Virus record (IMG/VR): IMGVR_UViG_2531839666_000033 | Coordinates: 1 to 29,739 of that record | DNA from: a virus | Lineage: Duplodnaviria; Heunggongvirae; Uroviricota; Caudoviricetes | Direction: 5' to 3' (one strand) | DNA length: 29,739 bases | In this document: positions 1-29,739 of the stretch, one piece after another | How positions within the stretch are numbered: the first letter of the stretch is position 1 | How the letters are laid out: each line of letters opens with the position of its first letter | Program-made: the position numbers and the translations under genes | The notes under the pieces: model-generated | Seen by the model: the letters and a program-made list of their open reading frames with translations, nothing else | The model's database searches: none | Told to the model about the DNA's origin: nothing

Positions 1-693
1 GACAGGGCAAGCCATTTCAGTTCATGGGCTCGCCGTGGGATTATTTCCGACCGTCTGGCAACGGCGATTCTGTTGCACGCCGGGAGAACCGCTGAATTCA
101 TTACCGGAAAACAGCCTGATACGGTGAAGCCCACCGGACCTTCCGGTGAAGGCCCGGAGAGAGAGCCGGAAGCCCCGGTCAGTAACCGAACCCTGATGAG
201 TCTGCTGGCGTCCGGTGAAGTCCTGGCATCACAGGGCTGGCGCTATTATCACAAACCGGCGAGCGGAGACAGTGTTGATAAAAACATCGCTGAGGCTGTG
301 GTCAGTGATGAGGGTGCCACCGGTGGTAAGGCCCTGCAACTGAACAAACCGGAAAGCCACATCTGGTTTCTGGAGCATGATGCCGCCGGGCAGGGGGCTG
401 AGTTGCTGAAGAAAGGCGGACGTGTGAGCGTGCGGTTTAAGGTGCCGGGCGCACTGGTGCCGAATCAGTTTGCCCTGGGTATTTACTGGCAGTTGTCGTC
501 CCTGCCGGAGGGAGTGACGCTGTCAGAGGAAGGCAACGACATGCTGATGTCCTTCTTCCTGCAGACGGATGCGACGAACCTGAACGCGATGTACCACAAG
601 AAGCAGAATGCGAAGCTGGATACGTTCGGGGTCTTTGATAACGGATGGCACACACTGGCTTTTGAGTTTGCCGGAAACACAGCATTCAGGTGA
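1..693 (+). CDS. 3' portion of a large phage late-region protein (gene starts upstream of the window); function not recognised, possibly a beta-sandwich or lectin-like C-terminal domain
   Basis: Frame 1 is open from nt 1 to TGA 691-693 (the ORF track shows the 73..693 part). Protein-like composition. Position upstream of the holin matches large ORFs seen between Q/stx and S in lambdoid prophages. Confidence 0.5.
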   Translation, partial: DRASHFSSWARRGIISDRLATAILLHAGRTAEFITGKQPDTVKPTGPSGEGPEREPEAPVSNRTLMSLLASGEVLASQGWRYYHKPASGDSVDKNIAEAVVSDEGATGGKALQLNKPESHIWFLEHDAAGQGAELLKKGGRVSVRFKVPGALVPNQFALGIYWQLSSLPEGVTLSEEGNDMLMSFFLQTDATNLNAMYHKKQNAKLDTFGVFDNGWHTLAFEFAGNTAFR

Positions 694-860
694 CGCCGGT
701 ACTGGATGAGAAACGGGGTACACCGTTCACACTGGTGAAATCTCCGGCATCGAGGGGCGCGGACAAACTGCAACTGACAGACATATCAAAGGCGACGACA
801 TATACGCTGCTTATTGACAGTGTGAAGGTGGAAGTGAACAACGCGGATGCCGCGGCATGA
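690..860 (+). CDS. 56-codon ORF overlapping the previous stop (GTGA); either a translationally coupled small gene or the frameshifted C-terminus of the upstream protein
   Basis: The -1 frame is open 666..860 with GTG at 690 and a protein-like translation (VTPVLDEKRGTPFTLVKSPASRGADKLQLTDISKATTYTLLIDSVKVEVNNADAAA). Below the 60-aa ORF-track cutoff. Confidence 0.3.
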   Translation: MTPVLDEKRGTPFTLVKSPASRGADKLQLTDISKATTYTLLIDSVKVEVNNADAAA

Positions 861-944
861 TAAAAAAGGCCGCCAGCAATGAAGGAAAGGGATGAACTTT
901 GTCCACTACATGAATGCTGGCGGCTGGTAAAACGACCATGATGA

Positions 945-967
945 CACCGAAGTCTTCGGTGTTTTTT
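945..967 (+). terminator. Rho-independent terminator (7-bp stem CACCGAA/TTCGGTG, 3-nt loop, T6 tail)
   Basis: Hairpin caccgaagtcttcggtg followed by tttttt, read directly from the sequence. Confidence 0.5.
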
Positions 968-1010
968 CACAAAAATAGTAAATCAATGTCAACTATCACG
1001 GTGGGAAACC

Positions 1011-1193
1011 ATGACATTTATGAACCAGTTAATGCTGTACTTCTGTACGGTGGTCTGTGTGCTGTATCTTCTTTCGGGTGGGTACAGGGCAGTGCGCGAT
1101 TGCTGGCGCAGGCAGATTGATAAAAGGGCCGCAGAGAAAATCAGCGCCAGTCAGTCAGCCGGAAGCAAACCCGAAGAGCCCATTACTCCTTAA
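1011..1193 (+). CDS. small single-pass membrane protein, hypothetical
   Basis: 60-aa ORF with a hydrophobic N-terminal segment (LMLYFCTVVCVLYLLSGG) and a charged C-terminal tail; GGTGGGA 5 nt upstream of the ATG. Confidence 0.35.
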   Translation: MTFMNQLMLYFCTVVCVLYLLSGGYRAVRDCWRRQIDKRAAEKISASQSAGSKPEEPITP

Positions 1194-1218
1194 TAACCCC
1201 TTTCAACGAGAAAATCCC

Positions 1219-1455
1219 ATGTCAGAAATTACATCCCTGGTCACTGCAGAGGCAGTGAAGGAAGTCCTGCGCTCTGAAGAAGTCCTGAGCGCACTGAAAC
1301 AGAAACTTCGCCATAACCTGGAAGCGCGTCTTGATGCAGAAGTGGATGCCATTCTGGATGAACTGCTGGGCGCACCGGCAGCTCCGGAGCCGGAAGGCAT
1401 CGCGGGTGAGGGGATGCTTCAGATAGCGGTGAACCCACACCTGACAGCGACATGA
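1219..1455 (+). CDS. hypothetical protein (78 aa, predicted helical and acidic)
   Basis: ORF from ATG 1219 (the track's 1057..1455 uses an upstream alternative start); weak RBS; lies directly upstream of the holin. Confidence 0.3.
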   Translation: MSEITSLVTAEAVKEVLRSEEVLSALKQKLRHNLEARLDAEVDAILDELLGAPAAPEPEGIAGEGMLQIAVNPHLTAT

Positions 1456-1536
1456 TGATGTAAGCATGCGCAGGGGCTGTCGGTGTGAGCTGATGCCCTC
1501 TGTTGTTGTGAGCTTCCGGATTGCGGGAGACGGGGT

Positions 1537-1752
1537 ATGTACCAGATGGAAAAAATCACAACAGGTGTGTCATACACCACGTCAGCGGTGGGAACGGGCT
1601 ACTGGTTCCTGCAGTTGCTGGACAGGGTTTCCCCGTCTCAGTGGGCGGCAATAGGCGTGCTGGGGAGTCTGCTGTTTGGGCTGCTGACATATCTGACGAA
1701 CCTGTATTTCAAAATCAGAGAGGACCGGCGTAAGGCGGCACGGGGAGATTAG
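1537..1752 (+). CDS. S: class II holin, phage 21 S21-like pinholin with dual-start motif (Met1 and Met4)
   Basis: 71 aa; two TMDs (a Gly/Ala/Ser-rich SAR-like TMD1, then [23 protein letters not shown]) and a charged C-terminus [13 protein letters not shown], resembling S21 as I recall it; followed by a SAR endolysin. Confidence 0.85.
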
Positions 1753-1755
1753 GTG

Positions 1756-2124
1756 ATGAACCATGAAGAAATGAATCAGCGCTTCAGTCGTCTGGAAAAT
1801 GAAATTGCTGAACTGAATAAAAAACTGTCGGTGCTGATGCCTTCTGAAGATGAAAAAAAACGCCGCGATGAGCAGTTTGCTGCGTTTGACGATTATTGTC
1901 GGAAAGTGATGAGCAGAAATCTCGCAGAGTGTTTCAGTATTCATAATGATAATTTCAGTGAGCTGGAATGGGAGTGTAACCGGCCATCCTTTGTTGTATC
2001 CGGTGATGGTGTGAAAATAACCATCTCAGAAAATGGGAAAGTAACACCTCCATCGCACCAGCACAGTGAGGAGCTCATTGAATTTGCCATTGATTACCTG
2101 AAGAACAATAAAAACAGGGGCTGA
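1756..2124 (+). CDS. hypothetical protein inserted between holin and endolysin (N-terminal coiled-coil-like region)
   Basis: 123-aa ORF (ATG 1756, GTG 1753 possible) starting right after the holin stop; positionally analogous to ydfR-type genes between essQ and rrrQ in the K-12 Qin prophage, but sequence identity was not verified. Confidence 0.5.
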   Translation: MNHEEMNQRFSRLENEIAELNKKLSVLMPSEDEKKRRDEQFAAFDDYCRKVMSRNLAECFSIHNDNFSELEWECNRPSFVVSGDGVKITISENGKVTPPSHQHSEELIEFAIDYLKNNKNRG

Positions 2125-2312
2125 TGCAGCGCATTGGTCGTTGCATGGGGTATCTGCAGGTAGCCGCTGAGATTGAAGCGCTGGCCAGTGGTGCGGACAA
2201 GGATTCAGTTGTGCGGGAGGCACTTCTTCGTGATTTTGATAATCCGCCCTTTAAAAAAGTGCCGGCTTACTGGCTTCATCCCGGACTGACTTATCTGAAA
2301 GTGCGTATTTAG
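2124..2312 (+). CDS. hypothetical small protein (62 aa), translationally coupled to the upstream ORF
   Basis: ATG overlaps the upstream TGA (cTGATGc); AGGGG RBS at 2115-2119. Confidence 0.4.
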   Translation: MQRIGRCMGYLQVAAEIEALASGADKDSVVREALLRDFDNPPFKKVPAYWLHPGLTYLKVRI

Positions 2313-2348
2313 TGGGCCTGGGACAGCGGCTGAATATTTAATATATCC

Positions 2349-2882
2349 ATGAACACAAAAATCAAATACGGCCTGTCGGCTGCCGTTCTGGCGTTGATTG
2401 CCGCAGGGGCTTCTGCGCCTGAAATCCTCGACCAGTTTCTGGATGAAAAAGAAGGTAACCACACCACGGCATACCGTGATGGCGCGGGTATCTGGACCAT
2501 CTGCCGTGGAGCCACCCGGGTGGATGGTAAGCCTGTTATTCCTGGCATGAAGCTGTCGAAGGGGAAATGCGACCAGGTTAACGCCATTGAGCGTGATAAA
2601 GCGCTGGCATGGGTGGAGAAAAACATCAGAGTGCCACTGACTGAACCCCAGAAAGCGGGTATTGCGTCATTCTGTCCTTACAACATTGGCCCCGGTAAGT
2701 GTTTCCCGTCGACGTTTTATAAACGAATTAATGCAGGCGATCGCAGGGGAGCGTGTGAAGCGATTCGCTGGTGGATTAAGGACGGTGGCAGAGACTGCCG
2801 TATCCGCTCAAATAATTGTTATGGTCAGGTATCCCGTCGTGACCAGGAGAGCGCGCTGGCGTGCTGGGGTATCGACAGATAA
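2349..2882 (+). CDS. R: SAR endolysin (T4 lysozyme-type, GH24; phage 21 R21-like) with N-terminal signal-anchor-release domain
   Basis: Gly/Ala-rich N-terminal TM (GLSAAVLALIAAGASA) followed by an E...D...T catalytic motif (EGNHTTAYRDGAGIWTICRG), typical of SAR lysozymes. Confidence 0.9.
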   Translation: MNTKIKYGLSAAVLALIAAGASAPEILDQFLDEKEGNHTTAYRDGAGIWTICRGATRVDGKPVIPGMKLSKGKCDQVNAIERDKALAWVEKNIRVPLTEPQKAGIASFCPYNIGPGKCFPSTFYKRINAGDRRGACEAIRWWIKDGGRDCRIRSNNCYGQVSRRDQESALACWGIDR

Positions 2883-2976
2883 GCAGAATATTTTGCTGAA
2901 AAATGACGTTGACTAACGCGGACGGATAACACGAAATCCTGCGAACTGGCAAAACCTAAGTGAATAAAAGTAAAAA

Positions 2977-3010
2977 CCCCGTTTGTTGGCAGCAAGCGGG
3001 GTTTTGTGTT
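2977..3010 (+). terminator. Rho-independent terminator downstream of the endolysin
   Basis: 9-bp stem CCCCGTTTG/CAAGCGGGG (one G-U pair), 7-nt loop, then TTTTGTGTTTCT. Confidence 0.6.
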
Positions 3011-3243
3011 TCTGACCTTGGATAAGGCAAGGGAGAACATGGAAAAGTATAAACGAATTCTGTTGAGGTTGACTATGAAAAACGGCCTTGAACTGAAAGC
3101 GCCAGAGTAACTGATGACATCAGCAGAGCGCTGGCTTTTGCTATTAAGTGGGTGGCGGTTGGTATCGCTGTGTCTCCGATACTGTATGGGCTGGCAAAAC
3201 TGGTCATTGCGTTGAAATCGTAAACGGGGATTAAGAGGTAATC

Positions 3244-3375
3244 ATGTCACGCAAACTCATAATGCTGGGGGAAATCCTCTGGGTCATTGTCTGCATTTCA
3301 TTTTCAGCAACGCTGATTGCTCTTCTTCTTTCTATGGCATGGATGACGTTGAATTCGGCAGGGCTGGTGGGGTGA
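3244..3375 (+). CDS. small hydrophobic membrane peptide (43 aa) inserted between endolysin and Rz
   Basis: ORF MSRKLIMLGEILWVIVCISFSATLIALLLSMAWMTLNSAGLVG with RBS AAGAGG 6 nt upstream of the ATG; below the ORF-track cutoff, found by manual translation. Confidence 0.35.
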   Translation: MSRKLIMLGEILWVIVCISFSATLIALLLSMAWMTLNSAGLVG

Positions 3376-3382
3376 CAACGAT

Positions 3383-3876
3383 ATGAACCGGGCACTGTGT
3401 GGCGTGATTATTGTCCTGCTGGTGGCCTGTGGTGCGCTGTGGCTGGCAACAGACCATTACCGCGATAATGCCATCACCTACAAAGCGCAGCGCGATAAAA
3501 AGCCAGCGAGCTGGAGCTGGCAAACGCAACCATTACTGACATGCAGCAGCGCCAGCGTGATGTTGCTGCGCTGGATGAAAAATACACAAAGGAATTAGCC
3601 GATGCGAGAGCTGAAAATGAAACTCTGCGCGCTGATGTTGCCGCTGGTCGTAAGCGCCTGCGGATCAACGCCACCTGCTCCGGTACCGTGCGTGAATCCA
3701 CCGGCACCGCCCGCGTGGATAATGCAACCGGCCCCCGACTGGCAGACACCGCTGAACGGGATTATTTCATCCTCAGAGAACGGTTGATGACAATGCAGAA
3801 GCAGCTGGAAGGGGCGCAGGAATATATCCGCACTCAGTGCACTAAGCTGGCTTTTTATTATCCGGAGGATACATGA
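3383..3876 (+). pseudogene. Rz: i-spanin Rz, reading frame disrupted by a 1-nt deletion in an A-run (A5 at 3497-3501)
   Basis: N-terminal ORF 3383..3598 (MNRALCGVIIVLLVACGALWLATDHYRDNAITYKAQRDKK) and ORF 3541..3876 (…QQRQRDVAALDEKYTKELADARAENETLRADVAAGRKRLRI…) together match lambda Rz; the frames join if one A is added at gataaaaag. Confidence 0.8.
3602..3787 (+). CDS. Rz1: o-spanin Rz1 lipoprotein, embedded in the +1 frame of Rz
   Basis: MRELKMKLCALMLPLVVSACGSTPPAPVPCVNPPAPPAWIMQPAPDWQTPLNGIISSSENG: lipobox VVSAC, proline-rich, resembles lambda Rz1. Confidence 0.8.
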   Translation: MRELKMKLCALMLPLVVSACGSTPPAPVPCVNPPAPPAWIMQPAPDWQTPLNGIISSSENG

Positions 3877-4097
3877 AGAAATTACTGGTAACCGTAAAGC
3901 CTTTTCAGGGAACAATTCCGTTCCGTATTTTGCAGCGTGGTCGTGTTCTTGTTGAAGGTTCGTTCAGTGGTAAATGTACGCAATTACACTCCCGGACCTT
4001 TCAGGTGAATGCCACGAATGAAGAGCTAACCGTTGAGTGTACGATGAATGCCGCTAAATGCCGCATGGTATCGGCTGCATTACAGCCAGTGTGTTGA
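3873..4097 (+). CDS. hypothetical protein (74 aa), translationally coupled to the Rz stop
   Basis: GGAGG RBS 5 nt upstream of ATG 3873; ATGA overlap with the Rz stop; not Bor-like. Confidence 0.45.
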   Translation: MKKLLVTVKPFQGTIPFRILQRGRVLVEGSFSGKCTQLHSRTFQVNATNEELTVECTMNAAKCRMVSAALQPVC

Positions 4098-4454
4098 GCG
4101 ACCTTATTATCCATGGCGCGGTATTGTCGCCGTATTCCCGCATTAACAGAGACCGCAGCCCGACAGGGAGACTCCTCTGCGCGAGTGTGTGGGGATAATC
4201 AAAAACGATACACACCGGGGTTTACCGCGTTAACGGAGCGCGGCGTTGTCCCCTCATGGTCGCTGGTCCGGTGCGATGGTGGAAGAAACCGGATATTTAC
4301 GATGTTTACCTGAGAATACGGGAAAGGATTCGTTGAGTTTCAGCACATTTTTGTATTCAGATAATTGAATATCAGTTTATTTTACTTTTAACATATTGAT
4401 AATAAAAAGGACTGTAATACCAGAGATAAGTTGAGTGTGTTCGGGGAACGACAA

Positions 4455-4592
4455 ATGGGTTTAATGCTGACGATTGCTGGTGTGATTGTATTATTTATTG
4501 CCTGTAATGCAGATAAATACGGTTACCCTCTGTTATCACGCATTGGCGCTTATTGTGCGCTGATACTGATCTTCTCGTCGCTTTTTTTTTGA
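4455..4592 (+). CDS. small hydrophobic peptide (45 aa), putative
   Basis: MGLMLTIAGVIVLFIACNADKYGYPLLSRIGAYCALILIFSSLFF; AT-rich codons; GGGGA 7 nt upstream. Overlaps a convergent minus-strand ORF (4536..4727), so at most one of the two is real. Confidence 0.25.
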   Translation: MGLMLTIAGVIVLFIACNADKYGYPLLSRIGAYCALILIFSSLFF

Positions 4593-4733
4593 GTGAGTTA
4601 TCTTCGTCATAAGAAATAATCTATTAGTTTTTTTGTAAAAACCACAGTCAGAGGGCGCATCCGTGCTGTCGGGGGATAGAATGACAAACCTCATGTATCG
4701 GGTATCAGCGTTTGTCTTTAAAGGCAATTTTAC

Positions 4734-4919
4734 TTAACTCTGTTTGTTATTCGCGTCAGAAGTCTCAGCCGCAAGTCTTCTTCTGCAGGCTTCAATGACC
4801 CATGCTGAAAAGTTACCGGACCCTTTATGCTCAAGGGCGCTGTTGATCTGTTCAATCATGTGATTGGGGAAACGGATATTGCGGGTTGTTGTTCTGCGGG
4901 TTCTGTTCTTTGATGACAT
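4734..4919 (-). CDS. ribbon-helix-helix DNA-binding protein (Arc/Mnt/CopG-like), putative repressor or antitoxin
   Basis: 61 aa; segment RNIRFPNHMIEQINSALEHKGSGNFSAWVIEACRRRL fits the RHH beta-strand, helix A, helix B pattern of P22 Arc; divergent from the packaging genes, with an AT-rich upstream region at 4920-5060. Confidence 0.55.
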   Translation of the reverse strand: MSSKNRTRRTTTRNIRFPNHMIEQINSALEHKGSGNFSAWVIEACRRRLAAETSDANNKQS

Positions 4920-5115
4920 AATGTTGCCCCATATTCAGTGTTGCTGATTTGTATTATCTGAAGTTACTTTTACGTTAATTTGATGCAGATCAATTAATAC
5001 GATACCTGCGTCATAATTGATTATTTGACGTGGTTTGATGGCGTACACGCACGTTGTGACATGTAGATGATAATTATTATTTTGTGGGTCCTTTCCGGCG
5101 ATCCGACCGGTTACG

Positions 5116-5127
5116 GGGCGGCGACCT
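5116..5127 (+). other. cos: cosN cohesive-end site (12-nt GGGCGGCGACCT) of a lambda-type cos; cosB extends toward nu1
   Basis: ttacgGGGCGGCGACCTcgcgcgttttcactatttatgaaaattttc closely matches the lambda cos sequence and lies about 175 bp upstream of the terminase small subunit gene. Confidence 0.8.
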
Positions 5128-5301
5128 CGCGCGTTTTCACTATTTATGAAAATTTTCTGGGGAAAATCATGTCGGTACTGATTATATGTAATGTATTGTT
5201 TTTAAACGGTACGTAAGAAAAAAGGACCGTCACAGGTGCGTGGAAGAAAGGCATTTTCAGGCCGTTTTGTGTCGTAACTGATTTTTGAATGAGGTTGTTG
5301 T

Positions 5302-5850
5302 ATGAATGTTAACAAAAAGAACCTTGCGGAAATGTTTAATGTTGATCCGCGTACAATTGAACGCTGGCAAACTCAGGGGCTCCCTCAGATATCTGGTGGA
5401 GGAAAAGGTATTGAGATCATTTTTGATTCTGCGAAGGCGATCGAATGGTATGCGCAGCGTGAAGCCGATATTGAAAACGAAAAACTCCGTAAAGAGGTCG
5501 AAGATTTGAGAGCTGCCAGCGAGACTGACCTTCAGCCTGGTACCATTGATTACGAACGTTACCGACTGACGAAGGCACAGGCAGATGCACAGGAACTGAA
5601 AAATGCCCGCGACAGTGGGCAGGTGATTGATACTGGTTTTTGTATGTATGCACTGGCGCGTCTTGCGCAGGACATTTCCGGTATTCTTGACAGTATTCCA
5701 CTGTATATGCAGAGACAATTCCCTGAATTTCCCCCTTCCGCCCTTGAGTTTTTGAAATCGGAGATAGCAAAAGCATCTAACAAGTGTGCGGATACTGCAG
5801 ATGGGTTACCAGATATGCTTGCAGACTACATTAGAGAGTCAAATTCATAA
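5302..5850 (+). CDS. nu1: terminase small subunit (lambda Nu1-like)
   Basis: 182 aa; [12 protein letters not shown]…[74 protein letters not shown] closely matches lambda Nu1; GAGG RBS. Confidence 0.95.
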
Positions 5851-7750
5851 GTTTGTTTTTCCATTCCGGGCTGGGTTAAAGGGGATGATTCGGCCATTGC
5901 CTGTGACGCCAGTTGAGTGGGCTGACAGACATTATTATCTACCACCAGAGTCTTCGTATCTTGCTGGTCGCTGGGAAACTCTGCCATTTCAGATGGCAAT
6001 AATGAACTGCATGGGGAATGACAGGATCCGCACGGTTAATCTGATTAAATCTGCCCGTGTTGGTTATACAAAGATGTTACTGGGCGTGGTCGGGTATTTT
6101 ATCGAGCATAAAAGCCGTAACACTTTATTGTTCCAACCGACAGATTCATCTGCTGAAGATTTTATGAAATCTCACGTGGAGTCAACGTTACGGGATGTCC
6201 CTTGTCTGAAAATTCTTTCCCCTTGGCTGGGACGTAAGCACCGGGATAACACGCTGACATTAAAAAGATTCACCTCTCGTGTGGGGTTCTGGTGCCTGGG
6301 CGGTGCAGCCGCCAAAAACTACCGTGAAAAATCCGTGGACGTGGTCTGCTATGACGAACTTTCCTCGTTCGAGCCGGATGTTGAAAAAGAGGGCTCGCCA
6401 ACCCTGCTGGGGGATAAGCGTATTGAGGGCTCGGTATGGCCAAAATCTATTCGCGGCTCGACGCCTAAAATAAAAGGCACCTGCCAGATCGAAAAAGCGG
6501 CCAACGAGTCGGCGCATTTCATGCGTTTTTATGTGCCCTGCCCGCACTGTGGGGAGGAGCAGTATCTGAAATTTGGCGATGAATCCACGCCTTTTGGCCT
6601 TAAATGGGAGAAGGACAGCCCCGAAAGCGTTTTCTATCTCTGTGAACATCATGGCTGCGTGATCCATCAGTCTGAGCTTGACCAGAGCAACGGGCGGTGG
6701 ATCTGTGAAAACACGGGCATGTGGACCCGTGACGGCCTGACGTTTTTCAGCGCTGCGGGTAATGAAATTCCGCCGCCGCGCTCCATCACTTTCCATATCT
6801 GGACGGCGTACAGTCCGTTCACCACCTGGGTACAGATAGTCTATGACTGGCTGGATGCACTGAAAGATCCCAACGGCCTGAAAACTTTTGTGAACACCAC
6901 GCTGGGCGAGACCTGGGAAGAGGCCGTGGGCGAAAAACTCGATCACCAGGTGCTGATGGATAAGGTCGTGCATTACACGGCAGCGGTGCCTGCCCGGGTG
7001 GTTTATCTGACGGCGGGCATTGACTCGCAGCGTAACCGTTTTGAGATGTATGTCTGGGGATGGGCTCCGGGAGAGGAAGCCTTTCTGGTGGATAAAATCA
7101 TCATTATGGGGCGTCCTGATGAGGAAGAGACGCTGTTACGTGTGGATGCGGCGATCAACAAAAAATACCGCCATGCGGATGGCACTGAAATGACCATTTC
7201 CCGTGTCTGCTGGGACACCGGGGGGATCGATGGTGAAATCGTTTATCAGAGATCAAAAAAACACGGTGTTTTCCGGGTGCTGCCGGTAAAAGGCGCATCT
7301 GTCTATGGCAAGCCGGTGATCACCATGCCAAAAACCCGCAATCAGCGGGGCGTGTATCTGTGTGAAGTGGGGACGGACACTGCAAAAGAAATTCTCTATG
7401 CCCGTATGAAAGCCGATCCCACGCCTGCGGATGAAGCCACGTCGTATGCCATCCGTTTTCCTGATGATCCGGAGATTTTTTCGCAGACAGAGGCGCAGCA
7501 ACTGGTGGCGGAAGAGCTGGTGGAGAAGTGGGAAAAAGGAAAGATGCGTCTGCTGTGGGATAACAAAAAGCGGCGTAACGAAGCGCTGGACTGCCTGGTG
7601 TATGCCTACGCGGCATTACGTGTGTCCGTGCAACGCTGGCAGCTTGATCTGGCTGTACTGGCAAAATCCCGGGAAGAAGAGACGACCCGGCCAACCCTGA
7701 AAGAACTGGCAGCGAAGCTGTCCGGAGGAGTGAATGGTTACAGTCGCTGA
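5801..7750 (+). CDS. A: terminase large subunit (lambda gpA-like)
   Basis: Matches lambda A across its length (VEWAD…YYLP…GRWETLPFQ…, [37 protein letters not shown]). Start uncertain: the track uses GTG 5786; ATG 5801 or TTG 5819 are alternatives; overlaps the nu1 3' end as in lambda. Confidence 0.93.
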
Positions 7751-7940
7751 ACTGCAGGCGCTGCGTCAGGCGCGCCTTGATTTATTAACCGGTAAACGGG
7801 TGGTGTCTGTCCAGAAAGATGGTCGCAGAATTGAATATACGGCGGCTTCTCTGGATGAGCTTAACCGTGCGATCAATGATGCGGAGTCGGTACTGGGGAC
7901 AACCCGCCGTCGCCGTCGTCCGCTGGGAGTGAGGTTATGA
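7734..7940 (+). CDS. W: head-tail joining protein (lambda gpW-like)
   Basis: 68 aa; LTGKRVVSVQKDGRRIEYTAASLDELNRAI matches lambda W. Confidence 0.9.
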   Translation: MVTVAELQALRQARLDLLTGKRVVSVQKDGRRIEYTAASLDELNRAINDAESVLGTTRRRRRPLGVRL

Positions 7941-9529
7941 AACGAACGCCTGTCCTGATTGATGTGAACGGCGTTCCGCTTCGGGAGAGTCTCAGCTACC
8001 ACGGGGGCGGTGCAGGATTTGGCGGGCAAATGGCGGAGTGGTTGCCACCCTCGCAGAGTGCCGATGCGGCCCTGCTGCCCGCGTTGCGTCTGGGGAATGC
8101 CCGTGCAGATGATCTGGTGCGCAATAACGGGATAGCGGCTAATGCGGTGGCCCTGCATAAGGATCATATTGTCGGGCATATGTTTCTGATCAGCTACCGT
8201 CCGAACTGGCGCTGGCTGGGGATGCGGGAGACTGCGGCAAAAAGTTTTGTCGATGAGGTGGAGGCGGCCTGGTCGGAATACGCAGAAGGGATGTTTGGCG
8301 AGATCGACGTGGAAGGGAAACGTACGTTTACGGAATTTATCCGTGAAGGTGTGGGCGTTCATGCCTTTAACGGCGAAATCTTTGTGCAGCCGGTCTGGGA
8401 CACGGAGAGCACGCAGCTGTTTCGTACGCGTTTTAAAGCCGTGAGTCCGAAACGGGTGGACACGCCAGGGCACGGTATGGGGAACCGCTTTCTGCGGGCC
8501 GGTGTGGAGGTCGATCGATATGGCCGTGCCGTTGCGTACCATATCTGTGAGGATGATTTTCCGTTCTCCGGGAGTGGACGATGGGAACGGATCCCGCGTG
8601 AACTTCCCACCGGGCGTCCGGCCATGCTGCATATTTTCGAGCCGGTGGAGGACGGGCAGACCCGTGGAGCCAATCAGTTTTACAGCGTCATGGAACGGCT
8701 GAAGATGCTCGATTCCCTGCAGGCAACACAGCTTCAGTCGGCCATAGTGAAGGCGATGTATGCAGCGACGATTGAAAGTGAACTTGATACCGAAAAGGCC
8801 TTTGAATATATCGCGGGGGCACCGCAGGGTCAGCAGGATAATCCGCTTATTAATATTCTGGAGAAGTTCTCCAGCTGGTATGACACGAATCATGTGACGC
8901 TGGGCGGTGCCAAAATTCCGCACCTTTTCCCCGGTGATGATCTGAAACTGCAGACCGCGCAGGATTCAGACAATGGATTTTCGGCGCTTGAACAGGCGCT
9001 GCTGCGGTATATCGCCGCCGGTCTTGGCGTTTCCTACGAACAGTTGTCCCGTGATTACTCGAAGGTCAGTTATTCAAGTGCCCGCGCCTCTGCCAATGAG
9101 TCGTGGCGCTATTTTATGGGACGACGAAAATTTATTGCGGCCCGGCTGGCCACGCAGATGTTTTCCTGCTGGCTGGAAGAGGCACTTCTTCGGGGGATTA
9201 TCCGTCCGCCACGGGCACGTTTTGATTTTTATCAGGCGCGATCAGCCTGGTCACGGGCAGAGTGGATTGGTGCCGGAAGAATGGCCATTGACGGGCTCAA
9301 GGAGGTCCAGGAATCGGTGATGCGTATTGATTCCGGACTGAGCACGTATGAGAAAGAGCTGGCGCTGATGGGTGAGGATTATCAGGACATTTTCCGCCAG
9401 CAGGTCAGGGAATCCGCAGAGCGGGAAAAGGCCGGACTCTCACGTCCGGTGTGGATAGCGCAGGCGTATCAGCAGCAGATAGCGGAGAGCCGCAGGCCGG
9501 AAGAGGAGACAACACCACGTGAGACGTAA
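7937..9529 (+). CDS. B: portal protein (lambda gpB-like)
   Basis: 530 aa; SYHGGGAGFGGQ, GNARADDLVRNNG, LQSAIVKAMYAATIESELDT, GRMAIDGLKEVQE all match lambda B. Confidence 0.95.
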   Translation: MKRTPVLIDVNGVPLRESLSYHGGGAGFGGQMAEWLPPSQSADAALLPALRLGNARADDLVRNNGIAANAVALHKDHIVGHMFLISYRPNWRWLGMRETAAKSFVDEVEAAWSEYAEGMFGEIDVEGKRTFTEFIREGVGVHAFNGEIFVQPVWDTESTQLFRTRFKAVSPKRVDTPGHGMGNRFLRAGVEVDRYGRAVAYHICEDDFPFSGSGRWERIPRELPTGRPAMLHIFEPVEDGQTRGANQFYSVMERLKMLDSLQATQLQSAIVKAMYAATIESELDTEKAFEYIAGAPQGQQDNPLINILEKFSSWYDTNHVTLGGAKIPHLFPGDDLKLQTAQDSDNGFSALEQALLRYIAAGLGVSYEQLSRDYSKVSYSSARASANESWRYFMGRRKFIAARLATQMFSCWLEEALLRGIIRPPRARFDFYQARSAWSRAEWIGAGRMAIDGLKEVQESVMRIDSGLSTYEKELALMGEDYQDIFRQQVRESAEREKAGLSRPVWIAQAYQQQIAESRRPEEETTPRET

Positions 9530-11024
9530 TCTTTCACACATTATTGCCGCAGCGTTCAATGAACCGCTGCTTCTGGAGCCCGCCTATGCGCGGGTTTTCT
9601 TTTGCGCGCTCGGACGCGAGATGGGGGCTGCAAGTCTTTCGGTACCACAACAGCAGGTACAGCTTGATGCTCCCGGAATGCTGGCTGAAACGGACGAGTA
9701 CATGGCCGGAGGTAAACGACCGGCCCGTGTTTACCGGGTGGTGAACGGTATTGCGGTACTGCCGGTGACCGGCACGCTGGTGCACCGGCTGGGTGGCATG
9801 CGGCCATTTTCCGGAATGACAGGCTATGACGGCATTGTCGCCTGTCTTCAGCAGGCAATGGCGGATAGCCAGGTGCGGGGCGTACTGCTGGACATTGACA
9901 GTCCGGGCGGGCAGGCCGCAGGCGCGTTTGACTGCGCTGACATGATTTACCGCCTCCGGCAGCAGAAGCCTGTCTGGGCACTGTGCAATGACACGGCCTG
10001 TTCTGCAGCCATGCTGCTGGCGTCGGCCTGCTCCCGACGGCTGGTTACCCAGACATCCCGTATCGGCTCCATTGGCGTGATGATGAGCCATGTCAGCTAT
10101 GCCGGTCATCTGGCGCAGGCCGGGGTGGATATCACGCTGATTTATGCCGGGGCGCATAAGGTGGATGGCAATCAGTTTGAAGCGTTACCGTCAGAGGTGC
10201 GTCAGGACATGCAGCAGCGCATTGATGCGGCGCACCGGATGTTTGCCGAAAAAGTGGCGATGTATACGGGGCTGTCTGTGGACGCTGTCACGGGGACAGA
10301 GGCTGCCGTTTTTGAAGGTCAGTCCGGCCTTAATACCGGACTGGCGGATGAATTAATCAATGCGTCGGATGCCATCAGCGTGATGGCTGCGGCGCTGAAC
10401 ACACATGATACAGGAGGCACTATGCCGCAATTAACTGCAACGGAAGCTGCCGCGCAGGAGAACCAGCGAGTGATGGGGATCCTGACGTGTCAGGAAGCGA
10501 AAGGACGTGAACACCTTGCCACGATGCTGGCAGGACAACAGGGCATGAGCGTTGAACAGGCCCGGGCGATTCTGACCGCGGCAGCACCACAGCAGCCGGT
10601 GGCATCCGCGCAGAGTGAAGCCGATCGCATTATGGCGTGTGAAGAGGCTAAAGGTCGTGAACAACTGGCGGCAACGCTGGCGGCGATGCCGGAGATGACG
10701 GTGGAAAAAGCCCGCCTGATCCTGGCGGCTGCACCACTGGCGGATGCCGGGCCCTCACTCCGTGATCAGATCATGGCCCTGGATGAGGCAAAAGGGGCTG
10801 AGGCGCAGGCTGAAAAACTGGCGGCCTGCCCGGGAATGACCGTGGAGAACGCCCGGGCTGTGCTGGCTGCGGGATCAGGTAAGGCAGAACCGGTTTCTGC
10901 ATCCACAACCGCCCTGTTTGAACATTTCATGGCGAACCATTCACCGGCAGCGGTACAGGGTGGCGTGCCACAGACGTCAGCAGACGGTGATGCGGACGTG
11001 AAAATGCTCATGGCCATGCCATGA
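9519..11024 (+). CDS. C: head maturation protease / scaffold (lambda gpC with in-frame Nu3-like scaffold region), carrying three tandem copies of the scaffold motif
   Basis: N-terminal S49/ClpP-like protease region matches lambda C (AFNEPLLLEPAYARVFFCAL, PVWALCNDTACSAAMLLASA); the C-terminal part contains three ~50-aa repeats of an MGIL/MACEEAKGRE…MTVE.AR.ILAAAP module. Confidence 0.9.
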   Translation: MRRNLSHIIAAAFNEPLLLEPAYARVFFCALGREMGAASLSVPQQQVQLDAPGMLAETDEYMAGGKRPARVYRVVNGIAVLPVTGTLVHRLGGMRPFSGMTGYDGIVACLQQAMADSQVRGVLLDIDSPGGQAAGAFDCADMIYRLRQQKPVWALCNDTACSAAMLLASACSRRLVTQTSRIGSIGVMMSHVSYAGHLAQAGVDITLIYAGAHKVDGNQFEALPSEVRQDMQQRIDAAHRMFAEKVAMYTGLSVDAVTGTEAAVFEGQSGLNTGLADELINASDAISVMAAALNTHDTGGTMPQLTATEAAAQENQRVMGILTCQEAKGREHLATMLAGQQGMSVEQARAILTAAAPQQPVASAQSEADRIMACEEAKGREQLAATLAAMPEMTVEKARLILAAAPLADAGPSLRDQIMALDEAKGAEAQAEKLAACPGMTVENARAVLAAGSGKAEPVSASTTALFEHFMANHSPAAVQGGVPQTSADGDADVKMLMAMP

Positions 11025-11060
11025 AGCCAGTGCTGACCATCAATAGGAGGTTTTAACAAT

Positions 11061-11408
11061 ATGGTGACGAAAACCATCACTGAACAACGTGCAGAAGTAC
11101 GTATTTTTGCCGGTAATGATCCGGCTCATACCGCCACAGGCAGCAGCGGGATTTCTCAGGCAACACCGGCACTGACGCCCCTGATGCTGGATGAAGCCAG
11201 CGGGAAACTGGTGGTCTGGGACGGACAGAAAGCCGGTAGTGCGGTTGGCATACTGGTACTGCCGCTTGAAGGCACAGAGACGGTGCTGACGTATTACAAG
11301 TCGGGGACCTTTGCGACGGAGGCAATCCGCTGGCCTGAAAGTGTGGATGAACACAAAAAGGCCAACGCCTTTGTCGGCACAGCCCTGAGTCACGCGGCGC
11401 TGCCGTAA
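11061..11408 (+). CDS. D: head decoration protein (lambda gpD-like)
   Basis: 115 aa; DPAHTATG…TPLMLD…KLVVWDG…GILVL…YYKSGTF matches lambda D; AGGAGG RBS. Confidence 0.9.
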   Translation: MVTKTITEQRAEVRIFAGNDPAHTATGSSGISQATPALTPLMLDEASGKLVVWDGQKAGSAVGILVLPLEGTETVLTYYKSGTFATEAIRWPESVDEHKKANAFVGTALSHAALP

Positions 11409-11465
11409 CACGTTATCAGGCCACCGCGTTGGCCTGACTGATTTCTGAATGAAAGGAACTGATTT

Positions 11466-12494
11466 ATGGGATTGTTTACGACCCGCCAGTTACTCGGTTA
11501 TACCGAACAAAAAGTGAAATTTCGTGCGCTGTTTCTGGAACTGTTTTTCCGCCGTACGGTGAATTTCCACACCGAAGAGGTGATGCTGGACAAAATTACC
11601 GGAAAAACGCCGGTGGCAGCCTATGTCTCCCCGGTTGTTGAAGGAAAAGTGCTGCGTCATCGTGGTGGTGAAACCCGCGTGTTACGTCCGGGCTACGTCA
11701 AGCCGAAACACGAATTTAATTACCAGCAGGCGGTGGAGCGCCTTCCCGGTGAAGATCCGGCGCAGCTGAACGACCCGGCCTACCGTCGTCTGCGTATCAT
11801 CACCGATAACCTCAAACAGGAAGAGCACGCCATTGTCCAGGTGGAAGAAATGCAGGCGGTGAATGCCGTGCTGTATGGCAAATACACCATGGAAGGAGAC
11901 CAGTTCGAGAAAATTGAGGTTGATTTTGGCAGATCGACGAAGAATAACATCATACAGGGTAGCGGTAAGGAGTGGTCAAAACAGGACCGTGACACGTTCG
12001 ACCCGACATATGATATCGACCTTTTCTGTGATCAGGCCAGCGGTCTTGTGAATATTGCCATCATGGACGGTACCGTCTGGCGTCTGCTGAATGGCTTTAA
12101 GCTGTTCAGCGAAAAACTGGATACCCGTCGCGGCTCAAATTCACAACTCGAAACGGCAGTGAAAGACCTGGGGTCGGTGGTGTCTTTCAAGGGGTATTAC
12201 GGTGATCTGGCCATTGTGGTGGCGAAAACATCTTATGTGGCAGAGGACGGTACCGAAAAACGTTATTTGCCGGAGGGCACGCTGGTCCTGGGAAATACGG
12301 CTGCTGAGGGCATCCGTTGCTATGGTGCCATTCAGGATGCGCAGGCGTTGTCCGAAGGTGTGGTGGCCTCTTCCCGTTATCCGAAACACTGGATGACCGT
12401 GGGCGATCCGGCCCGTGAATTCACCATGACGCAGTCCGCTCCGCTGATGGTGCTGCCGGATCCGGATGAGTTTGTGGTGGTACAGGTGAAATAA
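11466..12494 (+). CDS. E: major capsid protein (lambda gpE-like)
   Basis: 342 aa; YVKPKHE, AIVQVEEMQAVNAVLYGKYTM, DTRRGSNSQLETAVKDLG, GDPAREFTMTQSAPLMVLPDPDEFV match lambda E. Confidence 0.95.
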   Translation: MGLFTTRQLLGYTEQKVKFRALFLELFFRRTVNFHTEEVMLDKITGKTPVAAYVSPVVEGKVLRHRGGETRVLRPGYVKPKHEFNYQQAVERLPGEDPAQLNDPAYRRLRIITDNLKQEEHAIVQVEEMQAVNAVLYGKYTMEGDQFEKIEVDFGRSTKNNIIQGSGKEWSKQDRDTFDPTYDIDLFCDQASGLVNIAIMDGTVWRLLNGFKLFSEKLDTRRGSNSQLETAVKDLGSVVSFKGYYGDLAIVVAKTSYVAEDGTEKRYLPEGTLVLGNTAAEGIRCYGAIQDAQALSEGVVASSRYPKHWMTVGDPAREFTMTQSAPLMVLPDPDEFVVVQVK

Positions 12495-12501
12495 TCCGTG
12501 A

Positions 12502-12531
12502 GCGGGGGCGAAATGCCCCCGTGTCTTTTTT
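12502..12531 (+). terminator. Rho-independent terminator-like hairpin immediately after the major capsid gene (probably a partial, read-through terminator)
   Basis: gcgggggcgaaatgcccccgtgtctttttt: about 8-bp GC stem, 5-nt loop, T6 tract. Confidence 0.45.
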
Positions 12532-12546
12532 CACAGGGGGCTGGAT

Positions 12547-12915
12547 ATGGCAACAAAAGAAGAAAATCAGAAACGTCTTCGTGAACTGGCTGGCCTGCTG
12601 GGGCGCGAGGCGGATATGTCGGGGAGTGCAGCGGATATCGCACAGCGTGTGGCAGAGTGGGAAGAGGAGGTTTGCGCATCGGAAAATGAAATCGCAGATG
12701 TTGATGATACCGTTTATGAGCAGGCATACAGGAACACTGGTGAGGATGCTTTCGGTATTCTGGAACGTATCAGGCTTCTGAAGTGTTTTTACCTGTGCGG
12801 TGTTGACGATGAAACAAGTGAGCCTGTTGAGCATGTTGATGCTGGCAGAGTAATTCTGATGCCCCCCTCAGTGGCAAAAGACATGGTCAAGAGTGGAATG
12901 GCCGTTTATGCGTGA
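12547..12915 (+). CDS. FI: DNA packaging / head assembly protein (lambda FI-like, divergent)
   Basis: 122-aa acidic protein in the FI position between E and FII; weak similarity to lambda FI; GGGGG RBS. Confidence 0.6.
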   Translation: MATKEENQKRLRELAGLLGREADMSGSAADIAQRVAEWEEEVCASENEIADVDDTVYEQAYRNTGEDAFGILERIRLLKCFYLCGVDDETSEPVEHVDAGRVILMPPSVAKDMVKSGMAVYA

Positions 12916-13261
12916 TTTTCAGAATGCCTTCGATGCTGCCCTCGCCGGGGTGGACAGCACGATTGTTGAAGTGATGGGACTCTGTGCGCAGTTCACCTCG
13001 GGGGCACAGCGTGGCGGCGAAGTTCAGGGGGTTTTTGACGATCCGGAGTCGCTGGGTTTTGCCGGTGGCGGGGTCCGTATTGAAGGAAGCAGCCCGTCAT
13101 TATTTGTGCGGACGGATACGGTGCGTGCTGTGCGGCGTGGTGACACGCTGACCATTAACGGCGAGATGTTCTGGGTGGATCGTGTTTCTCCGGATGACGG
13201 GGGCAGCTGTTATCTCTGGCTCAACCGTGGGCAACCACCCGCAGTTAACCGGCGACGATAA
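12908..13261 (+). CDS. FII: head-tail connector protein (lambda FII-like)
   Basis: GVFDDPESLGFAGGGVRIEGSSPSLFVRTD…RRGDTLTINGEMFWVDRVSPDDGGSCYLWL matches lambda FII; ATG 12908 preferred over the track start 12893 by alignment. Confidence 0.88.
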   Translation: MRDFQNAFDAALAGVDSTIVEVMGLCAQFTSGAQRGGEVQGVFDDPESLGFAGGGVRIEGSSPSLFVRTDTVRAVRRGDTLTINGEMFWVDRVSPDDGGSCYLWLNRGQPPAVNRRR

Positions 13262-13276
13262 ACGCAGGGTGAAATT

Positions 13277-13810
13277 ATGGCGATAAAAGGGCTTGATCAG
13301 GCGATTGAAAATCTGAGCCGGGTTCGTAAAAACGCCATTCCTGCTGCTTCAGCAATGGCCATTAACCGCGTGGCCACAACGGCAATAAATCAGTCTGCGT
13401 CACAGGTTGCCCGTGAGACAAAGGTACGCCGGAAACTGGTAAAGGAACGCTCCAGACTGAAACGGGCCACGGTCAGAAATCCGAATGCAAAAATTATCGT
13501 TAACCGCGGTGATCTTCCAGTGATTAAGCTGGGGATCAGGATGCTGGGCCGTCGTCCGAACAGCATACTTAAAGCCGGTCAGCATCGGTATCAGCGGGCA
13601 TTCATTCAGCGATTAAAAAACGGTCGCTGGCATGTCATGCAGCGTGTGGCCGGGAAAAACCGTTACCCTATTGATGTGGTGAAAATCCCGATGGCGGCCC
13701 CACTGAAACAGGCGTTTGATGAGAATGTTGACCGTATCCGGCGTGAACGCCTGCCCGGAGAACTGGCATCCGCGCTGAAACAACAACTGAGGATTGCGAT
13801 AAAACGATGA
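13277..13810 (+). CDS. Z: tail completion protein (lambda gpZ-like)
   Basis: MAIKGL.QA.ENLSR…AMAINRVA…QSASQVARETKVRRKLVKER.RLKRATV matches lambda Z; about 15 aa shorter internally. Confidence 0.85.
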   Translation: MAIKGLDQAIENLSRVRKNAIPAASAMAINRVATTAINQSASQVARETKVRRKLVKERSRLKRATVRNPNAKIIVNRGDLPVIKLGIRMLGRRPNSILKAGQHRYQRAFIQRLKNGRWHVMQRVAGKNRYPIDVVKIPMAAPLKQAFDENVDRIRRERLPGELASALKQQLRIAIKR

Positions 13811-14202
13811 AACATACTGATATCCGTGCTGCAGTGCTGGATGCACTCGAGCAGCATGAACACGGGGCGACGCTGTTTGATGGTCGCCCCGTTGTTTTTG
13901 ACGAAGAGGATTTTCCTGCGATCGCGGTTTATCTGACGGATGCAGAGTATACCGGTGAAGAGTTGGATGCAGATACCTGGCGGGCCACACTGCATATTGA
14001 GGTGTTTTTACCGGCACAGGTACCTGATTCGGAGCTCGATCAGTGGATGGAAAGCCGGATTTATCCGGCGATGACTGCGATCCCGGCACTGGCAGGACTG
14101 ATTACCACGATGGTTACGCAGGGCTATGAGTATCGTCGTGATGACGATATGGCGTTATGGAGCTCTGCGGATCTGACTTATTCCATTACATACGAGATGT
14201 GA
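13807..14202 (+). CDS. U: tail terminator protein (lambda gpU-like)
   Basis: 131 aa, near-identical in pattern to lambda U ([14 protein letters not shown]…[17 protein letters not shown]…[11 protein letters not shown]). Confidence 0.92.
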
Positions 14203-14209
14203 GGACGAT

Positions 14210-14956
14210 ATGGCAACACCAAATCCTCTTGAGCCGGTGAAAGGTTCCGGTACCACACTGTGGGTTTACAACGGCAAGGCTGATGCTTATGCAAACCCGT
14301 TGTCAGACGATGACTGGCAGCGACTGGCGAAGGTGAAGGATCTGACCCCCGGCGAGATGACGGCGGAATCCTACGATGATAACTATCTGGATGATGAGGA
14401 TGCTGACTGGGTATCCACCGGGCAGGGGCAGAAATCTGCCGGTGATACCAGTTTTACGCTGGCCTGGAAGCCGGGAGAGGAAGGCCAGAAAGGGCTTATA
14501 GGCTGGTTTGAAAGCGGCGATGTCCGGGCCTATAAAATCCGTTTTCCGAATGGCACGGTGGATGTGTTTCGTGGCTGGGTCAGCAGTATCGGTAAGGCCG
14601 TGACGGCGAAAGAAGTGATCACCCGCACGGTGAAAGTCACTAACGTGGGTAAACCTTCTGTAGCGGAAGAACGCAGCAAAATTACGCCGGTCACTGCGAT
14701 TAAGGTAACGCCGACAGGTACGGTTGAAAAAGGGAAAACAACCACCCTGACCGTTACTGTGGAACCGGAAAATGCAACGGATAAGACATTCAGGGCGATT
14801 TCCACCGATCCATCAAAAGCCACCATTAGCGTGAAAGATATGACGATTACTGTGACGGGGGTTAAGGATGGAAAAGTCAGCATCCCTGTGATTTCCGGTA
14901 ATGGTCAGTTTGCTGCGGTGGCTGAAATTACCGTTAATAATGTGCCGGGTGGCTAA
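14210..14956 (+). CDS. V: major tail protein (lambda gpV-like) with C-terminal Ig-like domain
   Basis: 248 aa; GTTLWVY…[36 protein letters not shown]…[39 protein letters not shown] matches lambda V. Confidence 0.95.
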
Positions 14957-14974
14957 AGAGCTGAGAGATAAGCG

Positions 14975-15406
14975 ATGTTCCTGAAAACAGAACAATTTGA
15001 ATATAACGGTGTATCCGTCATGCTTTCTGAGCTGTCTGCGCTGCAGCGTATTGAGCATCTTGCCCTCCTGAAACGGCGGGCAGAAGAGGCTGAAGCCAGC
15101 GGCAACCTGCAGGTGAGTGTGGAAGATCTTGTCAGAACCGGCGCGTTTCTGGTGGCGATGTCCCTGTGGCATAACCATCCACAGAAAACGCAGTCACCGT
15201 CAATGAATGAGGCCGTGATGAAGATAGAGCAGGAAGTGCTCACCACCTGGCCTGCCGATGCCATTGCCCAGGCGGAAGACGTGGTGTTGTGCCTGTCCGG
15301 GATGATCGAAGCTGTTCGTCCGGATACTGATATTACTGAAGTGGCGAAAAATAACACGCTGACTGATGATGATTTTTCTGCGGGAAAGTCTTCGACGGCG
15401 AGCTGA
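14975..15406 (+). CDS. G: tail assembly chaperone (lambda gpG-like)
   Basis: MFLKTE.FE.NGV.V.LSELSALQRIEHLAL.KR.AE…RTGAFLVAMSLWHNHPQKTQ.PSMNEAV matches lambda G. Confidence 0.9.
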   Translation: MFLKTEQFEYNGVSVMLSELSALQRIEHLALLKRRAEEAEASGNLQVSVEDLVRTGAFLVAMSLWHNHPQKTQSPSMNEAVMKIEQEVLTTWPADAIAQAEDVVLCLSGMIEAVRPDTDITEVAKNNTLTDDDFSAGKSSTAS

Positions 15407-15846
15407 ACTTTGCCCTCAGACTGGCGCGTGAGATGGGGAGACCCGACTGGCGCGCCATGCTTGCCGGGATGACATCCACCGAATATGCCGACTGGCACCG
15501 TTTTTACCGCACGCATTATTTTCAGGATACCCAGCTGGATATGCATTTTTCCGGGCTGACGTACGCTGTACTCAGCCTGTTTTTTTGCGATCCGGATATG
15601 CATCCCTCTGATTTCAGTCTGCTTGTCCCCCGGCATGAGGAAGAGCAGGTGGAGAGGCCGGATGAGGACAAAATGCTGATGCAGAAAGCGGCAGGACTTG
15701 CCGGAGGCGTCCGGTTCGGTGGGGACGGAGGGCGCGATATTTTATCGTCTGCGGATGTGGCGGATGTCATGGTGGATGATGCCGCATTAATGATGGCTTC
15801 AGCGGGGATTCCGGGAGGTGTGAGATATGTCCCAGCCGGTTGGTGA
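14975..15846 (+). CDS. T: tail assembly chaperone G-T fusion, made by programmed -1 ribosomal frameshift at GGGAAAG (15382-15388)
   Basis: The -1 frame after the slip site is open to 15846 (ORF 15433..15846 is its downstream part); the slippery heptamer sits in the same G GGA AAG register as in lambda. Confidence 0.85.
15382..15388 (+). promoter_or_regulatory. -1 programmed ribosomal frameshift slippery heptamer GGGAAAG (G/G-T)
   Basis: Heptamer in G-frame register G GGA AAG, 6 codons before the G stop. Confidence 0.8.
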
Positions 15847-18388
15847 TCTTGTTATTGACCTTAGTCTGGATGCTGTCCGTTTCGATGAGCAGATGAGCCG
15901 GGTAAGGCGTCATTTTTCAGGACTGGAGACTGACGCCAGAAAAACCGCCAGTGCTGTTGAGCAGGGGCTGAGCCGCCAGGCGCTGGCTGCACAAAAAGCC
16001 GGGATGTCCGTCGGGCAGTATAAAGCCGCCATGCGTATGCTACCCATGCAGTTCACCGACGTTGCCACGCAGCTTGCCGGTGGTCAGAATCCCTGGCTCA
16101 TCCTGCTGCAACAGGGCGGTCAGGTGAAAGACTCGTTCGGTGGTCTTATCCCGATGTTCCGGGGACTGGCGGGAGCCGTCTCGCTACCTGCCGTCGGGAT
16201 CACATCTCTGGTCGCCGCGACAGGTGCGCTGGCGTATGCCTGGTACCAGGGGGATTCCACGCTTTCAGCGTTTAATAAAACCCTGGTTCTTTCCGGTAAT
16301 CAGTCCGGACTGACTGTCGATCGCATGCTGGCGCTCTCCAGAGCCGGACAGGCAGCAGGGCTGACGTTTAACCAGGCGGGAGAGTCACTGGCAGCCCTGG
16401 TCAGTGCCGGTGTGCGTGGTGGTGAGCAGTTTGATGCCATTAACCAGAGTGTGGCGCGTTTTGCGTCTGCCTCCGGTGTGGAAGTGGACAAGGTTGCAGA
16501 GGCTTTCGGAAAGCTGACCACTGACCCGACGTCGGGACTGATGGCGATGGCGCGCCAGTTCCGTAACGTGACGGCAGAGCAGATTGCGTATGTTGCACAA
16601 CTGCAGCGTTCCGGTGATGAGGCCGGGGCCTTACAGGCGGCGAACGAGGCCGCAACGAAAGGGTTTGATGACCAGACCCGCCGCCTGAAAGAGAACATGG
16701 GGATGCTGGAAACCTGGGCAGATAAAACAGGGAAGGCGTTCAAATCGATGTGGGATGCCATTCTGGATATTGGTCGTCCTGATACCGCGCAGGAGATGCT
16801 GATTAAGGCAGAGACTGCGTTTAAGAAAGCAGACGACATCTGGAATCTCCGCAAGGATGATTATTTTGTTAACGATGAAGCGCGGGCGCGTTACTGGGAT
16901 GATCGTGAAAAGGCTCGCCTTGCGCTTGAAGCCGCCCGAAAGAAGGCTGAACAGCAGAGTCAACAGGACAAAAATGCGCAGCAGCAGAGCGATACCGAAG
17001 CGTCACGGCTGAAATATACCGAAGAGGCGCAGAAAGCGTATGAACGCCTGTTGTCGCCGCTGGATAAATATACCGCCCGGCAGAAAGAGCTGAATCAGGC
17101 CCTGAAAGACGGGAAAATCCTGCAGGCAGATTACAACACGCTGATGGCGTCGGCGAAAAAGGATTATGAATCAACGCAGAAAAAACCGAAGTCGTCAGGT
17201 GTCAGAGTGTCAGCCGGGGAGCGTCAGGAAGACCGGGCGCATGCAGCCCTGCTGGCGCTTGAAACTGAGCTCCGGACGCTGGAGAAGCACAGCGGTGCGA
17301 ATGAGAAAATCAGCCGGCAGCGCCGTGATTTATGGAAAGCGGAAAGTCAGTATGCGGTCCTGAAAGAGGCCGCCACGAAACGGCAGTTATCCGGGCAGGA
17401 AAAATCCCTGCTGGCCCATGAGAAAGAGACGCTGGAGTACAAACGCCAGCTGGCTGAGCTGGGCGACAAGGTTGAATACCAGAAACGCCTGAATGAGCTG
17501 GCACAGCAGGCGGCACGGTTTGAAGAGCAGCAGAGCGCGAAGCAGGCCGCCATCAGCGCAAAAGCCCGTGGTCTCACTGACCGTCAGGCGCAGCGGGAGT
17601 CTGAAGCGCAGCGTCTTCGTGACGTGTATGGCGATAATCCGCAGGCGCTGGCCCGGGTCACCGGGGCACTGAAACAGACATGGGCGGATGAAGACATGCT
17701 GCGCGGTGACTGGCTGGCCGGGCTGAAGTCCGGCTGGGGGGAGTGGGCGGAAAGTGCGACGGACAGTTTTTCGCAGGTTAAAAGTGCTGCCACGCAGACC
17801 TTTGACGGTATTGCACAGAATATGGCGGCGATGCTGACCGGCAGTGAGCAGAACTGGCGGGGATTCACCCGTTCGGTGCTGTCCATGATGACAGAAATCC
17901 TGCTTAAACAGGCCATGGTGGGCATGGTCGGGCGTATCGGCAGCGCCATTGGTGGTGCTTTCGGTGGTGGGGCGTCTGCCTCCACGGGGACGGCCATTGA
18001 GGCTGCGGCGGCGAACTTCCATTTCGCGACCGGAGGATTTACGGGGACGGGCGGCAAATATGAGCCTGCGGGGATAGTTCACCGCGGGGAGTTTGTCTTC
18101 ACGAAGGAGGCAACCAGCCGGATAGGTGTGGGGAATCTTTACCGCCTGATGCGCGGCTATGCGGAAGGTGGTTATGTGGGTGGTGCCGGAAGTCCGGCGC
18201 AGATGCGGCGGGCGGAAGGTATTAATTTTAATCAGAACAATCACGTGGTGATTCAGAACGACGGTATAAACGGACAGGCGGGGCCGCAGCTGATGAAGGC
18301 GGTGTATGACATGGCCCGTAAGGGGGCGCAGGATGAACTCCGGCTGCAGTTGCGTGATGGCGGTATGTTATCAGGGAGCGGGCGATGA
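15827..18388 (+). CDS. H: tail tape measure protein (lambda gpH-like)
   Basis: 853 aa, same length as lambda H with extensive matching segments (PVGDLV.DLSLDA.RFDEQM.RVRRHFSG, AKDGKILQADYNTLMA, GGKYEPAGIVHRGEFVFTKEATSRIGVGNLYRLMRGYA). Confidence 0.95.
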   Translation: MSQPVGDLVIDLSLDAVRFDEQMSRVRRHFSGLETDARKTASAVEQGLSRQALAAQKAGMSVGQYKAAMRMLPMQFTDVATQLAGGQNPWLILLQQGGQVKDSFGGLIPMFRGLAGAVSLPAVGITSLVAATGALAYAWYQGDSTLSAFNKTLVLSGNQSGLTVDRMLALSRAGQAAGLTFNQAGESLAALVSAGVRGGEQFDAINQSVARFASASGVEVDKVAEAFGKLTTDPTSGLMAMARQFRNVTAEQIAYVAQLQRSGDEAGALQAANEAATKGFDDQTRRLKENMGMLETWADKTGKAFKSMWDAILDIGRPDTAQEMLIKAETAFKKADDIWNLRKDDYFVNDEARARYWDDREKARLALEAARKKAEQQSQQDKNAQQQSDTEASRLKYTEEAQKAYERLLSPLDKYTARQKELNQALKDGKILQADYNTLMASAKKDYESTQKKPKSSGVRVSAGERQEDRAHAALLALETELRTLEKHSGANEKISRQRRDLWKAESQYAVLKEAATKRQLSGQEKSLLAHEKETLEYKRQLAELGDKVEYQKRLNELAQQAARFEEQQSAKQAAISAKARGLTDRQAQRESEAQRLRDVYGDNPQALARVTGALKQTWADEDMLRGDWLAGLKSGWGEWAESATDSFSQVKSAATQTFDGIAQNMAAMLTGSEQNWRGFTRSVLSMMTEILLKQAMVGMVGRIGSAIGGAFGGGASASTGTAIEAAAANFHFATGGFTGTGGKYEPAGIVHRGEFVFTKEATSRIGVGNLYRLMRGYAEGGYVGGAGSPAQMRRAEGINFNQNNHVVIQNDGINGQAGPQLMKAVYDMARKGAQDELRLQLRDGGMLSGSGR

Positions 18389-18714
18389 AAACCTTTCGCT
18401 GGAAAGTGAAGCCGGATATGGAGGTGAACTCGCAGCCGTCGGTGCGTGAAGTGCGTTTTGGTGACGGGTACTCACAGCGTATGGCGGCAGGGCTGAATGC
18501 TGACCTGAAAACATACCGGGTGATGCTTTCCGTGAGCCGGGAGGAGGCCCGGCATCTGGAAGCGTTCCTGGCAGAGCACGGGGGCTGGAAGGCATTTTTG
18601 TGGAAGCCACCCTATGCATACCGGCAGATAAAGGTGACCTGTGCCGGGTGGTCTGCGCGGGTCGGGATGTTGCGCGTTGAGTTCAGCGCGGAGTTTAAGC
18701 AGGTGGTGAACTGA
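18385..18714 (+). CDS. M: minor tail protein (lambda gpM-like)
   Basis: 109 aa; MKTFRWKVKP.M.V.S.PSVR.VRFGDGYSQR…IKVTCA.WS.RV.MLRVEFSAEF.QVVN matches lambda M. Confidence 0.95.
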   Translation: MKTFRWKVKPDMEVNSQPSVREVRFGDGYSQRMAAGLNADLKTYRVMLSVSREEARHLEAFLAEHGGWKAFLWKPPYAYRQIKVTCAGWSARVGMLRVEFSAEFKQVVN

Positions 18715-19411
18715 TGCAGGATATTCACGAAGCAAGCCTGAACGAGTCGGTTAAGTCAGAGCAGTCACCGCGGGTGGTGCTCTGGGAAATCGACCTGACG
18801 GTGCAGGGCGGTGAGCGGTATTTTTCTGCAATGAGCTGAATGAAAAAGGGGAGCCGGTGACCTGGCAGGGGCGGAAGTATGAGGCGTACCCGATTGAGGG
18901 CAGCGGCTTTGAGATGAACGGAAAGGGCTGCAGTGCCCGCCCGTCGCTGACGGTGTCCAATCTTTTCGGGCTGGTCACCGGGATGGCGGAGGATTTGCAG
19001 AGCCTGGTGGGTGCCACGGTGGTCCGCCGCCGGGTGTATGCGCGTTTTCTGGATGCGGTGAATTTTGTGGCGGGGAATCCGGAGGCCGACCCGGAGCAGG
19101 AGCTGACGGACCGGTGGGTGGTGGAGCAGATGTCAGCGCTGACGGCCATGACGGCCTCGTTTGTGCTGGCGACACCGACGGAGACGGACGGGGCGCTGTT
19201 TCCCGGTCGCATCATGCTGGCGAACACCTGTATGTGGGATTACCGGGGCGATGAATGCGGGTATAACGGTCCGGCAGTGGCGGATGAGTTCGACAACCCC
19301 ACCACGGATATCCGGAAGGACAGATGCAGTAAATGCATGCGCGGGTGTGAGATGCGCGGCATGGTGGCTAATTTCGGCGGTTTCCTTTCCATTAATAAAC
19401 TTTCGCAGTAA
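18714..19411 (+). pseudogene. L: minor tail protein (lambda gpL-like), frame disrupted by a 1-nt deletion in a T-run (T5 at 18821-18825)
   Basis: MQDIHEASLNE…VVLWEIDLT…GGERYF then a premature stop; the C-terminal part (ORF 18857..19411: TWQGRKYEAYPIEGSGFEMNGKG…GGFLSINKLSQ) matches lambda L; one extra T in tattttTctgc restores YFFCNELNEKGEPVTWQG. Confidence 0.85.
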
Positions 19412-19421
19412 ATCCCGTTTT

Positions 19422-20166
19422 ATGACACAGACTGAATCAGCGATTCTGGCGCATGCCCGGCGGTGTGCGCCAGCGGAGTCGTGCGGCTTCGTGATAAGCA
19501 CCCCGGAGGGCGAACGGTACCAGCCCTGCGTGAATATCTCCGCAGAGCCGGAGGCGTATTTTCGTATTGCACCGGAAGACTGGCTGCAGGCAGAGATGCA
19601 GGGGGAGATTGTGGCGCTGGTCCACAGTCATCCCGGTGGTCTGCCCTGGCTGAGCGAGGCGGACCGGCGGCTGCAGATAAAGAGTGCCCTGCCCTGGTGG
19701 CTGGTCTGCCGGGGTGAAATTCACCGGTTCCGCTGTGTGCCGCACCTGACCGGACGGCGCTTTGAACAGGGTGTGACGGACTGTTACACCCTGTTCCGGG
19801 ATGCATACCATCTGGCGGGGATAACGCTGCCGGATTTTGAGCGTGAGGATGACTGGTGGCGCAACGGTCAGAACCTGTACCTGGACAACCTGGCAGTACA
19901 ACGGCTTTTACCGGGTGTCTCCGTCCTGTGCACAGGCGGGCGATATCCTGCTGTGCTGCTTTGGTTCATCGGTGCCGAATCATGCCGCCATTTACTGTGG
20001 CAACGGTGAACTGCTTCACCATATACCTGAACAACTGAGTAAACGGGAGAGGTATTCTGAAAAATGGCAACGACGAACGCATTCTGTCTGGCGTCACCGC
20101 CACTGGTCCGCATCTGCCTTCACGGGGATTTACAACGATTTGGTCGCCGCATCAGCCTGTATGTGA
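19422..20166 (+). pseudogene. K: tail tip assembly protein (lambda gpK-like), frame disrupted by an apparent 1-nt insertion in a T-run (T4 at 19906-19909)
   Basis: N-terminus MTQTESAILAHARRCAPAESCGFV…HSHPGG matches lambda K up to about 19900; the conserved C-terminus (…GDILLCCFGSSVPNHAAIYCGNGELLHHIPEQLSKRERYSEKWQRRTHS…) continues in the +1 frame (ORF 19837..20166). Confidence 0.85.
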
Positions 20167-20744
20167 ACACGGCAGCGGAGGCCATCCGTGCCCTGTCGCT
20201 GCAGGTGCCGGGATTCCGCGGTCAGATGAACGAAGGCTGGTATCAGATACGTATTGCCGGTGAGGATACCGCACCGGAGGCGGTGTACGCCCGTCTTCAC
20301 GAACAACTGGGTGAGGGAGCGGTCATCCACATTGTGCCGCGACTGGCCGGAGCCGGGGGAAATGGTGTTTTTCAGGTGGTGCTGGGGGCAGCAGCCATCG
20401 TGGGCTCTTTCTTCACCGCCGGTGCAACGATGGCGTTGTGGGGCGCAGCCCTGAGTGCCGGAGGGCTGACTGCCACCACGATGCTGTTCTCACTGGGTGC
20501 CAGCATGATACTGGGTGGTGTGGCCCAGATGCTGGCCCCGAAGGCAAAGACGCCGGAGTACAAAAGTACGGATAACGGTAAACAGAACACGTATTTTTCG
20601 TCACTGGACAACATGATTGCCCAGGGTAACCCGATGCCGGTGCCTTACGGTGAAATGCTGGTTGGTTCACGACGGATATCCCAGGACATCAGCACCCGTG
20701 ATGAGGGCGGAGACGGGAAAGTGGTGGTTATCGGACGGGGATGA
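20064..20744 (+). CDS. I: tail tip assembly protein (lambda gpI-like)
   Basis: 226 aa; RICL.GDLQRFGRRI…GAVIHIVPR.AGA…GVFQ.VLGAAAI.GSFFTAGAT…LAPKA.TP…TDNGKQNTYFSSLDNM.AQGN matches lambda I. Confidence 0.92.
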   Translation: MATTNAFCLASPPLVRICLHGDLQRFGRRISLYVNTAAEAIRALSLQVPGFRGQMNEGWYQIRIAGEDTAPEAVYARLHEQLGEGAVIHIVPRLAGAGGNGVFQVVLGAAAIVGSFFTAGATMALWGAALSAGGLTATTMLFSLGASMILGGVAQMLAPKAKTPEYKSTDNGKQNTYFSSLDNMIAQGNPMPVPYGEMLVGSRRISQDISTRDEGGDGKVVVIGRG

Positions 20745-20781
20745 AAATAAAAAAATCCCGCAGAGTTAGCGGAGCTGCGGG
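20745..20781 (-). terminator. Rho-independent terminator oriented for the minus strand (hairpin plus U7AU4 on the minus strand), directly after the I stop
   Basis: Plus-strand sequence aaaataaaaaaat-CCCGCAG-agttagcggag-CTGCGGG; on the minus strand the 7-bp GC stem is followed by TTTTTTTATTTT; no U-tract on the plus strand. Confidence 0.5.
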
Positions 20782-20817
20782 AAGAGATACGAAGATTAAC
20801 TGTAAGGAGTTATTATT

Positions 20818-20886
20818 ATGTCACAGCAAAAAAAAACGGTAACGCAGAGAAATTATAAGCGCCACTGGGATTTTGTGAAAATGTGA
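20818..20886 (+). CDS. putative 22-codon basic peptide ORF with strong RBS inside the I-J insert (may not be translated)
   Basis: AAGGAG at 20804-20809, 8-nt spacer, then ATG; MSQQKKTVTQRNYKRHWDFVKM. Its RBS and start are fully antisense to a predicted minus-strand transcript. Confidence 0.25.
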   Translation: MSQQKKTVTQRNYKRHWDFVKM

Positions 20887-20903
20887 AGAATTTCAGAAAT
20901 TTT
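20881..20903. repeat. copy 1 of a 23-bp perfect direct repeat ATGTGAAGAATTTCAGAAATTTT (near-palindromic core AATTTCAGAAATT)
   Basis: Identical 23-mer at 20881-20903 and 21060-21082, 179 bp apart, inside the I-J insert. Confidence 0.9.
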
Positions 20904-21059
20904 CTGTTGCGGAGCTGAACTAAAAAACGCTCCCGCAATACACCTGGATATTAACGGGAGGAACGAATAGTCACCTTAAGGAGTTGCGATTAATTGCTTT
21001 TATTGACCGCAGGTAATCTACCCATCCGGCAAGGTTTCCTCCACGGGAATTTGCCGGAA

Positions 21060-21082
21060 ATGTGAAGAATTTCAGAAATTTT
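21060..21082. repeat. copy 2 of the 23-bp direct repeat ATGTGAAGAATTTCAGAAATTTT
   Basis: Perfect match to 20881-20903; followed within 15 nt by a plus-strand terminator hairpin. Confidence 0.9.
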
Positions 21083-21095
21083 ATTCCGTCATGAC

Positions 21096-21126
21096 ACAGG
21101 CACCCTCCGGGGTGCCTGTCGTTTTC
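21096..21126 (+). terminator. Rho-independent terminator (10-bp perfect stem ACAGGCACCC/GGGTGCCTGT, UCCG loop, then CGTTTTCT) just upstream of the J RBS
   Basis: Read directly from the sequence; lies 44 nt upstream of the J start codon. Confidence 0.55.
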
Positions 21127-21169
21127 TGGCATAAACAGATTCAGACATCAGACAGGAGAGGGGGACAGA

Positions 21170-24100
21170 GTGGGTAAAGGGGGCGACAAGGGGCACACAC
21201 CGCGTGAGGCGAAGGACAATCTCAAATCCACGCAGATGATGAGCGTGATTGATGCCATTGGTGAGGGACCGGTGGAAGGTCCGGTGAAGGGACTGCAGAG
21301 TATTCTGGTGAACAAAACCCCGCTGACGGACACGGACGGTAATCCCGTGATACACGGTGTGACCGCCGTCTGGCGTGCCGGGGAGCAGGAGCAGACACCG
21401 CCGGAAGGCTTTGAGTCCTCCGGGGCGGAAACCGCACTGGGCGTGGAGGTGACGAAGGCAAAGCCGGTGACGCGCACCATCACGTCAGCGAACATTGACC
21501 GTCTGCGGGTCACCTTCGGGGTACAGTCACTGGTGGAGACCACCTCAAAGGGTGACCGTAATCCCTCTTCTGTCCGCCTGCTGATTCAGCTTGAGCGTAA
21601 CGGGCACTGGGTGACGGAGAAGGATGTCACCATTAACGGCAAGACCACCTCGCAGTATCTGACGTCGGTGATTCTGAATAATCTCCCTGAGCGCCCCTTT
21701 AACATCCGGATGGTCAGGGTGACGGCGGACAGCACCACGGACCAGCTGCAGAACAGAACGCTGTGGTCGTCATACACCGAAATCATCGATGTGAAACAGT
21801 GCTACCCGAACACGGCCATTGTGGGGCTGCAGGTGGATGCGGAGCAGTTTGGTGGCCAGCAGCTGACGGTGAACTACCATATCCGCGGTCGCATCATTCA
21901 GGTGCCGTCAAACTATGACCCGGAAAAACGCACCTACAGCGGTATCTGGGACGGGAGTCTGAAACCGGCATACAGCAATAACCCGGCCTGGTGCCTGTGG
22001 GACATGCTGACCCACCCGCGCTACGGGATGGGAAAACGCCTGGGGGCCGCGGATGTGGACAAGTGGGCACTGTATGCCATCGGGCAGTACTGCGACCAGA
22101 CGGTCCCGGATGGTTTCGGGGGCACAGAGCCGCGGATGACCTTTAATGCGTACCTGTCACAGCAGCGTAAGGTGTGGGATGTCCTGGGGGATTTCTGCTC
22201 GGCGATGCGCTGTATGCCGGTATGGAACGGCCAGACGCTGACGTTCGTTCAGGACCGCCCGTCGGATGTGGTGTGGCCGTACACCAACAGCGATGTGGTG
22301 GTGGATGATAACGGCGTGGGGTTCCGCTACAGCTTCAGTGCCCTGAAGGACCGGCACACGGCGGTGGAGGTGAATTACACCGACCCGCAGAACGGCTGGC
22401 AGACTTCCACGGAACTGGTGGAAGACCCGGACGCCATCCTGCGCTACGGGCGCAATCTGCTGAAGATGGATGCGTTTGGCTGTACCAGCCGCGGTCAGGC
22501 CCACCGTGCCGGACTGTGGGTGATAAAGACAGAACTGCTGGAAACGCAGACGGTGGATTTCACGCTCGGGTCACAGGGGCTGCGGCACACGCCCGGTGAC
22601 ATTATTGAAATCTGTGATAACGACTACGCAGGGACCCTGACCGGCGGACGCATCCTGTCCATCGATGCCGCCAGCCGTACCCTGACGCTGGACCGTGAGG
22701 TGACACTGCCGGAAGCAGGGACATCGACGGTGAACCTGATTAACGGCAGCGGTAAGCCGGTGCGCGTGGACATCACTGCACACCCCGCCCCGGACCGGAT
22801 ACAGGTCAGTACCCTGCCTGATGGTGTGGAGACATACGGGGTGTGGGGACTCTCCCTGCCGTCACTGCGCCGTCGCCTGTTCCGCTGTGTCTCCATCCGG
22901 GAAAACACGGACGGCACCTTTGCCATCACGGCAGTGCAGCACGTACCGGAAAAAGAAGCCATCGTGGATAACGGGGCCCGCTTTGAGCCGCTCTCCGGCT
23001 CACTGAACAGCGTCATCCCGCCGGCAGTGCAGCACCTCACGGTGGAGGTGAGTGCCTCAGACGGCCAGTATCTGGCGCTGGCGAAATGGGACACGCCGCG
23101 GGTGGTGAAGGGCGTGCGCTTCAGTCTGCGCCTGACCAGTGGCAGTGGTGAAAACAGCCGCCTGGTGACCACCGCCATCACTGCCGACACGGAGCACCGT
23201 TTCAGTGGCCTGCCTCTGGGGGAATACACCCTGACGGTCAGGGCGATAAACAGCTACGGCCAGCAGGGCGAACCTGCCACCACCGCGTTCCGGATTAATG
23301 CGCCTGCAGCACCGGCCAGCATTGAGCTGACGCCGGGGTATTATCAGATAACAGCAGTACCGGTGCTGGCGGTGTATGACCCGACGGTACAGTCTGAATT
23401 CTGGTTCTCAGAAAAACGCATCACGGACATGGCACAGGTGGAAACCTTTGCCCGTTATCTGGGGACAGGCAGCCAGTGGAGTGTCTCCGGCCCGCACATT
23501 AAGCCGGGGAAGGATTTCTGGTTTTATGTGCGCAGCGTCAATCTGGTGGGGAAATCTGCGTTTGTGGAAGCCAGTGGCCGGGCGAGCAATGATGCGGAAG
23601 GGTATCTGGACTTTTTCAGAGGAGAAATCGGGAAGACACATCTGGCACAGGGGATGTGGGAGCTGATTGATAACAGCCAGCTTGATGATGAGATGGCGGA
23701 GATGAAGACCACCATCACAGAAACCCGCAATGAAATCACACAGACGGTCAGTAAAACCCTGGAAGACCAGAGTGCCACCATACAGCAGATACAGCGGGTG
23801 CAGACAGACACAAATAACGACCTGGCTGCGCTGTACATGCTGAAGGTACAGAAAACGAAAACGGCATTCCGTATGTTGCCGGTATAGGTGCGGGGATTGA
23901 GGATGCTGATGGCCAGCCCCTGAGCAATATTCTGCTGCAGGCGGACCGTATCGCGATGATTAACCCGGAGAACGGCAACACCACGCCGCTGTTTGTGGCG
24001 CAGGGGAATCAGCTGTTCATGAACGATGTGTTCCTGAAGCGGTTGTTTGCAGTGAGCATCACCTCGTCCGGCAATCCCCCGACGTTCTCCCTGACGCCGG

Positions 24101-24636
24101 AGGGCAGGCTGACGGCCCGCAATGCGGACATCAGCGGACATATCAGTGCGAACTCGGGCACGCTCAATAATGTCGTGATAGCGGAGAACTGTACGATAAA
24201 TGGCACGCTGAAAGCGGAGAACATTATTGGTGATCTTGTGAAATGTGCAGGGGTGGCTTTTCCGGTGGATGGTAGTTACCTTGCGAACGGTACACGAACG
24301 CTGACGGTGTATGACGATCACAGCTTTGACCGGCAGATTATAATCCCGCCGATAATCTATGTCGGGTCAAAACAGGAATCCCGTACCAGTAATGACATCT
24401 GGACAGAGTGCTTCCTGCATGTTGATCAGAACGGACGCCGGATTTATTCCGGCAGGTCAGTGACAGAGCCGGGAATTTTCAGCGGGATCATCGATATGCC
24501 AGCCGGTCATGGTCATATCACCCTGAGTTTTACCGTAAGTTCACGACGTCAGAACGGGAGTTTTGGCAGTTCACGTATCAGTAACCTTCAGGCGATAGTG
24601 GTGAAGAAAAACAGCGCGGGGATCAGCATCCGCTGA
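21170..24636 (+). pseudogene. J: tail tip / host-specificity protein (lambda gpJ-like), frame disrupted by a 1-nt deletion in an A-run (A4 at 23858-23861)
   Basis: ORF 21170..23887 matches lambda J over about 890 aa ([20 protein letters not shown]…, [35 protein letters not shown]); the conserved C-terminus (…[25 protein letters not shown]…NADISG…) continues in ORF 23956..24636; one extra A in acgaaaaCgg joins the frames. Confidence 0.9.
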
Positions 24637-25039
24637 ACATCGCGCCCCGGGATTGCCGGAAGGAGACAAAAACCGTACAGTATGCGCGGGTGCCTTTGGC
24701 TGATGGCCGGAGGGAACACCTGAAGGCCGGAAAGACGAAGGCCCCGGACAAACATTCATGTTTAACCCGAGGCCTGACTTTCGATCTTCAGCAAATTGAA
24801 GGTTAGCGCCTCTCCGTAAAAGGAGCAAGCGTTTATGTCGCAAAACCGTTAAAAACCACCGTGATTTGTATCACGGTAGTGCTCATTATCTGGATCACCC
24901 ACAGTTCACTGTGCGAGTTCCGGTTCCGGATAGCGGGCGCGGAGATTGCGGCGTTCTTACAGTGTAAGCAGTAAGAAACCGTGGCGGGGGAGAATATCCC
25001 CCGCCGACCGGTTGCTGAGGGTGGTCAGCCGGATGGCAC

Positions 25040-25103
25040 CGTTTTAACACCAACAAACCACAAATTTTACCGCAGGCCGGGAAACCGGTACTGCGGTTTT
25101 TTT
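25040..25103 (+). ncRNA. candidate small RNA 3' module: CA-rich tract plus strong intrinsic terminator (GAAA tetraloop, U7) just upstream of stf; 5' end undefined
   Basis: ttttaacaccaacaaaccacaaatttta followed by hairpin CCGCAG(G)CCGG-GAAA-CCGG(TA)CTGCGG and TTTTTTT (25070-25103). Identity as an sRNA is inferred, not demonstrated. Confidence 0.3.
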
Positions 25104-25116
25104 ATGGGGGAAATCC

Positions 25117-26517
25117 ATGACAGTCAGAATATCGGGTGTGCTGAAGGATGGTACGGGAAAAGCGGTACCGGGATGCACGATAGAGCTGAAAGCGCGACGC
25201 ACAACGGAGACGGTGATTGTCACCACGGTGGCGTATGGTCTGCCGGGGGAAACCGGCAGTTACAGTATGGATGTTGAGCCGGGGTTGTACCGGGTGACGC
25301 TGAACACGGAAGGGTACGCGCCGTCATATGTGGGTGACATTCTGGTGAAGGCGGATTCTGCACCGGGAACGCTGAATAAATTTCTGATGGACCTGGAAGA
25401 CGCACAGTATTACCCGAAAGCCCTTGCAGAGCTGGAAGCGGTGGCCGCGGAAATCCTGAAACGTGCGGAAGCGTCAGCGGCGAGTGCAGAGGAAGCGAAG
25501 AAACGGGCAGAGAATGCGCGGGGACCGAAGGGGGATAAGGGGGACACCGGGCCGCAGGGTATTCCCGGGCCAAAAGGCGATACCGGCGAGCGTGGGCCAA
25601 AGGGTGAGCGTGGTGAGACAGGACCACAGGGGCTTCAGGGTGTGAAAGGTGAACGGGGAGAGAAGGGCGAAAAAGGCGAGCCGGGAGGGCCGGATGCGAC
25701 GACGGCACAGAAGGGAATTGTGCAGTTAAGCAGCGCAACGGACAGTGATGATGAAACGAAGGCAGCCACCCCGAAAGCGGTGAAAGCGGCAATGGACAAA
25801 GCGGACGGATGCCTGGAGAAAGCGAAAAACGGTGACGATATCCCGGATAAGGTGAAGTTTCTGAACACCGTGGGAGCAGCCAGAGTATACGGGCGGGACA
25901 TTCATACGGAGACCGGTGAATGGACCACGAGTGAGTTTGTGGCCTGGCTGAAAGAAAAGGGGGCATTTGACCAGCCTTACTGGATGATGAAGGCATCACT
26001 GCTTGCGGAATTTAATAAGGTCATCACGGATGTCGGACCGGGAAAACTCAATCTGGGAGGCTGCGCCATTGAGGTGATGGGGACGTATAACGCAGCCATA
26101 GTCCGGGTCACCATCGGCGAATACGGTGGCGATGGTTTTCTGAACGGCACGGTCTGTACCTGTACAGTTTACGGAGACACACAACGTTTTCACTGGCGGG
26201 TGGATTACAGCACAAAAAACAAGCCCACAACAGCAAGCCTGACAGTAAATGGCTGGGAGCGTGATGAAGTAACCGGTCGTTTGCGGCAATGGGGCAGTAT
26301 TGAGGTAAGTGAGGATGATGGTAAGCTTATGACACAGCACTCTATCCGTTTTCCTGTCGCTTTTCCGGTTGCTGCTCTGAATGCTCAGGTGTCTGCAGTG
26401 GGAGACCCCCACGCCATTAAGATGTATACCCTGTCGAATCCGTCATTAGTGTCTGTGACTCTGATAACAGTCAGGGGATGCTACGGCAAGTTTTCATGGG
26501 AAGCGATCGGATACTGA
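25117..26517 (+). CDS. stf: side tail fibre protein (lambda Stf-like N-terminus) with an 18-triplet collagen-like Gly-X-Y repeat and a distinct C-terminal receptor-binding domain
   Basis: N-terminus [14 protein letters not shown]…C.I.LKARR…SMDVE.G.Y and motif [29 protein letters not shown] match lambda Stf; [57 protein letters not shown] lies at about 25521-25683. Confidence 0.85.
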
Positions 26518-26526
26518 GGGCATTGT

Positions 26527-26751
26527 ATGGAACAGTATGTTTTTTCACCGTCAGAGAATATGTTCTATCCCCTGTCCCTGCGGCCGGTTTATGAGGCAGC
26601 AGGGCGCTGGCCGGAAGACGGTATTGTGGTGGATTATGTGGTGTATAAAGTCTTTGCAGCGGATGCTGCACCGGCAGGTATGAAGCGGGGCGTCGGTGCG
26701 GAAAAAATGCCGGTCTGGGTGCCGGTATCGGAGGAGGGCACGGAAACATGA
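26527..26751 (+). CDS. hypothetical small protein between stf and tfa (possibly tail-fibre associated)
   Basis: 74-aa ORF; its stop overlaps the tfa start (ATGATG). Confidence 0.35.
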   Translation: MEQYVFSPSENMFYPLSLRPVYEAAGRWPEDGIVVDYVVYKVFAADAAPAGMKRGVGAEKMPVWVPVSEEGTET

Positions 26752-27416
26752 TGCATATCAGAAATTTTTCGTATTACACCCCGGCGGAGCCGGATGTTGC
26801 AGGCGCGATGTACCTGAAGTCTGAGGATGGTCAGGACTGGTATGAGTGTCAGGCGTTGTTTTCGCCGGAGACGCTGAAGGTGGTGTATGACAGCCGGGGT
26901 GTGATTACGGGATACGGTAAGGACACTGCGTTACTGTGGCCGGTGAACCAGAGTGTGGCAGAAGTGCCGGATACCCCGGAGAGCCGGAAAATTGACCTGA
27001 GCGGGCGCTGGGGCTTTGACGGGGAGAAAATCACGGACCTGCTGACCGCGGAGAAAGCGCGAGGGATGAAGGGCGATGAAATAAACGCGTGGCGTAATGC
27101 GATGGAAGCGGCGAACTACACGTTTGAGCACAATGGGCGTAAATGGGACTACGGGAAGTCAACGCAGACGCGTCTTGAGCCGTCGGTGGCTGCAGCGAAA
27201 GCGGGGAAACTGCCGGAGGCGTTTTTCTGGACGGATGCGGAAAACAATGATGTGCCGGTGACAGCAGAAGAGCTTATAGCGCTGAGTGAAGCGGCAGAGC
27301 AGGCGATGTTCACTAAAGGGATGGAAATCCACATTCGCCAGCGCACCATGAAGAAGGAGCTGGAAAAGCTGACCAGTGCGGATGAGATACTGGCATACAG
27401 GGTGGACTGGAAATAA
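26748..27416 (+). CDS. tfa: tail fibre assembly protein (Mu U / P2 G / Tfa family N-terminal domain) with a divergent C-terminal region
   Basis: MMHIRNF…YLKSEDGQDWYE…FSPETLKVVYDSRGVITGY…WPVNQSVAEVPDT…LSGRWGFDGEKI parallels the Mu U N-terminus (MMHLKNI…YTEDGKNWYE…FQPDTLKMAYD…). Confidence 0.8.
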   Translation: MMHIRNFSYYTPAEPDVAGAMYLKSEDGQDWYECQALFSPETLKVVYDSRGVITGYGKDTALLWPVNQSVAEVPDTPESRKIDLSGRWGFDGEKITDLLTAEKARGMKGDEINAWRNAMEAANYTFEHNGRKWDYGKSTQTRLEPSVAAAKAGKLPEAFFWTDAENNDVPVTAEELIALSEAAEQAMFTKGMEIHIRQRTMKKELEKLTSADEILAYRVDWK

Positions 27417-27421
27417 AAAGA

Positions 27422-27441
27422 AGGGGAGCGGATGCTCCCCT
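27422..27441. terminator. terminator-like hairpin (8-bp stem AGGGGAGC/GCTCCCCT, GGAT loop) after tfa; the U-rich tail is on the minus strand, the A-tract on the plus strand
   Basis: aaataaaaagaAGGGGAGCggatGCTCCCCTgatatctg; strand of function is ambiguous. Confidence 0.4.
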
Positions 27442-27906
27442 GATATCTGAGTAGTATGCTGTTTATCGTTATCATTCATCAAAAGAATATTACCGTATGG
27501 CACGGCAGCAGAACATGAAATTTGTCTCAGAACTGCAAATCAGCATTACGGGTAGTCAGGCAGATAACACAACGGGATAAAAAACAGCAAAATGCATTGA
27601 TAAAAAATTTTTACAGGTAGGTTACCGGGCGTTATGTGACGCATATCAAAAACAGAACTGTAACGGGAGATAACAGAATGATGGATTCTGGCGTGGAGTA
27701 ACGGCGCAATGCGTTCCGGGATGGTGTTTCTGAGAATGTGGCTGAAAACGCCCACAATACAGTAAGAAAAATCCTAATCGATTATATTAATTTTTACGGA
27801 ACTATTCGGAATACCCTTATGAAAGGCAACGAAGTGTCAGTATTTTTAATGTGTTCTGACACGCGTTGCTCTGTTTGTATACAAATCATTTCATAGGGTA
27901 TACCAG

Positions 27907-29178
27907 ATGAACAAAAAATTCTCTAAGACTATTCTTTCTTCTGTTGTTGCCGGACTGTTGCTGGTAAGTAGTGGGGGTGTTGCAAAAGAGATTGATATTG
28001 GTGGTAAATATAAAGTTATTCTGACAGAGGAAACAGGTTCGGCAAGGATTGTGGATATAAATACTAAAAAAGATTTATTTGATGGAATTATTAATGCGAA
28101 AACAGGCACTGTTACTACTGTAAACAAAAAAGAGATTCAATCTGCTATAGATAGTTTTTATGCCGCTAACCCAAAAATAAATAAAGATGATCCAAACATT
28201 AAACAGATGGTGGCTCAGGCTGCTGGTAATTCGGGGCGTTATACAGTCTCTTTACCCAGTGGGCTCCCTTCGTTAACGACTGAAAATATTTTCAATCTAA
28301 AAGTGACTGATATTGAAAAAATAAAATCTAATATTGATGGTGTTAATTCAGTTATCACCAGTAAAACTGCAAAAGATTACAATATTGCTATCAGTAACGG
28401 CATGAGTTCAGAAGCTGCGCTAACAGCGGCTAAAGATGGTAATGGAGCGCTGTTACAGGAATTCAACCGTCTCGGCACAAATGTAAATGACCTGAAAAAT
28501 GCCACTACATTTGCTCTTGATGAAAATGGTGAAATTACCTATGAAAAAGGAGTGGAAAGCATTCCTGTTAAGGATGTGGTTGCAGAGGTAAAAGCCGATA
28601 CAACAATTCGTAAGAACAAAGATGGCAGCTATACCCTGGATCAGACCGCGCCTGATACTGTTCGTGTGAACGCTGCAATTGTTGATCTGGATAAAAATCT
28701 GAAAGACAGAACCACTGTTGGCGTGAATTCAGACGGCAGCCTGACCACTGCTGAAGGAGCCACAAAAACTGTTGCGGTAAGTGAAGGCCTTGTTTCCCTG
28801 TCGGGAAGAACTGACCGTATTGATGCTGCGGTTGGTGGCATTGACACCCGTGTCACCAAAAACACTCAGACTATCCAGAATCACTCCCGCCAGCTGCAGG
28901 AGCATAACGCGCGGCTGAACAGTCAGCAGCGTCAGATTCGTGAAAACCACGAAGAAATGAAACGTGCTGCTGCACAGAGTGCGGCACTGGCAGGTTTGTT
29001 CCAGCCGTACAGTGTGGGTAAATTCAACGCCACCGCAGCACTGGGTGGTTACAGTGACAAACAGGCTATGGCCGTTGGTGTGGGTTACCGCTTTAACGAG
29101 CAGACAGCAGCCAAAGCAGGTATTGCAGCCAGCGACGGTGATGTATCCTACAACGTTGGTGTGAACTTCGAGTTTTAA
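27907..29178 (+). CDS. trimeric autotransporter adhesin (YadA-like C-terminal membrane anchor; possibly Eib-family immunoglobulin-binding protein), AT-rich cargo gene
   Basis: Signal peptide [26 protein letters not shown]; C-terminus [70 protein letters not shown] is a typical YadA anchor; coiled-coil stalk ([27 protein letters not shown]); AT-rich codon usage unlike the flanking phage genes. Confidence 0.8.
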
Positions 29179-29202
29179 TTGCGGACAGTGACATGAAGCA
29201 TG

Positions 29203-29238
29203 ACGGCAGGCAGGGGATTTGGCCTGCCGTTTTTTTCT
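29203..29238 (+). terminator. Rho-independent terminator after the adhesin gene (9-bp stem ACGGCAGGC/GCCTGCCGT, T7 tail)
   Basis: acggcaggcaggggatttggcctgccgtttttttctc, read directly from the sequence. Confidence 0.6.
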
Positions 29239-29265
29239 CATGTGAGCATGAAACAGGGGGCTGCG

Positions 29266-29739
29266 ATGAAAGTGATTCTGGCGACCCGTAACCGTTATCT
29301 GGAGTACGGTCTGCAACAGATGCTGGAAGGTTACAGGGTGATACTGGCGAGGGAATTTTTTATCCCGGAGAACAGGAAGAGTGTACCGACCCATGATGAG
29401 TCCTGGGTGATTATCTGTGATGCTATGGTGAGTCGTCTGATGCGCTGTATGTTTCAGGGACGCCGTTATCTTCAACTGGATGCGGAGGAGATTACAGGGC
29501 GTCTGGAAACGGACAGGAAAATCCGTAACGGTGACTGGGAACAGAACACATACGCACGTCCGCTGACGATGTCAGAGATGGTGGTGATGTTTGGTTATGT
29601 ATACCGGGAGTCAAAGCCGTGTCATCTTGCCCGTGAAATGGGAATTCACACGAAGACAGTGAACACCTTTCTGTATATGGGGCTTGGTAAAAACGGCCTG
29701 AGGTACAGAAGTGTGAAGCATCTTGTGGGGCGGGCATAG
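29266..29739 (+). CDS. putative LuxR/GerE-type HTH transcriptional regulator (about 157 aa)
   Basis: C-terminal PLTMSEMVVMFGYVYRESKPCHLAREMGIHTKTVNTFLYMGLGKNGL fits a degenerate LuxR-type HTH (…KTV…); AGGGGG RBS 5 nt upstream of ATG 29266 (ATG 29248 is in frame but falls within the terminator tail); stop at the window end. Confidence 0.5.
   Translation: MKVILATRNRYLEYGLQQMLEGYRVILAREFFIPENRKSVPTHDESWVIICDAMVSRLMRCMFQGRRYLQLDAEEITGRLETDRKIRNGDWEQNTYARPLTMSEMVVMFGYVYRESKPCHLAREMGIHTKTVNTFLYMGLGKNGLRYRSVKHLVGRA

What the first reader, a model, noticed from the sequence alone, without database searches (positions are those of the whole stretch)
1753..2312. Two extra ORFs inserted between pinholin and SAR endolysin
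In phage 21 the holin is directly followed by the endolysin; here a 123-aa protein with a coiled-coil-like N-terminus and a translationally coupled 62-aa protein sit between them, so they should be co-expressed at lysis time. The position is analogous to ydfR between essQ and rrrQ in the K-12 Qin prophage (homology not verified). Candidate functions include lysis timing control, superinfection exclusion or another moron activity.
Basis: partly seen in the sequence, partly recalled or inferred. Interest (0 to 1): 0.5.

Follow-up and report, generated by a model that had tools for sequence, protein, structure and literature searches.

The report
One lysis-cassette gene split by frameshift
The "two extra genes" between the phage holin and endolysin are the two halves of one common, uncharacterised prophage gene, split in this sequence by a missing A in a run of six, most likely through a sequencing error or recent decay.

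Summary
Both ORFs exist as described: 1753-2124 (123 aa from GTG, 122 aa from ATG 1756) and 2124-2312 (62 aa), between a phage-21-type holin and a lysozyme. They are not two coupled genes. Every relative examined encodes one continuous protein across the junction (...NNKKQGLMQRIGRC...). The closest E. coli genomes (98-99.5% identical DNA) have a single 185-aa CDS. The window has A5 (2110-2114) where they have A6. In an even sample of 60 of 777 E. coli genomes, 59 carry the extra base. The TGATG "coupling" overlap is the in-frame Leu-Met of the intact gene. The break cuts a single conserved domain that models confidently (pLDDT 80.6).

Seven other window genes (Rz and tail L, K, J among them) are also frame-broken, mostly by contraction of an A or T run. 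That points to assembly error or a decaying prophage.

The intact gene belongs to a catalogued family of unknown function (PHROG 1085; NCBI "hypothetical" or "YdfR family"), found in about 14% of complete E. coli genomes and in Salmonella prophages. Long forms fuse it to DUF1327 (YdfR), but the window's copy lacks that domain and shows no similarity to K-12 YdfR. No fold, Pfam, NCBIfam or PADLOC match was found. This is an ordinary finding of low interest.

The parts
1537..1752 (+). Class II (phage 21 S-type) holin, 71 aa. Upstream neighbour.
   Evidence: PF04971 E = 9e-33. 95.8% identical to the holin of L006.
1756..2124 (+). 5' part (122 codons plus a premature TGA) of the single accessory gene. 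It comprises a helical coiled-coil-like module (about residues 1-62) and the first half of the conserved C-terminal domain.
   Evidence: Matches residues 1-122 of the intact 185-aa protein at 97.5% identity in frame +1. phrog_1085 positions 117-233. Alignment A2.
2110..2114 (+). Frameshift site: an A5 run where intact relatives have one more base (A6, or AAAAAG).
   Evidence: Pairwise gaps against L006, sequence read and multiple alignment A1. 59 of 60 evenly sampled E. coli genomes have the extra base.
2124..2312 (+). 3' part (62 codons) of the same gene, now in frame +3. It is the most conserved segment of the family (GRCMGYLQVAAEIE...NPPFK...W..PG..YLK.R). Its ATG is the conserved internal Met of the intact protein.
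   Evidence: Matches residues 120-185 of the intact protein at 98.5% identity in frame +3. phrog_1085 positions 235-296. Invariant columns in A3 and A4.
2349..2882 (+). Lysozyme-type endolysin with a hydrophobic N-terminus, 177 aa. Downstream neighbour.
   Evidence: PF00959 E = 3e-24. 97.7% identical to the lysozyme of L006.

Best explanation
Bases 1756-2312 are one gene, not two. It is a DUF1327-less, 185-aa-type member of a lambdoid-prophage accessory family (PHROG 1085; NCBI 'hypothetical protein' or 'YdfR family protein'). The gene sits in the late transcript between the pinholin and the endolysin. In this window, loss of one A from an A6 run (now A5, 2110-2114) shifts the frame, creates a TGA at 2122-2124 and leaves the last 62 codons as a separate ORF. 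That ORF starts at the gene's own conserved internal Met.

The break falls between two helices of a single conserved globular domain, so the two products are fragments and not evolved partners. Several other genes in the window are broken in the same way, so the split is most likely a homopolymer under-call in the assembly (about 0.65 of the probability). Otherwise it is a recent inactivating mutation in a decaying prophage (about 0.35).

The intact protein is predicted to be soluble and cytoplasmic, with a helical N-terminal module and a C-terminal domain of three strands and four helices. Its function is unknown. My best guess, by inference only, is a late-expressed accessory protein acting in the same pathway as the DUF1327/YdfR domain it is often fused to. 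K-12 YdfR binds the catalytic half of RNase E and co-purifies RNA. I do not think it is a core lysis component.
For: Shown:
- tblastn of the intact 185-aa protein from L006 hits the window as two pieces: residues 1-122 in frame +1 (97.5%) and residues 120-185 in frame +3 (98.5%).
- The only indel in the gene is A5 versus A6 at about 2110 or versus AAAAAG.
- The closest genomes annotate one 185-aa CDS between a class II holin and a lysozyme.
- All 30 best E. coli hits, and 59 of 60 evenly sampled from 777 genomes, are one base longer than the window.
- One PHROG profile (phrog_1085, 296 positions) covers both ORFs contiguously, at 117-233 and 235-296.
- All E. coli and Salmonella relatives read through the junction, and the conserved core spans it.
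- An AF2 model of the C-terminal 134 aa (mean pLDDT 80.6, pTM 0.71) places the junction between helix 50-66 and helix 72-93 of one domain.
- Seven further window genes are split across frames, at A6->A5, T6->T5, two A5->A4 and AA->A sites. No independent nonsense mutation was seen; the three in-frame stops found all lie in short, low-identity HSPs beside frameshift sites.
- The identical A5 allele was found in only one other place: an IMG/VR contig 93% identical, with a different N-terminal module, that is itself full of homopolymer contractions including a broken holin. It was found in none of 185,579 species-representative genomes.
- There is no membrane segment (maximum Kyte-Doolittle 19-residue window 0.76).

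Basis for the functional guess:
- The 287/296-aa forms place DUF1327 N-terminal to the whole 185-aa module.
- K-12 YdfR binds the RNase E N-terminal domain and RNA co-elutes with it (PMC13232886).
Against: - Sequencing error and real mutation cannot be told apart without reads. Two of the window's indels (a G deletion at about 1415 and a T insertion at about 19897) and a 2-nt insertion at about 3104 are not in homopolymers.
- PHROGs holds separate families for a 122-aa product (phrog_36381) and a 62-aa product (phrog_26186), and a 62-aa stand-alone representative exists (P0122). The split form has therefore been deposited more than once. I did not establish whether those are errors, pseudogenes or real short genes.
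- After the frameshift, termination-reinitiation at TGATG could still produce both fragments, and complementation between them is not excluded.
- The RNase E link rests only on domain fusion. The window's copy lacks DUF1327.
Confidence: 0.9

Rival explanations
1. These are two genuine, translationally coupled small genes (122/123 aa and 62 aa) that evolved as a pair and are co-expressed at lysis time.
For: The TGATG stop-start overlap is present. PHROGs has separate 122-aa and 62-aa families. A 62-aa stand-alone representative, P0122, exists.
Against: The two frames join into one ORF in 59 of 60 sampled E. coli genomes and in every phage and Salmonella relative aligned. The break lies inside one confidently modelled domain. 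The only other carrier of the exact allele is an error-ridden contig. The window has seven other frame-broken genes.
Confidence: 0.03
2. A programmed -1 ribosomal frameshift at U AAA AAC (2109-2115) makes a full-length fusion protein (N-N-K-N-Q-G-L-M...) alongside the 122-aa product.
For: A -1 slip on AAA-AAC would restore the downstream frame exactly, and the run resembles known slippery heptamers. This rests on the sequence itself and on general knowledge of X XXY YYZ sites.
Against: The frameshift is not conserved, because relatives encode the fused frame directly. The P-site re-pairing would be to UAA, a mismatch at the first position. The downstream 89 nt fold no better than shuffles (z = 0.05). 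The same kind of indel breaks unrelated genes across the window.
Confidence: 0.03
3. The intact gene is a lysis regulator: a cytoplasmic antiholin cofactor or endolysin-timing factor that needs its position between S and R.
For: It sits between S and R in E. coli prophages, as ydfR does in Qin. There are no internal promoter-like or terminator-like sites, so it is expressed with the lysis genes.
Against: Most phages with this cassette lack it (13 of 366 phage records carry it). Salmonella homologues sit upstream of the holin, next to HicAB. It has no membrane segment. No similarity to any characterised lysis protein was found in Pfam, PHROGs annotated families, PDB or BFVD.
Confidence: 0.15
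4. The intact gene is a moron for defence or superinfection exclusion, perhaps working with the convergent ~104-aa gene that follows it in many relatives.
For: It is mosaic, patchily distributed and found in moron-rich late regions next to HicAB in Salmonella. The conserved convergent partner ORF is 46% identical between E. coli and Salmonella.
Against: There is no PADLOC hit for any form or for the partner. The window lacks the partner. No own promoter was detected.
Confidence: 0.15

Closest known systems
Intact 185-aa 'hypothetical protein' of E. coli lambdoid prophages (e.g. WP_042969680, WP_044721862, WP_475695593; cluster representatives P0001, P0002)
   Same: 98-99.5% identical DNA and 97-98% identical protein. 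Same position between the class II holin and the lysozyme, with the same start context.
   Different: These are one uninterrupted ORF with A6 at the site where the window has A5.
PHROG 1085 / NCBI 'YdfR family protein', 287-296 aa (e.g. E. coli ATCC 25922 ORF; P0034) and the 268-aa Stx2-converting phage 86 gp05
   Same: They share the C-terminal domain. The 287/296-aa forms also share the coiled-coil module. They occupy the same S-R slot.
   Different: They carry an N-terminal DUF1327 domain (E = 3.7e-45 for gp05) that the window's gene lacks. gp05 also lacks the coiled-coil module and is followed by a convergent 104-aa ORF.
K-12 Qin YdfR (P76160, 103 aa, DUF1327)
   Same: Same slot between holin (essQ) and lysozyme (rrrQ). 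Homologous to residues 1-74 of the long forms (46% identity, E = 7e-21).
   Different: No detectable similarity to the window's gene. YdfR consists only of the module the window lacks. Its reported RNase E and RNA binding (PMC13232886) therefore cannot be transferred directly.
Salmonella enterica prophage homologues (P0124, P0129, P0160 and others, 240-330 aa)
   Same: They share the C-terminal domain, with invariant G-R, P-x-K, W, P-G and Y positions, read through as one ORF.
   Different: Only about 30-40% identical. Their N-terminal modules differ. They are located between Q/HicAB and the holin, not between holin and endolysin.

Membership tests
PHROG 1085 / 185-aa lambdoid accessory protein family | Sequence match over the coiled-coil module and the C-terminal domain | tested here: met
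   phrog_1085 E = 3e-61 (first ORF) and 3.5e-41 (second ORF), at contiguous profile positions 117-233 and 235-296. 97.5% and 98.5% identity to the intact protein.
PHROG 1085 / 185-aa lambdoid accessory protein family | Single uninterrupted reading frame through ...NNKKQGLM(K/Q)RIGRC... | tested here: not met
   The window has a 1-nt deletion (A5 versus A6) at 2110-2114, giving a premature TGA at 2122-2124. The window copy is a disrupted member.
YdfR / DUF1327 (PF07041) | Presence of the DUF1327 domain | tested here: not met
   No PF07041 hit for either window ORF or for the intact 185-aa form at E <= 0.1-1. BLASTP against K-12 YdfR finds no alignment. Stx2-86 gp05 served as a positive control, E = 3.7e-45.
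YdfR / DUF1327 (PF07041) | Position between holin and endolysin of a lambdoid lysis cassette | tested here: met
   Window order is holin, gene, lysozyme. K-12 order is essQ, ydfR, rrrQ.
Translationally coupled two-gene module | Stop-start overlap conserved among relatives as two separate ORFs | tested here: not met
   The overlap exists only in the window and in one error-rich contig. 59 of 60 sampled genomes and all aligned relatives have one ORF.
Programmed -1 frameshift site | Conserved slippery heptamer plus a downstream stimulatory structure | tested here: not met
   The site is not conserved. The downstream fold has z = 0.05 against shuffles.
Holin/antiholin or other membrane lysis protein | At least one transmembrane segment or signal sequence | tested here: not met
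   Maximum Kyte-Doolittle 19-residue hydropathy is 0.76. No holin, spanin or lysis family hit.
Known anti-phage defence proteins (PADLOC-DB 2.0) | HMM match to a catalogued defence component | tested here: not met
   No hit at E <= 0.1 for the 185-, 213-, 161- or 268-aa forms, or for the convergent 104-aa partner.

The most novel reading that the evidence does not exclude
The intact gene's C-terminal domain of about 110 aa has no Pfam model and no detectable structural relative in PDB or BFVD. It could be a new effector or adaptor domain that works with the RNase E-binding DUF1327/YdfR module, to which it is fused in most E. coli copies, to re-tune host RNA decay late in lambdoid infection. 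In the window's DUF1327-less form it would act alone or through its coiled coil. The frameshifted copy itself would still be non-functional or an artefact.
Probability: 0.15. Interest if true: 0.5.

Novelty: already known. Interest (0 to 1): 0.12.

Why it matters
As written, the finding would have added a new two-gene module to the pinholin/SAR-endolysin cassette. It does not. It is a broken copy of a gene already present and annotated, as hypothetical or YdfR family, in hundreds of E. coli genomes.

The practical lessons are these:
- The window carries many homopolymer-type frameshifts. Other "short coupled ORFs" or "split genes" seen in it, including Rz and tail genes L, K and J, should be read the same way.
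- The S-R junction of lambdoid prophages is a mosaic slot. It holds shuffled modules: DUF1327, a coiled coil and an uncharacterised conserved C-terminal domain.
- That C-terminal domain occurs in about one in seven complete E. coli genomes and in Salmonella prophages. It still has no assigned function or fold relative, and that is the only part worth experimental follow-up.

Tried and rejected
- **Family scans.** Pfam, NCBIfam and PADLOC scans of both ORFs, the intact 185-aa form and three variant forms gave only sub-threshold noise (Relaxase_C, HLH, DegQ and similar).
- **AF2, full length.** The full 185-aa protein with a shallow E. coli-only alignment gave a poor model (pLDDT 53), which I did not use for fold search.
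- **PDB profile search.** The best E-value was 0.11.
- **Programmed frameshift.** No downstream structure and no conservation, so rejected.
- **Locating the source.** Exact-match scans found no identical contig.
- **Species-representative genomes.** Only three loci were found, all Escherichia or Shigella.
- **Literature.** Nothing was found on this gene. The hits concerned K-12 YdfR (PMC13232886) and an unrelated phage lysis-timing protein (PMC11657625).
- **Nonsense mutations as a sign of natural decay.** The three in-frame stops found all lie in short, low-identity HSPs next to frameshift sites. I did not count them as independent nonsense mutations.

Full report
**1. Observation**

- 1537-1752 encodes a 71-aa protein that matches PF04971 'Bacteriophage P21 holin S' (E = 9e-33).
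- 1753-2124 is a 123-aa ORF from GTG. An ATG at 1756 gives 122 aa.
- 2124-2312 is a 62-aa ORF whose ATG overlaps the preceding TGA by one base.
- 2349-2882 is a 177-aa PF00959 lysozyme.

The two small ORFs are in different frames, +1 and +3. No promoter-like or terminator-like site lies between the holin and the endolysin. Among sequenced phages an insert at this place is uncommon. Of 366 phage records matching the cassette, 13 match bases 1753-2312. The physical description is therefore right.

**2. The two ORFs are one gene**

- **PHROGs.** The first clue was that one 296-position profile, phrog_1085, matches the first ORF at positions 117-233 and the second at 235-296.
- **Phage relatives.** Annotated Stx phages have a single CDS in this slot: 213 aa in Stx2_12E129, 268 aa in Stx2-converting phage 86 and 161 aa in Stx2_499. 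The first two read straight through ...NNKKQGLMKRIGRCMGYLQ.... Stx2_499 shares only the N-terminal module.
- **DNA alignment.** The window lacks one base there: AATAAAAA-CAGGGG versus AATAAAAAGCAGGGG. Against the window's best overall match (E. coli CFIAFB20190157, locus L006) the difference is A5 versus A6. In window coordinates the run is 2110-2114.
- **tblastn.** The intact 185-aa protein of L006 hits the window as residues 1-122 in frame +1 (97.5%) and residues 120-185 in frame +3 (98.5%).
- **RefSeq annotation.** The closest genomes annotate one 185-aa 'hypothetical protein' between 'class II holin family protein' and 'lysozyme'.
- **Population sample.** All 30 best E. coli genome hits are one base longer than the query. 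In an even sample of 60 from the 777 genomes that carry the 3' two-thirds of the gene, 59 are one base longer. The remaining one (SD134209) is itself annotated as frameshifted.

The 'translational coupling' signal TGATG is simply the in-frame CTG ATG (Leu-Met) of the intact gene read after the shift.

**3. The break cuts a single domain**

A profile search of 1.84 billion representative proteins found only 42 relatives. Together with a second word-index search, these show an E. coli branch and a Salmonella enterica prophage branch.

Aligning both branches shows that the conserved core is the last ~110 residues. It has a short strand region, then an H-x-x-(I/L)I-x-x-AI helix, then (M/L)KR(I/L)GRCMG(Y/L)LQVAAEIE...NPPFK...W..PG..YLK.R. 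Invariant G-R, P-x-K, W, P and Y positions all lie in the part encoded by the window's 62-aa ORF.

With this more diverse alignment, AlphaFold2 gives a confident model of the C-terminal 134 residues (mean pLDDT 80.6, pTM 0.71). It has three strands and four helices. The frameshift junction falls in the short loop between helix 50-66 and helix 72-93. The two window products are therefore fragments of one fold.

**4. Why it is split: error or decay**

The window is the late region of a lambdoid prophage: nanS-p-like esterase, DUF1378, DUF826, the lysis genes, lambda-like head and tail genes through J, hok/sok, and a tail fibre gene. It is about 96-97% identical to prophages in many E. coli genomes.

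Besides this gene, seven others are split across frames relative to intact relatives. They are the DUF6645 esterase, DUF826, Rz, and tail genes L, K and J, plus a small ORF between R and Rz. An eighth indel lies at the 5' edge of the hok match. Outside the finding's own A6->A5, the indel contexts are:

| Position | Gene or region | Change |
|---|---|---|
| ~679 | DUF6645 esterase | AA->A |
| ~1415 | DUF826 | single G deletion |
| ~3104 | small ORF between R and Rz | 2-nt insertion |
| ~3497 | Rz | A6->A5 |
| ~18821 | tail L | T6->T5 |
| ~19897 | tail K | single T insertion |
| ~23858 | J | A5->A4 |
| ~24842 | 5' edge of the hok match | A5->A4 |

(Sources.)

I saw no independent nonsense mutation, IS element or large deletion. 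A scan for the exact A5 allele found nothing in 185,579 species-representative genomes. It found one IMG/VR contig. That contig is only 93% identical and has a different, DUF1327-bearing N-terminal module. It is itself full of G- and A-run contractions, including a broken holin. So the same under-count has arisen independently at this A6 run in an evidently error-prone assembly.

I therefore favour a sequencing or assembly artefact (about 0.65) over a genuine recent inactivating mutation (about 0.35). Only the reads can decide. Either way the two-ORF arrangement is not an evolved feature.

**5. Programmed frameshifting was considered**

A -1 slip on U-AAA-AAC would restore the downstream frame. 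I reject this reading for four reasons:
- Relatives encode the fusion directly, so the site is not conserved.
- The P-site re-pairing would be mismatched at the first position.
- The 89 nt downstream fold no better than shuffled sequence (z = 0.05).
- The same kind of indel breaks unrelated genes across the window.

**6. What the intact gene is**

It is a mosaic accessory gene of the lambdoid late region.
- **Forms.** E. coli forms of 185, 209-221, 268 and 287-296 aa combine three modules: an optional N-terminal DUF1327 domain, a helical 'MNHEEMNQRFSRLENEIAELNKK' coiled-coil-like module, and the conserved C-terminal domain.
- **Module shuffling.** The coiled-coil module also occurs with other partners. 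Examples are the 161-aa Stx2_499 protein and P0132, whose N-terminus is 48% identical to the window ORF at 3873-4097.
- **Commonest form.** In complete E. coli genomes, 639 of the 777 best matches fall in the 90-95% identity band, where sampled members such as ATCC 25922 lie. ATCC 25922 carries the 296-aa DUF1327-bearing form as an intact ORF, although PGAP annotates only a partial YdfR pseudogene there.
- **Physical properties.** The protein has no hydrophobic segment (maximum 19-residue hydropathy 0.76) and is mildly acidic (pI 5.8).
- **No known relatives.** There is no Pfam, NCBIfam or PADLOC match, no PDB sequence relative and no significant fold match in PDB or BFVD.
- **Variable position.** In Salmonella the homologues lie between the Q antiterminator/HicAB and the holin, not between holin and endolysin. 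The S-R position is therefore not obligatory.
- **Partner ORF.** Many relatives are followed by a convergent ~104-aa ORF that is 46% identical between E. coli and Salmonella. The window lacks it.

**7. Relation to ydfR**

K-12 Qin has essQ-ydfR-rrrQ. K-12 YdfR (103 aa) is homologous to residues 1-74 of the 296-aa long form (E = 7e-21). It has no similarity to the 185-aa form carried by the window. The window's gene corresponds to the part of 'YdfR family proteins' that K-12 YdfR lacks.

A 2026 study reports that K-12 YdfR binds the catalytic N-terminal half of RNase E in two-hybrid and co-purification assays, and that RNA co-elutes with it (PMC13232886). By domain-fusion logic the C-terminal domain may act in the same pathway. 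That is inference only, and I give it about 0.15-0.25.

**8. Mechanism**

Shown: one gene, co-oriented with the late lysis genes and without its own signals, broken by a 1-nt loss inside a single domain.

Inferred: in intact copies, a soluble late-expressed accessory protein, possibly oligomeric through its N-terminal helices. It may be functionally linked to DUF1327 and RNase E. Alternatively it is a lysis-timing or defence moron. In this window the product is either an artefact of sequencing or a truncated 122-aa fragment. Reinitiation at the overlapping ATG might add some 62-aa fragment, and both are expected to be non-functional.

**9. Verdict**

The central claim of two coupled ORFs is wrong. 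The feature is a disrupted copy of an already catalogued family of unknown function. Novelty: already known. Interest is low, at 0.12. The residual interest lies in the uncharacterised C-terminal domain of the intact family, not in this window.

Noticed in passing
window ~679, ~1415, ~3104, ~3497, ~18821, ~19897, ~23858, ~24842: Eight further frame-breaking indels relative to intact relatives. They affect the DUF6645/SASA esterase, DUF826, a small ORF between R and Rz, Rz, tail L, tail K, J and the 5' edge of the hok match. Five of the eight are contractions of A or T runs, and no independent nonsense mutation was seen. This suggests a homopolymer-error-prone assembly or a decaying prophage.
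   Followed up: partly
window 3383-3598 and 3499-3876 (Rz); 3602-3787 (Rz1): The Rz spanin gene is split by an A6->A5 change at about 3497, while the embedded Rz1 lipoprotein ORF (61 aa) is intact.
   Followed up: partly
window 2883-3380: The spacer of about 500 bp between endolysin and Rz holds a strong terminator-like hairpin (2973-3005, 15 pairs followed by a T-rich tail) inside the late operon. It also holds small hydrophobic ORFs. One is a 60-aa ORF that is intact in IMG/VR contig L007 but split in the window by a 2-nt insertion. Another is a 43-aa ORF at 3244-3375.
   Followed up: partly
window 24688-24971: A hok/sok-type toxin-antitoxin locus lies between J and the tail-fibre gene (Rfam sok RF01794, 63.2 bits, at 24688-24837; Hok match at 24843-24971). 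A one-base contraction of an A run sits at about 24842, at the 5' edge of the Hok match.
   Followed up: no
L003 2571-2885 (-), L001 2515-2829 (-), L015 3807-4124 (-): Many relatives of the finding's gene are followed by a convergent ORF of about 104 aa with no family match. It is 46% identical between E. coli and Salmonella prophages, which suggests a conserved two-gene cassette. The window lacks this partner.
   Followed up: partly
L008 1964-2854 (E. coli ATCC 25922): RefSeq/PGAP annotates only 1964-2299 as a partial 'YdfR family protein' pseudogene and leaves the rest unannotated, yet the full 296-aa ORF is intact. Many E. coli genome hits likewise list no annotated feature under the match.
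   Followed up: partly
window 3873-4097: A 74-aa ORF downstream of Rz is 48% identical to the N-terminus of P0132. That protein is fused to the same coiled-coil module that begins the finding's gene. This is further evidence of module shuffling among late-region accessory genes.
   Followed up: partly
L013, L015 (Salmonella enterica prophages): Salmonella homologues of the C-terminal domain sit between the Q antiterminator plus a HicAB toxin-antitoxin pair and an HP1-type holin. This is the classic Q-S moron region, not the S-R junction.
   Followed up: partly

What the first reader, a model, noticed from the sequence alone, without database searches (positions are those of the whole stretch)
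3011..3382. Small membrane-peptide ORFs inserted between endolysin and Rz
About 370 bp separate the endolysin terminator from Rz. The stretch holds a 23-codon ORF with a good RBS (3039-3110), a possible 24-codon hydrophobic GTG ORF (3152-3223) and a 43-codon single-TM peptide with RBS AAGAGG (3244-3375) ending 8 nt before Rz. Small hydrophobic peptides in a lysis cassette could be lysis modulators or toxin-like peptides.
Basis: seen in the sequence. Interest (0 to 1): 0.45.

Follow-up and report, generated by a model that had tools for sequence, protein, structure and literature searches.

The report
Two small membrane genes before Rz
The gap between the endolysin and Rz genes of this prophage holds two conserved but unstudied tiny membrane-protein genes, not three; one is broken here by a 2-base duplication, and the other also sits unannotated in front of Rz in most Shiga-toxin phages.

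Summary
The three ORFs are at the stated coordinates, but they are two genes. ORF1 (3039-3110) and ORF2 (3152-3223) are the halves of one 60-codon gene (PHROG 1115). It is intact in about 94% of related prophages and split here by an AG duplication at 3104-3107. It encodes a protein anchored in the membrane by its C-terminal helix and is under purifying selection (dN/dS 0.08-0.19).

ORF3 (3244-3375, PHROG 4906) is intact. It keeps 43-44 codons in about 95% of 114 loci and in 276 phage genomes, including 933W, where it is unannotated. Its sequence is only weakly constrained.

Neither gene has a promoter-like site of its own. Both lie behind a conserved two-way terminator (2973-3005). Each ORF's end carries the ribosome-binding site of the next gene, down to Rz. 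The 60-codon gene follows five endolysin types, usually just before Rz.

Codons 3-18 of the 60-codon gene show almost no synonymous variation. They contain a conserved minus-strand promoter-like site (TATACT in 35 of 37). This could give an antisense RNA of about 80 nt over the gene's ribosome-binding site.

Function is unknown. My best guess is that they are late accessory membrane proteins of the lysis module. Rz is also frameshifted here. The finding is ordinary for this window but a fair lead for lysis biology.

The parts
2883..2972 (+). Conserved ~90-nt segment 3' of the endolysin stop (GCAGAATATTTTGCTGAAAAATGA...GGATAACACGAAATCC...). It belongs to the endolysin module.
   Evidence: Conserved in E. 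coli and in Salmonella L010/L012. Kept in 933W, where the terminator and 60-codon gene are replaced by ant. No Rfam match.
2973..3012 (.). Two-way intrinsic terminator: hairpin 2973-3005, A-run on the 5' side, T-run on the 3' side.
   Evidence: 15 pairs. Present in all class-A relatives, with an invariant outer stem and a differently rebuilt inner stem. The RNAalifold count shows 1 of 20 pairs with a change on both sides.
3039..3110 (+). N-terminal fragment (23 codons plus a premature TAA) of the 60-codon gene, PHROG 1115.
   Evidence: The restored protein hits phrog_1115 at E 1.4e-42.
3104..3107 (+). AGAG: a 2-bp (AG) tandem duplication that frameshifts the 60-codon gene.
   Evidence: Alignments. 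The same allele occurs in the independent contig L065, which is about 94-95% identical over three aligned segments.
3092..3223 (+). C-terminal part of the 60-codon gene, now out of frame. It encodes VTDDISRALAFAIKWVAVGIAVSPILYGLAKLVIALKS (the TM anchor).
   Evidence: invariant F33 A34 I35 K36 W37 A39 V40 G41 S45 L48 Y49 G50.... Codon-position diversity .120/.009/.232.
3046..3075 (-). Promoter-like site on the minus strand inside codons 3-13: -35 TAGTCA (3075-3070), 18-nt spacer, -10 TATACT (3051-3046).
   Evidence: Flagged independently at the homologous place in L010, L013 and L024. The -10 is TATACT in 35 of 37 unique sequences and TATAAT in 2. Expression has not been shown.
2960..3040 (-). 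Hypothetical antisense RNA of about 80 nt. It would start near the gene's start codon, cover its ribosome-binding site, form a 5' hairpin (CCUUG/CAAGG, 3017-3033) and end at the shared terminator.
   Evidence: Inference from the promoter-like site plus the terminator. Fold -20.3 kcal/mol, z -2.95. Variation in the 5' hairpin falls almost entirely in its loop.
3244..3375 (+). ORF3: intact 43-codon single-TM gene (PHROG 4906), SD AAGAGG at 3233-3238. Its last codons (GGGGTGA, 3369-3375) form the ribosome-binding site of Rz.
   Evidence: E 1.6e-12; identical protein in E. coli, 73 contigs.
3383..3876 (+). Rz (i-spanin) pseudogene: a 1-nt deletion in the A-run at 3497-3501 splits it into 71-aa and 111-aa pieces.
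   Evidence: PF03245.
3602..3787 (+). Rz1 (o-spanin lipoprotein), embedded in Rz and intact.
   Evidence: PF06085, E 5e-21.
2349..2882 (+). Endolysin of the phage lysozyme family. The N-terminus looks like a SAR (signal-anchor-release) domain, judged by eye only.
   Evidence: PF00959, E 3e-24.

Best explanation
SHOWN. The stretch holds two genes. (1) A 60-codon gene for a small inner-membrane protein with a basic N-terminal half and one C-terminal TM helix (AFAIKWVAVGIAVSPxLYGLAKLIIALKS). In this window an AG duplication has killed it. (2) An intact 43-codon single-TM gene.

INFERRED MECHANISM. Both are late genes of the lysis operon. No sense-strand promoter-like site lies near them, and they sit behind a strong terminator. 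They would therefore be made only when Q-modified RNA polymerase reads through from pR'. Each ORF's 3' end carries the ribosome-binding site of the next gene (ORF3 ends in GGGGTGA, 7 nt before the Rz ATG). They would thus be translated in a chain with the spanin Rz/Rz1. I take them to be dispensable accessory membrane components that tune the membrane steps of lysis (holin or spanin stage).

In addition, a conserved minus-strand promoter-like site inside codons 3-13 of the 60-codon gene, facing the two-way terminator, may make an antisense RNA of about 80 nt. This RNA would cover the gene's ribosome-binding site and keep it silent in the lysogen.

In this window the 60-codon gene and Rz are both frameshifted, so the cassette is decaying.
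For: ONE GENE, SPLIT.. The frameshift allele is also in the independent contig L065.

REAL GENE. dN/dS is 0.08-0.19 at dS 0.6-1.1 between the E. coli and Salmonella copies. Codon-position diversity in codons 33-60 is .120/.009/.232. The terminal Ser changes codon from TCG to AGT. About 94% of class-A loci are intact.

ORF3. It is 43-44 codons long in about 95% of 114 loci and full length in 276 phage genomes, including 933W. dN/dS is 0.13-0.36 at dS of 0.9 or more.

LYSIS LINKAGE. The 60-codon gene follows PF00959, GH19, GH108, M15_4 and one unknown endolysin. Rz follows directly, or after ORF3, in the window, L001, L002, L010-L012, L017, L019 and L024. The GH108 and M15_4 loci have no intact Rz.

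NO OWN PROMOTER. The scan of 2300-4200 found no plus-strand site, and only 26 nt separate the T-run of the terminator from the ATG.

COUPLING. The GGGGTGA ending is invariant in aligned copies, with one GGGGTAA variant among 26 unique sequences.

ANTISENSE ELEMENT. Third-position diversity is 0.051 in codons 3-18 against 0.233 in codons 20-60 (Mann-Whitney p 8e-5). Four of five divergent pairs give Fisher p of 2e-5 to 4e-3; the fifth gives 0.09. The -10 is TATACT or TATAAT in 37 of 37 unique sequences. A promoter-like site was found at the homologous place in four divergent loci.
Against: There are no expression, localisation or phenotype data of any kind. There is no match to holin, antiholin, spanin or defence families.

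The genes are absent from K-12 Qin. From my own knowledge they are also absent from lambda. Lysis therefore does not need them.

A few homologues sit outside lysis cassettes, after tail-fibre genes or at a prophage end. Two lysis-cassette loci (L023, L026) have the pair but no intact Rz.

Class-B cassettes (43 of 142 loci) keep only the TM half and so lack the antisense promoter-like site.

The low synonymous variation covers the spacer and flanks too, not only the two hexamers. Other explanations fit as well: a conserved internal start (GAGG-N6-ATG at Met13, giving the 48-aa form many annotators call), or frequent recombination in a linker sequence.

ORF3's codon signature is weak (.145/.105/.163). 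Between the window type and the other types its dN/dS is about 1.
Confidence: 0.45

Rival explanations
1. Type I toxin-antitoxin-like module. The 60-aa tail-anchored peptide is a membrane toxin. The minus-strand RNA is its antitoxin, blocking its ribosome-binding site. The module would stabilise the prophage or abort infection.
For: The protein is a small hydrophobic one of 60 aa or fewer. A conserved antisense promoter-like site and a shared terminator are present. Synonymous variation is suppressed exactly over the putative promoter. The predicted RNA has an sRNA-like shape. Homologues also occur as stand-alone units outside lysis cassettes.
Against: No sense-strand promoter-like site and no long structured 5' UTR precede the gene. 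The gene lies directly behind a terminator, so a lysogen should not transcribe it. There is no match to any Rfam or Pfam type I family. Class-B cassettes carry the TM half without the antisense element. The window's genuine hok/sok locus (24688-24974) is built differently.
Confidence: 0.17
2. ORF3 is mainly a translational-coupling leader for Rz, and the tiny ORFs in general serve as a coupling chain. What matters is an open frame ending at the Rz ribosome-binding site, not the peptide.
For: Length and stop position are conserved, while the C-terminal third evolves freely (diversity .261/.154/.218). dN/dS is about 1 between lineages. The stop lies inside the conserved GGGGTGA just upstream of the next start. 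In class B four tiny ORFs are chained in the same way.
Against: The N-terminal 28 codons stay hydrophobic and are better conserved. dN/dS is 0.13-0.36 in deep comparisons. K-12 Qin expresses Rz without such a leader. Four loci with a frameshifted C-terminus still end near the same place, so this test is weak either way.
Confidence: 0.18
3. Lysogenic-conversion morons. The small inner-membrane proteins are expressed from the prophage and act, for example, in superinfection exclusion.
For: The R-Rz slot is a known insertion site; ant occupies it in 933W. Some homologues sit at classic moron sites after tail-fibre genes, flanked by terminators.
Against: No sense-strand promoter-like site was found and a terminator lies upstream. 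There is no PADLOC hit. The tight chaining to Rz argues for late expression.
Confidence: 0.1
4. Functionless passengers: short ORFs kept only by linkage to Rz and by recent spread.
For: Both genes can be lost or broken without obvious cost (the window itself; L065; 4 frameshifted ORF3 copies). They are restricted to Escherichia and Salmonella.
Against: The TM half of the 60-codon gene is under strong purifying selection across dS of about 1. ORF3 stays open in about 95% of loci and in 276 of 276 phage hits.
Confidence: 0.1

Closest known systems
PHROG 1115 (with related PHROGs 4493 and 3246), phage proteins of unknown function
   Same: The restored 60-aa protein matches phrog_1115 end to end (E 1.4e-42). 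It also matches 4493 (E 5e-30) and, over the TM half, 3246 (E 3e-19). The 28-aa and 57-aa relatives fall in 4493.
   Different: The window copy is frameshifted. The family has no assigned function, so membership explains nothing about mechanism.
PHROG 4906, unknown function
   Same: ORF3 matches it (E 1.6e-12). An identical protein is deposited as an E. coli hypothetical protein.
   Different: No function is known. The ORF is unannotated in most Stx phage records.
ant moron between R and Rz in Stx phages (933W, Sakai)
   Same: It occupies the same insertion slot. In 933W, ant replaces the terminator and 60-codon gene while the ORF3-like gene stays in front of Rz.
   Different: ant is a 189-aa soluble protein annotated as a putative antirepressor and is unrelated in sequence.
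hok/sok type I toxin-antitoxin
   Same: It pairs a small hydrophobic peptide with a cis-antisense RNA. A real copy lies in this same window (sok at 24688-24837, Hok-like ORF at 24861-24974).
   Different: From general knowledge, hok has its own promoter, a long folded mRNA and a mok leader. None of these is seen here, and there is no Rfam or Pfam match.
Convergent prophage sRNA pairs at the pR' moron site (AgvB, AsxR; Tree et al. 2014, PMC4104026)
   Same: Short prophage RNAs facing each other across a shared terminator in lambdoid late regions. The architecture proposed here is similar.
   Different: Those lie downstream of pR', upstream of the lysis genes. There is no sequence or Rfam match here, and the RNA proposed here is hypothetical.
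Dual-start holin/antiholin pairs (lambda S105/S107, S21 68/71); from my own knowledge
   Same: A membrane protein of the lysis cassette with two candidate in-frame starts (Met1, and Met13 preceded by GAGG).
   Different: There is no holin family match. The TM helix is C-terminal, there is no charged C-terminal tail, and the two starts lie 12 codons apart.

Membership tests
PHROG 1115 | Full-length match to the family profile | tested here: met
   E 1.4e-42 over residues 1-60 for the intact relative that differs from the window by the AG duplication.
PHROG 1115 | Intact reading frame in this window | tested here: not met
   The AG duplication at 3104-3107 creates TAA at 3108-3110.
PHROG 4906 | Match to the family profile and an intact ORF | tested here: met
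   E 1.6e-12 over residues 2-43. The ORF is intact.
Type I toxin-antitoxin | Small hydrophobic toxin peptide | tested here: met
   60 aa with one TM helix near the C-terminus and a net +4 N-terminal flank. This holds for the family; the window copy is broken.
Type I toxin-antitoxin | Antisense RNA gene overlapping the toxin mRNA | tested here: inconclusive
   A conserved promoter-like site plus a shared terminator. There are no expression data.
Type I toxin-antitoxin | Toxin gene with its own promoter and a structured 5' UTR | tested here: not met
   No plus-strand promoter-like site. Only 26 nt separate the terminator's T-run from the ATG. The mRNA fold is not unusual (z -1.1).
Type I toxin-antitoxin | Toxicity on overexpression, neutralised by the RNA | not testable with these tools
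   Needs an experiment.
Holin/antiholin | Match to a holin family | tested here: not met
   No Pfam or PHROG holin hit for either protein. The window's own holin is at 1537-1752 (PF04971).
Holin/antiholin | TM protein encoded in the lysis cassette | tested here: met
   The position between endolysin and Rz is seen in many cassette types.
Spanin (i-, o- or u-type) | Periplasmic domain behind an N-terminal TM helix, or a lipobox | tested here: not met
   The 60-aa protein has only 2-4 residues beyond its TM helix, ORF3 has about 14, and neither has a lipobox. ORF3 shows no similarity to the Rz N-terminus.
Moron (own promoter plus terminator) | Sense-strand promoter directly upstream | tested here: not met
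   One search found none. This is a consensus scan only, so weak or non-sigma-70 promoters are not excluded.

The most novel reading that the evidence does not exclude
The endolysin-Rz slot of Escherichia and Salmonella lambdoid phages holds a recombining set of one to four micro membrane proteins of 28-60 aa. They include a superfamily with an AFAI(K/R) helix and the 43-aa ORF present in most Stx phages. Together they would form an unrecognised class of lysis regulators acting on the spanin or holin step. One of them would be kept silent in lysogens by a dedicated antisense sRNA that shares a two-way terminator.
Probability: 0.15. Interest if true: 0.65.

Novelty: new member of a known kind. 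Interest (0 to 1): 0.38.

Why it matters
Lambdoid lysis is usually described as complete with holin, endolysin and spanin. Yet a 43-codon membrane ORF sits directly in front of Rz in 276 sequenced phages, most of them Shiga-toxin phages, and is usually unannotated. A 60-codon partner gene under clear purifying selection occurs in up to a third of complete E. coli genomes.

If these proteins tune lysis timing or spanin activity, they would affect phage burst and Shiga-toxin release. If the antisense RNA is real, it would add a prophage sRNA at a new conserved position.

For this particular window the result is modest. One gene is dead, its neighbour Rz is dead too, and the third ORF is an ordinary copy.

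Tried and rejected
RFAM. Gathering and permissive E-value searches found nothing credible in 2700-3500.

KNOWN PROPHAGE sRNAs. PasA-D lie between the esterase and holin genes or among structural genes, and AgvB/AsxR lie at the pR' moron site. None is in the R-Rz gap.

K-12 QIN. There is no insert; rrrQ overlaps rzpQ.

SPECIES-REPRESENTATIVE GENOMES. Both genome-contig scans gave only chance hits.

ORF3 AS A DECAYED COPY OF THE Rz 5' END. No similarity above shuffled controls.

mRNA STRUCTURE. This cannot explain the conserved 5' block or ORF3: z -1.1 and +0.15.

LONG-RANGE PAIRING. The upstream AACACGAAAUCC can pair with the 3' arm of the terminator. The pairing is only partly conserved in Salmonella and I did not pursue it.

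OTHER LIBRARIES. No hits in NCBIfam, PADLOC or PDB sequence searches.

LITERATURE. Peptide strings matched no paper and none of the supplements of the EDL933 ribosome-profiling paper. EDL933 record NC_002655 is not in the collection.

NOT RUN. Structure prediction, because single helices give uninformative fold matches.

Full report
CONTEXT

The window is a lambdoid prophage late region with a phage-21-type lysis cassette. In order it holds:
- the tail of a DUF6645 esterase-type gene (73-693), then DUF1378 (1011-1193) and DUF826;
- the S21-type holin (1537-1752, PF04971);
- two ORFs that together match phrog_1085 (1753-2312);
- a phage-lysozyme endolysin (2349-2882, PF00959);
- the stretch in question;
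- Rz (3383-3876, PF03245) with embedded Rz1 (3602-3787, PF06085);
- a 74-aa ORF, a DUF3950 gene on the minus strand, and terminase Nu1/A from 5302.

No complete E. coli genome is closer than 94% over 2850-3420. At least 80% of that stretch is present in 990 of 5426 complete genomes, and some part of it in 2082, with up to 10 copies per genome.

CHECKING THE OBSERVATION

The window reads GCGCCAGAGTAAC where relatives read GCGCC(A/T)GTAAC. This AG duplication at 3104-3107 shifts the frame and creates TAA at 3108-3110.

ORF1 is therefore the first 22 codons plus one wrong codon. ORF2 is the last 23 codons of the same gene, read from an internal GTG with no usable ribosome-binding site. The same broken allele occurs in an independent IMG/VR contig (L065, about 94-95% identical over three aligned segments), so it is not a read error of this window.

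Rz is also broken, by a 1-nt deletion in the A-run at 3497-3501. The cassette is decaying.

THE 60-CODON GENE

The restored protein is MEKYKRILLRLTMKNGLELKAPVTDDISRALAFAIKWVAVGIAVSPMLYGLAKLVIALKS. It matches phrog_1115 (E 1.4e-42), which has no known function. It matches nothing in Pfam, NCBIfam, PADLOC or the PDB.

Protein searches of 5.8 billion sequences found 121 clusters with the single sequence and 312 with a profile. Essentially all are from Escherichia and Salmonella, and all are unnamed.

The conserved core is the C-terminal TM helix. The N-terminal flank has 8 Lys/Arg (net +4) and only about 4 residues (ALKS) follow the hydrophobic core. This suggests a tail-anchored protein with its N-terminus in the cytoplasm.

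It is a real gene:
- E. coli versus Salmonella copies give dN/dS of 0.08-0.19 at dS of 0.6-1.1.
- In 37 unique sequences, codons 33-60 show diversity of .120/.009/.232 at codon positions 1/2/3.
- The final Ser switches codon between TCG and AGT.
- About 94% of full-length loci are intact.

ORF3

The window's 43-aa protein is identical to a deposited E. coli hypothetical protein and matches phrog_4906.

Of 142 loci fetched through the first gene's core, 114 carry ORF3. About 95% of these keep 43-44 codons. Four share an 11-bp deletion that changes the C-terminus, and one is fused to the other gene.

A tblastn search finds it full length in 276 phage genomes, mostly Stx-converting and usually unannotated. 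In 933W it lies between ant and Rz and ends 7 nt before the Rz ATG.

Constraint on the sequence is weak. dN/dS is 0.13-0.36 for deep pairs but about 1 between the window's type and the others. The codon-position signature is faint. Its last codons, GGGGTGA, are nearly invariant and form the ribosome-binding site of the next gene.

CONTEXT ELSEWHERE

The 60-codon gene follows at least five endolysin types: PF00959 lysozyme, GH19, GH108, M15_4 peptidase, and an unknown 138-aa protein. It occurs with several holin types in E. coli, E. marmotae and Salmonella. Where an intact Rz is present, the gene lies directly before it or before ORF3-Rz. In the two loci checked from the GH108 and M15_4 cassettes (L023, L026), no intact Rz follows. 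The gene thus travels with the Rz side of the cassette rather than with the endolysin.

A few homologues lie after tail-fibre genes or at a prophage end.

In a second cassette class (43 of 142 loci, for example EC958) the slot holds four tiny hydrophobic ORFs in a chain:
- a 31-aa peptide (phrog_6632);
- ORF3;
- the TM half only of the 60-codon gene;
- a 28-aa paralogue, MSAELIRAMAFAIRIVAIAVLVWAIRWW (phrog_4493).

In Stx phages, ant replaces the terminator and 60-codon gene. K-12 Qin has nothing in the slot. The slot is therefore a mosaic hot spot stocked with micro membrane proteins.

EXPRESSION LOGIC (INFERRED)

No plus-strand promoter-like site lies between the endolysin and Rz. The terminator's T-run ends 26 nt before the ATG. 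Transcription should therefore depend on terminator-resistant late transcription from pR'. This rests on established knowledge of Q antitermination in lambdoid phages; pR' and Q lie outside the window.

The terminator is conserved. Its CCCCG/CGGGG outer stem is invariant, and its inner stem and loop are rebuilt with different sequences in different lineages. The formal RNAalifold count on the ten-sequence alignment finds only 1 of 20 pairs with a change on both sides, partly because indels blur the inner stem. The terminator has an A-run on one side and a T-run on the other, so it should work in both directions.

A POSSIBLE ANTISENSE RNA

Codons 3-18 of the 60-codon gene behave differently from the rest.
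- Third-position diversity is 0.051 there against 0.233 in codons 20-60 (Mann-Whitney p 8e-5).
- There is no codon periodicity there.
- Four of five divergent pairs give Fisher p between 2e-5 and 4e-3; the fifth gives 0.09.

The only promoter-like site in the region lies exactly here, on the minus strand: TAGTCA, 18 nt, TATACT at 3075-3046. The scan flags the homologous site independently in Salmonella L010 and in L024 (TTGTCA, 10 of 12 matches). It also flags it in the divergent tail-end copy L013, which has a different -35 and a 16-nt spacer. Across 37 unique sequences the -10 is TATACT in 35 and TATAAT in 2.

A transcript from this site would start near the start codon, run antisense over the ribosome-binding site, form a 5' hairpin whose variation falls almost entirely in its loop, and stop at the shared terminator. 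It would be about 80 nt, with a fold of -20.3 kcal/mol and z -2.95.

This is a hypothesis only. The conservation also covers the spacer and flanks. It could instead reflect the conserved internal start (GAGG-N6-ATG at Met13, giving the 48-aa form many annotators call) or homogenisation by recombination at a module boundary.

VERDICT

The anatomy is secure. The function is not. I commit to late-expressed accessory membrane proteins of the lysis module that are translationally chained to Rz, at about 0.45. The rivals are:
- a type I toxin-antitoxin-like module (about 0.17);
- a translational-coupling leader for Rz (about 0.18);
- lysogenic-conversion morons (about 0.1);
- functionless passengers (about 0.1).

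Both proteins belong to existing PHROG families of unknown function, so this is a new member of a known, uncharacterised kind. Interest is moderate: ordinary for this window, but a fair lead for phage-lysis work.

Noticed in passing
window 24688-24974: A hok/sok-type type I toxin-antitoxin locus downstream of a 226-aa ORF (23956-24636) that I did not identify. Rfam sok scores 63.2 bits (gathering score 59) at 24688-24837. A Hok-like ORF follows at 24861-24974 (MICITVVLIIWITHSSLCEFRFRIAGAEIAAFLQCKQ).
   Followed up: partly
window 3383-3876 (A-run 3497-3501): Rz carries a 1-nt deletion in an A-run that splits it into 71-aa and 111-aa pieces, while the embedded Rz1 stays intact. Together with the broken 60-codon gene, this points to a decaying lysis cassette.
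   Followed up: yes
window 1753-2312: Two abutting ORFs (123 aa and 62 aa) between holin and endolysin both match one family, phrog_1085 (profile positions 117-233 and 235-296). In relative L001 the same region is annotated as a frameshifted pseudogene. An insert of unknown function sits inside the cassette.
   Followed up: partly
L020 (E. coli EC958) 1118-1563; also L004: A second cassette class has four chained tiny hydrophobic ORFs between endolysin and Rz: 31 aa, 43 aa, the TM half of the 60-codon gene, and a 28-aa paralogue ending RWW. In L004 a 1-nt insertion fuses ORF3 to the TM half, giving an 83-aa protein.
   Followed up: partly
L030 (phage phiSTEC1575-Stx2k) 1474-1831: This complete Stx2k phage genome has no annotated Rz between endolysin and terminase. 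After an M15 endolysin it carries a 57-aa relative of the 60-codon gene, followed 1 nt later by a 60-aa predicted lipoprotein (LLVGC lipobox, phrog_7528). This may be an unusual outer-membrane-disruption pair.
   Followed up: no
window 2883-2972 with 2990-3012: The conserved segment after the endolysin stop (AACACGAAAUCC) can pair with the 3' arm and U-tail of the terminator in the minimum-energy fold, like an anti-terminator. In Salmonella the segment is instead locked in its own 7-bp hairpin. The meaning is unclear.
   Followed up: partly
window 3873-4097: A 74-aa ORF directly after Rz. In lambda, from my own knowledge, bor occupies this position. The ORF matches only part of phrog_2571 (profile positions 100-172 of 291). 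It recurs after Rz in many relatives, and in L026 where Rz is absent.
   Followed up: no
window 700-1540: The PasA/PasC prophage sRNAs described by Zhu, Shabalina and Storz (bioRxiv 10.64898/2026.05.13.724894) lie between the esterase and holin genes. The window has that interval, but I did not search it for them.
   Followed up: no

What the first reader, a model, noticed from the sequence alone, without database searches (positions are those of the whole stretch)
4300..5115. Divergent Arc/Mnt-like RHH gene and small hydrophobic ORF in the AT-rich region just upstream of cos
A 61-aa minus-strand protein has a clear ribbon-helix-helix pattern (RNIRFP beta-strand, then two helices) and its own AT-rich upstream region (4920-5060) next to cos. 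A 45-aa double-hydrophobic-segment ORF on the plus strand (4455-4592) converges on it and overlaps an alternative minus ORF (4536-4727). RHH proteins are typical repressors or type II antitoxins, so this could be a small regulatory or toxin-antitoxin-like moron; no recognisable toxin partner was seen.
Basis: partly seen in the sequence, partly recalled or inferred. Interest (0 to 1): 0.45.

Follow-up and report, generated by a model that had tools for sequence, protein, structure and literature searches.

The report
Small DUF3950 (YlcI/YnfO) gene beside cos
The 61-residue gene next to the phage's DNA-packaging site is an ordinary but uncharacterised family member (DUF3950, YlcI/YnfO) that 77% of E. 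coli genomes and phage lambda itself also carry, it probably folds as a ribbon-helix-helix DNA-binding protein, and it is not half of a toxin-antitoxin pair with the nearby 45-residue membrane ORF.

Summary

The 61-aa minus-strand ORF (4734-4919) is a real gene of the DUF3950 / YlcI-YnfO family (Pfam E 2.8e-19).
- An identical protein is already annotated in RefSeq.
- The core is found in 4184 of 5426 complete E. coli genomes.
- Phage lambda has an unannotated homologue at 48109-48303c.
- Selection is strongly purifying (dN/dS about 0.07, synonymous sites near saturation).

A ribbon-helix-helix fold is likely but not proven. The AlphaFold monomer is strand-helix-helix, and about 45 of the top 50 PDB fold matches are RHH proteins, though all are individually non-significant. 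Alignments to Arc, Mnt and CopG fall in the right register. No profile search gave a significant RHH hit.

The toxin-antitoxin idea is not supported, because no co-directional partner is conserved. The 45-aa two-segment hydrophobic ORF is probably real, but it lies on the late strand and occurs in only 14% of genomes.

In phage satellites, DUF3950 genes sit behind arrays of palindromes, which fits a DNA-binding regulator. The conserved spacer, including a Fur box, travels with lambda-type cos rather than with the gene.

The function is untested. This is an ordinary member of a known orphan family.

The parts
4734..4919 (-). DUF3950 / YlcI-YnfO family gene, 61 aa: MSSKNRTRRTTTRNIRFPNHMIEQINSALEHKGSGNFSAWVIEACRRRLAAETSDANNKQS
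   Evidence: ORF. Pfam PF13132 E 2.8e-19. NCBIfam NF041551. phrog_949 E 4e-32. Identical product annotated in E. coli SHP24 as WP_001371679.1. dN/dS 0.07.
4764..4919 (-). Conserved core, residues 1-52. Basic N-terminal arm, putative beta-strand R13-N-I-R-F-P18, helix 19-32, turn G33-S-G-N-F-S38, helix 37-56.
   Evidence: AlphaFold2 model. Family alignment with invariant I15, R16, V41 and near-invariant F17, I25, F37, W40, A44, C45. Core found in 4184 of 5426 E. coli genomes.
4734..4763 (-). Variable C-terminal tail (residues 53-61) and stop codon. A mosaic boundary falls here.
   Evidence: Tails of 22 phage alleles differ in sequence and length (53-99 aa) while residues 1-50 are almost identical. 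Homology to lambda ends here.
4455..4592 (+). 45-aa ORF with two hydrophobic segments (an alternative TTG start at 4431 would give 53 aa). It lies on the late strand and converges on the DUF3950 gene with a 141-nt gap.
   Evidence: PGAP 'hypothetical protein' WP_000523825.1. No family in Pfam, NCBIfam, PHROGs or PADLOC.
4536..4727 (-). Alternative 63-aa minus ORF (TTG start, 6 nt after the DUF3950 stop). Judged not to be a gene.
   Evidence: No family hit. Not conserved in the O157 or PPyecE relatives. The region carries indels between relatives.
4920..5085 (.). AT-rich (34% GC) non-coding block between the DUF3950 start codon and cosQ. It is far more conserved than synonymous sites of the adjacent gene.
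   Evidence: Window vs lambda: divergence 0.11 against core pS 0.51. Window vs L189: 0.12 against 0.79. Identity is 82-100% to lambda while Nu1 is 50-65%. The block is absent from HNH-type phages that carry the same gene.
4975..4998 (.). Invariant palindrome TTAATTTGAT-GCAG-ATCAATTAAT. A third related box, ATAATTGAT, lies at 5013-5021.
   Evidence: Invariant apart from one position (A or C) across all 16 distinct lambda-cos-type spacers, including the most diverged. Coordinates read.
4989..5021 (.). Inverted repeat ATCAATTAATACG-N7-CGTCATAATTGAT (13-nt arms, 85% complementary).
   Evidence: 100% identical in lambda and O157. One compensatory double change in the L186 clade, and the repeat is lost in L140. 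No stable RNA hairpin (z -1.2 to -1.4).
5063..5084 (.). Fur-box-like palindrome next to cosQ. It is weakened here by a 3-bp deletion (14/19 to GATAATGATAATCATTATC).
   Evidence: lambda 16/19 with 0 of 500 shuffles reaching it; other loci 16-17/19; the window's 14/19 is reached by 114 of 2000 shuffles. It corresponds to the K-12 'nohA' and 'nohB' Fur sites, the nohA site gel-shifted by Fur (PMC2189734; position checked). A Fur ChIP-exo peak lies on the same element in CFT073.
5056..5083 (+). Sigma-70-like site GTGACA-16-TATTTT reading towards cos and Nu1. It overlaps the Fur-like box.
   Evidence: This is a consensus match only, and the number of sites found is no higher than in shuffles.
5086..5127 (.). 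cosQ-like GGGTCCT (5086-5092) and the cosN cohesive-end sequence GGGCGGCGACCT (5116-5127).
   Evidence: Sequence. Alignment to the lambda right end. The cosQ and cosN names come from established lambda knowledge.

Best explanation
The 61-aa gene is a typical member of the DUF3950 / YlcI-YnfO family. The same gene lies unannotated at the right end of lambda and is called ylcI and ynfO in the K-12 cryptic prophages.

Shown:
- It is a real coding gene under strong purifying selection.
- It sits in one fixed place, as the last gene before the packaging module, on the strand opposite to late transcription.
- Only its first ~50 residues are conserved.

Inferred:
- The core folds as a ribbon-helix-helix and dimerises through the strand N14-I-R16-F. 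It would read DNA with N14 and R16 (the same residues as Arc N11 and R13), with help from the basic N-terminal arm and the N-F-S helix cap.
- It would be made at a low level from the uninduced prophage. Head-on late transcription after induction would shut it off.
- It acts as a small transcriptional regulator, most likely a repressor.

Its DNA target is not identified. The conserved palindromes in 4975-5021 are the only local candidates, but they travel with lambda-type cos rather than with the gene.

The 45-aa ORF is a separate accessory gene on the late strand that probably encodes a two-segment membrane peptide. It is not a partner of DUF3950.
For: Family membership.

Coding and constraint:
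- dN/dS is 0.07 at pS 0.5.
- Across six lineages, pS is 0.5-0.8 and pN 0.04-0.08.
- There are 9567 copies in 4184 of 5426 E. coli genomes.
- The lambda homologue is at 48109-48303c.

Fold:
- AlphaFold2 gives an extended N-terminus plus helices 19-32 and 37-56.
- About 45 of the 50 best Foldseek PDB matches are RHH or RHH-like proteins (NikR, Arc, CopG, ParD, MazE, NikA, HicB, MatP, CdbA, TCP), at rmsd about 2 A over 37-47 residues.
- hhalign places the strand and helix A in register with Arc (E 0.0028), Mnt (0.063) and CopG (0.085). The Arc sequence used was verified against PDB.
- Weak hits to Pfam RHH_6 and to the HicB-like PHROG.

Regulatory role, at family level:
- In nine P4-like or PICI-like satellites, the DUF3950 gene is the lone gene opposed to the main operon.
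- Upstream of it lie 2-5 copies of a locus-specific palindrome, at ~23 and ~47 bp spacing in the P4-like loci and 33 bp in L006. Examples are TGGTACGTACCA x2 flanking a TATAAT, TGTGCGCACA x3 and TGTTTAAACA x4.

Expression of homologues without induction:
- ybcW-ylcI is listed as a convergent excludon seen in at least 50% of K-12 RNA-seq samples (PMC12288877).
- ylcI and ynfO show low counts in W3110 (PMC10164565 supplement).
Against: - No significant sequence or profile match to any RHH family or solved structure.
- All Foldseek E-values are 0.8 or higher.
- The monomer model has a mean pLDDT of only 69, and DSSP assigns no strand.
- No sigma-70-like promoter was found on the minus strand. No terminator was found either.
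- Phages with an HNH/HK97-type packaging module carry the same core protein, with identical putative DNA-reading residues. They have no palindrome or repeat upstream. An autoregulatory operator is therefore not demonstrated for the phage-borne genes.
- There are no functional data on any family member in the searched literature.
- In the satellites, the palindrome arrays could equally be bound by the divergently encoded protein.
Confidence: 0.55

Rival explanations
1. Toxin-antitoxin module. The RHH protein would be a type II antitoxin whose toxin is either the 45-aa hydrophobic peptide or the 63-aa ORF that starts 6 nt after its stop codon. Alternatively, the 45-aa peptide would be a type I-like toxin restrained by the overlapping convergent DUF3950 transcript.
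For: - RHH is a common antitoxin DNA-binding fold, and ParD, MazE and HicB are among the fold matches.
- There is a weak hit to the HicB-like PHROG at E 0.024.
- The 45-aa product is small and very hydrophobic.
- The convergent arrangement lacks a recognisable terminator.
- The K-12 homologue forms a convergent overlapping transcript pair with its neighbour.
Against: - The 63-aa ORF is not conserved even in close relatives and has no homologues.
- The 45-aa ORF is on the opposite strand, so it is not an operon partner.
- The 45-aa ORF is in 734 genomes against 4184 for DUF3950, and in 2 phage records against 155.
- The neighbour 3' of DUF3950 changes from phage to phage.
- The C-terminal tail, where antitoxins bind their toxin, is hypervariable and can be as short as 3 residues.
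- There are no PADLOC or TA-family hits.
Confidence: 0.04
2. Packaging-linked DNA-binding factor. The protein would bind DNA at or near the packaging site, either to modulate or protect cos in the prophage, or to take part in phage-satellite conflict over packaging. It would not be a conventional gene regulator.
For: - The gene always occupies the last position before the packaging module, in two unrelated terminase systems: lambda Nu1/A with cos, and HNH-TerS-TerL.
- In satellites, DUF3950 is fused to the N-terminal DNA-binding domain of a small terminase subunit (Terminase_2, E 1.6e-11).
- The constraint is strong and ancient, and the gene is very prevalent. Both are unusual for a sporadic moron.
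- RHH accessory proteins assist site-specific nicking in conjugation (TraY, NikA). This is established knowledge, and NikA is among the fold matches.
Against: - The gene is antisense to the late operon, so it should be poorly expressed when packaging takes place.
- The conserved spacer next to cos is retained in CFT073 without the gene, and the gene occurs without that spacer.
- Distant family members lie in chromosomal, non-phage contexts.
- The position could simply be the known moron-rich junction between the lysis genes and cos.
Confidence: 0.12
3. Iron-controlled moron. Transcription of the gene would start near the Fur box beside cosQ, be repressed by Fur-Fe, and rise in iron-starved lysogens.
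For: - A Fur-box-like palindrome lies about 150 nt upstream of the start codon in lambda-type phages (16-17/19).
- The equivalent K-12 sites ('nohA', 'nohB') are strong predicted Fur sites. The nohA site was selected in vivo and gel-shifted by Fur (PMC2189734).
- The nohA site maps 156 bp upstream of ynfO.
- In CFT073, a Fur ChIP-exo peak lies on this element, and both flanking transcription units rise 2-3 log2 in a fur mutant.
- Chromosomal DUF3950 genes follow Fur-controlled yoeA-type TonB receptor genes.
Against: - The box is degraded in this window (14/19, reached by 5.7% of shuffles).
- HNH-type phages with the same gene have no Fur box.
- The leftward genes that respond in CFT073 are not DUF3950.
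- No Fur ChIP-exo peak entry naming nohA, nohD, ynfO or ylcI turned up for MG1655 or W3110 in the peak tables searched. ynfO and ylcI counts fall rather than rise in the W3110 fur mutant, at very low counts.
Confidence: 0.1
4. Not a DNA-binding RHH. It would be a small helical protein that acts by binding another protein of the host or phage, or a conserved ORF whose real constraint lies elsewhere.
For: - There is no significant RHH profile hit.
- The structural matches are non-significant.
- pLDDT is moderate.
- No operator is shared by the two phage types.
- A near-invariant cysteine (C45) and tryptophan (W40) are not typical RHH features.
Against: - The fold matches are almost exclusively RHH proteins.
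- Alignments to three RHH proteins are in register.
- The pattern basic arm, polar/hydrophobic alternation, proline, helix, G-x-x-N-F-S turn, helix fits the fold.
- Palindrome arrays lie upstream of satellite copies.
- dN/dS of 0.07 in this frame shows that the protein itself is the selected object.
Confidence: 0.12

Closest known systems
YlcI (DLP12) and YnfO (Qin) of E. coli K-12; Pfam PF13132 DUF3950, NCBIfam NF041551, PHROG 949; the unannotated lambda ORF 48109-48303c
   Same: Same family by HMM. Same size. Same position and orientation between the lysis or accessory genes and cos with nohA/nohD/Nu1. The core is 85-92% identical.
   Different: Only the C-terminal tail and the downstream neighbour differ. 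No member has a known function, so membership names the gene without explaining it.
Phage P22 Arc and Mnt repressors (ribbon-helix-helix, immI region)
   Same: Small phage proteins with a strand-helix-helix layout. The motif N-I-R-F-P matches Arc N-L-R-W-P and Mnt N-F-R-M-P, with Asn and Arg at the base-contacting positions. The turn G-x-x-N-F-S matches G-R-S-V-N-S. Arc structures are among the best fold matches.
   Different: There is no significant sequence relationship: the Pfam Arc family is not hit and hhalign probability is 11% or less. There is no ant-type target gene or defined operator. The genomic place differs, being next to cos. A conserved Cys and Trp lie in helix 2.
RHH antitoxins and plasmid regulators (ParD, CopG, MazE9, HicB C-terminal domain)
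   Same: Same predicted fold and size class. There is a weak HicB-like PHROG hit.
   Different: There is no adjacent co-transcribed toxin, and the C-terminal tail is hypervariable.
Lambda bor/lom-type morons (genes in the late region expressed from the prophage)
   Same: A self-standing gene inside the late region on the strand opposite to late transcription, as bor is. Homologues are transcribed in uninduced cryptic prophages.
   Different: It is much more prevalent and more conserved than typical morons. It is predicted to be a DNA-binding protein, not an envelope protein. No recognisable promoter or terminator pair was found.
Fur sites 'nohA' and 'nohB' of E. coli K-12 (Chen et al. 2007, PMC2189734)
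   Same: The palindrome beside cosQ (5063-5084) is the same element by position and sequence.
   Different: The copy in this window carries a 3-bp deletion and matches only 14/19. The element belongs to the cos flank and is not specific to the DUF3950 gene.

Membership tests
DUF3950 / YlcI-YnfO (PF13132, NF041551) | Score above the curated cut-off of the family HMMs | tested here: met
   Pfam 69.2 bits against 25. NCBIfam 38.6 bits against 30. PHROG 949 at E 4e-32.
DUF3950 / YlcI-YnfO (PF13132, NF041551) | Conserved motif K/R-N-I-R-F-P ... N-F-S-A-W-V-x-E/D-A-C | tested here: met
   Alignment of 21 diverse members: I15, R16 and V41 are invariant; F17, I25, F37, W40, A44 and C45 are at least 90% conserved.
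DUF3950 / YlcI-YnfO (PF13132, NF041551) | Position as in ylcI and ynfO: opposite strand, between the lysis or accessory genes and cos with the small terminase gene | tested here: met
.
Ribbon-helix-helix superfamily (Arc/MetJ/CopG) | Strand-helix-helix topology in about 45 residues | tested here: inconclusive
   The AlphaFold2 monomer has an extended segment 1-18 and helices 19-32 and 37-56, at mean pLDDT 69. DSSP assigns no strand in the monomer.
Ribbon-helix-helix superfamily (Arc/MetJ/CopG) | Significant sequence or profile similarity to a recognised RHH family | tested here: not met
   No RHH hit in Pfam for the window protein. One of 21 members hits RHH_6 at E 0.092. There are no RHH chains in the PDB sequence or profile searches. 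hhalign to Arc gives E 0.0028 at 11% probability, to Mnt 0.063 and to CopG 0.085; all three are in register.
Ribbon-helix-helix superfamily (Arc/MetJ/CopG) | Structural similarity to solved RHH proteins | tested here: inconclusive
Ribbon-helix-helix superfamily (Arc/MetJ/CopG) | Obligate dimer with an antiparallel inter-subunit beta-ribbon | not testable with these tools
No multimer tool is available.
Ribbon-helix-helix superfamily (Arc/MetJ/CopG) | Sequence-specific DNA binding through the ribbon | not testable with these tools
   The support is indirect only: palindrome arrays lie upstream of satellite-borne family members.
P22 Arc / Mnt family proper (Pfam Arc) | Match to the Arc family HMM, or detectable homology to Arc or Mnt | tested here: not met
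   No Arc-family hit. Arc finds Mnt in PDB at E 4e-6, but the DUF3950 profile finds neither.
Type II toxin-antitoxin system | Conserved adjacent co-transcribed toxin gene | tested here: not met
   The only co-directional neighbour (4536-4727) is not conserved. Neighbours vary between phages. No TA or defence HMM hit.
Type I toxin / small membrane toxin (the 45-aa ORF) | Small hydrophobic peptide whose mRNA is controlled by an antisense RNA | tested here: inconclusive
   Hydrophobic two-segment peptide: met. Antisense control and toxicity cannot be tested here. There is no Rfam match in 3800-5400.
Fur box (for the palindrome 5063-5084) | Match to GATAATGATAATCATTATC together with Fur binding | tested here: inconclusive
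   The window matches 14/19, which 5.7% of shuffles reach. Lambda matches 16/19, which 0 of 500 shuffles reach. Fur binding is shown only for the K-12 and CFT073 equivalents.

The most novel reading that the evidence does not exclude
DUF3950 proteins would be a so far unrecognised class of RHH 'quiescence' regulators of enterobacterial mobile elements. Each is encoded as a lone gene head-on to the element's main operon: the late operon in lambdoid phages, the replication and packaging operon in P4-like or PICI-like satellites. The regulator would therefore be made only while the element is silent. In satellites it would be the missing protein repressor, binding the GTG-N-CAC palindrome arrays. 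In lambdoid prophages, and in the satellite fusions to a small-terminase DNA-binding domain, it would act on packaging-site DNA as part of phage-satellite competition for cos.
Probability: 0.1. Interest if true: 0.7.

Novelty: already known. Interest (0 to 1): 0.3.

Why it matters
As it stands, the finding re-identifies a catalogued orphan family, so its direct value is an improved annotation. The gene is a probable RHH DNA-binding protein rather than a 'domain of unknown function', and the toxin-antitoxin reading is removed.

It would matter more if the function were established. The gene occurs in about three quarters of complete E. coli genomes, often in several copies. It has been held almost unchanged while its synonymous sites saturated. 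It is also present but unannotated in the lambda reference genome, right beside cos.

A conserved, lysogen-expressed DNA-binding protein at that position could bear on prophage regulation, on iron-dependent expression near cos, or on phage-satellite conflict. All of these can be tested directly in lambda.

Tried and rejected
RHH fold tests that gave nothing usable:
- Sequence and profile searches against PDB gave only chance hits such as pAgo and serpin.
- The third word-indexed homologue search listed only close E. coli copies.

RNA and signal searches:
- Rfam found nothing in 3800-5400.
- RNA folding of the inverted repeat, the 5' region and both 3' regions gave no structure better than shuffles. 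A hairpin or terminator reading of the repeat was therefore dropped.
- The promoter and terminator scan found nothing on the minus strand.

The 13-nt-arm inverted repeat or TTAATTGAT boxes as the DUF3950 operator: weakened. HNH-type phages with the same protein lack them.

Fur control as a general property of DUF3950: rejected as general.
- There is no Fur box in HNH-type or satellite loci.
- The box persists in CFT073 without the gene.

Long 290-390-aa ORFs antisense to DUF3950 in satellites: judged spurious. They are the open antisense frame joined to a real 61-66-aa gene.

Literature:
- No functional study of YlcI, YnfO or DUF3950 was found.
- Lambda 'orf-64' turned out to be a different gene, between Q and S.
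- The lambda ribosome-profiling paper (PMC3718152) is not held.
Full report
**Setting.** The window is the late region of a lambdoid E. coli prophage.
- It carries holin, endolysin and Rz/Rz1 genes, then a 1-kb accessory stretch.
- cos follows: cosQ-like GGGTCCT at 5086-5092 and the cohesive-end sequence GGGCGGCGACCT at 5116-5127.
- Then come Nu1 (5302-5850, Pfam Phage_Nu1 E 8.9e-78) and the large terminase subunit.
- Two prophages of E. coli SHP24 carry copies of the finding's region. One is 95% identical overall, and the other matches at 100% over the two segments compared.

**Observation.**
- The 61-aa ATG ORF is at 4734..4919 on the minus strand.
- The plus-strand hydrophobic ORF has its ATG at 4455 and its stop at 4592.
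- The alternative minus ORF is at 4536..4727.
- The spacer has 34% GC.

**What the 61-aa ORF is.**
- It belongs to Pfam DUF3950 (E 2.8e-19, 69 bits against a cut-off of 25), NCBIfam 'YlcI/YnfO family protein' and PHROG 949, which has no known function.
- PGAP annotates the identical protein in SHP24.
- The K-12 members are ylcI in DLP12 and ynfO in Qin. ynfO lies 388 bp from nohA, divergently, exactly as here.
- Phage lambda has a 64-aa homologue at 48109-48303 on the complementary strand that the RefSeq record does not annotate.
- The 156-nt core is found in 4184 of 5426 complete E. coli genomes, 9567 copies in all, up to 12 per genome.
- Against 1.84 billion cluster representatives only 98 proteins match, so the family is small.
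- A scan of one genome per species places it in Enterobacterales plus one Pasteurellaceae isolate.

**It is a gene under strong selection.**
- Against lambda and an O157 prophage copy, dN/dS is 0.07 with pS about 0.5.
- Across six lineages, pS reaches 0.5-0.8, which is saturation, while pN stays at 0.04-0.08.
- Conservation stops at about residue 50. Among 22 distinct alleles from viral contigs, the tail varies freely in sequence and length (53-99 aa), and homology to lambda ends there.

**Is it a ribbon-helix-helix protein?**
- Sequence-based tests failed to reach significance. There is no RHH family in Pfam for this protein, and no RHH chain in three PDB sequence or profile searches.
- The structure-based and pattern evidence points one way.
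- The AlphaFold2 monomer (21-sequence alignment, pLDDT 69) has an extended N-terminal part and helices 19-32 and 37-56.
- Of its 50 best Foldseek matches in the PDB, about 45 are RHH or RHH-like proteins: NikR, Arc, CopG, ParD, MazE, NikA, HicB, MatP, CdbA and the TCP domain. They superpose at about 2 A over 37-47 residues, but every E-value is 0.8 or worse.
- hhalign of the family profile against Arc (sequence verified in PDB), Mnt and CopG puts the strand and helix A in the correct register each time. The values are E 0.0028, 0.063 and 0.085, with probabilities of 11% or less.
- N14-I-R16-F-P aligns with Arc N11-L-R13-W-P, the base-contacting Asn and Arg of Arc by established knowledge.
- Weak hits to Pfam RHH_6 (one member) and to a HicB-like PHROG agree.
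- A dimer could not be modelled.
- I rate the RHH fold at about 80-85%.

**The neighbours and the toxin-antitoxin idea.**
- The 45-aa ORF is probably a real gene. It keeps its frame at 71% amino-acid identity and 82% DNA identity in O157-type copies.
- Its dN/dS is 0.31 in its own frame against 0.55-1.7 in the other frames, and only its frame is free of stops.
- PGAP annotates it in every listed copy.
- It has two 16-residue hydrophobic segments around a conserved polar loop.
- It lies on the late strand, convergent with DUF3950, and has no family assignment.
- It occurs in 734 genomes and 2 phage records, against 4184 and 155 for DUF3950.
- In lambda and K-12 the convergent neighbour is instead lambdap79/ybcW.
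- The 63-aa minus ORF that begins 6 nt after the DUF3950 stop would be the textbook position for a toxin. It has no homologues and is reduced to 25 aa in the O157 relative.
- There is therefore no conserved partner, and the toxin-antitoxin reading is not supported.

**The spacer between the gene and cos.**
- The 166-bp AT-rich block is much better conserved than the synonymous sites next to it. Window against lambda gives 0.11 divergence against pS 0.51, and another pair gives 0.12 against 0.79.
- It is 82-100% identical to lambda, while Nu1 is 50-65% and the cosB region 38-50% identical.
- It contains a near-invariant palindrome, TTAATTTGAT-GCAG-ATCAATTAAT (4975-4998), and the 13-nt-arm inverted repeat the tool reported (4989-5021). 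The repeat shows one compensatory double change but is lost in the most diverged type.
- Beside cosQ lies a Fur-box-like palindrome (5063-5084).
- None of these forms a convincing RNA structure.
- The block belongs to lambda-type cos, not to the gene. Of 78 viral loci with the gene, 42 have an HNH endonuclease gene starting 41 bp upstream instead. Those have no such palindromes, no repeats and no Fur box.
- Conversely, a CFT073 prophage keeps the Fur box beside cosQ but has other genes in place of DUF3950.

**The Fur box is a known element.**
- In lambda it matches the consensus 16/19, a score that 0 of 500 shuffles reach. Other loci match 16-17/19.
- This window has a 3-bp deletion and matches 14/19, which 5.7% of shuffles reach.
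- Chen et al. 2007 list the corresponding K-12 sites as 'nohA' (22.3 bits, -233) and 'nohB' (25.3 bits, -133). The nohA fragment had been selected in vivo and was gel-shifted by Fur. By coordinates it lies 156 bp upstream of ynfO.
- In CFT073, a Fur ChIP-exo peak lies on the element, and genes on both sides rise 2-3 log2 in a fur mutant.
- In W3110, ynfO and ylcI counts are very low and fall in the fur mutant.
- Iron control of this particular gene is therefore possible but unsupported.

**Family-level clue to function.**
- Two cluster representatives fuse DUF3950 to the N-terminal DNA-binding domain of a small terminase subunit (Terminase_2, E 1.6e-11).
- They lie in small islands with an integrase and a primase. 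One of these islands also carries its own small terminase and a capsid-like gene and is embedded in a lambdoid prophage, as described for helper-embedded satellites.
- In these and in seven further P4-like or PICI-like satellites, the DUF3950 gene is the lone gene opposed to the main operon. The hosts are Klebsiella, Enterobacter, Serratia, Xenorhabdus, Proteus and Pectobacterium.
- Within about 130 nt upstream lie 2-5 copies of a locus-specific palindrome. In the P4-like loci they are spaced about 23 and 47 bp apart; in the embedded satellite two copies of TGGTACGTACCA lie 33 bp apart and bracket a TATAAT. Other examples are TGTGCGCACA x3, TGTTTAAACA x4 and GGTGCGGCCACAC x3.
- That is the look of an operator array, and it fits an RHH repressor. 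The divergently encoded protein could be the binder instead.
- Other distant members sit just downstream of TonB-dependent receptor genes or in chromosomal islands.

**Most likely mechanism.** The 61-aa protein is a small dimeric RHH DNA-binding regulator. It is made at a low level from the silent prophage and is switched off by head-on late transcription. Its target is still unknown. My confidence is 0.55.
- Shown: gene identity, constraint, position and orientation.
- Inferred: fold, dimerisation, DNA binding and timing of expression.
- Homologues are transcribed in uninduced K-12. ybcW-ylcI is listed as a convergent overlapping pair in at least half of RNA-seq samples.
- Nothing is known for this prophage itself.
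- The rivals are a packaging-linked role (0.12), iron control (0.10), a non-RHH protein-binding role (0.12) and toxin-antitoxin (0.04).

**Verdict.** This is an ordinary member of a catalogued but uncharacterised family. The RHH guess was good, the toxin-antitoxin pairing is wrong, and the 'own upstream region' is really a cos-linked conserved block. Interest is modest. It rests on how widespread and constrained the gene is, and on its presence, unannotated, next to cos in lambda.

Noticed in passing
window 3383-3876: The Rz (i-spanin) gene appears frameshifted. The N-terminal 40 codons are in one frame (ORF 3383..3598) and the rest in another (3541..3876). SHP24 has an intact 155-aa gene. The embedded Rz1 lipoprotein frame (MKLCALMLPLVVSACGS...) is intact. 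This is either a pseudogene or a sequencing error.
   Followed up: partly
window 5063-5084; lambda 48447-48465; L221 2190-2212: A Fur-box-like palindrome lies directly beside cosQ in lambda-type cos phages. It is the 'nohA' and 'nohB' Fur site of K-12, the nohA site gel-shifted by Fur. In CFT073 a Fur ChIP-exo peak lies on it and both flanking transcription units are derepressed in a fur mutant. Iron-dependent transcription next to cos seems not to be part of the lambda textbook picture.
   Followed up: partly
window 4920-5085: The non-coding block left of cosQ is far more conserved than synonymous sites of the adjacent gene and than Nu1 or cosB. It includes a near-invariant palindrome at 4975-4998. 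No function is known to me, and it lies outside the cosQ-cosN-cosB segment as usually defined.
   Followed up: partly
L004 2210-2404 (lambda NC_001416 48109-48303, complementary strand): The lambda reference record does not annotate its DUF3950 homologue (64 aa), although several other lambda-like records do. The genome-wide CRISPRi essentiality study of lambda therefore did not list or target it.
   Followed up: yes
L006 5400-6420; L005 4590-5103; L266, L273, L275, L279, L280, L292, L293 around 1300-1700: Phage satellites (P4-like or PICI-like, one of them embedded in a prophage terS gene) carry one or two DUF3950 genes head-on to their main operon. Arrays of GTG-N-CAC-type palindromes lie upstream. 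Some are fused to a small-terminase N-terminal DNA-binding domain. These are candidates for an unrecognised satellite regulator.
   Followed up: partly
L225-L252 and others; 3.4-3.56-kb 'ena' contigs: About 35 species-representative assemblies of unrelated taxa hold the lambda DUF3950 gene on ~3.5-kb or ~48.4-kb contigs. The taxa include Streptomyces, Cohnella, Pedobacter, Flavobacterium and an Arcanobacterium 'plasmid' of 3566 bp. The sizes fit lambda control DNA (a 3.6-kb nanopore control fragment from the right end of lambda, or whole-lambda spike-in) contaminating the assemblies. The same contamination would explain protein entries named YlcI/YnfO in Staphylococcus and Klebsiella.
   Followed up: partly
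L015/L016 5001-5225; L017-L019 5001-5192; L014 5001-5180: Distant chromosomal DUF3950 genes lie directly downstream of TonB-dependent receptor genes next to DUF2946, CopC and CopD (the yoeA-type locus, the strongest Fur cluster in K-12), or downstream of cytochrome bd genes. This hints at a metal-related context for part of the family.
   Followed up: no
window 5056-5083 (+): A sigma-70-like site, GTGACA-16-TATTTT, overlaps the Fur-like box and points across cos towards Nu1. It could give Q-independent transcription of the terminase genes from the prophage.
   Followed up: no
window 5141-5850 vs lambda: This phage shares cosQ and cosN with lambda at 82-93% identity. Its cosB region (38-50%) and Nu1 (50-65%) are much more diverged, the pattern expected for a different packaging specificity on a common nicking site.
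   Followed up: partly
window 3873-4097 (+): The 74-aa ORF after Rz matches only positions 100-172 of the 291-position PHROG 2571 profile (E 2.8e-28). It looks like a fragment of a longer protein, though PGAP annotates it as a hypothetical protein in SHP24.
   Followed up: no

What the first reader, a model, noticed from the sequence alone, without database searches (positions are those of the whole stretch)
10468..10880. Tandem triplication of the scaffold (Nu3-like) module in the C protease/scaffold gene
The C-terminal part of the 501-aa C product contains three consecutive ~50-aa repeats (VMGILTCQEAKGREHLATMLAGQQGMSVEQARAILTAAAP / IMACEEAKGREQLAATLAAMPEMTVEKARLILAAAPL / IMALDEAKGAEAQAEKLAACPGMTVENARAVLAAGSG) of a motif that lambda C/Nu3 carries once, which accounts for the extra length over lambda C (439 aa as I recall). 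Triplication of a scaffold interaction motif could change capsid assembly stoichiometry, or reflect repeat expansion.
Basis: partly seen in the sequence, partly recalled or inferred. Interest (0 to 1): 0.45.

Follow-up and report, generated by a model that had tools for sequence, protein, structure and literature searches.

The report
Phage-21-type triple-repeat head scaffold protein
The three repeats are real, but they are the normal, long-established form of the head protease/scaffold gene of the classical lambdoid phage 21, found in about a third of E. coli genomes, so the finding is correct but ordinary.

Summary
Confirmed. The 501-aa S49 head protease (lambda C homologue, window 9519-11024) carries three tandem copies of a 41-50 aa unit (aa 318-358, 368-408, 415-455). 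A single 46-aa tail follows. Repeat scores far exceed shuffles.

Lambda C has the unit once. The copies are only 67-72% identical in DNA and 44-56% in protein, so this is neither a recent expansion nor an assembly artefact.

The protein is the phage 21 gene 5/6 allele (501 aa, about 94% identical in the scaffold part). That allele occurs in 1870 of 5426 complete E. coli genomes. Three-unit forms also occur in Shigella, E. albertii, Salmonella, Trabulsiella and Providencia.

A conserved AGGAGG + ATG at 10412-10424 starts a nested 200-aa scaffolding protein, which consists almost entirely of the three units plus the tail.

Units group by position across genera and each shows dN/dS of 0.15-0.20. 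The triplication is therefore old and maintained by selection. Relatives carry 1-4 units; one is the rule in the wider family.

AlphaFold predicts each unit as a small three-helix domain (pLDDT 90). It has no Pfam or NCBIfam model and no PDB match.

What the units bind, and whether copy number alters scaffold stoichiometry, is untested. Novelty is low.

The parts
9519..11024 (+). Head maturation protease / scaffold fusion gene (lambda C, phage 21 gene 5 homologue), 501 aa, GTG start overlapping the end of the portal gene
   Evidence: ORF list. Pfam Peptidase_S49 at 3.2e-35. PHROG 53 head maturation protease at 7.9e-226. 95.8% identical to phage PhiR12_2_star C/Nu3. Same length and position as phage 21 CPT_21_05.
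9954..10397 (+). S49 (SppA-like) serine peptidase domain, aa 146-293; the protease part as a whole is about aa 1-297
   Evidence: Pfam PF01343 covers aa 146-293. PDB SppA 3rst/4kwb match aa 77-289 at E 2e-16. S162 and K214 are invariant in the alignment with lambda; their role as the Ser-Lys dyad is inferred.
10412..10417 (+). AGGAGG Shine-Dalgarno sequence for the internal start
   Evidence: Read from the sequence. A GGAGG core plus ATG is conserved in the window, phage 21, lambda and N15, and a GAGG/GGAGG-type purine-rich motif also lies upstream of the ATG in E. albertii, Trabulsiella and Providencia. Annotated as an RBS in phage 21.
10422..11024 (+). Nested in-frame scaffolding-protein ORF (lambda Nu3, phage 21 gene 6 homologue), 200 aa, 20.6 kDa, pI 4.8, 24% Ala
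   Evidence: Corresponds to phage 21 CPT_21_06 'scaffolding protein', 200 aa. Conserved SD + ATG. Composition. Expression was not tested here.
10446..10592 (+). Repeat unit 1 (aa 310-358, including its long first helix; 41-aa core 10470-10592)
   Evidence: AF2 single-unit model has pLDDT 90, pTM 0.70, helices 2-13, 22-29 and 36-45. It is orthologous to lambda's single unit.
10620..10742 (+). Repeat unit 2 (aa 368-408)
   Evidence: pLDDT about 80 in the whole-scaffold model. dN/dS 0.20.
10761..10883 (+). Repeat unit 3 (aa 415-455)
   Evidence: dN/dS 0.15. Colinear, together with the tail, with lambda's unit plus tail.
10884..11021 (+). Single C-terminal tail (aa 456-501) with motif TALFEHFMANHSPAAV ... 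KMLMAMP; not a repeat
   Evidence: Aligns with lambda's tail. No match to the unit profile even with filters off. The motif [LF]-[DE]-x-[LF]-M...P-x-[VLIA] occurs in 50/126 relatives' tails vs 0.4 expected from shuffles. Net charge -4.
7937..9529 (+). Portal protein gene (lambda B homologue), upstream neighbour
   Evidence: ORF. Annotation of the matching genes in phage 21 and E. coli 2013C-3181.
11061..11408 (+). Head decoration protein gene (lambda D / phage 21 SHP homologue), downstream neighbour
   Evidence: ORF. Annotations.
11466..12494 (+). Major capsid protein gene (lambda E homologue, 342 aa), the presumed partner of the scaffold
   Evidence: 61% identity to lambda E over 341 aa, E 3e-155.

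Best explanation
Window 10446-10883 encodes three diverged tandem copies of a roughly 45-aa three-helix domain. This domain is the conserved C-terminal scaffold domain of lambda-gpC-type (S49) prohead proteases. The gene is the phage-21-type allele of the nested C/Nu3 pair.

The same codons are read twice. Once they form the C-terminal 40% of the 501-aa protease. Once they form nearly the whole of a 200-aa acidic scaffolding protein started at the internal SD/ATG at 10412-10424.

Inferred mechanism: because protease and scaffold share units and tail, the protease co-assembles with the scaffold inside the growing shell of capsid protein (gene at 11466-12494). After assembly the protease degrades the scaffold and itself. 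I take the folded units, strung on Ala/Pro-rich flexible linkers, to be the interaction modules that build the scaffold core (scaffold-scaffold and scaffold-protease contacts). I take the single extreme C-terminal tail to be the capsid-protein anchor, as in other phage scaffolds.

The three-unit version replaces lambda's 'long disordered linker + one unit' design and builds the same kind of capsid. The triplication is ancient, fixed and maintained by selection. It is not an unstable expansion.

Shown here: the repeats, their homology to lambda's single unit, the nested start signal, their age and selection, their distribution and the predicted fold. Inferred: expression of the nested ORF, and which part binds what.
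For: Repeats are real and significant.
S49 protease identity and lambda-like gene order portal-C-D-E.
Phage 21 has the same 501-aa protein, about 94% identical in the scaffold part, with an annotated nested 200-aa scaffold.
An SD-like purine-rich motif (GGAGG, or GAGG in Providencia) + ATG is conserved in lambda, N15, phage 21, E. albertii, Trabulsiella and Providencia.
Units cluster by position across genera, and lambda/N15 single units are sister to the unit-1 clade.
dN/dS is 0.15-0.20 for each unit.
The allele is in 1870/5426 E. coli genomes; the lambda-type allele is in 3222/5426.
The unit profile hits 931 50%-identity clusters. The unit is typically single and lies about 35-70 aa (median 48) from the C-terminus, either of 420-530 aa proteases or of 120-170 aa stand-alone proteins.
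AF2 predicts the single unit at pLDDT 90 as a 3-helix domain. In the whole scaffold, units are confident and linkers are not, with pTM 0.28, i.e. beads on a string.
The only structural matches are S49 prohead proteases of unrelated phages, TM 0.83-0.90.
Published lambda data: Nu3 interacts with itself, with C and with E (PMC3224144).
Against: No experiment or complex model here shows what the units or the tail bind. The split 'units = core, tail = capsid anchor' rests on analogy with other scaffolds (P22, 80alpha, P2; from my own knowledge).
The most conserved surface feature, the charged EAKGRE turn, lies in the unit and not in the tail. That would also fit the unit being the capsid-binding element.
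Lambda works with one unit, and natural two-unit deletion alleles exist, so three copies are not strictly required for the fold of the assembly.
Expression from the internal start was not tested for this sequence.
Confidence: 0.85

Rival explanations
1. Valency model: each unit is itself a capsid-protein-binding module. The three-unit scaffold would then be trivalent, bridge several capsid subunits, and be needed in fewer copies per procapsid than lambda Nu3. This is the stoichiometry change the first reader suggested.
For: The unit, not the tail, is the most widely conserved element, with nearly invariant charged turn residues E17, G20 and R21 (K19 is the majority residue). Copy number varies from 1 to 4 among close relatives. 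Every unit is under purifying selection. Nu3-E interaction has been reported for lambda (PMC3224144).
Against: No binding data exist. The tail is always single, always C-terminal and carries its own conserved motif, which is the usual position of the capsid-binding element in scaffolds. The capsid protein has the same length as lambda E and is 61% identical. Phages with this allele have lambda-sized genomes of 43-52 kb, so no gross change in the capsid is indicated.
Confidence: 0.25
2. Redundant spacer: units 2 and 3 add length and bulk only, functionally equivalent to the long disordered linker of single-unit relatives, with no specific contacts of their own.
For: Single-unit relatives have a much longer protease-to-unit linker (median 61 aa, up to 154) against about 22 aa in three-unit proteins. 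The total post-protease length overlaps (117-227 vs 196-207 aa). Natural in-frame deletion alleles with two units exist. Lambda functions with one unit.
Against: dN/dS is 0.15-0.20 in each unit, and the core and charged-turn residues are conserved in units 2 and 3 across genera. This is more constraint than a spacer needs. Each unit is predicted as a folded domain. It is unknown whether the deletion alleles come from functional phages or from decaying prophages.
Confidence: 0.12
3. Recent slippage or unequal-crossover expansion, or a duplication introduced by the assembler.
For: Tandem arrangement only. A related four-unit allele (P0033), whose units 2-4 are 80-88% identical, shows that further duplication can happen.
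Against: Copies are 67-72% identical in DNA and 44-56% in protein, and TRF is silent. The same three units in the same order occur in 1870 complete E. coli genomes, in phage 21, and in Trabulsiella and Providencia. Units cluster by position.
Confidence: 0.01

Closest known systems
Phage 21 gene 5 (capsid protease/scaffolding protein) and nested gene 6 (scaffolding protein), OL657228.1 CPT_21_05/06
   Same: Same length (501 aa, nested 200 aa). About 94% identity in the scaffold part. Same three units, same tail, same internal SD/ATG, and same neighbours portal - C - decoration protein - capsid protein.
   Different: Only point substitutions. The window is a prophage copy in an E. coli-like genome.
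Lambda gpC protease and gpNu3 scaffolding protein
   Same: S49 protease domain 57% identical overall. Nested in-frame scaffold with conserved SD/ATG. Same unit and homologous tail. Same gene order.
   Different: Lambda has one unit and a 36-aa extra linker segment before it. Its scaffold is 131 aa (13.4 kDa) against 200 aa (20.6 kDa) here.
N15 gp5/gp6 and phi80 gp5/gp6
   Same: The same nested protease/scaffold design, with the unit and a lambda-type tail.
   Different: A single unit; the nested scaffold is annotated as 137 aa.
Salmonella-, Trabulsiella- and Providencia-type S49 prophage proteases (for example P0036, L010, L011)
   Same: Three units in positional correspondence with those of the window, a short protease-to-unit linker, and a tail with the F-[DE]-x-F-M motif.
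   Different: 57-63% identical in the scaffold part. Unit spacing is 47/47 aa rather than 50/47. The C-terminal ends are extended.
Protease-scaffold fusions and C-terminal capsid-binding helices of other phage scaffolds (P2 gpO, P22 gp8, 80alpha gp46), cited from my own knowledge
   Same: Working analogy only. These are transient, acidic, largely helical internal scaffolds whose extreme C-terminus holds the capsid protein. The protease is targeted by sharing that part.
   Different: No sequence or fold relationship was detected: Foldseek against the PDB found nothing. Their proteases belong to other families, and no tandem unit is known to me in them.

Membership tests
Lambda C/Nu3-type nested S49 prohead protease + scaffold gene | N-terminal S49 (SppA-like) serine peptidase domain | tested here: met
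   Pfam PF01343 at 3.2e-35, 121.8 bits against a cut-off of 24.9. PDB SppA match at E 2e-16.
Lambda C/Nu3-type nested S49 prohead protease + scaffold gene | Position between the portal gene and the decoration and major capsid protein genes | tested here: met
   ORFs 7937-9529, 9519-11024, 11061-11408 and 11466-12494. Matching annotations in lambda, phage 21 and an E. coli prophage.
Lambda C/Nu3-type nested S49 prohead protease + scaffold gene | In-frame internal translation start with its own ribosome-binding site, giving a scaffold that shares the protease's C-terminus | tested here: met
   AGGAGG at 10412-10417 and ATG at 10422, with an SD-like motif + ATG conserved in seven lineages. This is sequence evidence only.
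Lambda C/Nu3-type nested S49 prohead protease + scaffold gene | The nested product is made, enters procapsids and is degraded by the protease | not testable with these tools
   Requires protein work on procapsids.
Phage 21 gene 5/6 allele (three-unit form) | 501-aa protein with three units plus one tail, at least 90% identical to phage 21 | tested here: met
   tblastn 94.0% over the 199-aa scaffold query. Same CDS lengths. Units pair one-to-one with those of phage 21.
Unstable tandem repeat (VNTR-like) or assembly duplication | Near-identical head-to-tail DNA copies | tested here: not met
   67-72% DNA identity between copies. No TRF array.
Curated protein domain families (Pfam, NCBIfam) | The unit or the tail matches a curated model | tested here: not met
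   No family reaches its threshold on aa 300-501, on the single units or on the tail. Only PHROGs 53, 1999, 8399, 8940 and 17040 cover the region.
Helix-turn-helix capsid-binding domain of P22-type scaffolds | Structural similarity to a solved scaffold C-terminal domain | tested here: not met

The most novel reading that the evidence does not exclude
The three-helix unit is an uncatalogued, structurally unsolved interaction domain of S49 prohead protease/scaffold proteins. Its copy number (1, 2, 3 or 4 in natural alleles) would set the valency of the scaffold, and with it the scaffold-to-capsid-protein stoichiometry or the packing of the scaffold core. Lambda, phage 21 and the natural two- and four-unit alleles would then form a ready-made allelic series for testing how lambda-type scaffolds measure and build a T=7 shell.
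Probability: 0.25. Interest if true: 0.45.

Novelty: already known. Interest (0 to 1): 0.2.

Why it matters
It matters little as a discovery. The same protein is in phage 21, in about twenty other sequenced phages and in a third of complete E. coli genomes, where it is annotated as protease/scaffold.

It has modest value as a pointer. The repeated unit is a widespread domain (931 clusters at 50% identity) with no Pfam or NCBIfam model and no solved structure. How the lambda-type scaffold works is still poorly defined.

The natural one-, two-, three- and four-unit alleles, all paired with very similar capsid proteins, offer a simple genetic handle on that question.

The analysis also indicates that the RefSeq start of lambda nu3 (201 aa) is probably wrong. 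The conserved start gives 131 aa.

Tried and rejected
Tandem Repeats Finder on 9000-12000 found nothing because the copies are too diverged.

My first Python dot-plot timed out and was redone with numpy.

PDB sequence search matched only the protease domain.

Pfam and NCBIfam have no model for the units or the tail.

I tested whether the tail is a degenerate fourth unit. It does not match the unit profile even with all filters off, so I rejected the idea.

The genome-contig scan used very narrow peptide patterns and returned only 5 loci. The taxonomic range given is therefore a minimum.

The search for homologous proteins with the 199-aa scaffold returned mostly contig-end fragments. These were useful for unit counts but not for full-length statistics.

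Literature searches found no description of the repeat in the held library. The paper that first reported the phage 21 head genes (Smith and Feiss, Gene 1993, recalled from memory) is not held. I therefore cannot say whether the triplication was already remarked there.

The 50%-identity representative list is redundant for lambda-type fragments, so the single-copy counts and the tail-motif count are indicative only.

Full report
**The observation**

The ORF at 9519-11024 (+ strand, GTG start, 501 aa) overlaps the end of a portal-like ORF (7937-9529). It is followed by a 115-aa ORF and a 342-aa ORF.

Its last 190 residues contain three tandem copies of one motif. In a protein self-comparison, 20-residue BLOSUM62 windows score as follows:
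- 62 for aa 321 against aa 371 (offset 50)
- 57 for aa 387 against aa 434 (offset 47)
- 50 for aa 337 against aa 434 (offset 97)

The maximum in 200 shuffles was 39.

At DNA level the copies form a three-member family spaced 150 and 141 nt apart, only 67-72% identical. That divergence is why Tandem Repeats Finder reports nothing.

The 41-aa cores are aa 318-358, 368-408 and 415-455 (nt 10470-10592, 10620-10742, 10761-10883). They are 44-56% identical to each other.

**Comparison with lambda**

I fetched lambda's C gene (439 aa). The N-terminal 300 residues align throughout, with 57% overall identity.

Lambda then has a 36-aa segment that is absent here, followed by one copy of the unit (aa 361-401) and a 38-aa tail.

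BLASTP of the window's C-terminal 200 aa against lambda's C-terminal 131 aa aligns lambda's one unit to each of the three window units (E 2e-17, 2e-11, 5e-9). The first alignment is colinear with the N-terminal flank, and the third is colinear with the tail.

The net +62 aa is roughly +97 aa for two extra units, minus lambda's extra linker segment.

**What the gene is**

Residues 146-293 match Pfam Peptidase_S49 (3.2e-35). The solved SppA structures match aa 77-289. PHROG 53, head maturation protease, matches end to end.

No Pfam or NCBIfam model covers residues 300-501, the single units or the tail. Several PHROGs annotated as scaffolding or capsid assembly protein match the unit three times.

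The closest sequenced phages carry the same protein: PhiR12_2_star at 95.8% and D2 at 86%. About twenty phage records cover at least 80% of the scaffold part. One of them is the classical lambdoid phage 21 (OL657228.1) at 94.0%.

The phage 21 record annotates a 501-aa 'capsid protease/scaffolding protein'. Nested in frame within it is a 200-aa 'scaffolding protein' with its own ribosome-binding site.

**The nested scaffold gene**

In the window the corresponding signal is AGGAGG at 10412-10417 and ATG at 10422.

A GGAGG core plus ATG is conserved in the window, phage 21, lambda and N15. An SD-like purine-rich motif plus ATG is also present in homologues from E. albertii, Trabulsiella and Providencia.

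The nested ORF 10422-11024 gives a 200-aa, 20.6-kDa, acidic (pI 4.8), alanine-rich protein. It consists of 8 residues, three units with short Ala/Pro-rich linkers, and a 46-aa tail.

In lambda the conserved start gives 131 aa (13.4 kDa). The RefSeq nu3 feature of 201 aa has no comparable Shine-Dalgarno sequence upstream.

**Age and stability of the triplication**

The three-unit gene is present at 90-99% DNA identity in 1870 of 5426 complete E. coli genomes, with up to five copies per genome. The lambda-type single-unit allele is in 3222 of 5426.

Three-unit proteins also occur in:
- Shigella, E. albertii, Trabulsiella guamensis and Providencia alcalifaciens
- Salmonella

A neighbour-joining tree of 41-aa units groups them by position. 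All first units fall together, as do the second units and the third units, across these genera. The single units of lambda and N15 are sister to the first-unit group. The triplication therefore predates the divergence of these lineages.

Among seven E. coli-type alleles, dN/dS is 0.15, 0.20 and 0.15 for units 1, 2 and 3. Each copy is under purifying selection.

Copy number is nevertheless not fixed in the family:
- An E. coli allele (P0033) has four units, whose units 2-4 cluster together. This indicates a later duplication.
- Two-unit alleles (P0013, P0018, P0022) are deletion derivatives of the three-unit form.

An assembly artefact or a recent expansion is excluded for this window.

**The unit in the wider family**

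I searched a profile of 16 units against 1.84 billion representative proteins. It found 931 clusters at E <= 0.001.

Among the best 150, 135 have one unit, 7 have two and 3 have three. The unit lies about 35-70 aa (median 48) from the C-terminus. It occurs either in 420-530 aa proteins (protease fusions) or in 120-170 aa proteins that could be stand-alone or nested scaffolds.

Single-unit fusions have a long protease-to-unit linker (median 61 aa, up to 154). Three-unit proteins have about 22 aa. Total post-protease lengths overlap.

The tail carries a recurrent motif, [LF]-[DE]-x-[LF]-M followed within nine residues by P-x-[VLIA]. It is seen in 50 of 126 tails against 0.4 expected in shuffles, although the set is redundant for lambda-type sequences.

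The tail is not a degenerate fourth unit.

**Predicted structure**

AlphaFold2 on the 200-aa scaffold with a 14-sequence alignment gives the following:
- three separate helical units at pLDDT about 80-85
- low-confidence linkers
- a weakly predicted helix in the tail
- pTM 0.28, meaning no fixed arrangement between units

A single unit with flanks and a 97-sequence alignment gives pLDDT 90 and pTM 0.70. It has three helices at residues 2-13, 22-29 and 36-45 of the 55-aa segment.

The conserved hydrophobic positions fit a small core. The nearly invariant E-A-K-G-R-E lies in the turn between helices 1 and 2. That this turn is surface-exposed is my inference from the model.

Foldseek finds nothing in the PDB. 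In the viral predicted-structure library, the only matches with TM-scores of 0.83-0.90 are S49 prohead proteases, from Salmonella phage 37, Synechococcus virus S-ESS1 and an uncultured siphovirus. The domain therefore travels with S49 prohead proteases well beyond the lambdoid phages.

**How it most likely works**

Shown here:
- the units and tail are shared by the protease and a nested ORF with a conserved start signal
- the units are conserved, predicted as folded domains and individually constrained by selection
- the tail is single and conserved

From published lambda work, Nu3 is the scaffold. It interacts with itself, with C and with E, is needed for portal incorporation, and is degraded (PMC3224144, read).

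Inferred: sharing units and tail lets the protease co-assemble with the scaffold inside the shell. The units on flexible linkers make the scaffold-scaffold and scaffold-protease contacts of the core. The extreme C-terminal tail anchors to the capsid protein, by analogy with other scaffolds (my own knowledge). The protease then removes everything.

The capsid protein here is 61% identical to lambda E and one residue longer. Phages with this allele have genomes of 43-52 kb. I therefore expect the same capsid geometry as lambda, which is also an inference.

Both are listed as rivals, each with the experiment that would separate them.

**Novelty and verdict**

However, the feature is the ordinary allele of a classical phage and is very common in E. 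coli.

I could not find any description of the repeat in the searchable literature. I also could not read the 1993 paper on the phage 21 head genes.

What remains of interest is modest:
- a widespread, uncatalogued, structurally unsolved three-helix domain
- a natural series of one- to four-unit alleles that could be used to probe lambda-type scaffold function

**Context of the window**

The window is the late region of a lambdoid prophage: lysis genes, terminase, portal, C, D, E, and tail genes through J and Lom. It is 96.6% identical over 92% of its first 25 kb to E. coli chromosomes.

It contains no tRNA genes. There is one Rfam hit, a sok antitoxin RNA at 24688-24837.

Noticed in passing
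window 24688-24837 (+): Rfam sok antitoxin RNA (RF01794), 63.2 bits against a gathering score of 59, full-length. It lies just downstream of the Lom-like ORF 23956-24636, suggesting a hok/sok-type type I toxin-antitoxin locus in the prophage tail region.
   Followed up: no
L001 (lambda NC_001416) 2633 vs 2843, i.e. record 5132 vs 5342: RefSeq annotates lambda nu3 as 201 aa starting at 5132, with no Shine-Dalgarno sequence upstream. The GGAGG + ATG conserved in lambda, N15, phage 21 and the window is at 5342 and gives 131 aa (13.4 kDa). The deposited start is probably wrong.
   Followed up: partly
L003 (phage D2, OM475427.1) 2986-4500: The D2 C protein is mosaic. Its first 110 or so residues are identical to lambda C and the rest is phage-21 type, so there is a recombination junction inside the protease gene.
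   Followed up: no
proteins P0018, P0013, P0022, P0008, P0009 (relatives of window 10422-11021): Natural in-frame deletion alleles exist: unit 1 + unit 3 only, a unit 1/2 hybrid + unit 3, and an internal deletion within unit 2. It is unknown whether they come from working phages or decaying prophages.
   Followed up: partly
protein P0033 and its cluster (E. coli): A four-unit allele whose units 2-4 are 80-88% identical to each other. All the named members listed for its cluster are 'partial' proteins or short fragments, which may mean that these younger repeats break short-read assemblies.
   Followed up: partly
relatives of window 9519-11024 (P0113-P0229): Single-unit S49 protease-scaffold fusions have a protease-to-unit linker of 35-154 aa (median 61), against about 22 aa in three-unit proteins. 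I did not check whether the long linkers hide very diverged units.
   Followed up: no
window 10884-11021 and tails of relatives: A conserved tail motif, [LF]-[DE]-x-[LF]-M then P-x-[VLIA] within nine residues, plus a hydrophobic C-terminal end (KMLMAMP here, DLLNTPV in lambda). It could be a binding or cleavage element of unknown role.
   Followed up: partly
L004 (phage 21) 2503-2516 and 2737-2750, minus strand; equivalent to about window 10427-10440 and 10661-10674: The phage 21 record annotates two 'CII binding sites' (TTGYN6TTGY pattern matches) on the antisense strand inside the scaffold coding region. They are probably chance pattern matches and were not examined.
   Followed up: no

Follow-up and report, generated by a model that had tools for sequence, protein, structure and literature searches.

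The 425-bp spacer between the tail genes I and J of this lambdoid prophage is, with high probability, a small-RNA moron. In our reading it carries a gene of the PasB small RNA (sRNA) family lying opposite to the tail genes, a second and diverged module in tandem with it, a dyad ahead of each module, and a short ORF that would be a mere shadow of the sRNA. The window referred to throughout is the whole stretch of 29,739 nucleotides that was analysed, and the spacer lies in its late region.

A PasB-family gene between I and J

Upstream of the spacer, the gene for the tail assembly protein I (20064–20744, plus strand) ends with a TGA at 20742–20744, and its product matches Pfam PF06805 (Lambda_tail_I, E = 3e-16). 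Downstream, the gene for the tail tip protein J (21170–24636, plus strand) starts with a GTG at 21170 and encodes tip attachment protein J domains, as identified with Pfam. In the window, J is split into two ORFs (21170–23887 and 23956–24636) by a frameshift: compared with strain GE3, whose gpJ is intact, one nucleotide is missing near 23857. A sok/hok-like locus is present at 24688–24974.

These gene boundaries agree with an earlier note, made from the sequence alone, which had described a 425-bp non-coding insert between two genes that are adjacent in lambda; the lambda gap measures 60 bp. The features listed there (terminators, Shine–Dalgarno sequence, ORF, promoter, repeats and a second AAGGAG) were all found, at the positions given below. 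The spacer is not an artefact, since its two-module version recurs in 33 complete E. coli genomes, which by BLAST share all 425 bp, and in IMG/VR contigs. In most Stx and other lambdoid phages the spacer is ~240 bp long and matches both ends of the window spacer (BLAST). When I–J junctions were selected via protein I (n = 77), one module was found in 58, two in 2, three in 1 and four in 1, and the remaining 15 carried sodC; a 340-bp variant insert also occurs. The junction thus looks like a hotspot for either sRNA cargo or sodC. Relative to lambda, the insert behaves like a moron, a possibility raised in the earlier note. Like the sodC morons of lambdoid prophages, which use the same junction, it is additional DNA that brings a promoter and a terminator and sits between late genes that are neighbours in lambda (425 versus 60 bp). 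Unlike them, it encodes a non-coding RNA, read in the direction opposite to the late operon.

The experimentally characterised relative is PasB ("pathogenicity-associated sRNA B"), one of five prophage sRNAs that RIL-seq revealed in enteropathogenic E. coli (EPEC) E2348/69 and Northern blots verified (Pearl Mizrahi et al, 2021; PMC8550237). PasB was reported as an 83-nt RNA encoded on the minus strand at NC_011601 1466343..1466261 (Pearl Mizrahi et al, 2021). In that genome it is flanked by E2348C_1436 (I) and E2348C_1437 (J), in a spacer of 240 bp, and lies 5 nt past the stop codon of I. The window aligns with this entire EPEC spacer, except for one 179-bp insertion.

By sequence, the minus-strand RNA of the first module (module 1, 20749–20845) is a member of the PasB family. 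It would be ~97 nt long if counted from its TATAAT promoter, or ~82 nt if its 5′ end falls after the U-run, as published for PasB. To compare it with the family we used a covariance model (R1) built from 27 PasB-like transcripts, with every window-type sequence excluded and with the terminator as its only structure; this model replaced an RNAalifold analysis of whole modules including the promoter, which was uninformative. Module 1 scored 95.8 bits (E = 6e-16), and PasB itself 95.1 bits. The two are 78.6% identical over 97–98 nt, and the published PasB Northern probe matches 20754–20776 at 20 of 23 positions, with 0 such matches expected by chance and all three mismatches in the hairpin loop. 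The locus, the strand, the 3′ end just past the I stop codon, the terminator, the promoter layout and the upstream dyad are likewise shared with PasB. The window differs from the EPEC locus by its second tandem module, and both the candidate seed and the 5′ part of its RNA depart from the validated PasB at several positions. The model also gave a weak match at 862–984 (minus strand, E = 0.056), which looks like an unrelated terminator. Probes for PasA and PasC did not match the window, and an Rfam scan of the spacer returned nothing at the gathering threshold or at E ≤ 10; PasB is absent from Rfam 15.

The module 1 RNA is predicted to fold at −20.3 kcal/mol (z = −3.7) and ends in an intrinsic terminator directly after I, as the earlier note had proposed. 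It consists of a hairpin at 20756–20782 and a U7 tail at 20755–20749 (A7 on the plus strand), and was also recovered by a terminator scan as a stem at 20773–20757 followed by a T-run. Across the family this helix is paired in 97.9% of cases, with compensatory changes in 3 of its 8 pairs. IMG/VR and E. coli genomes yielded 77 unique modules; each of them folds as an RNA of ~90–108 nt that has a hairpin at its 3′ end and a U-tail of 6–8. Module 1 therefore has the type of 3′ end bound by Hfq, a Rho-independent terminator with a U-tract.

A second hairpin lies on the plus strand ahead of J. This terminator-like element (21096–21126) has a 10-bp stem at 21096–21119 followed by CGTTTTC, confirming the plus-strand terminator that had been predicted there. 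It stands out by its folding energy (z = −3.9) and is 98.3% paired across the family, with one pair changed from CG to UA in a compensated manner in 9 sequences. The 60-bp gap of lambda holds a positionally equivalent plus-strand hairpin with a T-run. The terminator is therefore probably ancestral, with the sRNA modules as later insertions between I and this hairpin. It may serve to stop non-antiterminated transcription ahead of J. We also considered an sRNA on the plus strand that would end at this terminator (21096) and dropped it, as no promoter was found for it and the RIL-seq tables list nothing for the 3′ UTR of I.

The core of the insert is thus a predicted minus-strand RNA of ~100 nt with its own promoter and terminator, again in line with the earlier note, and its homologue has been detected experimentally. 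In EPEC, PasB depends on Hfq, and its number of RIL-seq interactions places it 15th (PMC8550237). Its log2 fold change in the Δhfq mutant was −6.8 and −2.4, and its baseMean values were 482 and 1082, compared with 5 and 15 for I and J (EPEC data). As PasB is abundant in EPEC and collapses in Δhfq, the predicted antisense RNA is real in a homologue, where it is an Hfq sRNA that acts in trans. Expression and Hfq dependence were demonstrated for this EPEC homologue only, and by homology the window RNA would likewise be stabilised by Hfq. Module 1 would be transcribed from 20845 to 20749 from its own sigma70 promoter and stopped at the Rho-independent terminator; having both signals of its own, it could be expressed from a silent prophage, independently of the late operon.

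An RNA placed opposite to the late operon might instead regulate that operon in cis, by provoking RNase III or RNase E cleavage at I–J or by modulating J after induction. By its position the sRNA is fully complementary to the I–J junction of the late mRNA, but this complementarity is automatic for any antisense insert and is therefore not evidence of function. The I–J position is fixed in every prophage examined, and a published scheme shows PasB in overlap with the upstream gene's 3′ UTR, "(> <) >" (Pearl Mizrahi et al, PMC8550237). On the other hand, RIL-seq recorded 37 interactions of PasB with other transcripts, and we found no entry for I or J among its partners in the EPEC tables. Moreover, sodC-type spacers retain the RNA body under a different promoter context. 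We therefore regard regulation of the late operon as an unlikely explanation of the insert, while a cis effect on the late I–J transcript could possibly coexist with action in trans.

Candidate seed and the 22-codon ORF

For the PasB-family RNA of module 1, action in trans would most likely proceed through a candidate seed (AACUCCUU...GUUAAUCUUC) located just 5′ of the terminator. This stretch, 5′-AACUCCUUACAGUUAAUCUUCGU-3′ (20790–20812, minus strand), is the complement of a segment that carries AAGGAG at 20804–20809 on the plus strand. Within it, GUUAAUCUUC, immediately 5′ of the terminator, is the best-conserved block outside the terminator. A position just upstream of the terminator is also where the PasB seed has been placed (Zhu, Shabalina and Storz, 2026 preprint; 10.64898/2026.05.13.724894). 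The anti-Shine–Dalgarno motif CUCCUU in the candidate seed would probably pair with the ribosome-binding regions of mRNAs. The candidate seed is predicted to be largely single-stranded in PasB and in many variants; in module 1 of the window its accessibility is less clear, because the minimum free energy fold pairs AACUC with GUUAA. We scanned the candidate seeds of both modules for duplexes with 31 translation-initiation regions in the window, and no outlier target emerged. The site at J gave −17.7 and −23.1 kcal/mol, which falls in the top ~5–10% of the background and does not exceed several other sites.

The plus-strand AAGGAG lies 8 nt before an ATG at 20818, which opens a 22-codon ORF (MSQQKKTVTQRNYKRHWDFVKM; 20818–20886, with its TGA at 20884–20886), present as the earlier note had described it. 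That note took the AAGGAG for a strong Shine–Dalgarno sequence and compared the arrangement to a type I toxin–antitoxin system or an antisense switch, in which the 22-residue peptide would be functional and the minus-strand RNA would repress its translation. The RNA does cover the Shine–Dalgarno sequence and the start codon of the ORF, and an ATG is found at the equivalent position in 19 of the 77 unique modules, opening related peptides that begin MS(R/Q)QK.... In the other 58, the validated PasB included, this ATG is absent. Where it exists, the ORF has 6, 7, 12, 14, 21 or 22 codons, depending on the length of a homopolymer and on the presence of TAG or AAG. The 22-codon form requires a run of A9 at 20828–20836 that is private to the window: the spacer of GE3 is otherwise identical but has A8, as does every top match among 5,426 complete genomes, and the A8 version encodes MSQQKKR* (7 codons).

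The properties of the peptide point in the same direction. Type I toxins are conserved small proteins, usually hydrophobic, and are translated from an mRNA with its own promoter. The peptide encoded here is basic and hydrophilic, it had no match in a Pfam search, and a scan of 20400–21500 for sigma70-like promoters on the plus strand found none. Furthermore, the EPEC lysogen is nearly devoid of I and J transcripts at a time when PasB is abundant. The likeness to hok/sok is limited to a small ORF overlapped by an antisense RNA; hok encodes a hydrophobic toxin that is conserved, on an mRNA of its own with a fold-back structure, whereas the window ORF is neither conserved nor hydrophobic, and the genuine hok/sok-like locus 3.5 kb away looks quite different. 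As the ORF is not conserved, needs an A9 run seen only in the window and lacks its ATG in 58 of 77 modules, a type I toxin–antitoxin system is not supported. This reading is largely refuted, and we give it next to no credence. We judge the ORF to be spurious: most likely, it and its plus-strand "Shine–Dalgarno" are the reverse-complement shadow of the sRNA, and the AAGGAG is best explained by the CUCCUU that the candidate seed region carries on the other strand. More generally, a small ORF with a perfect Shine–Dalgarno sequence can be the mirror image of an anti-Shine–Dalgarno-containing sRNA on the opposite strand.

Promoters, the conserved dyad and the tandem module

The PasB-family gene of module 1 is preceded on the minus strand by a sigma70-type promoter, P1 (20852–20879), with the −10 box TATAAT at 20857–20852 and the −35 box TTCACA at 20879–20874. 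The earlier note had identified the same −10 box and paired it with TTTTCA; that choice (18-bp spacer) matches the consensus at 10 of 12 positions and is surpassed by TTCACA (16-bp spacer), which matches at 11 of 12. A promoter scan returned 2 sites, against 0.5 expected from shuffled sequences. The A2 and T6 of the P1 hexamer are kept in 70 of the 77 unique modules at the same fixed position. A second −10-like hexamer, P2, reads TACCGT (TAnnnT; 20836–20841, minus strand) and lies 16 nt downstream of P1. All 77 unique modules have its T1, A2 and T6, and its distance to the dyad does not vary. A transcript started by TATAAT would begin 15 nt before the published 5′ end of PasB (83 nt), which is within 1 nt of the start predicted from P2; the 83-nt RNA may be a primary transcript or a product of processing.

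Immediately upstream of the −35 box in every module there is a dyad with the family form AAATGTGA-N6-TCAGA-AnTTTT. The first copy in the window, AAATGTGA-AGAATT-TCAGA-AATTTT (dyad 1, 20879–20903), corresponds to the first copy of the 23-bp repeat, and dyad 2 (21058–21082), upstream of module 2, to the second. In 33 unique promoter regions, which were chosen via protein I and not via the dyad motif, TGTGAA, TCAGA and TTTT are invariant, but most of the interior N6 and nearly all columns of the −35 box and spacer vary. The consensus core of the CRP site is TGTGA-N6-TCACA, and the dyad agrees with it at 9 of 10 core positions and has AAA and TTT flanks. CRP activates from positions such as −41.5 and −61.5. 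The centre of the dyad would lie at about −44.5 from the start derived from TATAAT, which is non-canonical for class II activation, and at about −60.5 from the start derived from TAnnnT, which is close to class I. The dyad ahead of each module most likely binds a dimeric regulator, with CRP as the best candidate. In EPEC, overnight static cultures in LB have more PasB than cultures in DMEM, and the CRP-repressed sRNA Spot 42 shows the opposite behaviour, being ~5-fold higher in DMEM. A Cra/FruR-like reading of the dyad as TGAA-N4-TTCA was dropped because the central CG is absent. Scanning genome contigs for the dyad pattern gave essentially AT-rich noise, with a sole real match in E. albertii. 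The invariant TGTGA-N6-TCAGA dyad offers a testable regulatory element for this sRNA.

The perfect 23-bp direct repeat and the second AAGGAG of the earlier note were found to belong to longer repeats. The 23-mer sits in a 42-nt repeat (20862–20903 and 21041–21082, 86% identical), and both AAGGAG boxes are held by a second repeat of 35 nt (20784–20818 and 20958–20992, 71% identical). The copies of both are spaced 174–179 bp apart, which indicates that the insert is a diverged tandem duplication; the direct repeats are due to a second module, itself diverged, in tandem with the first. This module 2 (20924–21024, minus strand) scored 33.3 bits with model R1 (E = 3e-4) and is 55.9% identical to PasB, making it a distant paralogue and the lowest-scoring member of the family. 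It has a terminator-like hairpin of its own, CUCCCG..CGGGAG (20960–20930, minus strand), followed by CG and U6 at 20927–20922, and a candidate seed (GGUGACUAUUCGU) different from that of module 1. At the P1 −10 position it reads AACCTT, where other modules have TATAAT, AATAAT or TATCAT. The P2 hexamer is kept as TAGATT (21020–21015). A promoter scan of module 2 gave nothing above threshold, and a comparison with the phage collection found no match. Given the decay of its main −10 box, we infer that module 2 is either weakly expressed or a relic.

The window is not alone in having more than one module. Model R1 matched 1, 2, 3 or 4 times per I–J spacer, in spacers of ~240, 425, 715 and 910 bp, respectively. 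Three modules were found in the ~715-bp spacers of loci L005, L212 and L283, and four in the ~910-bp spacers of L004, L263, L282 and L284. Among STEC strains, O104:H21 CFSAN002236 and RM10042 are examples with 3–4 modules. In each of these arrays the number of full-length model matches equals the number of modules, and most −10 boxes are intact. We estimate, with a check on five loci, that roughly 100 of 5,426 complete E. coli genomes have 2–4 tandem modules. According to the preprint, PasB variants differ by a few nucleotides; a genome usually has one, and where there are more they are separated by 28 kb or more. For the copies of PasA and PasD, it disfavours an origin by tandem duplication (10.64898/2026.05.13.724894). 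It contains neither a promoter analysis nor diverged modules or arrays of 2–4 modules (10.64898/2026.05.13.724894). Because it reports only near-identical and distant copies, the arrays seem to be undescribed.

A junction that accepts sodC, the 340-bp variant and one to four modules, with a degenerate −10 box in module 2, could also suggest an inert mosaic scar, that is, recombination debris at an insert-tolerant site whose apparent signals arose by chance or have decayed. Against this stand the experimentally detected expression of the homologue and the compensatory changes in both the sRNA terminator and the plus-strand hairpin. In addition, the dyad half-sites and TAnnnT are invariant across modules that are otherwise only ~55–80% identical. 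We consider an inert scar highly improbable.

A possibly expandable junction and its relatives

A small-RNA moron that can be present in several copies has parallels elsewhere. OmrA/OmrB of E. coli and PrrF1/PrrF2 of Pseudomonas are also sRNA genes arranged head to tail, with a separate promoter and terminator for each; their 3′ parts have been conserved, and their pairing regions have drifted apart. They differ in being chromosomal core genes with known regulators (OmpR and Fur), whereas the modules described here are prophage cargo in 1–4 copies. This comparison is drawn in part from the discussion in the preprint (10.64898/2026.05.13.724894), and among the PasB arrangements expression data exist only for single-copy PasB. 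AgvB and AsxR of enterohaemorrhagic E. coli are likewise Hfq-bound sRNAs at conserved, insertion-tolerant sites of lambdoid prophages, with a conserved 3′ part and a variable 5′ or seed part. They are 51–60 nt long, and their genes follow PR′, close to the stx/lysis region (Tree et al, 2014; PMC4104026), and so differ from the window RNA in length and site; nor are they related to it in sequence. Rfam families RF02702 and RF02703 had no match in the window, and identity with AgvB or AsxR was ruled out, both being located at the PR′ moron site.

The PasB sRNA family itself is known, and what is new here is modest and incremental, namely a tandem paralogue, arrays in related prophages and an invariant dyad. 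With these, the family looks broader than BLAST with the 83-nt query had suggested, and it includes several types of candidate seed. Tentatively, and with more doubt than conviction, we propose that the I–J junction is an expandable cassette site that holds one to four PasB-family genes, with their own promoters and terminators, diversified seeds and one CRP-like dyad, and that module 2 is active from TAGATT. If this is true, the prophage could deliver to its host a set of sRNAs that respond to carbon status.

Gene J and its flanks in the window

In the window, the loss of one nucleotide from an A-run near 23857 breaks gene J (21170-24636) into two ORFs, 21170-23887 and 23956-24636; the reference, from strain GE3, encodes an intact 1155-aa gpJ. 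A homopolymer at 20828 has an extra A. Taken together, the two differences suggest that the prophage is defective or else that the sequence contains errors in homopolymers.

The heptamer TCAGACA occurs twice in the window (21141-21154), immediately 5' of the ribosome-binding site of J, and reaches a higher copy number in other prophages, up to about four to five (L235, L104, L096). The 60-bp I-J gap of lambda carries a plus-strand hairpin, ACCGCC TGCG GGCGGT, followed by TTTTG (lambda 15466-15489; L286 767-790), at the position equivalent to the window terminator at 21096-21126.

Directly downstream of J, the segment 24688-24974 is a genuine hok/sok-like type I toxin-antitoxin locus, comprising a plus-strand match to sok (Rfam RF01794; 24688-24837, 63.2 bits) and a Hok-like ORF on the same strand (24861-24974). 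A Hok/Gef family protein is annotated at the equivalent position in GE3.

Elsewhere in the window, the covariance model of PasB-like transcripts gave a weak match on the minus strand at 862-984 (21.1 bits, E = 0.056). Its score stems from a GC hairpin and U-run downstream of a TTGACA-like box, and we consider it probably an unrelated terminator.

Reshaping of the I-J spacer in related loci

A spacer variant of 340-343 bp (L278 1863-2205; likewise L244, L250, L256, L257, L260, L272, and L279) retains one PasB module with its upstream dyad, TGTGA-N6-TCAGA. The usual right-hand portion is swapped for about 200 bp of unlike sequence, which includes a bidirectional terminator-like hairpin (AAAACCCCGGTATC..GATACCGGGGTTT).

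Where three or four modules are present (L005 1375-1440 and L004 1230-1300, respectively), the inter-module linkers terminate in GGGGATAA plus an A-run, repeating the final codons and stop codon of I. This repetition suggests that the arrays expanded through unequal crossing-over that took in the 3' end of I.

sodC insertion at the PasB start

Among 77 I-J junctions selected through protein I, 15 have an 848-851-bp spacer carrying sodC, a Cu/Zn superoxide dismutase gene (PF00080), on the minus strand (L228 1864-2714; likewise L218, L223, L246, L253, and L264). The insertion point coincides exactly with the PasB start region. The promoter and dyad are lost, but a full-length PasB-like body is retained downstream of sodC (71-78 bits). 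In these spacers, therefore, the PasB-like RNA may arise from the 3' UTR of sodC.

What the first reader, a model, noticed from the sequence alone, without database searches (positions are those of the whole stretch)
24637..25116. 480-bp non-coding insert between J and stf replaces lom and shares a module with the I-J insert
Lambda encodes lom between J and stf; here there is no ORF of that kind, only 480 bp of structured non-coding DNA. It contains an SD plus ATG module (AGGAG 24821-24825, ATGTCGCAAAACCGTTAA at 24835-24852, a 5-codon ORF) that resembles the I-J module (AAGGAG…ATGTCACAGCAAAAA…ACGGTAA), a perfect 7-bp hairpin CCGTGAT-ttgt-ATCACGG (24859-24876), an 8-bp GC hairpin (about 24983-25005), and the terminal CA-rich tract plus terminator. 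Related small modules recurring in two tail intergenic sites suggest a repeated moron or sRNA family.
Basis: seen in the sequence. Interest (0 to 1): 0.45.

Follow-up and report, generated by a model that had tools for sequence, protein, structure and literature searches.

The report
Frameshifted hok/sok toxin-antitoxin cassette
The "non-coding" DNA between the prophage tail genes J and stf is an ordinary, already-annotated hok/sok toxin-antitoxin cassette whose small toxin gene is broken here by a one-base deletion, and it is unrelated to the I-J spacer.

Summary
The 480 bp are not filler, though. They hold a hok/sok-family type I toxin-antitoxin cassette. Rfam RF01794 matches 24688-24837 above its gathering score. 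The closest E. coli prophages are 99.8% identical and annotate a 46-aa Hok/Gef protein exactly here.

The window differs from those prophages by one base: an A5 run is A4 at 24842-24845. The rest of the Hok frame (24861-24974) still scores as Pfam HOK_GEF.

The other elements can all be placed:
- a hok promoter
- a 5' end that pairs with a 3' fold-back element
- an antisense Sok promoter and terminator
- a 3' terminator

No mok-like overlapping ORF exists here, and none is conserved in this clade.

The claimed similarity to the I-J insert is no better than shuffled sequence. The same cassette recurs between J and stf, after lom in 933W-like phages, after ogr in P2-like phages, and on IncI plasmids.

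I could not decide whether the frameshift is real or a homopolymer sequencing error. The window carries about seven such indels, but one clean independent assembly has the same allele. This is a known kind of element and interest is low.

The parts
24653..24681 (+). Predicted hok promoter: -35 TTGCCG (24653-24658), 17-nt spacer, -10 TACAGT (24676-24681)
   Evidence: Read from the sequence. Cross-family conservation begins exactly at the -35, and the hexamers and spacing are kept in J-stf, lom, ogr/P2 and IncI contexts whose upstream flanks are unrelated. It matches 8 of 12 consensus positions, below the scan's threshold of 9, so the scan does not list it. No expression data.
24688..25105 (+). 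Predicted full-length hok mRNA (about 418 nt)
   Evidence: The 5' end is set by the start of the Rfam RF01794 match and by promoter spacing. The 3' end is set by a hairpin plus U-run. The MFE is -188.5 kcal/mol, z = -8.6 against shuffles, and the molecule is closed by 5'-3' pairing.
24688..24837 (+). hok mRNA leader; match to Rfam RF01794 ('sok antitoxin'), ending at the hok AUG
   Evidence: 63.2 bits against a gathering score of 59, E = 5e-12, full model 1-157. In the curated K-12 hokC/sokC locus the same model hits the hok-sense strand (against the annotation). The model therefore describes the leader, not Sok itself.
24689..24708 (+). 5' element (tac-like): GGUGCC UUU GGCUGAUGGCC
   Evidence: It pairs with 25022-25040 in the full-length fold. 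It pairs with 24736-24745 (ucb-like) once the 3' end is removed. It is nearly invariant in 72 family members.
24732..24793 (-). Predicted Sok antisense RNA (about 62 nt): single-stranded 5' tail, hairpin, U-rich tail
   Evidence: The start is inferred about 7 nt downstream of the - strand -10. The hairpin is GGCCUCGGG..CCGGGGCC (24774-24740), followed by UUCGUCUUU. The fold is -28 kcal/mol, z = -3.6. It lies 42-103 nt upstream of the hok ATG, against 49-107 nt for annotated sokC in K-12. Not shown experimentally.
24800..24828 (-). Predicted sok promoter: -35 TTGCTC (24828-24823), 17-nt spacer, -10 TAACCT (24805-24800); overlaps the hok SD on the other strand
   Evidence: Read from the sequence. 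This block is invariant in loci collected by BLAST. The 933W-type has TTGACT as its -35. It falls below the consensus scan threshold.
24772..24797 (+). Hypervariable patch inside the leader hairpin; target of the Sok 5' tail
   Evidence: Loci that are otherwise 96-99% identical differ specifically here. The patch lies in the long hairpin at about 24769-24813 that forms in the 3'-truncated fold.
24821..24825 (+). hok Shine-Dalgarno AGGAG
   Evidence: It lies 9 nt upstream of the ATG. AAAGGAG is invariant across the family.
24835..24852 (+).
   Evidence: In relatives the same ATG opens the 46-aa Hok/Gef protein WP_000078852.1.
24842..24845 (+). Frameshift site: A4 where relatives have A5
   Evidence: This is the only difference from NZ_CP129383 over 531 aligned bases. 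None of 228 copies in 122 complete E. coli genomes matches the A4 allele exactly. IMG/VR has 0 contigs with A4 and 31 with A5. The same A4 allele is present in one clean assembly, DAXTQB010000012.1.
24861..24974 (+). Remainder of the hok frame (GTG-start 37 aa, MICITVVLIIWITHSSLCEFRFRIAGAEIAAFLQCKQ), now out of frame with the ATG
Evidence: Pfam PF01848 HOK_GEF scores 42.3 bits against a cut-off of 22. The repaired 46-aa protein scores 43.5 bits.
24983..25005 (+). GC-rich hairpin just 3' of the hok stop
   Evidence: 9 pairs, 8 of them G-C. It is present, with compensating stem changes, in all family members.
25022..25040 (+). 3' fold-back element (fbi-like): UGGUCAGCCGGAUGGCACC
   Evidence: It pairs with the 5' end in the MFE fold. 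At least 10 long-range pairs form in 69 of 69 members, and the GGUGCC/GGCACC helix forms in 68 of 69. Cross-family conservation ends immediately after it.
25070..25105 (+). Terminator-like hairpin plus U-run, preceded by the CA-rich 3' tail (25047-25068)
   Evidence: The hairpin ACCGCAGGCCGG..CCGGUACUGCGG followed by U7 appears in the fold. This segment is specific to the J-stf type; other contexts carry their own unrelated 3' ends.

Best explanation
The 480 bp hold a self-contained hok/sok-family type I toxin-antitoxin cassette. The conserved module is 24653-25040, followed by its own terminator ending at about 25105. It is carried as an accessory insert (moron) between the tail genes J and stf of a lambdoid prophage.

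By homology with the R1 and K-12 systems, it should work as follows. A weak promoter makes a stable, roughly 418-nt hok mRNA. Pairing of its 5' end with a 3' fold-back element keeps that mRNA closed. A strong antisense promoter, overlapping the hok ribosome-binding site on the other strand, makes a short Sok RNA. Sok pairs with the leader and prevents toxin synthesis. Slow 3' trimming of the mRNA lets the 5' end re-pair internally, which exposes the Sok target.

In the sequence as given, hok itself is dead. A single-base deletion in an A5 run at codons 3-4 stops translation after five codons. All RNA elements are identical to those of intact relatives. This copy could therefore make hok mRNA and Sok RNA but no toxin.

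What is shown: homology, the frameshift, the predicted folds and the conservation boundaries. What is inferred: the transcripts, the processing, the toxicity and any biological role.
For: Identity of the locus:
- The closest E. coli prophages are 99.8% identical over the 480 bp and annotate a Hok/Gef protein here.
- Phage 1720a-02 has the same I-J-hok-stf order.
- The single difference from those relatives is A5 to A4.
- The repaired ORF is a 46-aa Hok. It scores 43.5 bits on Pfam PF01848 against a cut-off of 22.
- Rfam RF01794 scores 63.2 bits against a gathering score of 59.

Structure:
- The full-length model folds with a closing 5'/3' helix, z = -8.6.
- That helix is predicted in 69 of 69 relatives.
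- Removing the 3' element re-pairs the 5' end with 24736-24745. This is the first helix of the Rfam consensus.

Module boundaries and Sok:
- Conservation starts at the -35 and stops right after the fold-back element, in four unrelated genomic contexts.
- The predicted Sok has the same position relative to the hok ATG as annotated sokC in K-12.
Against: - No transcript, toxicity or processing data exist for this locus.
- Both promoters fall below the consensus scan threshold.
- The 5'/3' helix is conserved but shows no covariation. Cognate and non-cognate duplex energies are -30.0 and -29.6 kcal/mol.
- A mok-like ORF, required for hok translation in R1 (PMC9841398), is absent here and in most of the clade.
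- The predicted opening of the hok SD after truncation is small, 0.20 to 0.24 unpaired probability. How translation is switched on is therefore unresolved.
- The frameshift itself may be a sequencing artefact.
Confidence: 0.92

Rival explanations
1. The cassette is fully functional in the real organism. The missing A is a homopolymer-length sequencing or assembly error, so hok is intact (46 aa) and the locus is a working toxin-antitoxin pair.
For: - The window carries a series of isolated 1-nt length changes in A/T runs relative to 96-99% identical prophages: 2109, 3496, 18820, 20828, 23857, 24841 and 27578. Six of the seven are deletions.
- None of the 45 G/C runs of 5 or more is affected.
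- Together with a 1-nt insertion at about 19897 that is not in such a run and splits K, these changes split a lysis gene, a hypothetical gene, L, J and hok.
- Hok is intact in all 228 copies in complete genomes and in 31 IMG/VR contigs.
- The A4 allele is absent from GTDB representatives, JGI metagenomes and IMG/VR.
Against: - An otherwise clean, independent assembly (DAXTQB010000012.1) carries exactly the same A4 allele in a different prophage context, with J intact at the 23857 site.
- J frameshifts of other kinds occur in related prophages in other assemblies, so real decay is common in this prophage family.
Confidence: 0.45
2. The frameshift is real and the locus is a toxin-null remnant that still makes Sok. 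It would be a neutral relic. Alternatively it would be an 'orphan antitoxin' that neutralises identical hok copies on co-resident prophages.
For: - The same allele is found in a clean assembly.
- All RNA elements and both promoters are unchanged relative to intact relatives.
- Genomes that carry this hok variant have a median of 2 and up to 5 copies.
- L, K and J are also broken in the window, consistent with a decaying prophage.
Against: - The indel pattern looks like homopolymer sequencing error.
- The allele is seen in only one other record.
- No evidence bears on cross-neutralisation.
Confidence: 0.45
3. An N-terminally shortened Hok (37 aa, from GTG 24861) is still made, by re-initiation after the 5-codon ORF that ends 8 nt upstream.
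For: The GTG-start ORF retains the whole Pfam HOK_GEF match at 42.3 bits. The stop at 24850-24852 lies close to the GTG.
Against: - There is no Shine-Dalgarno sequence before the GTG.
- The shortened product lacks the basic N-terminus (K4, K7), of which Q3 and K4 are invariant in the family.
- The remaining evidence is only that the ORF exists.
Confidence: 0.05
4. One reading: structured non-coding DNA belonging to a repeated small-RNA or moron family that also occupies the I-J intergenic site.
For: Both sites have an AAGGAG followed by ATGTC..CA(A)AAA.
Against: - The alignment is no better than shuffles.
- The I-J insert has no hok/sok Rfam signal even at E = 10.
- The I-J ORF has no Pfam hit.
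- The J-stf insert is a recognisable Hok/Gef locus.
Confidence: 0.02

Closest known systems
46-aa Hok/Gef loci between gpJ and the stf-like tail-fibre gene in E. coli lambdoid prophages (WP_000078852.1; e.g. NZ_CP129383, NZ_CP129252; phage 1720a-02 KF030445)
   Same: The sequence is the same (99.8%) and so are the flanking genes. 270 complete E. coli genomes carry at least 80% of the 480 bp.
   Different: The window lacks one A in the A5 run, so hok is frameshifted.
hok/sok/mok of plasmid R1 (Gerdes laboratory; features summarised in PMC9841398)
   Same: It shares a Hok/Gef toxin, a leader matching RF01794, 5'/3' fold-back pairing (tac/fbi), an alternative 5'/internal pairing after 3' shortening (tac/ucb), and an antisense RNA gene opposite the leader.
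   Different: There is no mok-like overlapping ORF. Hok is shorter, 46 aa against 52 aa. The DNA is too diverged for blastn against plasmids to recover R1-type loci; only 33 plasmid records at 71-76% identity were found, all of the 46-aa clade. The cassette is phage-borne, not plasmid-borne.
hokC/mokC/sokC of E. coli K-12 (b4412, b0018, b4413)
   Same: The same Rfam leader model hits it (118 bits in K-12). Sok has the same position relative to the hok start codon.
   Different: Protein identity is 37%. K-12 has an annotated mokC that overlaps hokC; the window has none.
hokW-sokW of Stx2 prophage Sp5 (PMC8621323)
   Same: It is a hok/sok-type locus carried by a lambdoid prophage. It has been shown to be a type I TA and to speed lysis and double phage release after induction. 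That is a plausible role for the J-stf cassette too.
   Different: HokW is described as 51 aa with 44% identity to R1 Hok. The 46-aa clade that sits after lom in 933W/Sp5-like phages appears to be a separate locus. I did not compare the sequences directly.
Lambda lom / bor-type morons
   Same: It is an autonomous accessory gene with its own promoter and terminator, inserted in the late region downstream of J.
   Different: There is no homology: Lom is an Ail/Lom beta-barrel protein and none is present in the window. In 933W-like phages lom and this hok cassette are neighbours, not alternatives.

Membership tests
hok/sok (Hok/Gef) type I toxin-antitoxin | Small hydrophobic toxin of the Hok/Gef family (Pfam PF01848) | tested here: met
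   The repaired 46-aa ORF scores 43.5 bits and the window's 37-aa remnant scores 42.3 bits, against a cut-off of 22. NCBIfam HokA and Hok models match only below their cut-offs: 38 and 37 bits against 89 and 73.
hok/sok (Hok/Gef) type I toxin-antitoxin | Intact toxin reading frame from its SD-preceded start codon | tested here: not met
   The change from A5 to A4 at 24842-24845 stops translation after 5 codons. It may be a sequencing artefact.
hok/sok (Hok/Gef) type I toxin-antitoxin | hok mRNA leader with the family's sequence and structure (Rfam RF01794 at or above gathering score) | tested here: met
   63.2 bits against 59, with the full-length model matched. The strand was checked against the curated K-12 locus.
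hok/sok (Hok/Gef) type I toxin-antitoxin | Antisense Sok RNA gene with its own promoter and terminator opposite the leader | tested here: inconclusive
   Conserved hexamers TTGCTC-17-TAACCT lie on the - strand, but they fall below the scan threshold. The predicted 62-nt RNA has a hairpin and a U-tail. Its geometry matches sokC. There are no expression data.
hok/sok (Hok/Gef) type I toxin-antitoxin | Long-range 5'-3' pairing (tac/fbi) closing the full-length mRNA | tested here: met
   It is predicted in the window (z = -8.6) and in 69 of 69 relatives. It is conserved but shows no covariation.
hok/sok (Hok/Gef) type I toxin-antitoxin | Alternative pairing of the 5' end with an internal box (tac/ucb) after 3' shortening | tested here: met
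   The truncated fold pairs 24688-24698 with 24736-24745. The same helix appears in the Rfam consensus. This is prediction only, and the effect on SD accessibility is small.
hok/sok (Hok/Gef) type I toxin-antitoxin | Overlapping mok leader ORF whose translation is needed for hok translation | tested here: not met
   All three frames have stops within 40 nt upstream of the hok ATG, and no ORF reads through the SD. Only 25 of 72 unique family members have such an ORF.
hok/sok (Hok/Gef) type I toxin-antitoxin | Toxin kills when Sok is lost; stable mRNA and unstable antisense RNA | not testable with these tools
   This needs expression and toxicity assays.
Lambda Lom (Ail/Lom outer-membrane protein) | Homologous ORF between J and stf | tested here: not met
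   tblastn with a 933W-type Lom finds nothing in the window at E <= 1e-3.
Proposed 'module family' shared with the I-J insert | Sequence similarity above chance between 24800-24880 and 20795-20880 or 20970-21050 | tested here: not met
   50 of 500 and 241 of 500 shuffles score as well. The I-J insert has no RF01794 signal at E <= 10.

The most novel reading that the evidence does not exclude
The phage-borne 46-aa Hok clade may be a genuinely mok-less variant of hok/sok, in which hok translation is controlled directly rather than through a leader ORF. The window's allele may be a naturally selected toxin-null copy that keeps Sok and so disarms identical hok copies on co-resident prophages, acting as an anti-addiction element.
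Probability: 0.1. Interest if true: 0.35.

Novelty: already known. Interest (0 to 1): 0.15.

Why it matters
It matters mainly as a correction. A stretch flagged as enigmatic non-coding DNA is a routine, RefSeq-annotated Hok/Gef cassette, and a single-base frameshift hid its toxin ORF.

Two small points could interest specialists:
- This phage- and plasmid-borne 46-aa Hok clade mostly lacks the mok ORF that is essential in the R1 paradigm.
- The same cassette has been captured at the ends of the late or tail regions of three different temperate-phage types.

The frameshift also flags possible homopolymer errors or prophage decay across the whole window. That affects how other findings from this window should be read.

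Tried and rejected
1. Similarity between the J-stf and I-J inserts was tested by local alignment against shuffles. It is at chance level.
2. An Rfam scan of the I-J insert at a permissive threshold found nothing meaningful.
3. I looked for covariation supporting the 5'/3' helix. The 5' end is nearly invariant, and cognate and non-cognate duplex energies are indistinguishable. MAFFT also misaligned the 3' element between subtypes, so I did not use the count of structure pairs on alignment A2.
4. I looked for a mok ORF. It is absent in the window and sporadic in the clade.
5. I tested for a direct SD-opening switch between the full-length and truncated mRNA. The predicted shift is only 0.20 to 0.24, too weak to claim.
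6. I tried to find the window's source, or other carriers of the frameshift. The 37-aa remnant is on record, but mostly from contig edges or error-rich assemblies. The 905-aa J fragment is not on record. The exact A4 pattern is absent from GTDB representatives, JGI metagenomes and IMG/VR.
I replaced it with a DNA pattern scan.
8. Programmed frameshifting and transcriptional slippage were considered and dropped. CAAAACC is not a slippery heptamer, and A4/A5 is too short for slippage. This rests on reasoning only.

Full report
**Observation**

The interval 24637-25116 is exactly the gap between the stop codon of the J-like gene (ORF ending at 24636) and the ATG of the stf-like tail-fibre gene at 25117.
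- AGGAG at 24821-24825
- ATGTCGCAAAACCGTTAA at 24835-24852
- the 7-bp hairpin at 24859-24876
- the GC hairpin at 24983-25005 (9 pairs)
- a CA-rich tract followed by a hairpin plus T-run ending at about 25105

No Lom homologue occurs anywhere in the window (tblastn).

The claimed resemblance to the I-J insert does not survive a test. Local alignment of 24800-24880 with 20795-20880 scores 17, against 13.5 +/- 2.2 for shuffles, and 50 of 500 shuffles do as well. With 20970-21050, 241 of 500 do as well. For the whole inserts, 50 of 300 do as well. A permissive Rfam scan of the I-J insert gives nothing.

**What it is**

Megablast of the 480 bp against complete E. coli genomes finds 270 genomes with at least 80% coverage. 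The best are 99.8% identical, and all annotate a 'Hok/Gef family protein' under the match. In NZ_CP129383 the order is gpJ, then a 46-aa Hok/Gef protein (WP_000078852.1), then the tail-fibre gene. The same order holds in NZ_CP129252, NZ_CM143728 and phage 1720a-02.

Alignment shows a single difference over 531 bases: an A5 run in the relatives is A4 in the window, at 24842-24845. With A5, the ATG at 24835 opens MSQKPLKTTVICITVVLIIWITHSSLCEFRFRIAGAEIAAFLQCKQ. That protein scores 43.5 bits on Pfam HOK_GEF against a cut-off of 22. With A4, translation stops after MSQNR. The rest of the frame survives as a GTG-start 37-aa ORF at 24861-24974 and still scores 42.3 bits.

Independently, Rfam RF01794 ('sok antitoxin') matches 24688-24837 at 63.2 bits against a gathering score of 59, over the full model and ending at the hok AUG. 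It is the only Rfam family found in the window.

**Anatomy**

I collected homologues by BLAST from phages, plasmids and chromosomes at 71-99% identity. Conservation begins abruptly at a -35-like TTGCCG (24653) and ends immediately after GGCACC (25035-25040). The flanks are unrelated in the different contexts. This delimits the mobile module.

The elements, in order:
- **hok promoter.** TTGCCG-17 nt-TACAGT lies 7 nt upstream of G24688, where the Rfam match starts.
- **Closing helix.** The model transcript 24688-25105 folds with z = -8.6. It is closed by pairing of the 5' end (GGUGCC..GGCUGA, 24689-24708) with 25022-25040. The same long-range helix appears in the MFE of 69 of 69 relatives. This is the tac/fbi arrangement described for R1 hok mRNA (PMC9841398).
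- **Refolding.** When the 3' element is removed, the 5' end re-pairs with 24736-24745 and a long hairpin forms at about 24769-24813. That 5'/internal helix is also the first helix of the Rfam consensus, so it corresponds to tac/ucb.
- **sok promoter and Sok.** On the minus strand the invariant block carries TTGCTC-17 nt-TAACCT (24828-24800), which reads TTGACT in the 933W type. A transcript starting near 24793 would run through a hairpin (24774-24740) and a U-rich tail to about 24732.

To check the strand logic I fetched the curated K-12 hokC/mokC/sokC locus. There RF01794 hits the hokC-sense strand, while annotated sokC lies on the opposite strand, 49-107 nt upstream of the hokC ATG. The Rfam model therefore describes the hok leader. 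My predicted Sok, at 42-103 nt upstream, has the same geometry.

The segment complementary to the Sok 5' tail (24772-24797) is the most variable part of the locus, even among copies that are 96-99% identical. That is what one expects of the specificity determinant of an antisense pair.

The one at 24859-24876 lies inside the hok coding region. The one at 24983-25005 is the conserved post-stop hairpin. The CA-rich tract plus terminator is the 3' tail of the mRNA.

**Departures from the paradigm**

There is no mok. All three frames carry stop codons within 40 nt upstream of the hok ATG, and no ORF reads through the hok SD. Across 72 unique family members only 25 have such an ORF, mostly in the P2-associated subgroup.

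In R1, mok translation up to the hok SD is required (PMC9841398). I tested whether the hok SD itself might be opened by the refolding. The predicted unpaired probability rises only from 0.20 to 0.24, though in the same direction in 64 of 69 members. How hok translation is activated in this clade remains open.

The 5'/3' helix is conserved but offers no covariation. Neither promoter reaches the threshold of the consensus scan.

**Distribution**

- 83 lie just downstream of ogr in P2-like elements.
- 14-16 lie between J and stf, as here.
- 8-10 lie just downstream of lom in 933W-like phages.
- The rest are at contig ends or in unknown contexts.

Plasmid copies sit next to trbA on IncI plasmids and within P2-like segments on other plasmids. 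The cassette is thus a recurrent cargo at the ends of late or tail regions. It is a neighbour of lom in some phages rather than its replacement. All Hok ORFs in the IMG/VR sample are intact.

The experimentally studied hokW-sokW of prophage Sp5 encodes a 51-aa Hok and appears to be a different locus. It acts as a type I TA, and it advances lysis and doubles phage release after induction (PMC8621323). That gives a plausible role for prophage-borne hok cassettes. I could not test this role for the present clade.

**Is the frameshift real?**

Evidence for an artefact:
- Compared with prophages 96-99% identical, the window shows isolated 1-nt length changes in A/T runs at 2109, 3496, 18820, 20828, 23857, 24841 and 27578. 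Six of the seven are deletions.
- None of the 45 G/C runs of 5 or more is affected.
- Together with a 1-nt insertion at about 19897 that is not in such a run and splits K, these changes split a lysis gene, a hypothetical gene, L, J and hok.
- No copy in 122 complete genomes (228 places) matches the A4 allele exactly.
- The allele is absent from GTDB representatives, JGI metagenomes and IMG/VR. IMG/VR has 31 contigs with A5.

Evidence for a real allele:
- One otherwise clean assembly (DAXTQB010000012.1) has exactly this A4 allele. It sits in a different prophage, next to the hya operon, with J intact at the 23857 site.
- Other records holding the 37-aa remnant are contig-edge truncations or visibly error-ridden assemblies.
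- J frameshifts of other kinds occur at or near the same spot in CP027340 and in a Logan assembly, so genuine decay of these prophages is common.

I rate artefact and real allele as about equally likely. Only the reads can decide.

**Verdict**

This is a known kind of element, already annotated in close relatives: a hok/sok type I toxin-antitoxin cassette. In the sequence as given, a 1-nt deletion disrupts the toxin gene. Interest is low.

Two residual points of mild interest remain. One is the mok-less architecture of this phage-borne clade. The other is the possibility that a toxin-null copy retaining Sok acts as an orphan antitoxin.

Noticed in passing
window 20745-21169 (I-J intergenic insert): The insert is itself a degenerate direct duplication of a unit of about 175-180 nt: 20784-20818/20958-20992 at 71% and 20862-20903/21041-21082 at 86%. 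It ends in a terminator-like hairpin at 21096-21127 just before J. It is 99.8% conserved yet unannotated in E. coli genomes: 780 genomes match and 33 carry at least 80% of it. The first copy has a 22-aa ORF (MSQQKKTVTQRNYKRHWDFVKM) with no Pfam hit. It could be a prophage sRNA locus. [quoted passage not shown]
   Followed up: partly
window 2109, 3496, 18820, ~19897, 23857, 27578, 20828: Single-base indels relative to close relatives split several genes: a hypothetical gene, an Rz-like lysis gene, L, K and J (21170-23887 plus 23956-24636). Most are shortened A/T runs. They are either homopolymer sequencing errors or a decaying prophage. Any ORF-based reading of this window should allow for them.
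   Followed up: partly
window ~23850-23955; L142 (CP027340), L143 (Logan SRR22228956): The same stretch of J is frameshifted in other assemblies by different lesions. One is a G-to-A substitution plus one extra A, which lengthens the A-run. The other is a 2-nt deletion at the position matching window 23952. This may be a recurrent breakpoint in J.
   Followed up: partly
window 24772-24797 and homologous loci (e.g. L015 phage 1720a-02): Copies of the cassette that are 96-99% identical overall differ in a concentrated patch that corresponds to the predicted Sok 5' tail and its target. This suggests diversification of antisense specificity between co-resident copies.
   Followed up: no
L037, L114, L021 (IMG/VR contigs and a plasmid record): Some elements carry two hok cassettes of this clade in tandem, 460-720 bp apart.
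   Followed up: no
L150 (E. coli K-12 hokC locus) and window 24688-24837: Rfam RF01794, named 'sok antitoxin', matches the hok-sense strand (the leader up to the hok AUG) and not the strand of the annotated sokC gene. Strand calls from this family therefore need care.
   Followed up: yes
L036 10211-10586 (IMG/VR): One J-stf-type copy has a GTG instead of an ATG start for hok and a 20-nt deletion in the leader.
   Followed up: no
L016, L019 and other ogr/P2-type loci: A 61-87-aa ORF overlapping hok, mok-like and starting at an ATG inside the conserved 5' CUGAUGG or GGAUGUGG, is open in only about half of the P2/IncI-type unique sequences. It is closed in all lom-type copies.
   Followed up: partly

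Follow-up and report, generated by a model that had tools for sequence, protein, structure and literature searches.

A pre-stf intrinsic terminator in a lambda-like phage that probably doubles as the 3' end of a hok/sok-type moron mRNA

Directly ahead of the side tail fibre gene (stf) in the 29,739-nucleotide record of a caudoviricete virus (IMG/VR IMGVR_UViG_2531839666_000033, positions 1 to 29,739, hereafter the window), a CA-rich tract runs into a hairpin followed by seven U residues. This leads to the question as to what a strong termination signal is doing within a late structural operon. The initial annotation, made from the sequence alone, considered a terminator at this place unexpected unless it marked the 3' end of a separate small transcript, and it proposed an Hfq-type small RNA (sRNA), perhaps of the AgvB kind. 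Our analysis leads to a more ordinary answer, namely that the hairpin and U7 are, with high probability, the intrinsic terminator that precedes stf in lambdoid phages, which in this phage would also serve as the 3' end of a hok/sok moron mRNA.

The elements of the site and the gene that follows it are listed below:

25041-25069, plus strand: CA-rich tract GTTTTAACACCAACAAACCACAAATTTTA, as read from the sequence
25069-25103, plus strand: intrinsic terminator, composed of a hairpin (25069-25097) and U7 (25097-25103)
25106-26517, plus strand: stf side tail fibre gene, with the Shine-Dalgarno sequence GGGGGA at 25106-25111 and the ATG at 25117

The description of the tract as CA-rich and unstructured was borne out, since it is unpaired both in the fold of 25041-25103 and in that of the whole 416-nt transcript presented below. 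It coincides largely with the longest G-free run on the plus strand of the window (25042-25071, 30 nt, in a window of 31% G). By our own estimate, as opposed to a computed value, some 0.1-0.2 G-free runs of such length would be expected by chance; the run is unusual, not extreme. In isolation, 25041-25103 folds to -21.6 kcal/mol (z = -4.1), and none of 200 dinucleotide shuffles, which averaged -10.7 ± 2.6 kcal/mol, was as good. The claim of a strong terminator ending 13 nt before the stf start codon is thus upheld, the gap being counted from the last T of U7 (25103) to the ATG (25117). Its stem needs some revision: the GAAA loop (25081-25084) and the interruption, a single bulged A at 25090, were correctly recognized, while the 10 bp first placed at 25070-25096 become 12 pairs at 25069-25097. 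The site does not appear in the output of a standard terminator scan because of the bulge in the stem. A bidirectional terminator was considered and dropped, as the minus strand, read from the sequence, lacks a U run after the hairpin.

Hfq-dependent sRNAs are characterized by a U-rich stretch before the terminator hairpin and by a long U tail, a criterion that is said to derive from the work of Otaka and Ishikawa. Sequence elements of this type are present here, with UUUU at 25065-25068 just 5' of the hairpin and the U7 tail after it. Downstream, the product of stf is recognized by Pfam phage_tail_N (4.5e-40) and Phage_fiber_2. Upstream, the open reading frame at 23956-24636 encodes the C-terminal part of gpJ (Pfam Ig_GpJ_C) and ends at 24636. 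Lom, which was entertained as the upstream gene, proved wrong: the gpJ C-terminal part and then a hok/sok locus precede the site.

This locus was recognized by a scan of the whole window against Rfam, in which the only match above a gathering score was RF01794 ('sok/CssrC'). The model is in effect the leader of a hok mRNA; it was matched over its full length (model positions 1-157), and the alignment ends at the hok AUG. The features of the locus are as follows:

24653-24681, plus strand: predicted hok promoter, with the -35 element TTGCCG at 24653-24658, a 17-nt spacer and the -10 element TACAGT at 24676-24681
24688-25103, plus strand: predicted full-length hok-family mRNA of 416 nt, extending from tac at its 5' end to the U7 tail
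24688-24837, plus strand: hok mRNA leader (RF01794, 63.2 bits against a gathering score of 59, E = 5e-12)
24689-24704, plus strand: tac element at the 5' end of the hok leader
24770-24840 (approximate), minus strand: expected Sok antisense RNA, placed by analogy with sokW
24835-24974, plus strand: hok coding sequence (Hok/Gef family), frameshifted in the window copy
24983-25005, plus strand: GC-rich 3' UTR hairpin directly after the hok stop codon
25024-25040, plus strand: fbi (fold-back inhibition) element, pairing with tac at 24689-24704
25042-25068, plus strand: linker between fbi and the terminator, that is the CA tract, G-free, CA-rich and unpaired in all folds

A promoter scan with lenient settings gave the predicted promoter as its sole match in the region. 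Its predicted start point, G24688, coincides with the first base of the RF01794 alignment, so that the promoter lies 7 nt upstream of the alignment start, and it is kept in hokW of phage 933W and in all related loci. The Hok peptide matches Pfam PF01848 (HOK_GEF; E = 2.4e-11, 43.5 bits against a cutoff of 22). In intact relatives it comprises 46 amino acids, MSQKPLKTTVICITVVLIIWITHSSLCEFRFRIAGAEIAAFLQCKQ, and near-identical loci occur in 270 complete E. coli genomes, where PGAP annotates this 46-aa protein as 'Hok/Gef family protein'; the aligned locus of E. coli STEC434 has a PGAP Hok/Gef family protein at the same place. The stem of the 3' UTR hairpin is retained, with altered sequence, in 933W and other alleles. 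A consensus scan of the minus strand returned no consensus promoter for Sok, the position of which is modelled on that of sokW (71 nt complementary to the hokW 5' UTR; PMC8621323). In prophage Sp5, experiments support hokW-sokW as a type I toxin-antitoxin pair with a helping role in phage release (PMC8621323). By its sequence, the locus upstream of the terminator is a predicted hok/sok-type type I toxin-antitoxin system, placed between J and stf as a moron.

The stem of the leader at 24776-24803, the presumed Sok target, is hypervariable among hok loci, with both of its arms varying together, and identity between loci amounts to 97-100% in the coding region and to approximately 87% in the leader. 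This variability would fit diversifying antisense specificity among several hok/sok copies per genome.

Folding of the 416-nt RNA yielded a minimum free energy of -188.5 kcal/mol (z = -9.2), with pairing of the 5' and 3' ends and an intact terminator. According to the pair table of this structure, tac (24689-24704) and fbi (25024-25040) form 16 pairs with one bulge. The consensus fold of seven homologues has the same tac/fbi pairing (7/7), an open tract and the terminator; covariation is scant, because these homologues are close relatives. The published architecture of hok comprises a full-length mRNA closed by tac/fbi pairing, a terminator, and slow 3' maturation that opens the mRNA for translation and Sok binding, this maturation being attributed to RNase(s) with nothing more specific stated (PMC9841398). 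Taken together, the fold and the published architecture identify the CA tract as the linker between fbi and the terminator, the spacer between these two elements measuring 28 nt.

The window copy of hok may be a pseudogene, or its sequence may contain a homopolymer error. Relative to E. coli STEC434, which is 97% identical over 4 kb and was used as the reference for frameshifts, one A is lost from an A5 run at ~24841, after codon 3 of hok. A second single-A loss, from an A5 run at ~23858, splits gpJ into 21170-23887 and 23956-24636. Two homopolymer deletions within 4 kb suggest either sequencing error or a decaying prophage.

Examination of other lambdoid phages revealed that a terminator in front of stf is the norm. 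In phage lambda, an intrinsic terminator, AGCCCGCCGGAACCGGTGGGCTTTTTT followed by GTGGGGTGAATATG, occupies the same position between lom and stf (L056 815-836), and terminators are similarly placed between lomR and stfR of Rac (L058 712-738) and between lom and stf of prophage PP6 of E2348/69 (L059 1043-1075). The lom-stf hairpin is unannotated in the lambda record, and a literature search returned no relevant description of this terminator; Luk and Szybalski (1983) reportedly mapped terminators downstream of J. Homologues of the stf N-terminus were then sampled from IMG/VR (76 loci, L060-L135, 46-99% identity), giving 29 distinct upstream regions of 80 nt. A hairpin with a U run is present in all 29, as compared with 5.3% of background 80-nt windows, and in 26 of these regions the U run begins 16-24 nt ahead of the stf ATG. 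These hairpins comprise at least nine unrelated sequences at one position, and the gene preceding them is hok, lom or J; in three loci (L128, L129 and L132), J lies directly upstream with no moron between. Since a pre-stf terminator was found in every lambdoid phage sampled, lambda included, its occurrence inside the late operon is the rule, and the premise that it would be unexpected falls away. The morons that lie between J and stf (lom and hok) are therefore best read, by their arrangement, as using the pre-stf terminator as their 3' end.

The particular allele of the window was traced through two collections. The 87-nt 3' module is present in 142 of 5426 complete E. coli genomes, with a J-stf intergenic location in the six loci inspected, and the exact hairpin core occurs in 43 IMG/VR contigs, in every one directly upstream of the stf ATG. 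An exact-pattern scan of species-representative genomes for the terminator core returned one unrelated match in Clostridia only; hence, at that stringency, the allele would seem to be restricted to E. coli phages. The piece containing the hok promoter and tac is present in all 41 terminator-bearing IMG/VR loci with enough upstream sequence, and hok encodes an intact 46-aa product in approximately 30 of the 43. In three IMG/VR loci, the sequence between the short repeats CCGGATAGC and CCGGATGGC is deleted, so that the C-terminus of Hok and the 3' UTR hairpin are lost and the linker and terminator stay in place. Eight of the 43 are of a form that we term 'mini-hok', with the promoter/tac piece joined straight onto fbi and the linker and terminator retained. 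Likewise, the hok-deleted prophages of E. coli G1/2 and 99RCEF keep the hok promoter, a fused tac/fbi hairpin, the linker and the terminator. As the module persists where most or all of hok is lost, it would seem to be maintained for reasons beyond hok alone. Across alleles, the tract is the most variable part of the module, with variants including AACATCAATAAATCAC and AATCCTGTAAACCACG.

In the predicted mini-hok RNA of 93 nt, an open CA-rich linker of 32 nt connects a 5' hairpin with the terminator (z = -4.4), and this RNA gave no meaningful match to Rfam. Read by eye, the spacing of its -35 and -10 elements is disturbed by a 7-nt insertion. The mini-hok allele is a single, almost invariant sequence and is therefore uninformative on selection. 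Members of the decay series are L006 and L007 (E. coli M18 and NCTC9112), L008 and L009 (E. coli G1/2 and 99RCEF) and, in IMG/VR, L024, L027, L030, L031, L033, L034, L043 and L048, as well as L032, L041 and L044.

The suggestion that the element might be an anti-sRNA of the AgvB type was pursued with covariance models, genomic position and target pairing. AgvB (EcOnc01) is an anti-sRNA of EHEC prophages with a primary transcript of 51-60 nt, encoded as one of two convergent sRNAs at a moron site 3' of PR', with a conserved 3' region of ~42 nt (PMC4104026). The Rfam models of AgvB (RF02702) and AsxR (RF02703) gave no match in the window at gathering score, nor in 24500-25250 at E ≤ 10, and the same search mode scored the true AgvB1 of Sakai at 96.5 bits. 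At this control locus in Sakai prophage Sp10 (L136 128-320 on the plus strand and 321-382 on the minus strand), a convergent pair of STnc100 (145.8 bits) and AgvB (96.5 bits) is observed; no such pair was detected in the window at gathering score. The conserved 3' region of AgvB and the window element are unrelated in sequence, and the CACAACA consensus is absent from the tract. Models with their positive control, genomic position and sequence thus rule out an AgvB or AsxR identity. Mimicry of GcvB targets is not supported either, since the duplex of the tract with the GcvB R1 seed (-13.4 kcal/mol, longest continuous pairing 6 nt) has the same energy as those of random 29-mers and shuffles: the tract ranks at the 51st percentile of 11,884 random 29-mers from the window, and 36% of shuffles equal it. 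AgvB1 itself pairs with R1 at -22.5 kcal/mol through 12 contiguous Watson-Crick pairs.

Other sRNA identities fared no better. The best resemblance to IsrK, over 24984-25103, scored 14.8 bits against a gathering score of 50 (E = 1.4) and was treated as a generic likeness of a hairpin plus terminator; the Rfam comparison therefore gave no meaningful match to a known sRNA family, with the hok leader alone above its gathering score. In the supplements of Tree et al. 2014, no gene-context words set an EcOnc sRNA beside a tail fibre gene. As for the Hfq-sRNA architecture, the terminator and the U-rich elements stand, whereas a start of its own does not: no sigma-70-like promoter was found in the 175 nt upstream (24900-25075) under lenient criteria that recover the hok promoter. 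A homologue of PasB is present elsewhere in the window (~20749-20829, minus strand), between gpI (20064-20744) and gpJ (21170 onwards), with 81% identity and a conserved terminator (CCCGCAG...CTGCGGG plus U7). PasB of EPEC E2348/69 is a Northern-validated, Hfq-dependent sRNA that was discovered by RIL-seq. Its position between gpI and gpJ on the opposite strand precludes a PasB identity for the CA tract and terminator; the Hfq-type prophage sRNA candidate of the window is this homologue, not the element in front of stf.

On the model that we favor, the promoter at 24653-24681 would produce an mRNA of ~416 nt (24688-25103), in which fbi (25024-25040) would fold back on tac (24689-24704) and hold the full-length molecule closed and untranslated, the CA-rich tract being no more than the unstructured segment that links fbi to the terminator hairpin. 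R1 hok and Sp5 hokW suggest by analogy that slow 3' trimming would open the mRNA and that an antisense Sok RNA would normally neutralize the opened form of a toxic message. In a lysogen, the terminator would keep transcription from the hok promoter out of stf-tfa; during lytic growth, to judge from Q antitermination in lambda, Q-modified RNA polymerase would read through it. The initial annotation is therefore very probably right that a transcript distinct from that of the late operon ends at the terminator, which Q-modified polymerase would pass over. It erred as regards the size of that transcript, which is most likely the ~416-nt hok toxin mRNA rather than a small RNA.

How do other explanations compare with this one? 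An AgvB-like RNA that mimics CA-rich GcvB targets and titrates the R1 seed is extremely improbable: the CA-rich composition, the terminator and the existence of AgvB in EHEC prophages (PMC4104026) are all that speak for it, and they are set against the silent models, the unrelated 3' region, the different locus, the missing CACAACA and the chance-level pairing described above. A more serious proposal, which we nevertheless consider unlikely, is that cleavage of the hok mRNA frees a fragment of ~40-65 nt, comprising the tract and the terminator, which binds Hfq and acts in trans as an sRNA or sponge, as the 93-nt mini-hok RNA might likewise do; the cut, by RNase E for example, would fall at the AAAUUUU or GUUUU stretches of the linker, a detail of the same low probability. 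UUUU, hairpin, U7 and a single-stranded G-free tract do form a generic Hfq module, this module outlasts hok in the truncated and mini-remnant alleles, the remnant has the shape of an open-linker sRNA, and prophage sRNAs of similar shape exist, with a PasB-like one in the same window. However, the putative fragment has neither a promoter of its own (24900-25075) nor an Rfam match, the tract varies more than any other part of the module, and the promoter spacing of the mini-remnant is broken by the 7-nt insertion. Furthermore, maturation of the R1 hok mRNA is exonucleolytic and leaves no 3' fragment, while the pre-stf terminator, which is kept even in the absence of hok or lom, already explains why the module is retained. 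The part of the EPEC RIL-seq tables consulted lists no chimeras for the lom-stf region of PP6, a weak negative, since the PP6 tract is non-homologous and this applies to that part of the tables. The stronger form of the proposal, in which linker and terminator constitute a 3' module that binds Hfq and persists after the toxin gene is gone, with the mini-hok RNA or a processed fragment acting in trans, has in our opinion a slimmer chance still; if true, such an RNA would be an sRNA born from a decaying type I toxin mRNA.

It is also possible, if rather doubtful, that the hairpin and U tract chiefly serve stf and that their use by hok is incidental, a reading compatible with a hok/sok mRNA ending at the pre-stf terminator. 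Under it, and with the same degree of doubt, partial late termination might set the levels of stf-tfa, the 3' end of the J-proximal mRNA might be protected, or a U-rich standby or S1 site might be provided beside the Shine-Dalgarno sequence. The constant spacing from U run to ATG (16-24 nt in all but three of the 29 distinct upstream regions), the presence of a hairpin even where J directly precedes it (L128, L129 and L132) and the turnover of hairpin sequence at a kept position all point in this direction. Yet tight spacing is common in compact phage genomes, and it is an established pattern, in line with the moron concept, for morons expressed in the lysogen to be followed by intrinsic terminators.

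A false lead is thereby removed, the element being neither AgvB nor a stand-alone sRNA gene, and the terminator can be assigned to a putative hok/sok moron of the kind shown in prophage Sp5 to aid phage release. As a discovery, the element itself carries little weight, as it is an ordinary feature of lambda-like phages. The constancy of a terminator before stf, whatever gene precedes it, is useful for annotation and for considering how J-stf morons are insulated. In addition, the hok decay series of related prophages, which keeps the promoter, the end-pairing hairpin and the terminator, offers material for a cheap test of sRNA activity.

Comparison with known systems places the element among several partial likenesses. 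AgvB and AsxR (RF02702 and RF02703) are also prophage-encoded, with an intrinsic terminator after a CA-rich 5' part, but they differ in genomic position, in their conserved 3' region and in the origin of the transcript. PasB provides a parallel in that a lambdoid prophage encodes this Hfq-dependent sRNA within its tail-gene operon. The closest counterparts of the upstream locus are hok/sok of plasmid R1 and hokW-sokW of the Stx2 prophage Sp5/933W, with which it shares the Hok/Gef peptide, the RF01794-type leader, tac/fbi end pairing, the GC-rich 3' UTR hairpin and an intrinsic terminator after fbi. The spacer between fbi and the terminator is shorter in R1 hok, at ~7 nt, than the 28 nt of the window. 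Like the window locus, hokW-sokW resides in the tail-gene region of a lambdoid prophage; in 933W, however, hok follows lom, whereas the window, from a long-tailed lambda-like phage, has it between J and stf. HokW has 51 amino acids as against 46 for the window-type reading frame, which is frameshifted in the window copy. From promoter to fbi, the 933W locus is 76% identical to that of the window, and the homology stops 4 nt past fbi, at 25044, after which the window continues with the 28-nt G-free linker and the stf-associated terminator. Hence, tract and terminator appear to belong historically to the stf side and not to the hok cassette.

Finally, lom-stf of lambda and lomR-stfR of Rac reproduce the geometry of the window, with a hairpin, U6-7, ~10 nt containing a Shine-Dalgarno sequence, and the stf ATG. 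The hairpin sequence differs, the upstream moron is lom (lomR) instead of hok, and the lambda tract before the terminator, unlike that of the window, is not G-poor. Nevertheless, in both lambda and Rac the terminator likewise follows a lysogen-expressed moron, and homology to the window is recognizable from the U run into stf (TTTTTT.TGGGG..AA..ATG.CAGT).

Follow-up and report, generated by a model that had tools for sequence, protein, structure and literature searches.

At the right end of an E. coli lambdoid prophage lies a two-gene 'moron' cassette, which we read, with a probability of roughly 0.7, as an Eib-family adhesin with likely IgG Fc binding, followed by ORF-156, a probable modulator acting on the eib leader. 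Here 'the window' refers to the whole stretch of DNA analysed, 29,739 nucleotides long. Adhesins of the Eib type hold antibodies by the wrong end, make cells resistant to serum, mediate chain-like adherence of LEE-negative Shiga-toxin E. coli, and are spread by prophages. The Eib family and its companion gene ORF-156 are known, and what is new here is an unnamed allele together with a predicted DNA-binding fold for ORF-156.

Table 1. Coordinates of the cassette, its flanking genes and its candidate regulatory elements in the window.
Feature	Position	Strand	Remarks
Tail fibre gene	25117-26517		phage_tail_N, Phage_fiber_2, collagen repeats
Tail-fibre-assembly-like gene	26527-26751		
DUF4376 tail-fibre-assembly-like gene	26748..27416	+	Upstream boundary of cassette; Pfam DUF4376 2.9e-18; weak Caudo_TAP; PHROG tail fibre/tail-fibre-assembly families
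AT-rich intergenic region, 490 bp	27417..27906	+	GC 40.2% vs 54.6% in rest of window
GC-rich hairpin just 3' of DUF4376 stop codon	27422..27441		dG -16.4 kcal/mol, z -3.6; T-run on minus strand only
RcsB-box-like motif TAAGAAAAATCCTA	27763..27776	+	144 nt 5' of ATG; putative function
-10-like hexamer TATATT, candidate eib promoter	27783..27788	+	Proposed from alignment; no good -35
Leader hairpin (GGCAACG..GTGTCAG / CTGACAC.CGTTGCT), then U-rich tract	27825..27870	+	Terminator-/attenuator-like; dG -19.4 kcal/mol, z -3.7
Palindrome TTTGTATACAAA	27874..27885		22-33 nt 5' of ATG; only exact copy in window
Eib-family trimeric autotransporter adhesin, 423 aa	27907..29178	+	C-terminus NVGVNFEF; signal peptide ~aa 1-26; N-terminal domain and stalk aa 27-267; saddle aa 268-298; left-handed coiled coil aa 299-363; anchor aa 365-423
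Eib C-terminal module, aa 266-423	28702..29178	+	~53% GC; contains TDRIDAAVG
YadA-like membrane anchor	28999..29175	+	Four beta strands per protomer; Pfam PF03895; YadA 2lme by sequence and fold
Intrinsic terminator between adhesin gene and ORF-156	29202..29236	+	Conserved in all eib loci
ORF-156 homologue, 157 aa	29266..29739	+	Receiver-like domain without acidic pocket aa 1-95; LuxR/GerE-type four-helix HTH (predicted) aa 100-153 (nt 29563-29724)

Setting and architecture of the adhesin gene

Gene annotation of the window places the cassette directly after tail-fibre genes (Table 1), as the initial annotation had noted. The eibA, eibC, eibD and eibE genes of strain ECOR-9 are arranged in the same way, each following the tail-fibre/assembly genes of a lambdoid prophage and being followed in turn by a terminator and ORF-156. 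The order tail fibre, DUF4376, eib, ORF-156 is the same in the ECOR-9 prophages and in all other loci fetched, the DUF4376 gene lying 5' of the eib-like genes there too.

The initial annotation described the entire module as AT-rich, with an AT-rich upstream region of its own. The upstream region is indeed so, and so are adhesin codons 1-265 (37.7% GC, GC3 28%). The description does not extend to adhesin codons 266-423 (52.6% GC) or to the ORF-156 gene (50.2% GC, GC3 58%). The cassette is a compositional mosaic, in which AT-richness is confined to the upstream region and the 5' part of the adhesin gene (38-40% GC). AT-richness breaks off two thirds into the adhesin gene, and the second gene is the long-known ORF-156. 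In the intergenic region, alignments limit conservation across all eib-like loci to the proximal ~170 bp (27740-27906).

Judged by its sequence, the adhesin belongs to the known Eib family, as an unnamed member that lacks the head. The 423-aa frame had been proposed to encode a YadA-type trimeric autotransporter, possibly Eib-like, with a signal peptide and a coiled-coil stalk, and every part of this proposal holds. Residues 365-423 match Pfam YadA_anchor (PF03895) at E = 1.2e-15 and 57.7 bits against a cut-off of 22.7. The YadA anchor structure 2lme is matched both by PDB sequence search (3.6e-18) and by fold, and the C-terminus closes on an aromatic residue (...NFEF), as in type Vc anchors. 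The signal peptide was assigned by alignment of the N-terminus with Eib signal peptides. The top match in the PDB sequence search is EibD (2xqh, 1.5e-21), whose coiled coil (2xzr) matches residues 298-354. The last 156 residues, which comprise the saddle, the left-handed coiled coil and the anchor, are 89% identical to EibE, 81% to EibD, 81% to EibC and 79% to EibA. On the other hand, the N-terminal 267 residues are only ~35% identical to the named Eibs.

The adhesin has no Pfam match to YadA_head or YadA_stalk, and the YadA-like head region of EibC/D/E appears as a gap opposite it in the alignment. Such a beta-roll head is present in EibC-G and absent from EibA, and is not strictly defining for Eibs. 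With YadA of Yersinia, the prototype, the adhesin shares the anchor domain and the general lollipop/fibre export mechanism; it differs in lacking the YadA head and neck, and scores 65.8 bits on NCBIfam YadA_autotrans, for which the cut-off is 750. Its monomer model (pLDDT 62.8) begins with a signal helix and a confidently predicted N-terminal domain, continues through saddle strands and a helix of 73 residues (291-363), and ends in four strands. A fold search with this model matched the YadA anchor only, and the confident N-terminal domain had no match in the PDB.

By these likenesses, the signal peptide would carry the adhesin across the inner membrane, and three of the four-strand C-terminal anchors would form a 12-strand barrel in the outer membrane. 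The passengers would exit via the barrel as a trimeric fibre, whose membrane-proximal third (saddle and left-handed coiled coil) is the conserved Eib module.

The closest counterpart is EibE of prophage P-EibE in ECOR-9 (AF151676). Its C-terminal likeness includes the saddle, TDRID, the anchor and a coiled coil one heptad shorter than in EibA/C/D. The likeness continues downstream with the same terminator and with ORF-156E, 89% identical to ORF-156 of the window, and both genes follow a DUF4376/ORF-191-type gene. EibE (487 aa) differs in possessing a YadA-like beta-roll head, a neck and a right-handed coiled coil, all missing from the window adhesin, whose divergent N-terminal part is the AT-rich one. 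EibA of prophage P-EibA in ECOR-9 (AF151091) is similarly head-less, with an N-terminal domain and coiled coil and no beta-roll (PMC12511318), and is also followed by ORF-156. Its passenger, however, is only ~33% identical, its C-terminal module is one heptad longer, and ORF-156A is 70% identical to the window ORF-156.

The AT-rich distal two thirds of the adhesin form a different head-less passenger, common to many unnamed prophage proteins, that was probably swapped in via recombination. This passenger belongs to a very large unnamed family of prophage proteins (PHROG 'unknown function'). The allele, with the antibody-binding stalk of EibE and a head-less passenger, illustrates how Eibs diversify through module swapping.

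ORF-156 and the eib leader

ORF-156 starts 87 bp 3' of the adhesin gene, at the start annotated in RefSeq. A longer, 179-aa reading from 29200 was rejected, as the extension merely translates the terminator and conservation begins at MKVILAT. The gap holds only this terminator, which the initial annotation had placed at 29203-29238 and which is real: a 10-bp stem at 29202-29231 (dG -19.8 kcal/mol, z -3.4) with a T7 run at 29230-29236, whose first two T form the last two pairs of the stem. Because the gap leaves no room for a promoter of its own, ORF-156 probably depends on transcripts that read through the adhesin terminator, which would keep its level low and in fixed proportion to the adhesin.

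Among the 25 fetched loci with an eib-type anchor gene, 24 have ORF-156 beginning 82-91 bp after the stop codon of the adhesin, the single exception being a locus with frameshifted genes. These 25 loci cover ~13 distinct genomic contexts, including a P22-like prophage and a non-phage island.

ORF-156 is predicted to be a small protein of the NarL/FixJ type, in which a degenerate LuxR/GerE HTH follows a receiver-like domain that is non-phosphorylatable. Its predicted structure (pLDDT 83.5) matches a uniform set of folds, namely StyR, FixJ, RcsB, LiaR, DesR, VraR, DosR, VpsT and EvgA, at weak Foldseek E-values (best 5.7e-4). Sub-threshold profile matches are in register with the LuxR motif LT..E..V...KP..IA..MGI..KTV, and K130, T131 and V132 of the recognition helix are invariant in 24 homologues. 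The model contains the GerE-type four-helix fold with its recognition-helix motif, but not the full set of residues of a two-component receiver (acidic pocket DD after beta-1, phospho-acceptor Asp at the end of beta-3, Thr/Ser in beta-4 and Lys in beta-5). The degenerate LuxR/GerE HTH claimed earlier for this frame is borne out by predicted fold and sub-threshold profiles and not by HMM significance: ORF-156 fell into no functional family of Pfam, NCBIfam or PHROGs and showed no significant HTH. Among the 24 homologues, one matches GerE (PF00196) at E = 0.056 and a few match Sigma70_r4.

A profile of the family, searched against 1.84 billion representative proteins, gave 37 matches, apparently the family itself and its fragments; none of these reached a named LuxR relative in this library, which carries no names. 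Several of the 37 had already been found in a word-indexed search of ORF-156, which gave 43 clusters, some nameless, with all legible names being E. coli and 'hypothetical' or 'uncharacterized'. A full-text search for 'orf-156' together with 'eib' found no literature.

Three elements of the conserved eib leader have not been flagged before: an RcsB-box-like motif, a -10-like hexamer and a terminator-like hairpin. First, TAAGAAAAATCCTA matches the pattern TN(G/A)GAN4TC(T/C)NA (PMC7913699) and is kept in most eib leaders. Over the whole window this pattern turns up twice against 1.17 expected, so it is no rarer than chance would give, and just 6 nt separate the motif from the candidate -10, where an activator would not usually sit. 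Second, the -10-like hexamer reads TAnAnT or CATATT in all locus types aligned, and a consensus scan of the + strand gave no sigma-70 promoter. Third, all other eib-like leaders, each folded alone, have a hairpin at the same place with a differing stem sequence, such as AGCCGUAA/UUACGGCU in eibE and AAGCAGCC/GGUUGCUU plus U7 at locus L019. RNAalifold on the MAFFT leader alignment missed this hairpin because of indels in the alignment.

Two further leader elements were considered and set aside. TTTGTATACA keeps a constant spacing to the ATG in 13/13 eib-like loci and is found in 0/8 solo ORF-156 loci, and since the palindrome TTTGTATACAAA is absent from all solo ORF-156 loci, the idea that it is an ORF-156 operator is unsupported. 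A second leader hairpin (palindrome GUAUAC and a GUAUAC repeat between ribosome-binding site and start codon) was found by inspection not to be conserved in eibC/D/E.

ORF-156 most likely modulates transcription from the conserved eib leader, in which the RcsB-box-like putative operator lies beside the -10-like hexamer and the terminator-like hairpin. It might partner host RcsB in an RcsA-like manner. Like RcsA, GadE, BglJ and MatA/EcpR, the FixJ/NarL-type auxiliaries of RcsB (PMC7913699, PMC5829831), ORF-156 is small and, in its model, has a LuxR/GerE HTH and an N-terminal domain that is not canonically phosphorylatable. The likeness extends to the promoter region of the adhesin gene next to it, which holds an RcsB-box-like sequence. 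MatA/EcpR is likewise encoded beside an adhesin (pilus) operon, which it activates. Unlike these auxiliaries, ORF-156 has no HMM-detectable homology, is shorter (157 aa) and lies 3' rather than 5' of its putative target, and its interactions with RcsB and DNA are putative.

Regulation of eib by ORF-156 is plausible and unproven, because divergent homologues also exist without an adhesin gene. Three such subfamilies, 47-58% identical, are found in unrelated islands (one behind hpaBC, one with EspG/PerC, one flanked by T6SS and kps genes) that show neither an adhesin gene nor a remnant of one close by, so that the family is not strictly dedicated to adhesins. No RcsB-like box was found 5' of the solo genes in these three subfamilies. 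A competing explanation, to which we give substantial minority weight, is that the adhesin is not under ORF-156 control. ORF-156 would then be either a horizontally mobile LuxR-like gene with its targets in the host or elsewhere in an island, or a relic in decay, and its linkage to eib could be hitch-hiking within a shared 3' recombination block. The intervening terminator fits this explanation, as does the co-variation of ORF-156 type with anchor type (EibE-like with E-type, A/C/D-like with the 69-70% type), which simple linkage would also give. However, the pairing and its spacing are kept with adhesins down to 48% identity in lambdoid, P22-like and non-phage contexts. ORF-156 is also intact, with its recognition-helix residues invariant, and the eib leader holds a box of the type bound by its protein class, all of which favours a modulator of eib.

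Such a modulator would not suffice alone, as eib genes moved into K-12 reportedly need the unlinked ibrAB genes for good expression. The literature covered describes Eib expression as complex and as higher when cultures are static or stationary (PMC4352079, PMC5450701), and names no locus-encoded eib regulator. A more ambitious version, which we regard as doubtful, is that ORF-156 represents a class of RcsA-like pseudo-response regulators that has so far gone unrecognised, is restricted to E. coli and travels with trimeric-autotransporter genes. Its read-through product, alone or with RcsB, would bind the RcsB-type box of the eib leader and, together with the attenuator hairpin, form a prophage feedback circuit coupling envelope or surface sensing to adhesin display. 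If true, this circuit would explain the long-noted 'complex' induction of Eibs in static culture. The LuxR/NarL-type assignment of ORF-156, the RcsB-like box and the leader hairpin are concrete, testable handles on eib regulation.

Probable immunoglobulin binding

Eibs bind human IgG Fc in a non-immune manner as SDS-stable multimers, and some members also bind IgA. The adhesin most likely binds IgG Fc non-immunologically as well and contributes to serum resistance and to cell-cell or surface adhesion, because it keeps the Fc determinant D306 in the conserved module. Against this stands its coiled coil, which has lost one heptad relative to EibA/C/D, as EibE's has. D306 (codon 28822-28824), within TDRIDAAVG, is equivalent to EibD D387 and EibG D391. 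In EibG, D391A abolishes IgG-Fc binding, which survives the removal of everything from the N-terminus through the saddle (PMC13534694). EibA and EibG, both described as IgG binders, share D-A with the adhesin at this determinant, where the alternative is D-Y. In the alignment the adhesin lacks a right-handed coiled-coil stretch that only EibC/D possess. IgA binding is not expected, since this stretch holds the IgA site.

An unlikely alternative is that the adhesin is a Cla-type chain-forming or aggregating protein that has lost immunoglobulin binding, its Eib-like C-terminus being merely a structural stalk and anchor. ClaA and ClaB, which like Yal are EibG-related prophage or island trimeric autotransporters of LEE-negative STEC, confer serum resistance and a chain-like pattern of adherence but do not bind IgG (Kotaka et al. 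2026, PMC13534694). The missing YadA-like head and the divergent passenger would suit this alternative, and close head-less relatives (P0004, P0007, P0010, P0035 and P0073) lack the saddle and TDRID segment entirely. On the other hand, the critical aspartate is reported missing in Cla proteins, whose gene contexts also differ, whereas the adhesin has D306 in the segment 89% identical to EibE, and the EibG part remaining after deletion through the saddle suffices for Fc binding. We did not file the adhesin as Cla because of D306 and its canonical Eib genomic context. It differs from the Yal proteins as well, which lack the saddle.

Transcriptional context and distribution

The cassette has the orientation of the phage late genes and lies directly 3' of them, no consensus promoter was detected upstream of the adhesin, and an antiterminated polymerase would ignore the leader hairpin; still, it is improbable that the cassette is expressed chiefly as the tail of the late transcript by Q-antiterminated read-through of its hairpins, and hence in lytic growth and not in lysogens, given that published work detected Eib proteins in uninduced cultures under growth-condition control, that a 168-bp eibG upstream fragment drove expression from a plasmid (the equivalent 170 bp here being the conserved leader part), and that an outer-membrane adhesin has no obvious use to a lysing cell.

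Of 5,426 complete E. coli genomes, 9 carry the cassette. Seven of the nine were isolated from humans or food, and several of these bear STEC strain names; one is from a pig and one from a wild ibis. JNEC-KY202, a genome from the study of Kotaka et al. 2026, holds a 99%-identical copy of the window cassette.

Adhesin gene downstream of the tail-fibre genes

The final 2.3 kb of the window contains two plus-strand ORFs, an adhesin gene and a smaller second gene, which lie 3′ of the tail fibre and tail-fibre-assembly-like genes of a lambdoid prophage, in agreement with their initial annotation as being near tail-fibre genes.

Features of the adhesin cassette, its upstream genes and solo ORF-156 homologues (window positions unless a fetched locus is named)
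Feature	Location	Strand	Remarks
Tail fibre gene	25117-26517		phage_tail_N, Phage_fiber_2, collagen repeats
Tail-fibre-assembly-like gene	26527-26751		
Tail-fibre-assembly-like gene	26748-27416		DUF4376
RcsB-box-like motif	27763-27776		TAAGAAAAATCCTA; fits TN(G/A)GAN4TC(T/C)NA
-10-like hexamer	27783-27788		TATATT; conserved as TAnAnT or CATATT
Leader hairpin	27825-27870		dG -19.4 kcal/mol, z -3.7; U-rich tract after
Palindrome	27874-27885		TTTGTATACAAA; fixed distance to ATG in 13/13 loci
Adhesin ORF	27907-29178	+	423 aa, C-terminus NVGVNFEF
Intrinsic terminator	hairpin 29202-29231, T7 run 29230-29236		10-bp stem; dG -19.8 kcal/mol, z -3.4
ORF-156 homologue	29266-29739	+	157 aa; window's final triplet is the stop codon
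Solo ORF-156	L035-L037, 3001-3516		between T6SS genes (ImpA/VasL) and kpsF end of capsule locus
Solo ORF-156	L006-L009, 5001-5495; L010-L013		after hpaBC; island with EspG and PerC-family genes

The adhesin had been proposed to carry a YadA-type C-terminal anchor and to be possibly Eib-like, that is, related to the prophage-borne immunoglobulin-binding trimeric autotransporters of E. coli. An HMM search matched Pfam YadA_anchor to residues 365-423 (E 1.2e-15), and the best PDB sequence matches were EibD (2xqh, 1.5e-21) and the YadA anchor (2lme). By megablast against phages, matches to fragments of P-EibE, A, C and D, the eib prophages of ECOR-9, covered the 3′ portion of the adhesin gene together with the ORF behind it. 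In protein alignments the C-terminal 156 residues, comprising saddle, left-handed coiled coil and anchor, show 89% identity with EibE and 79-81% with EibA, C and D, and the coiled coil is one heptad shorter than in EibA/C/D, as it is in EibE. Both proposals were thus borne out, and we put the probability of Eib family membership at about 0.9.

IgG-Fc binding by EibG is abolished by D391A and kept when the passenger is deleted through the saddle, saddle included (Kotaka et al. 2026, PMC13534694). The Fc-determinant motif is TDRIDYAVG in EibC/D/E (D387 in EibD), whereas the window protein has TDRIDAAVG, the same as EibA, with its aspartate at D306. Binding of IgG Fc by the adhesin seems moderately likely. 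We do not class it as a Cla protein, since Cla proteins have been reported without this aspartate (PMC13534694). We conclude that the adhesin is an EibA-like (head-less) Eib whose membrane-proximal module is of EibE type. It adds a new, unnamed member to an established family: GenBank records of the ECOR-9 prophage fragments already contain ORF-156 and document the Eib family and its location on prophages, and JNEC-KY202, whose genome was analysed by Kotaka et al. 2026, holds a 99%-identical copy of the cassette.

The N-terminal 267 residues share ~33-37% identity with named Eibs, and no YadA-like beta-roll head or neck was found there in these protein alignments. This part recurs in a large group of E. 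coli prophage proteins of 350-430 aa (54-78% whole-protein identity), which are annotated solely as 'YadA C-terminal domain-containing' and fall in PHROGs families of unknown function. The set is modular, with the saddle/TDRID segment present as in the window protein in some members, missing in some and present twice in two. In an alignment of head-less relatives (A7: P0041, P0064, P0004, P0007, P0010, P0035 and P0073), a ~45-aa saddle-plus-TDRID (Fc-binding) segment is single, missing or tandem-duplicated, suggesting that cassette-like indels may gain, lose and perhaps double Ig binding among them.

Overall confidence in the AlphaFold monomer model of the adhesin is low, which is no surprise in a protein that has to trimerise. 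A signal helix, two saddle strands, a helix at 291-363 and four terminal strands can be made out, and residues 26-200 form an N-terminal domain modelled with confidence (pLDDT 80-92) that had no match in a PDB fold search. Export and trimerisation would proceed in the manner of YadA and EibD, displaying an EibE-type Fc-binding stalk beneath a different, recombined tip.

The cassette is a compositional mosaic. The described shift to AT-rich codon usage is therefore limited to the leader (intergenic 27417-27906, 40.2% GC vs 54.6% in the rest of the window) and the distal passenger (codons 1-265, 37.7% GC, GC3 28%); it does not extend to the 3′ part of the adhesin gene (codons 266-423, 52.6%) or to the second gene (50.2%).

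ORF-156 and its pairing with anchor genes

The second gene is a homologue of 'ORF-156', a gene that follows eibA, C, D and E and has no function in its annotation; the window copy is 89% identical to ORF-156E and ~70% to the others (A, C and D). Pfam, NCBIfam and PHROGs assigned it no function. The family is tiny: 43 clusters were found among 5.8 billion proteins, all legible source names being E. coli, and a search of 1.84 billion proteins gave 37 representatives.

In the AlphaFold model (pLDDT 83.5, 24 homologues as input), residues 2-88 form a beta-alpha-beta-alpha-beta-alpha-beta-alpha domain and residues 102-153 four helices. The best 36 Foldseek matches in the PDB were all NarL/FixJ-type response regulators (best E 5.7e-4), with StyR, FixJ, RcsB, LiaR, DesR, VraR, DosR, VpsT and EvgA among the matches. 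Compared with PDB sequences (E <=10), the family profile matched only four proteins, all of LuxR/GerE type: GerE (E 0.23) and three entries for a single Vibrio LuxR-type regulator (E 0.08). The alignments are in register with LT..E..V...KP..IA..MGI..KTV; K130, T131 and V132 are invariant in the family. The predicted fold, the Foldseek matches and the in-register alignment uphold the initially annotated degenerate LuxR/GerE HTH at the level of predicted structure only.

The receiver-like domain has ATRN after beta-1, without an acidic pair, and also lacks the beta-5 lysine; among pocket residues, D52 at the end of beta-3 alone is invariant. Judged from the model, ORF-156 is best described as a pseudo-response regulator, and quite probably binds DNA.

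Each of the 25 fetched loci with an Eib-type anchor gene has an ORF-156 homologue downstream of that gene. These loci span ~13 distinct genomic contexts; among them are adhesins whose identity to the window protein falls to 48%, a prophage encoding a P22-type tailspike, and a non-phage island beside a 1,439-aa autotransporter. In 24 loci the ORF-156 homologue starts 82-91 bp past the adhesin stop codon; the remaining one (L024) has frameshifted genes. A terminator between the two genes is conserved in eib loci; that of the window, already annotated, proved to be a good intrinsic terminator, the last two stem pairs being made with the first two T of the T7 run. Because the ~30 bp left before the ORF-156 start are too little for a promoter, the simplest inference is expression by read-through, which would give low-level ORF-156.

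Three divergent subfamilies (47-58% identity) are solo, having no adhesin gene nearby, and no adhesin remnant was found near them. The family is thus adhesin-associated, not adhesin-exclusive. Of these solo genes, the LuxR-like one adjoining the promoter of kps region 1 may merit attention.

Leader elements and possible regulation

Conservation across eib-like loci is confined to the proximal ~170 bp of the intergenic region, and a 168-bp eibG upstream fragment was used to drive expression (Kotaka et al.). Scanning found no consensus sigma-70 promoter. The RcsB-box-like motif fits the structurally defined RcsB box (Huesa et al. 2021, PMC7913699), and the -10-like hexamer starts 6-7 nt past it. 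A box with one mismatch is present in eibA-type loci (TAAGGAAATTCCGA) and L019-type loci, and the specified letters of the eibA-type box are those of the rcsA-promoter box listed in PMC7913699. The pattern is degenerate (2 in the window vs 1.17 expected), and the motif is unusually close to the candidate -10. Upstream of solo ORF-156 genes, no RcsB-like box was found.

All other eib-like leaders (L001, L003, L004, L014, L019, L023-L028) form a terminator-like hairpin at the same place, 35-80 nt ahead of the ATG, with different stem sequences, which argues for a conserved structure. That of L019 is followed by U7 and resembles a full terminator. Attenuation and mRNA stabilisation are both possible roles of the hairpin.

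In P-EibA, the GenBank 'stem_loop' upstream of eibA (L003 3777-3814) is a perfect 11-bp inverted repeat, GAAATTCCGAA / TTCGGAATTTC, which flanks the -10-like hexamer and overlaps the RcsB-box-like motif with its left arm; the window has a degenerate form at 27763-27813 (AAATCCTAA ... TTCGGAATA). The eibA-type repeat resembles an operator for a protein more than it does an RNA structure.

RcsB works with small FixJ/NarL-type auxiliaries such as RcsA, GadE, BglJ and MatA (PMC7913699, PMC5829831). The target of ORF-156 might be the eib leader, where it could partner RcsB in the manner of RcsA; this would fit the published finding that Eib proteins are induced when cultures are static and in stationary phase (PMC4352079, PMC5450701). 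Beyond the anatomy, homologies, predicted folds and linkage of the cassette, which we regard as demonstrated, regulation of eib by ORF-156 is a tentative proposal. The fold assigned to ORF-156, the regularity with which it is paired with anchor genes, and the conserved box and hairpin of the leader appear undescribed in the literature searched; we offer them as hypotheses, not findings, that are cheap to test.

Occurrence and neighbouring genes

The E. coli IBS28 chromosome has a 100% identical copy of 27400-29739, closing a prophage of the order lysis, terminase, head, tail, J, hok, stf, whose integration site adjoins a ykgJ-family pseudogene, yodB and zinT. The full cassette at >=99% identity occurs in 9 of 5,426 complete E. 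coli genomes, from human/food sources (7, several with STEC strain names), a pig (1) and a wild ibis (1), and in full length in no record of the phage collection. In STEC299, a different eib-like cassette (adhesin 48% identical) adjoins the same YkgJ-family gene as the IBS28 prophage does (L026 4533-4865 and L002 10632-10964), suggesting that prophages with different eib alleles share one integration site.

Downstream of the eib/ORF-156 pair, many loci carry a gene for an autotransporter protease of the S6 family (SPATE, Eaa-like), in some cases with a 60-aa ORF in between (L023, L024, L027 and L028, ~270-290 bp past ORF-156; L003 5932-9939). Chromosomal genes directly follow ORF-156 in IBS28, and the window ends at its stop codon.

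Upstream, the 74-aa ORF at 26527-26751 matches the N-terminal part of Tfa (phrog_188) and overlaps by 4 nt the 222-aa DUF4376 gene, whose product matches tail-fibre-assembly and tail-fibre families alike; tail-fibre assembly function appears split over the two. A hok/sok toxin-antitoxin locus (24688-24974; Rfam sok, 63.2 bits) separates the J tail-tip gene from the tail-fibre gene. Compared with IBS28, hok has a 1-nt deletion in the A-run directly past the start codon, so that the annotated 46-aa Hok is frameshifted, leaving a 37-aa ORF with a GTG start (24861-24974); a pseudogene or a sequencing error could explain this.
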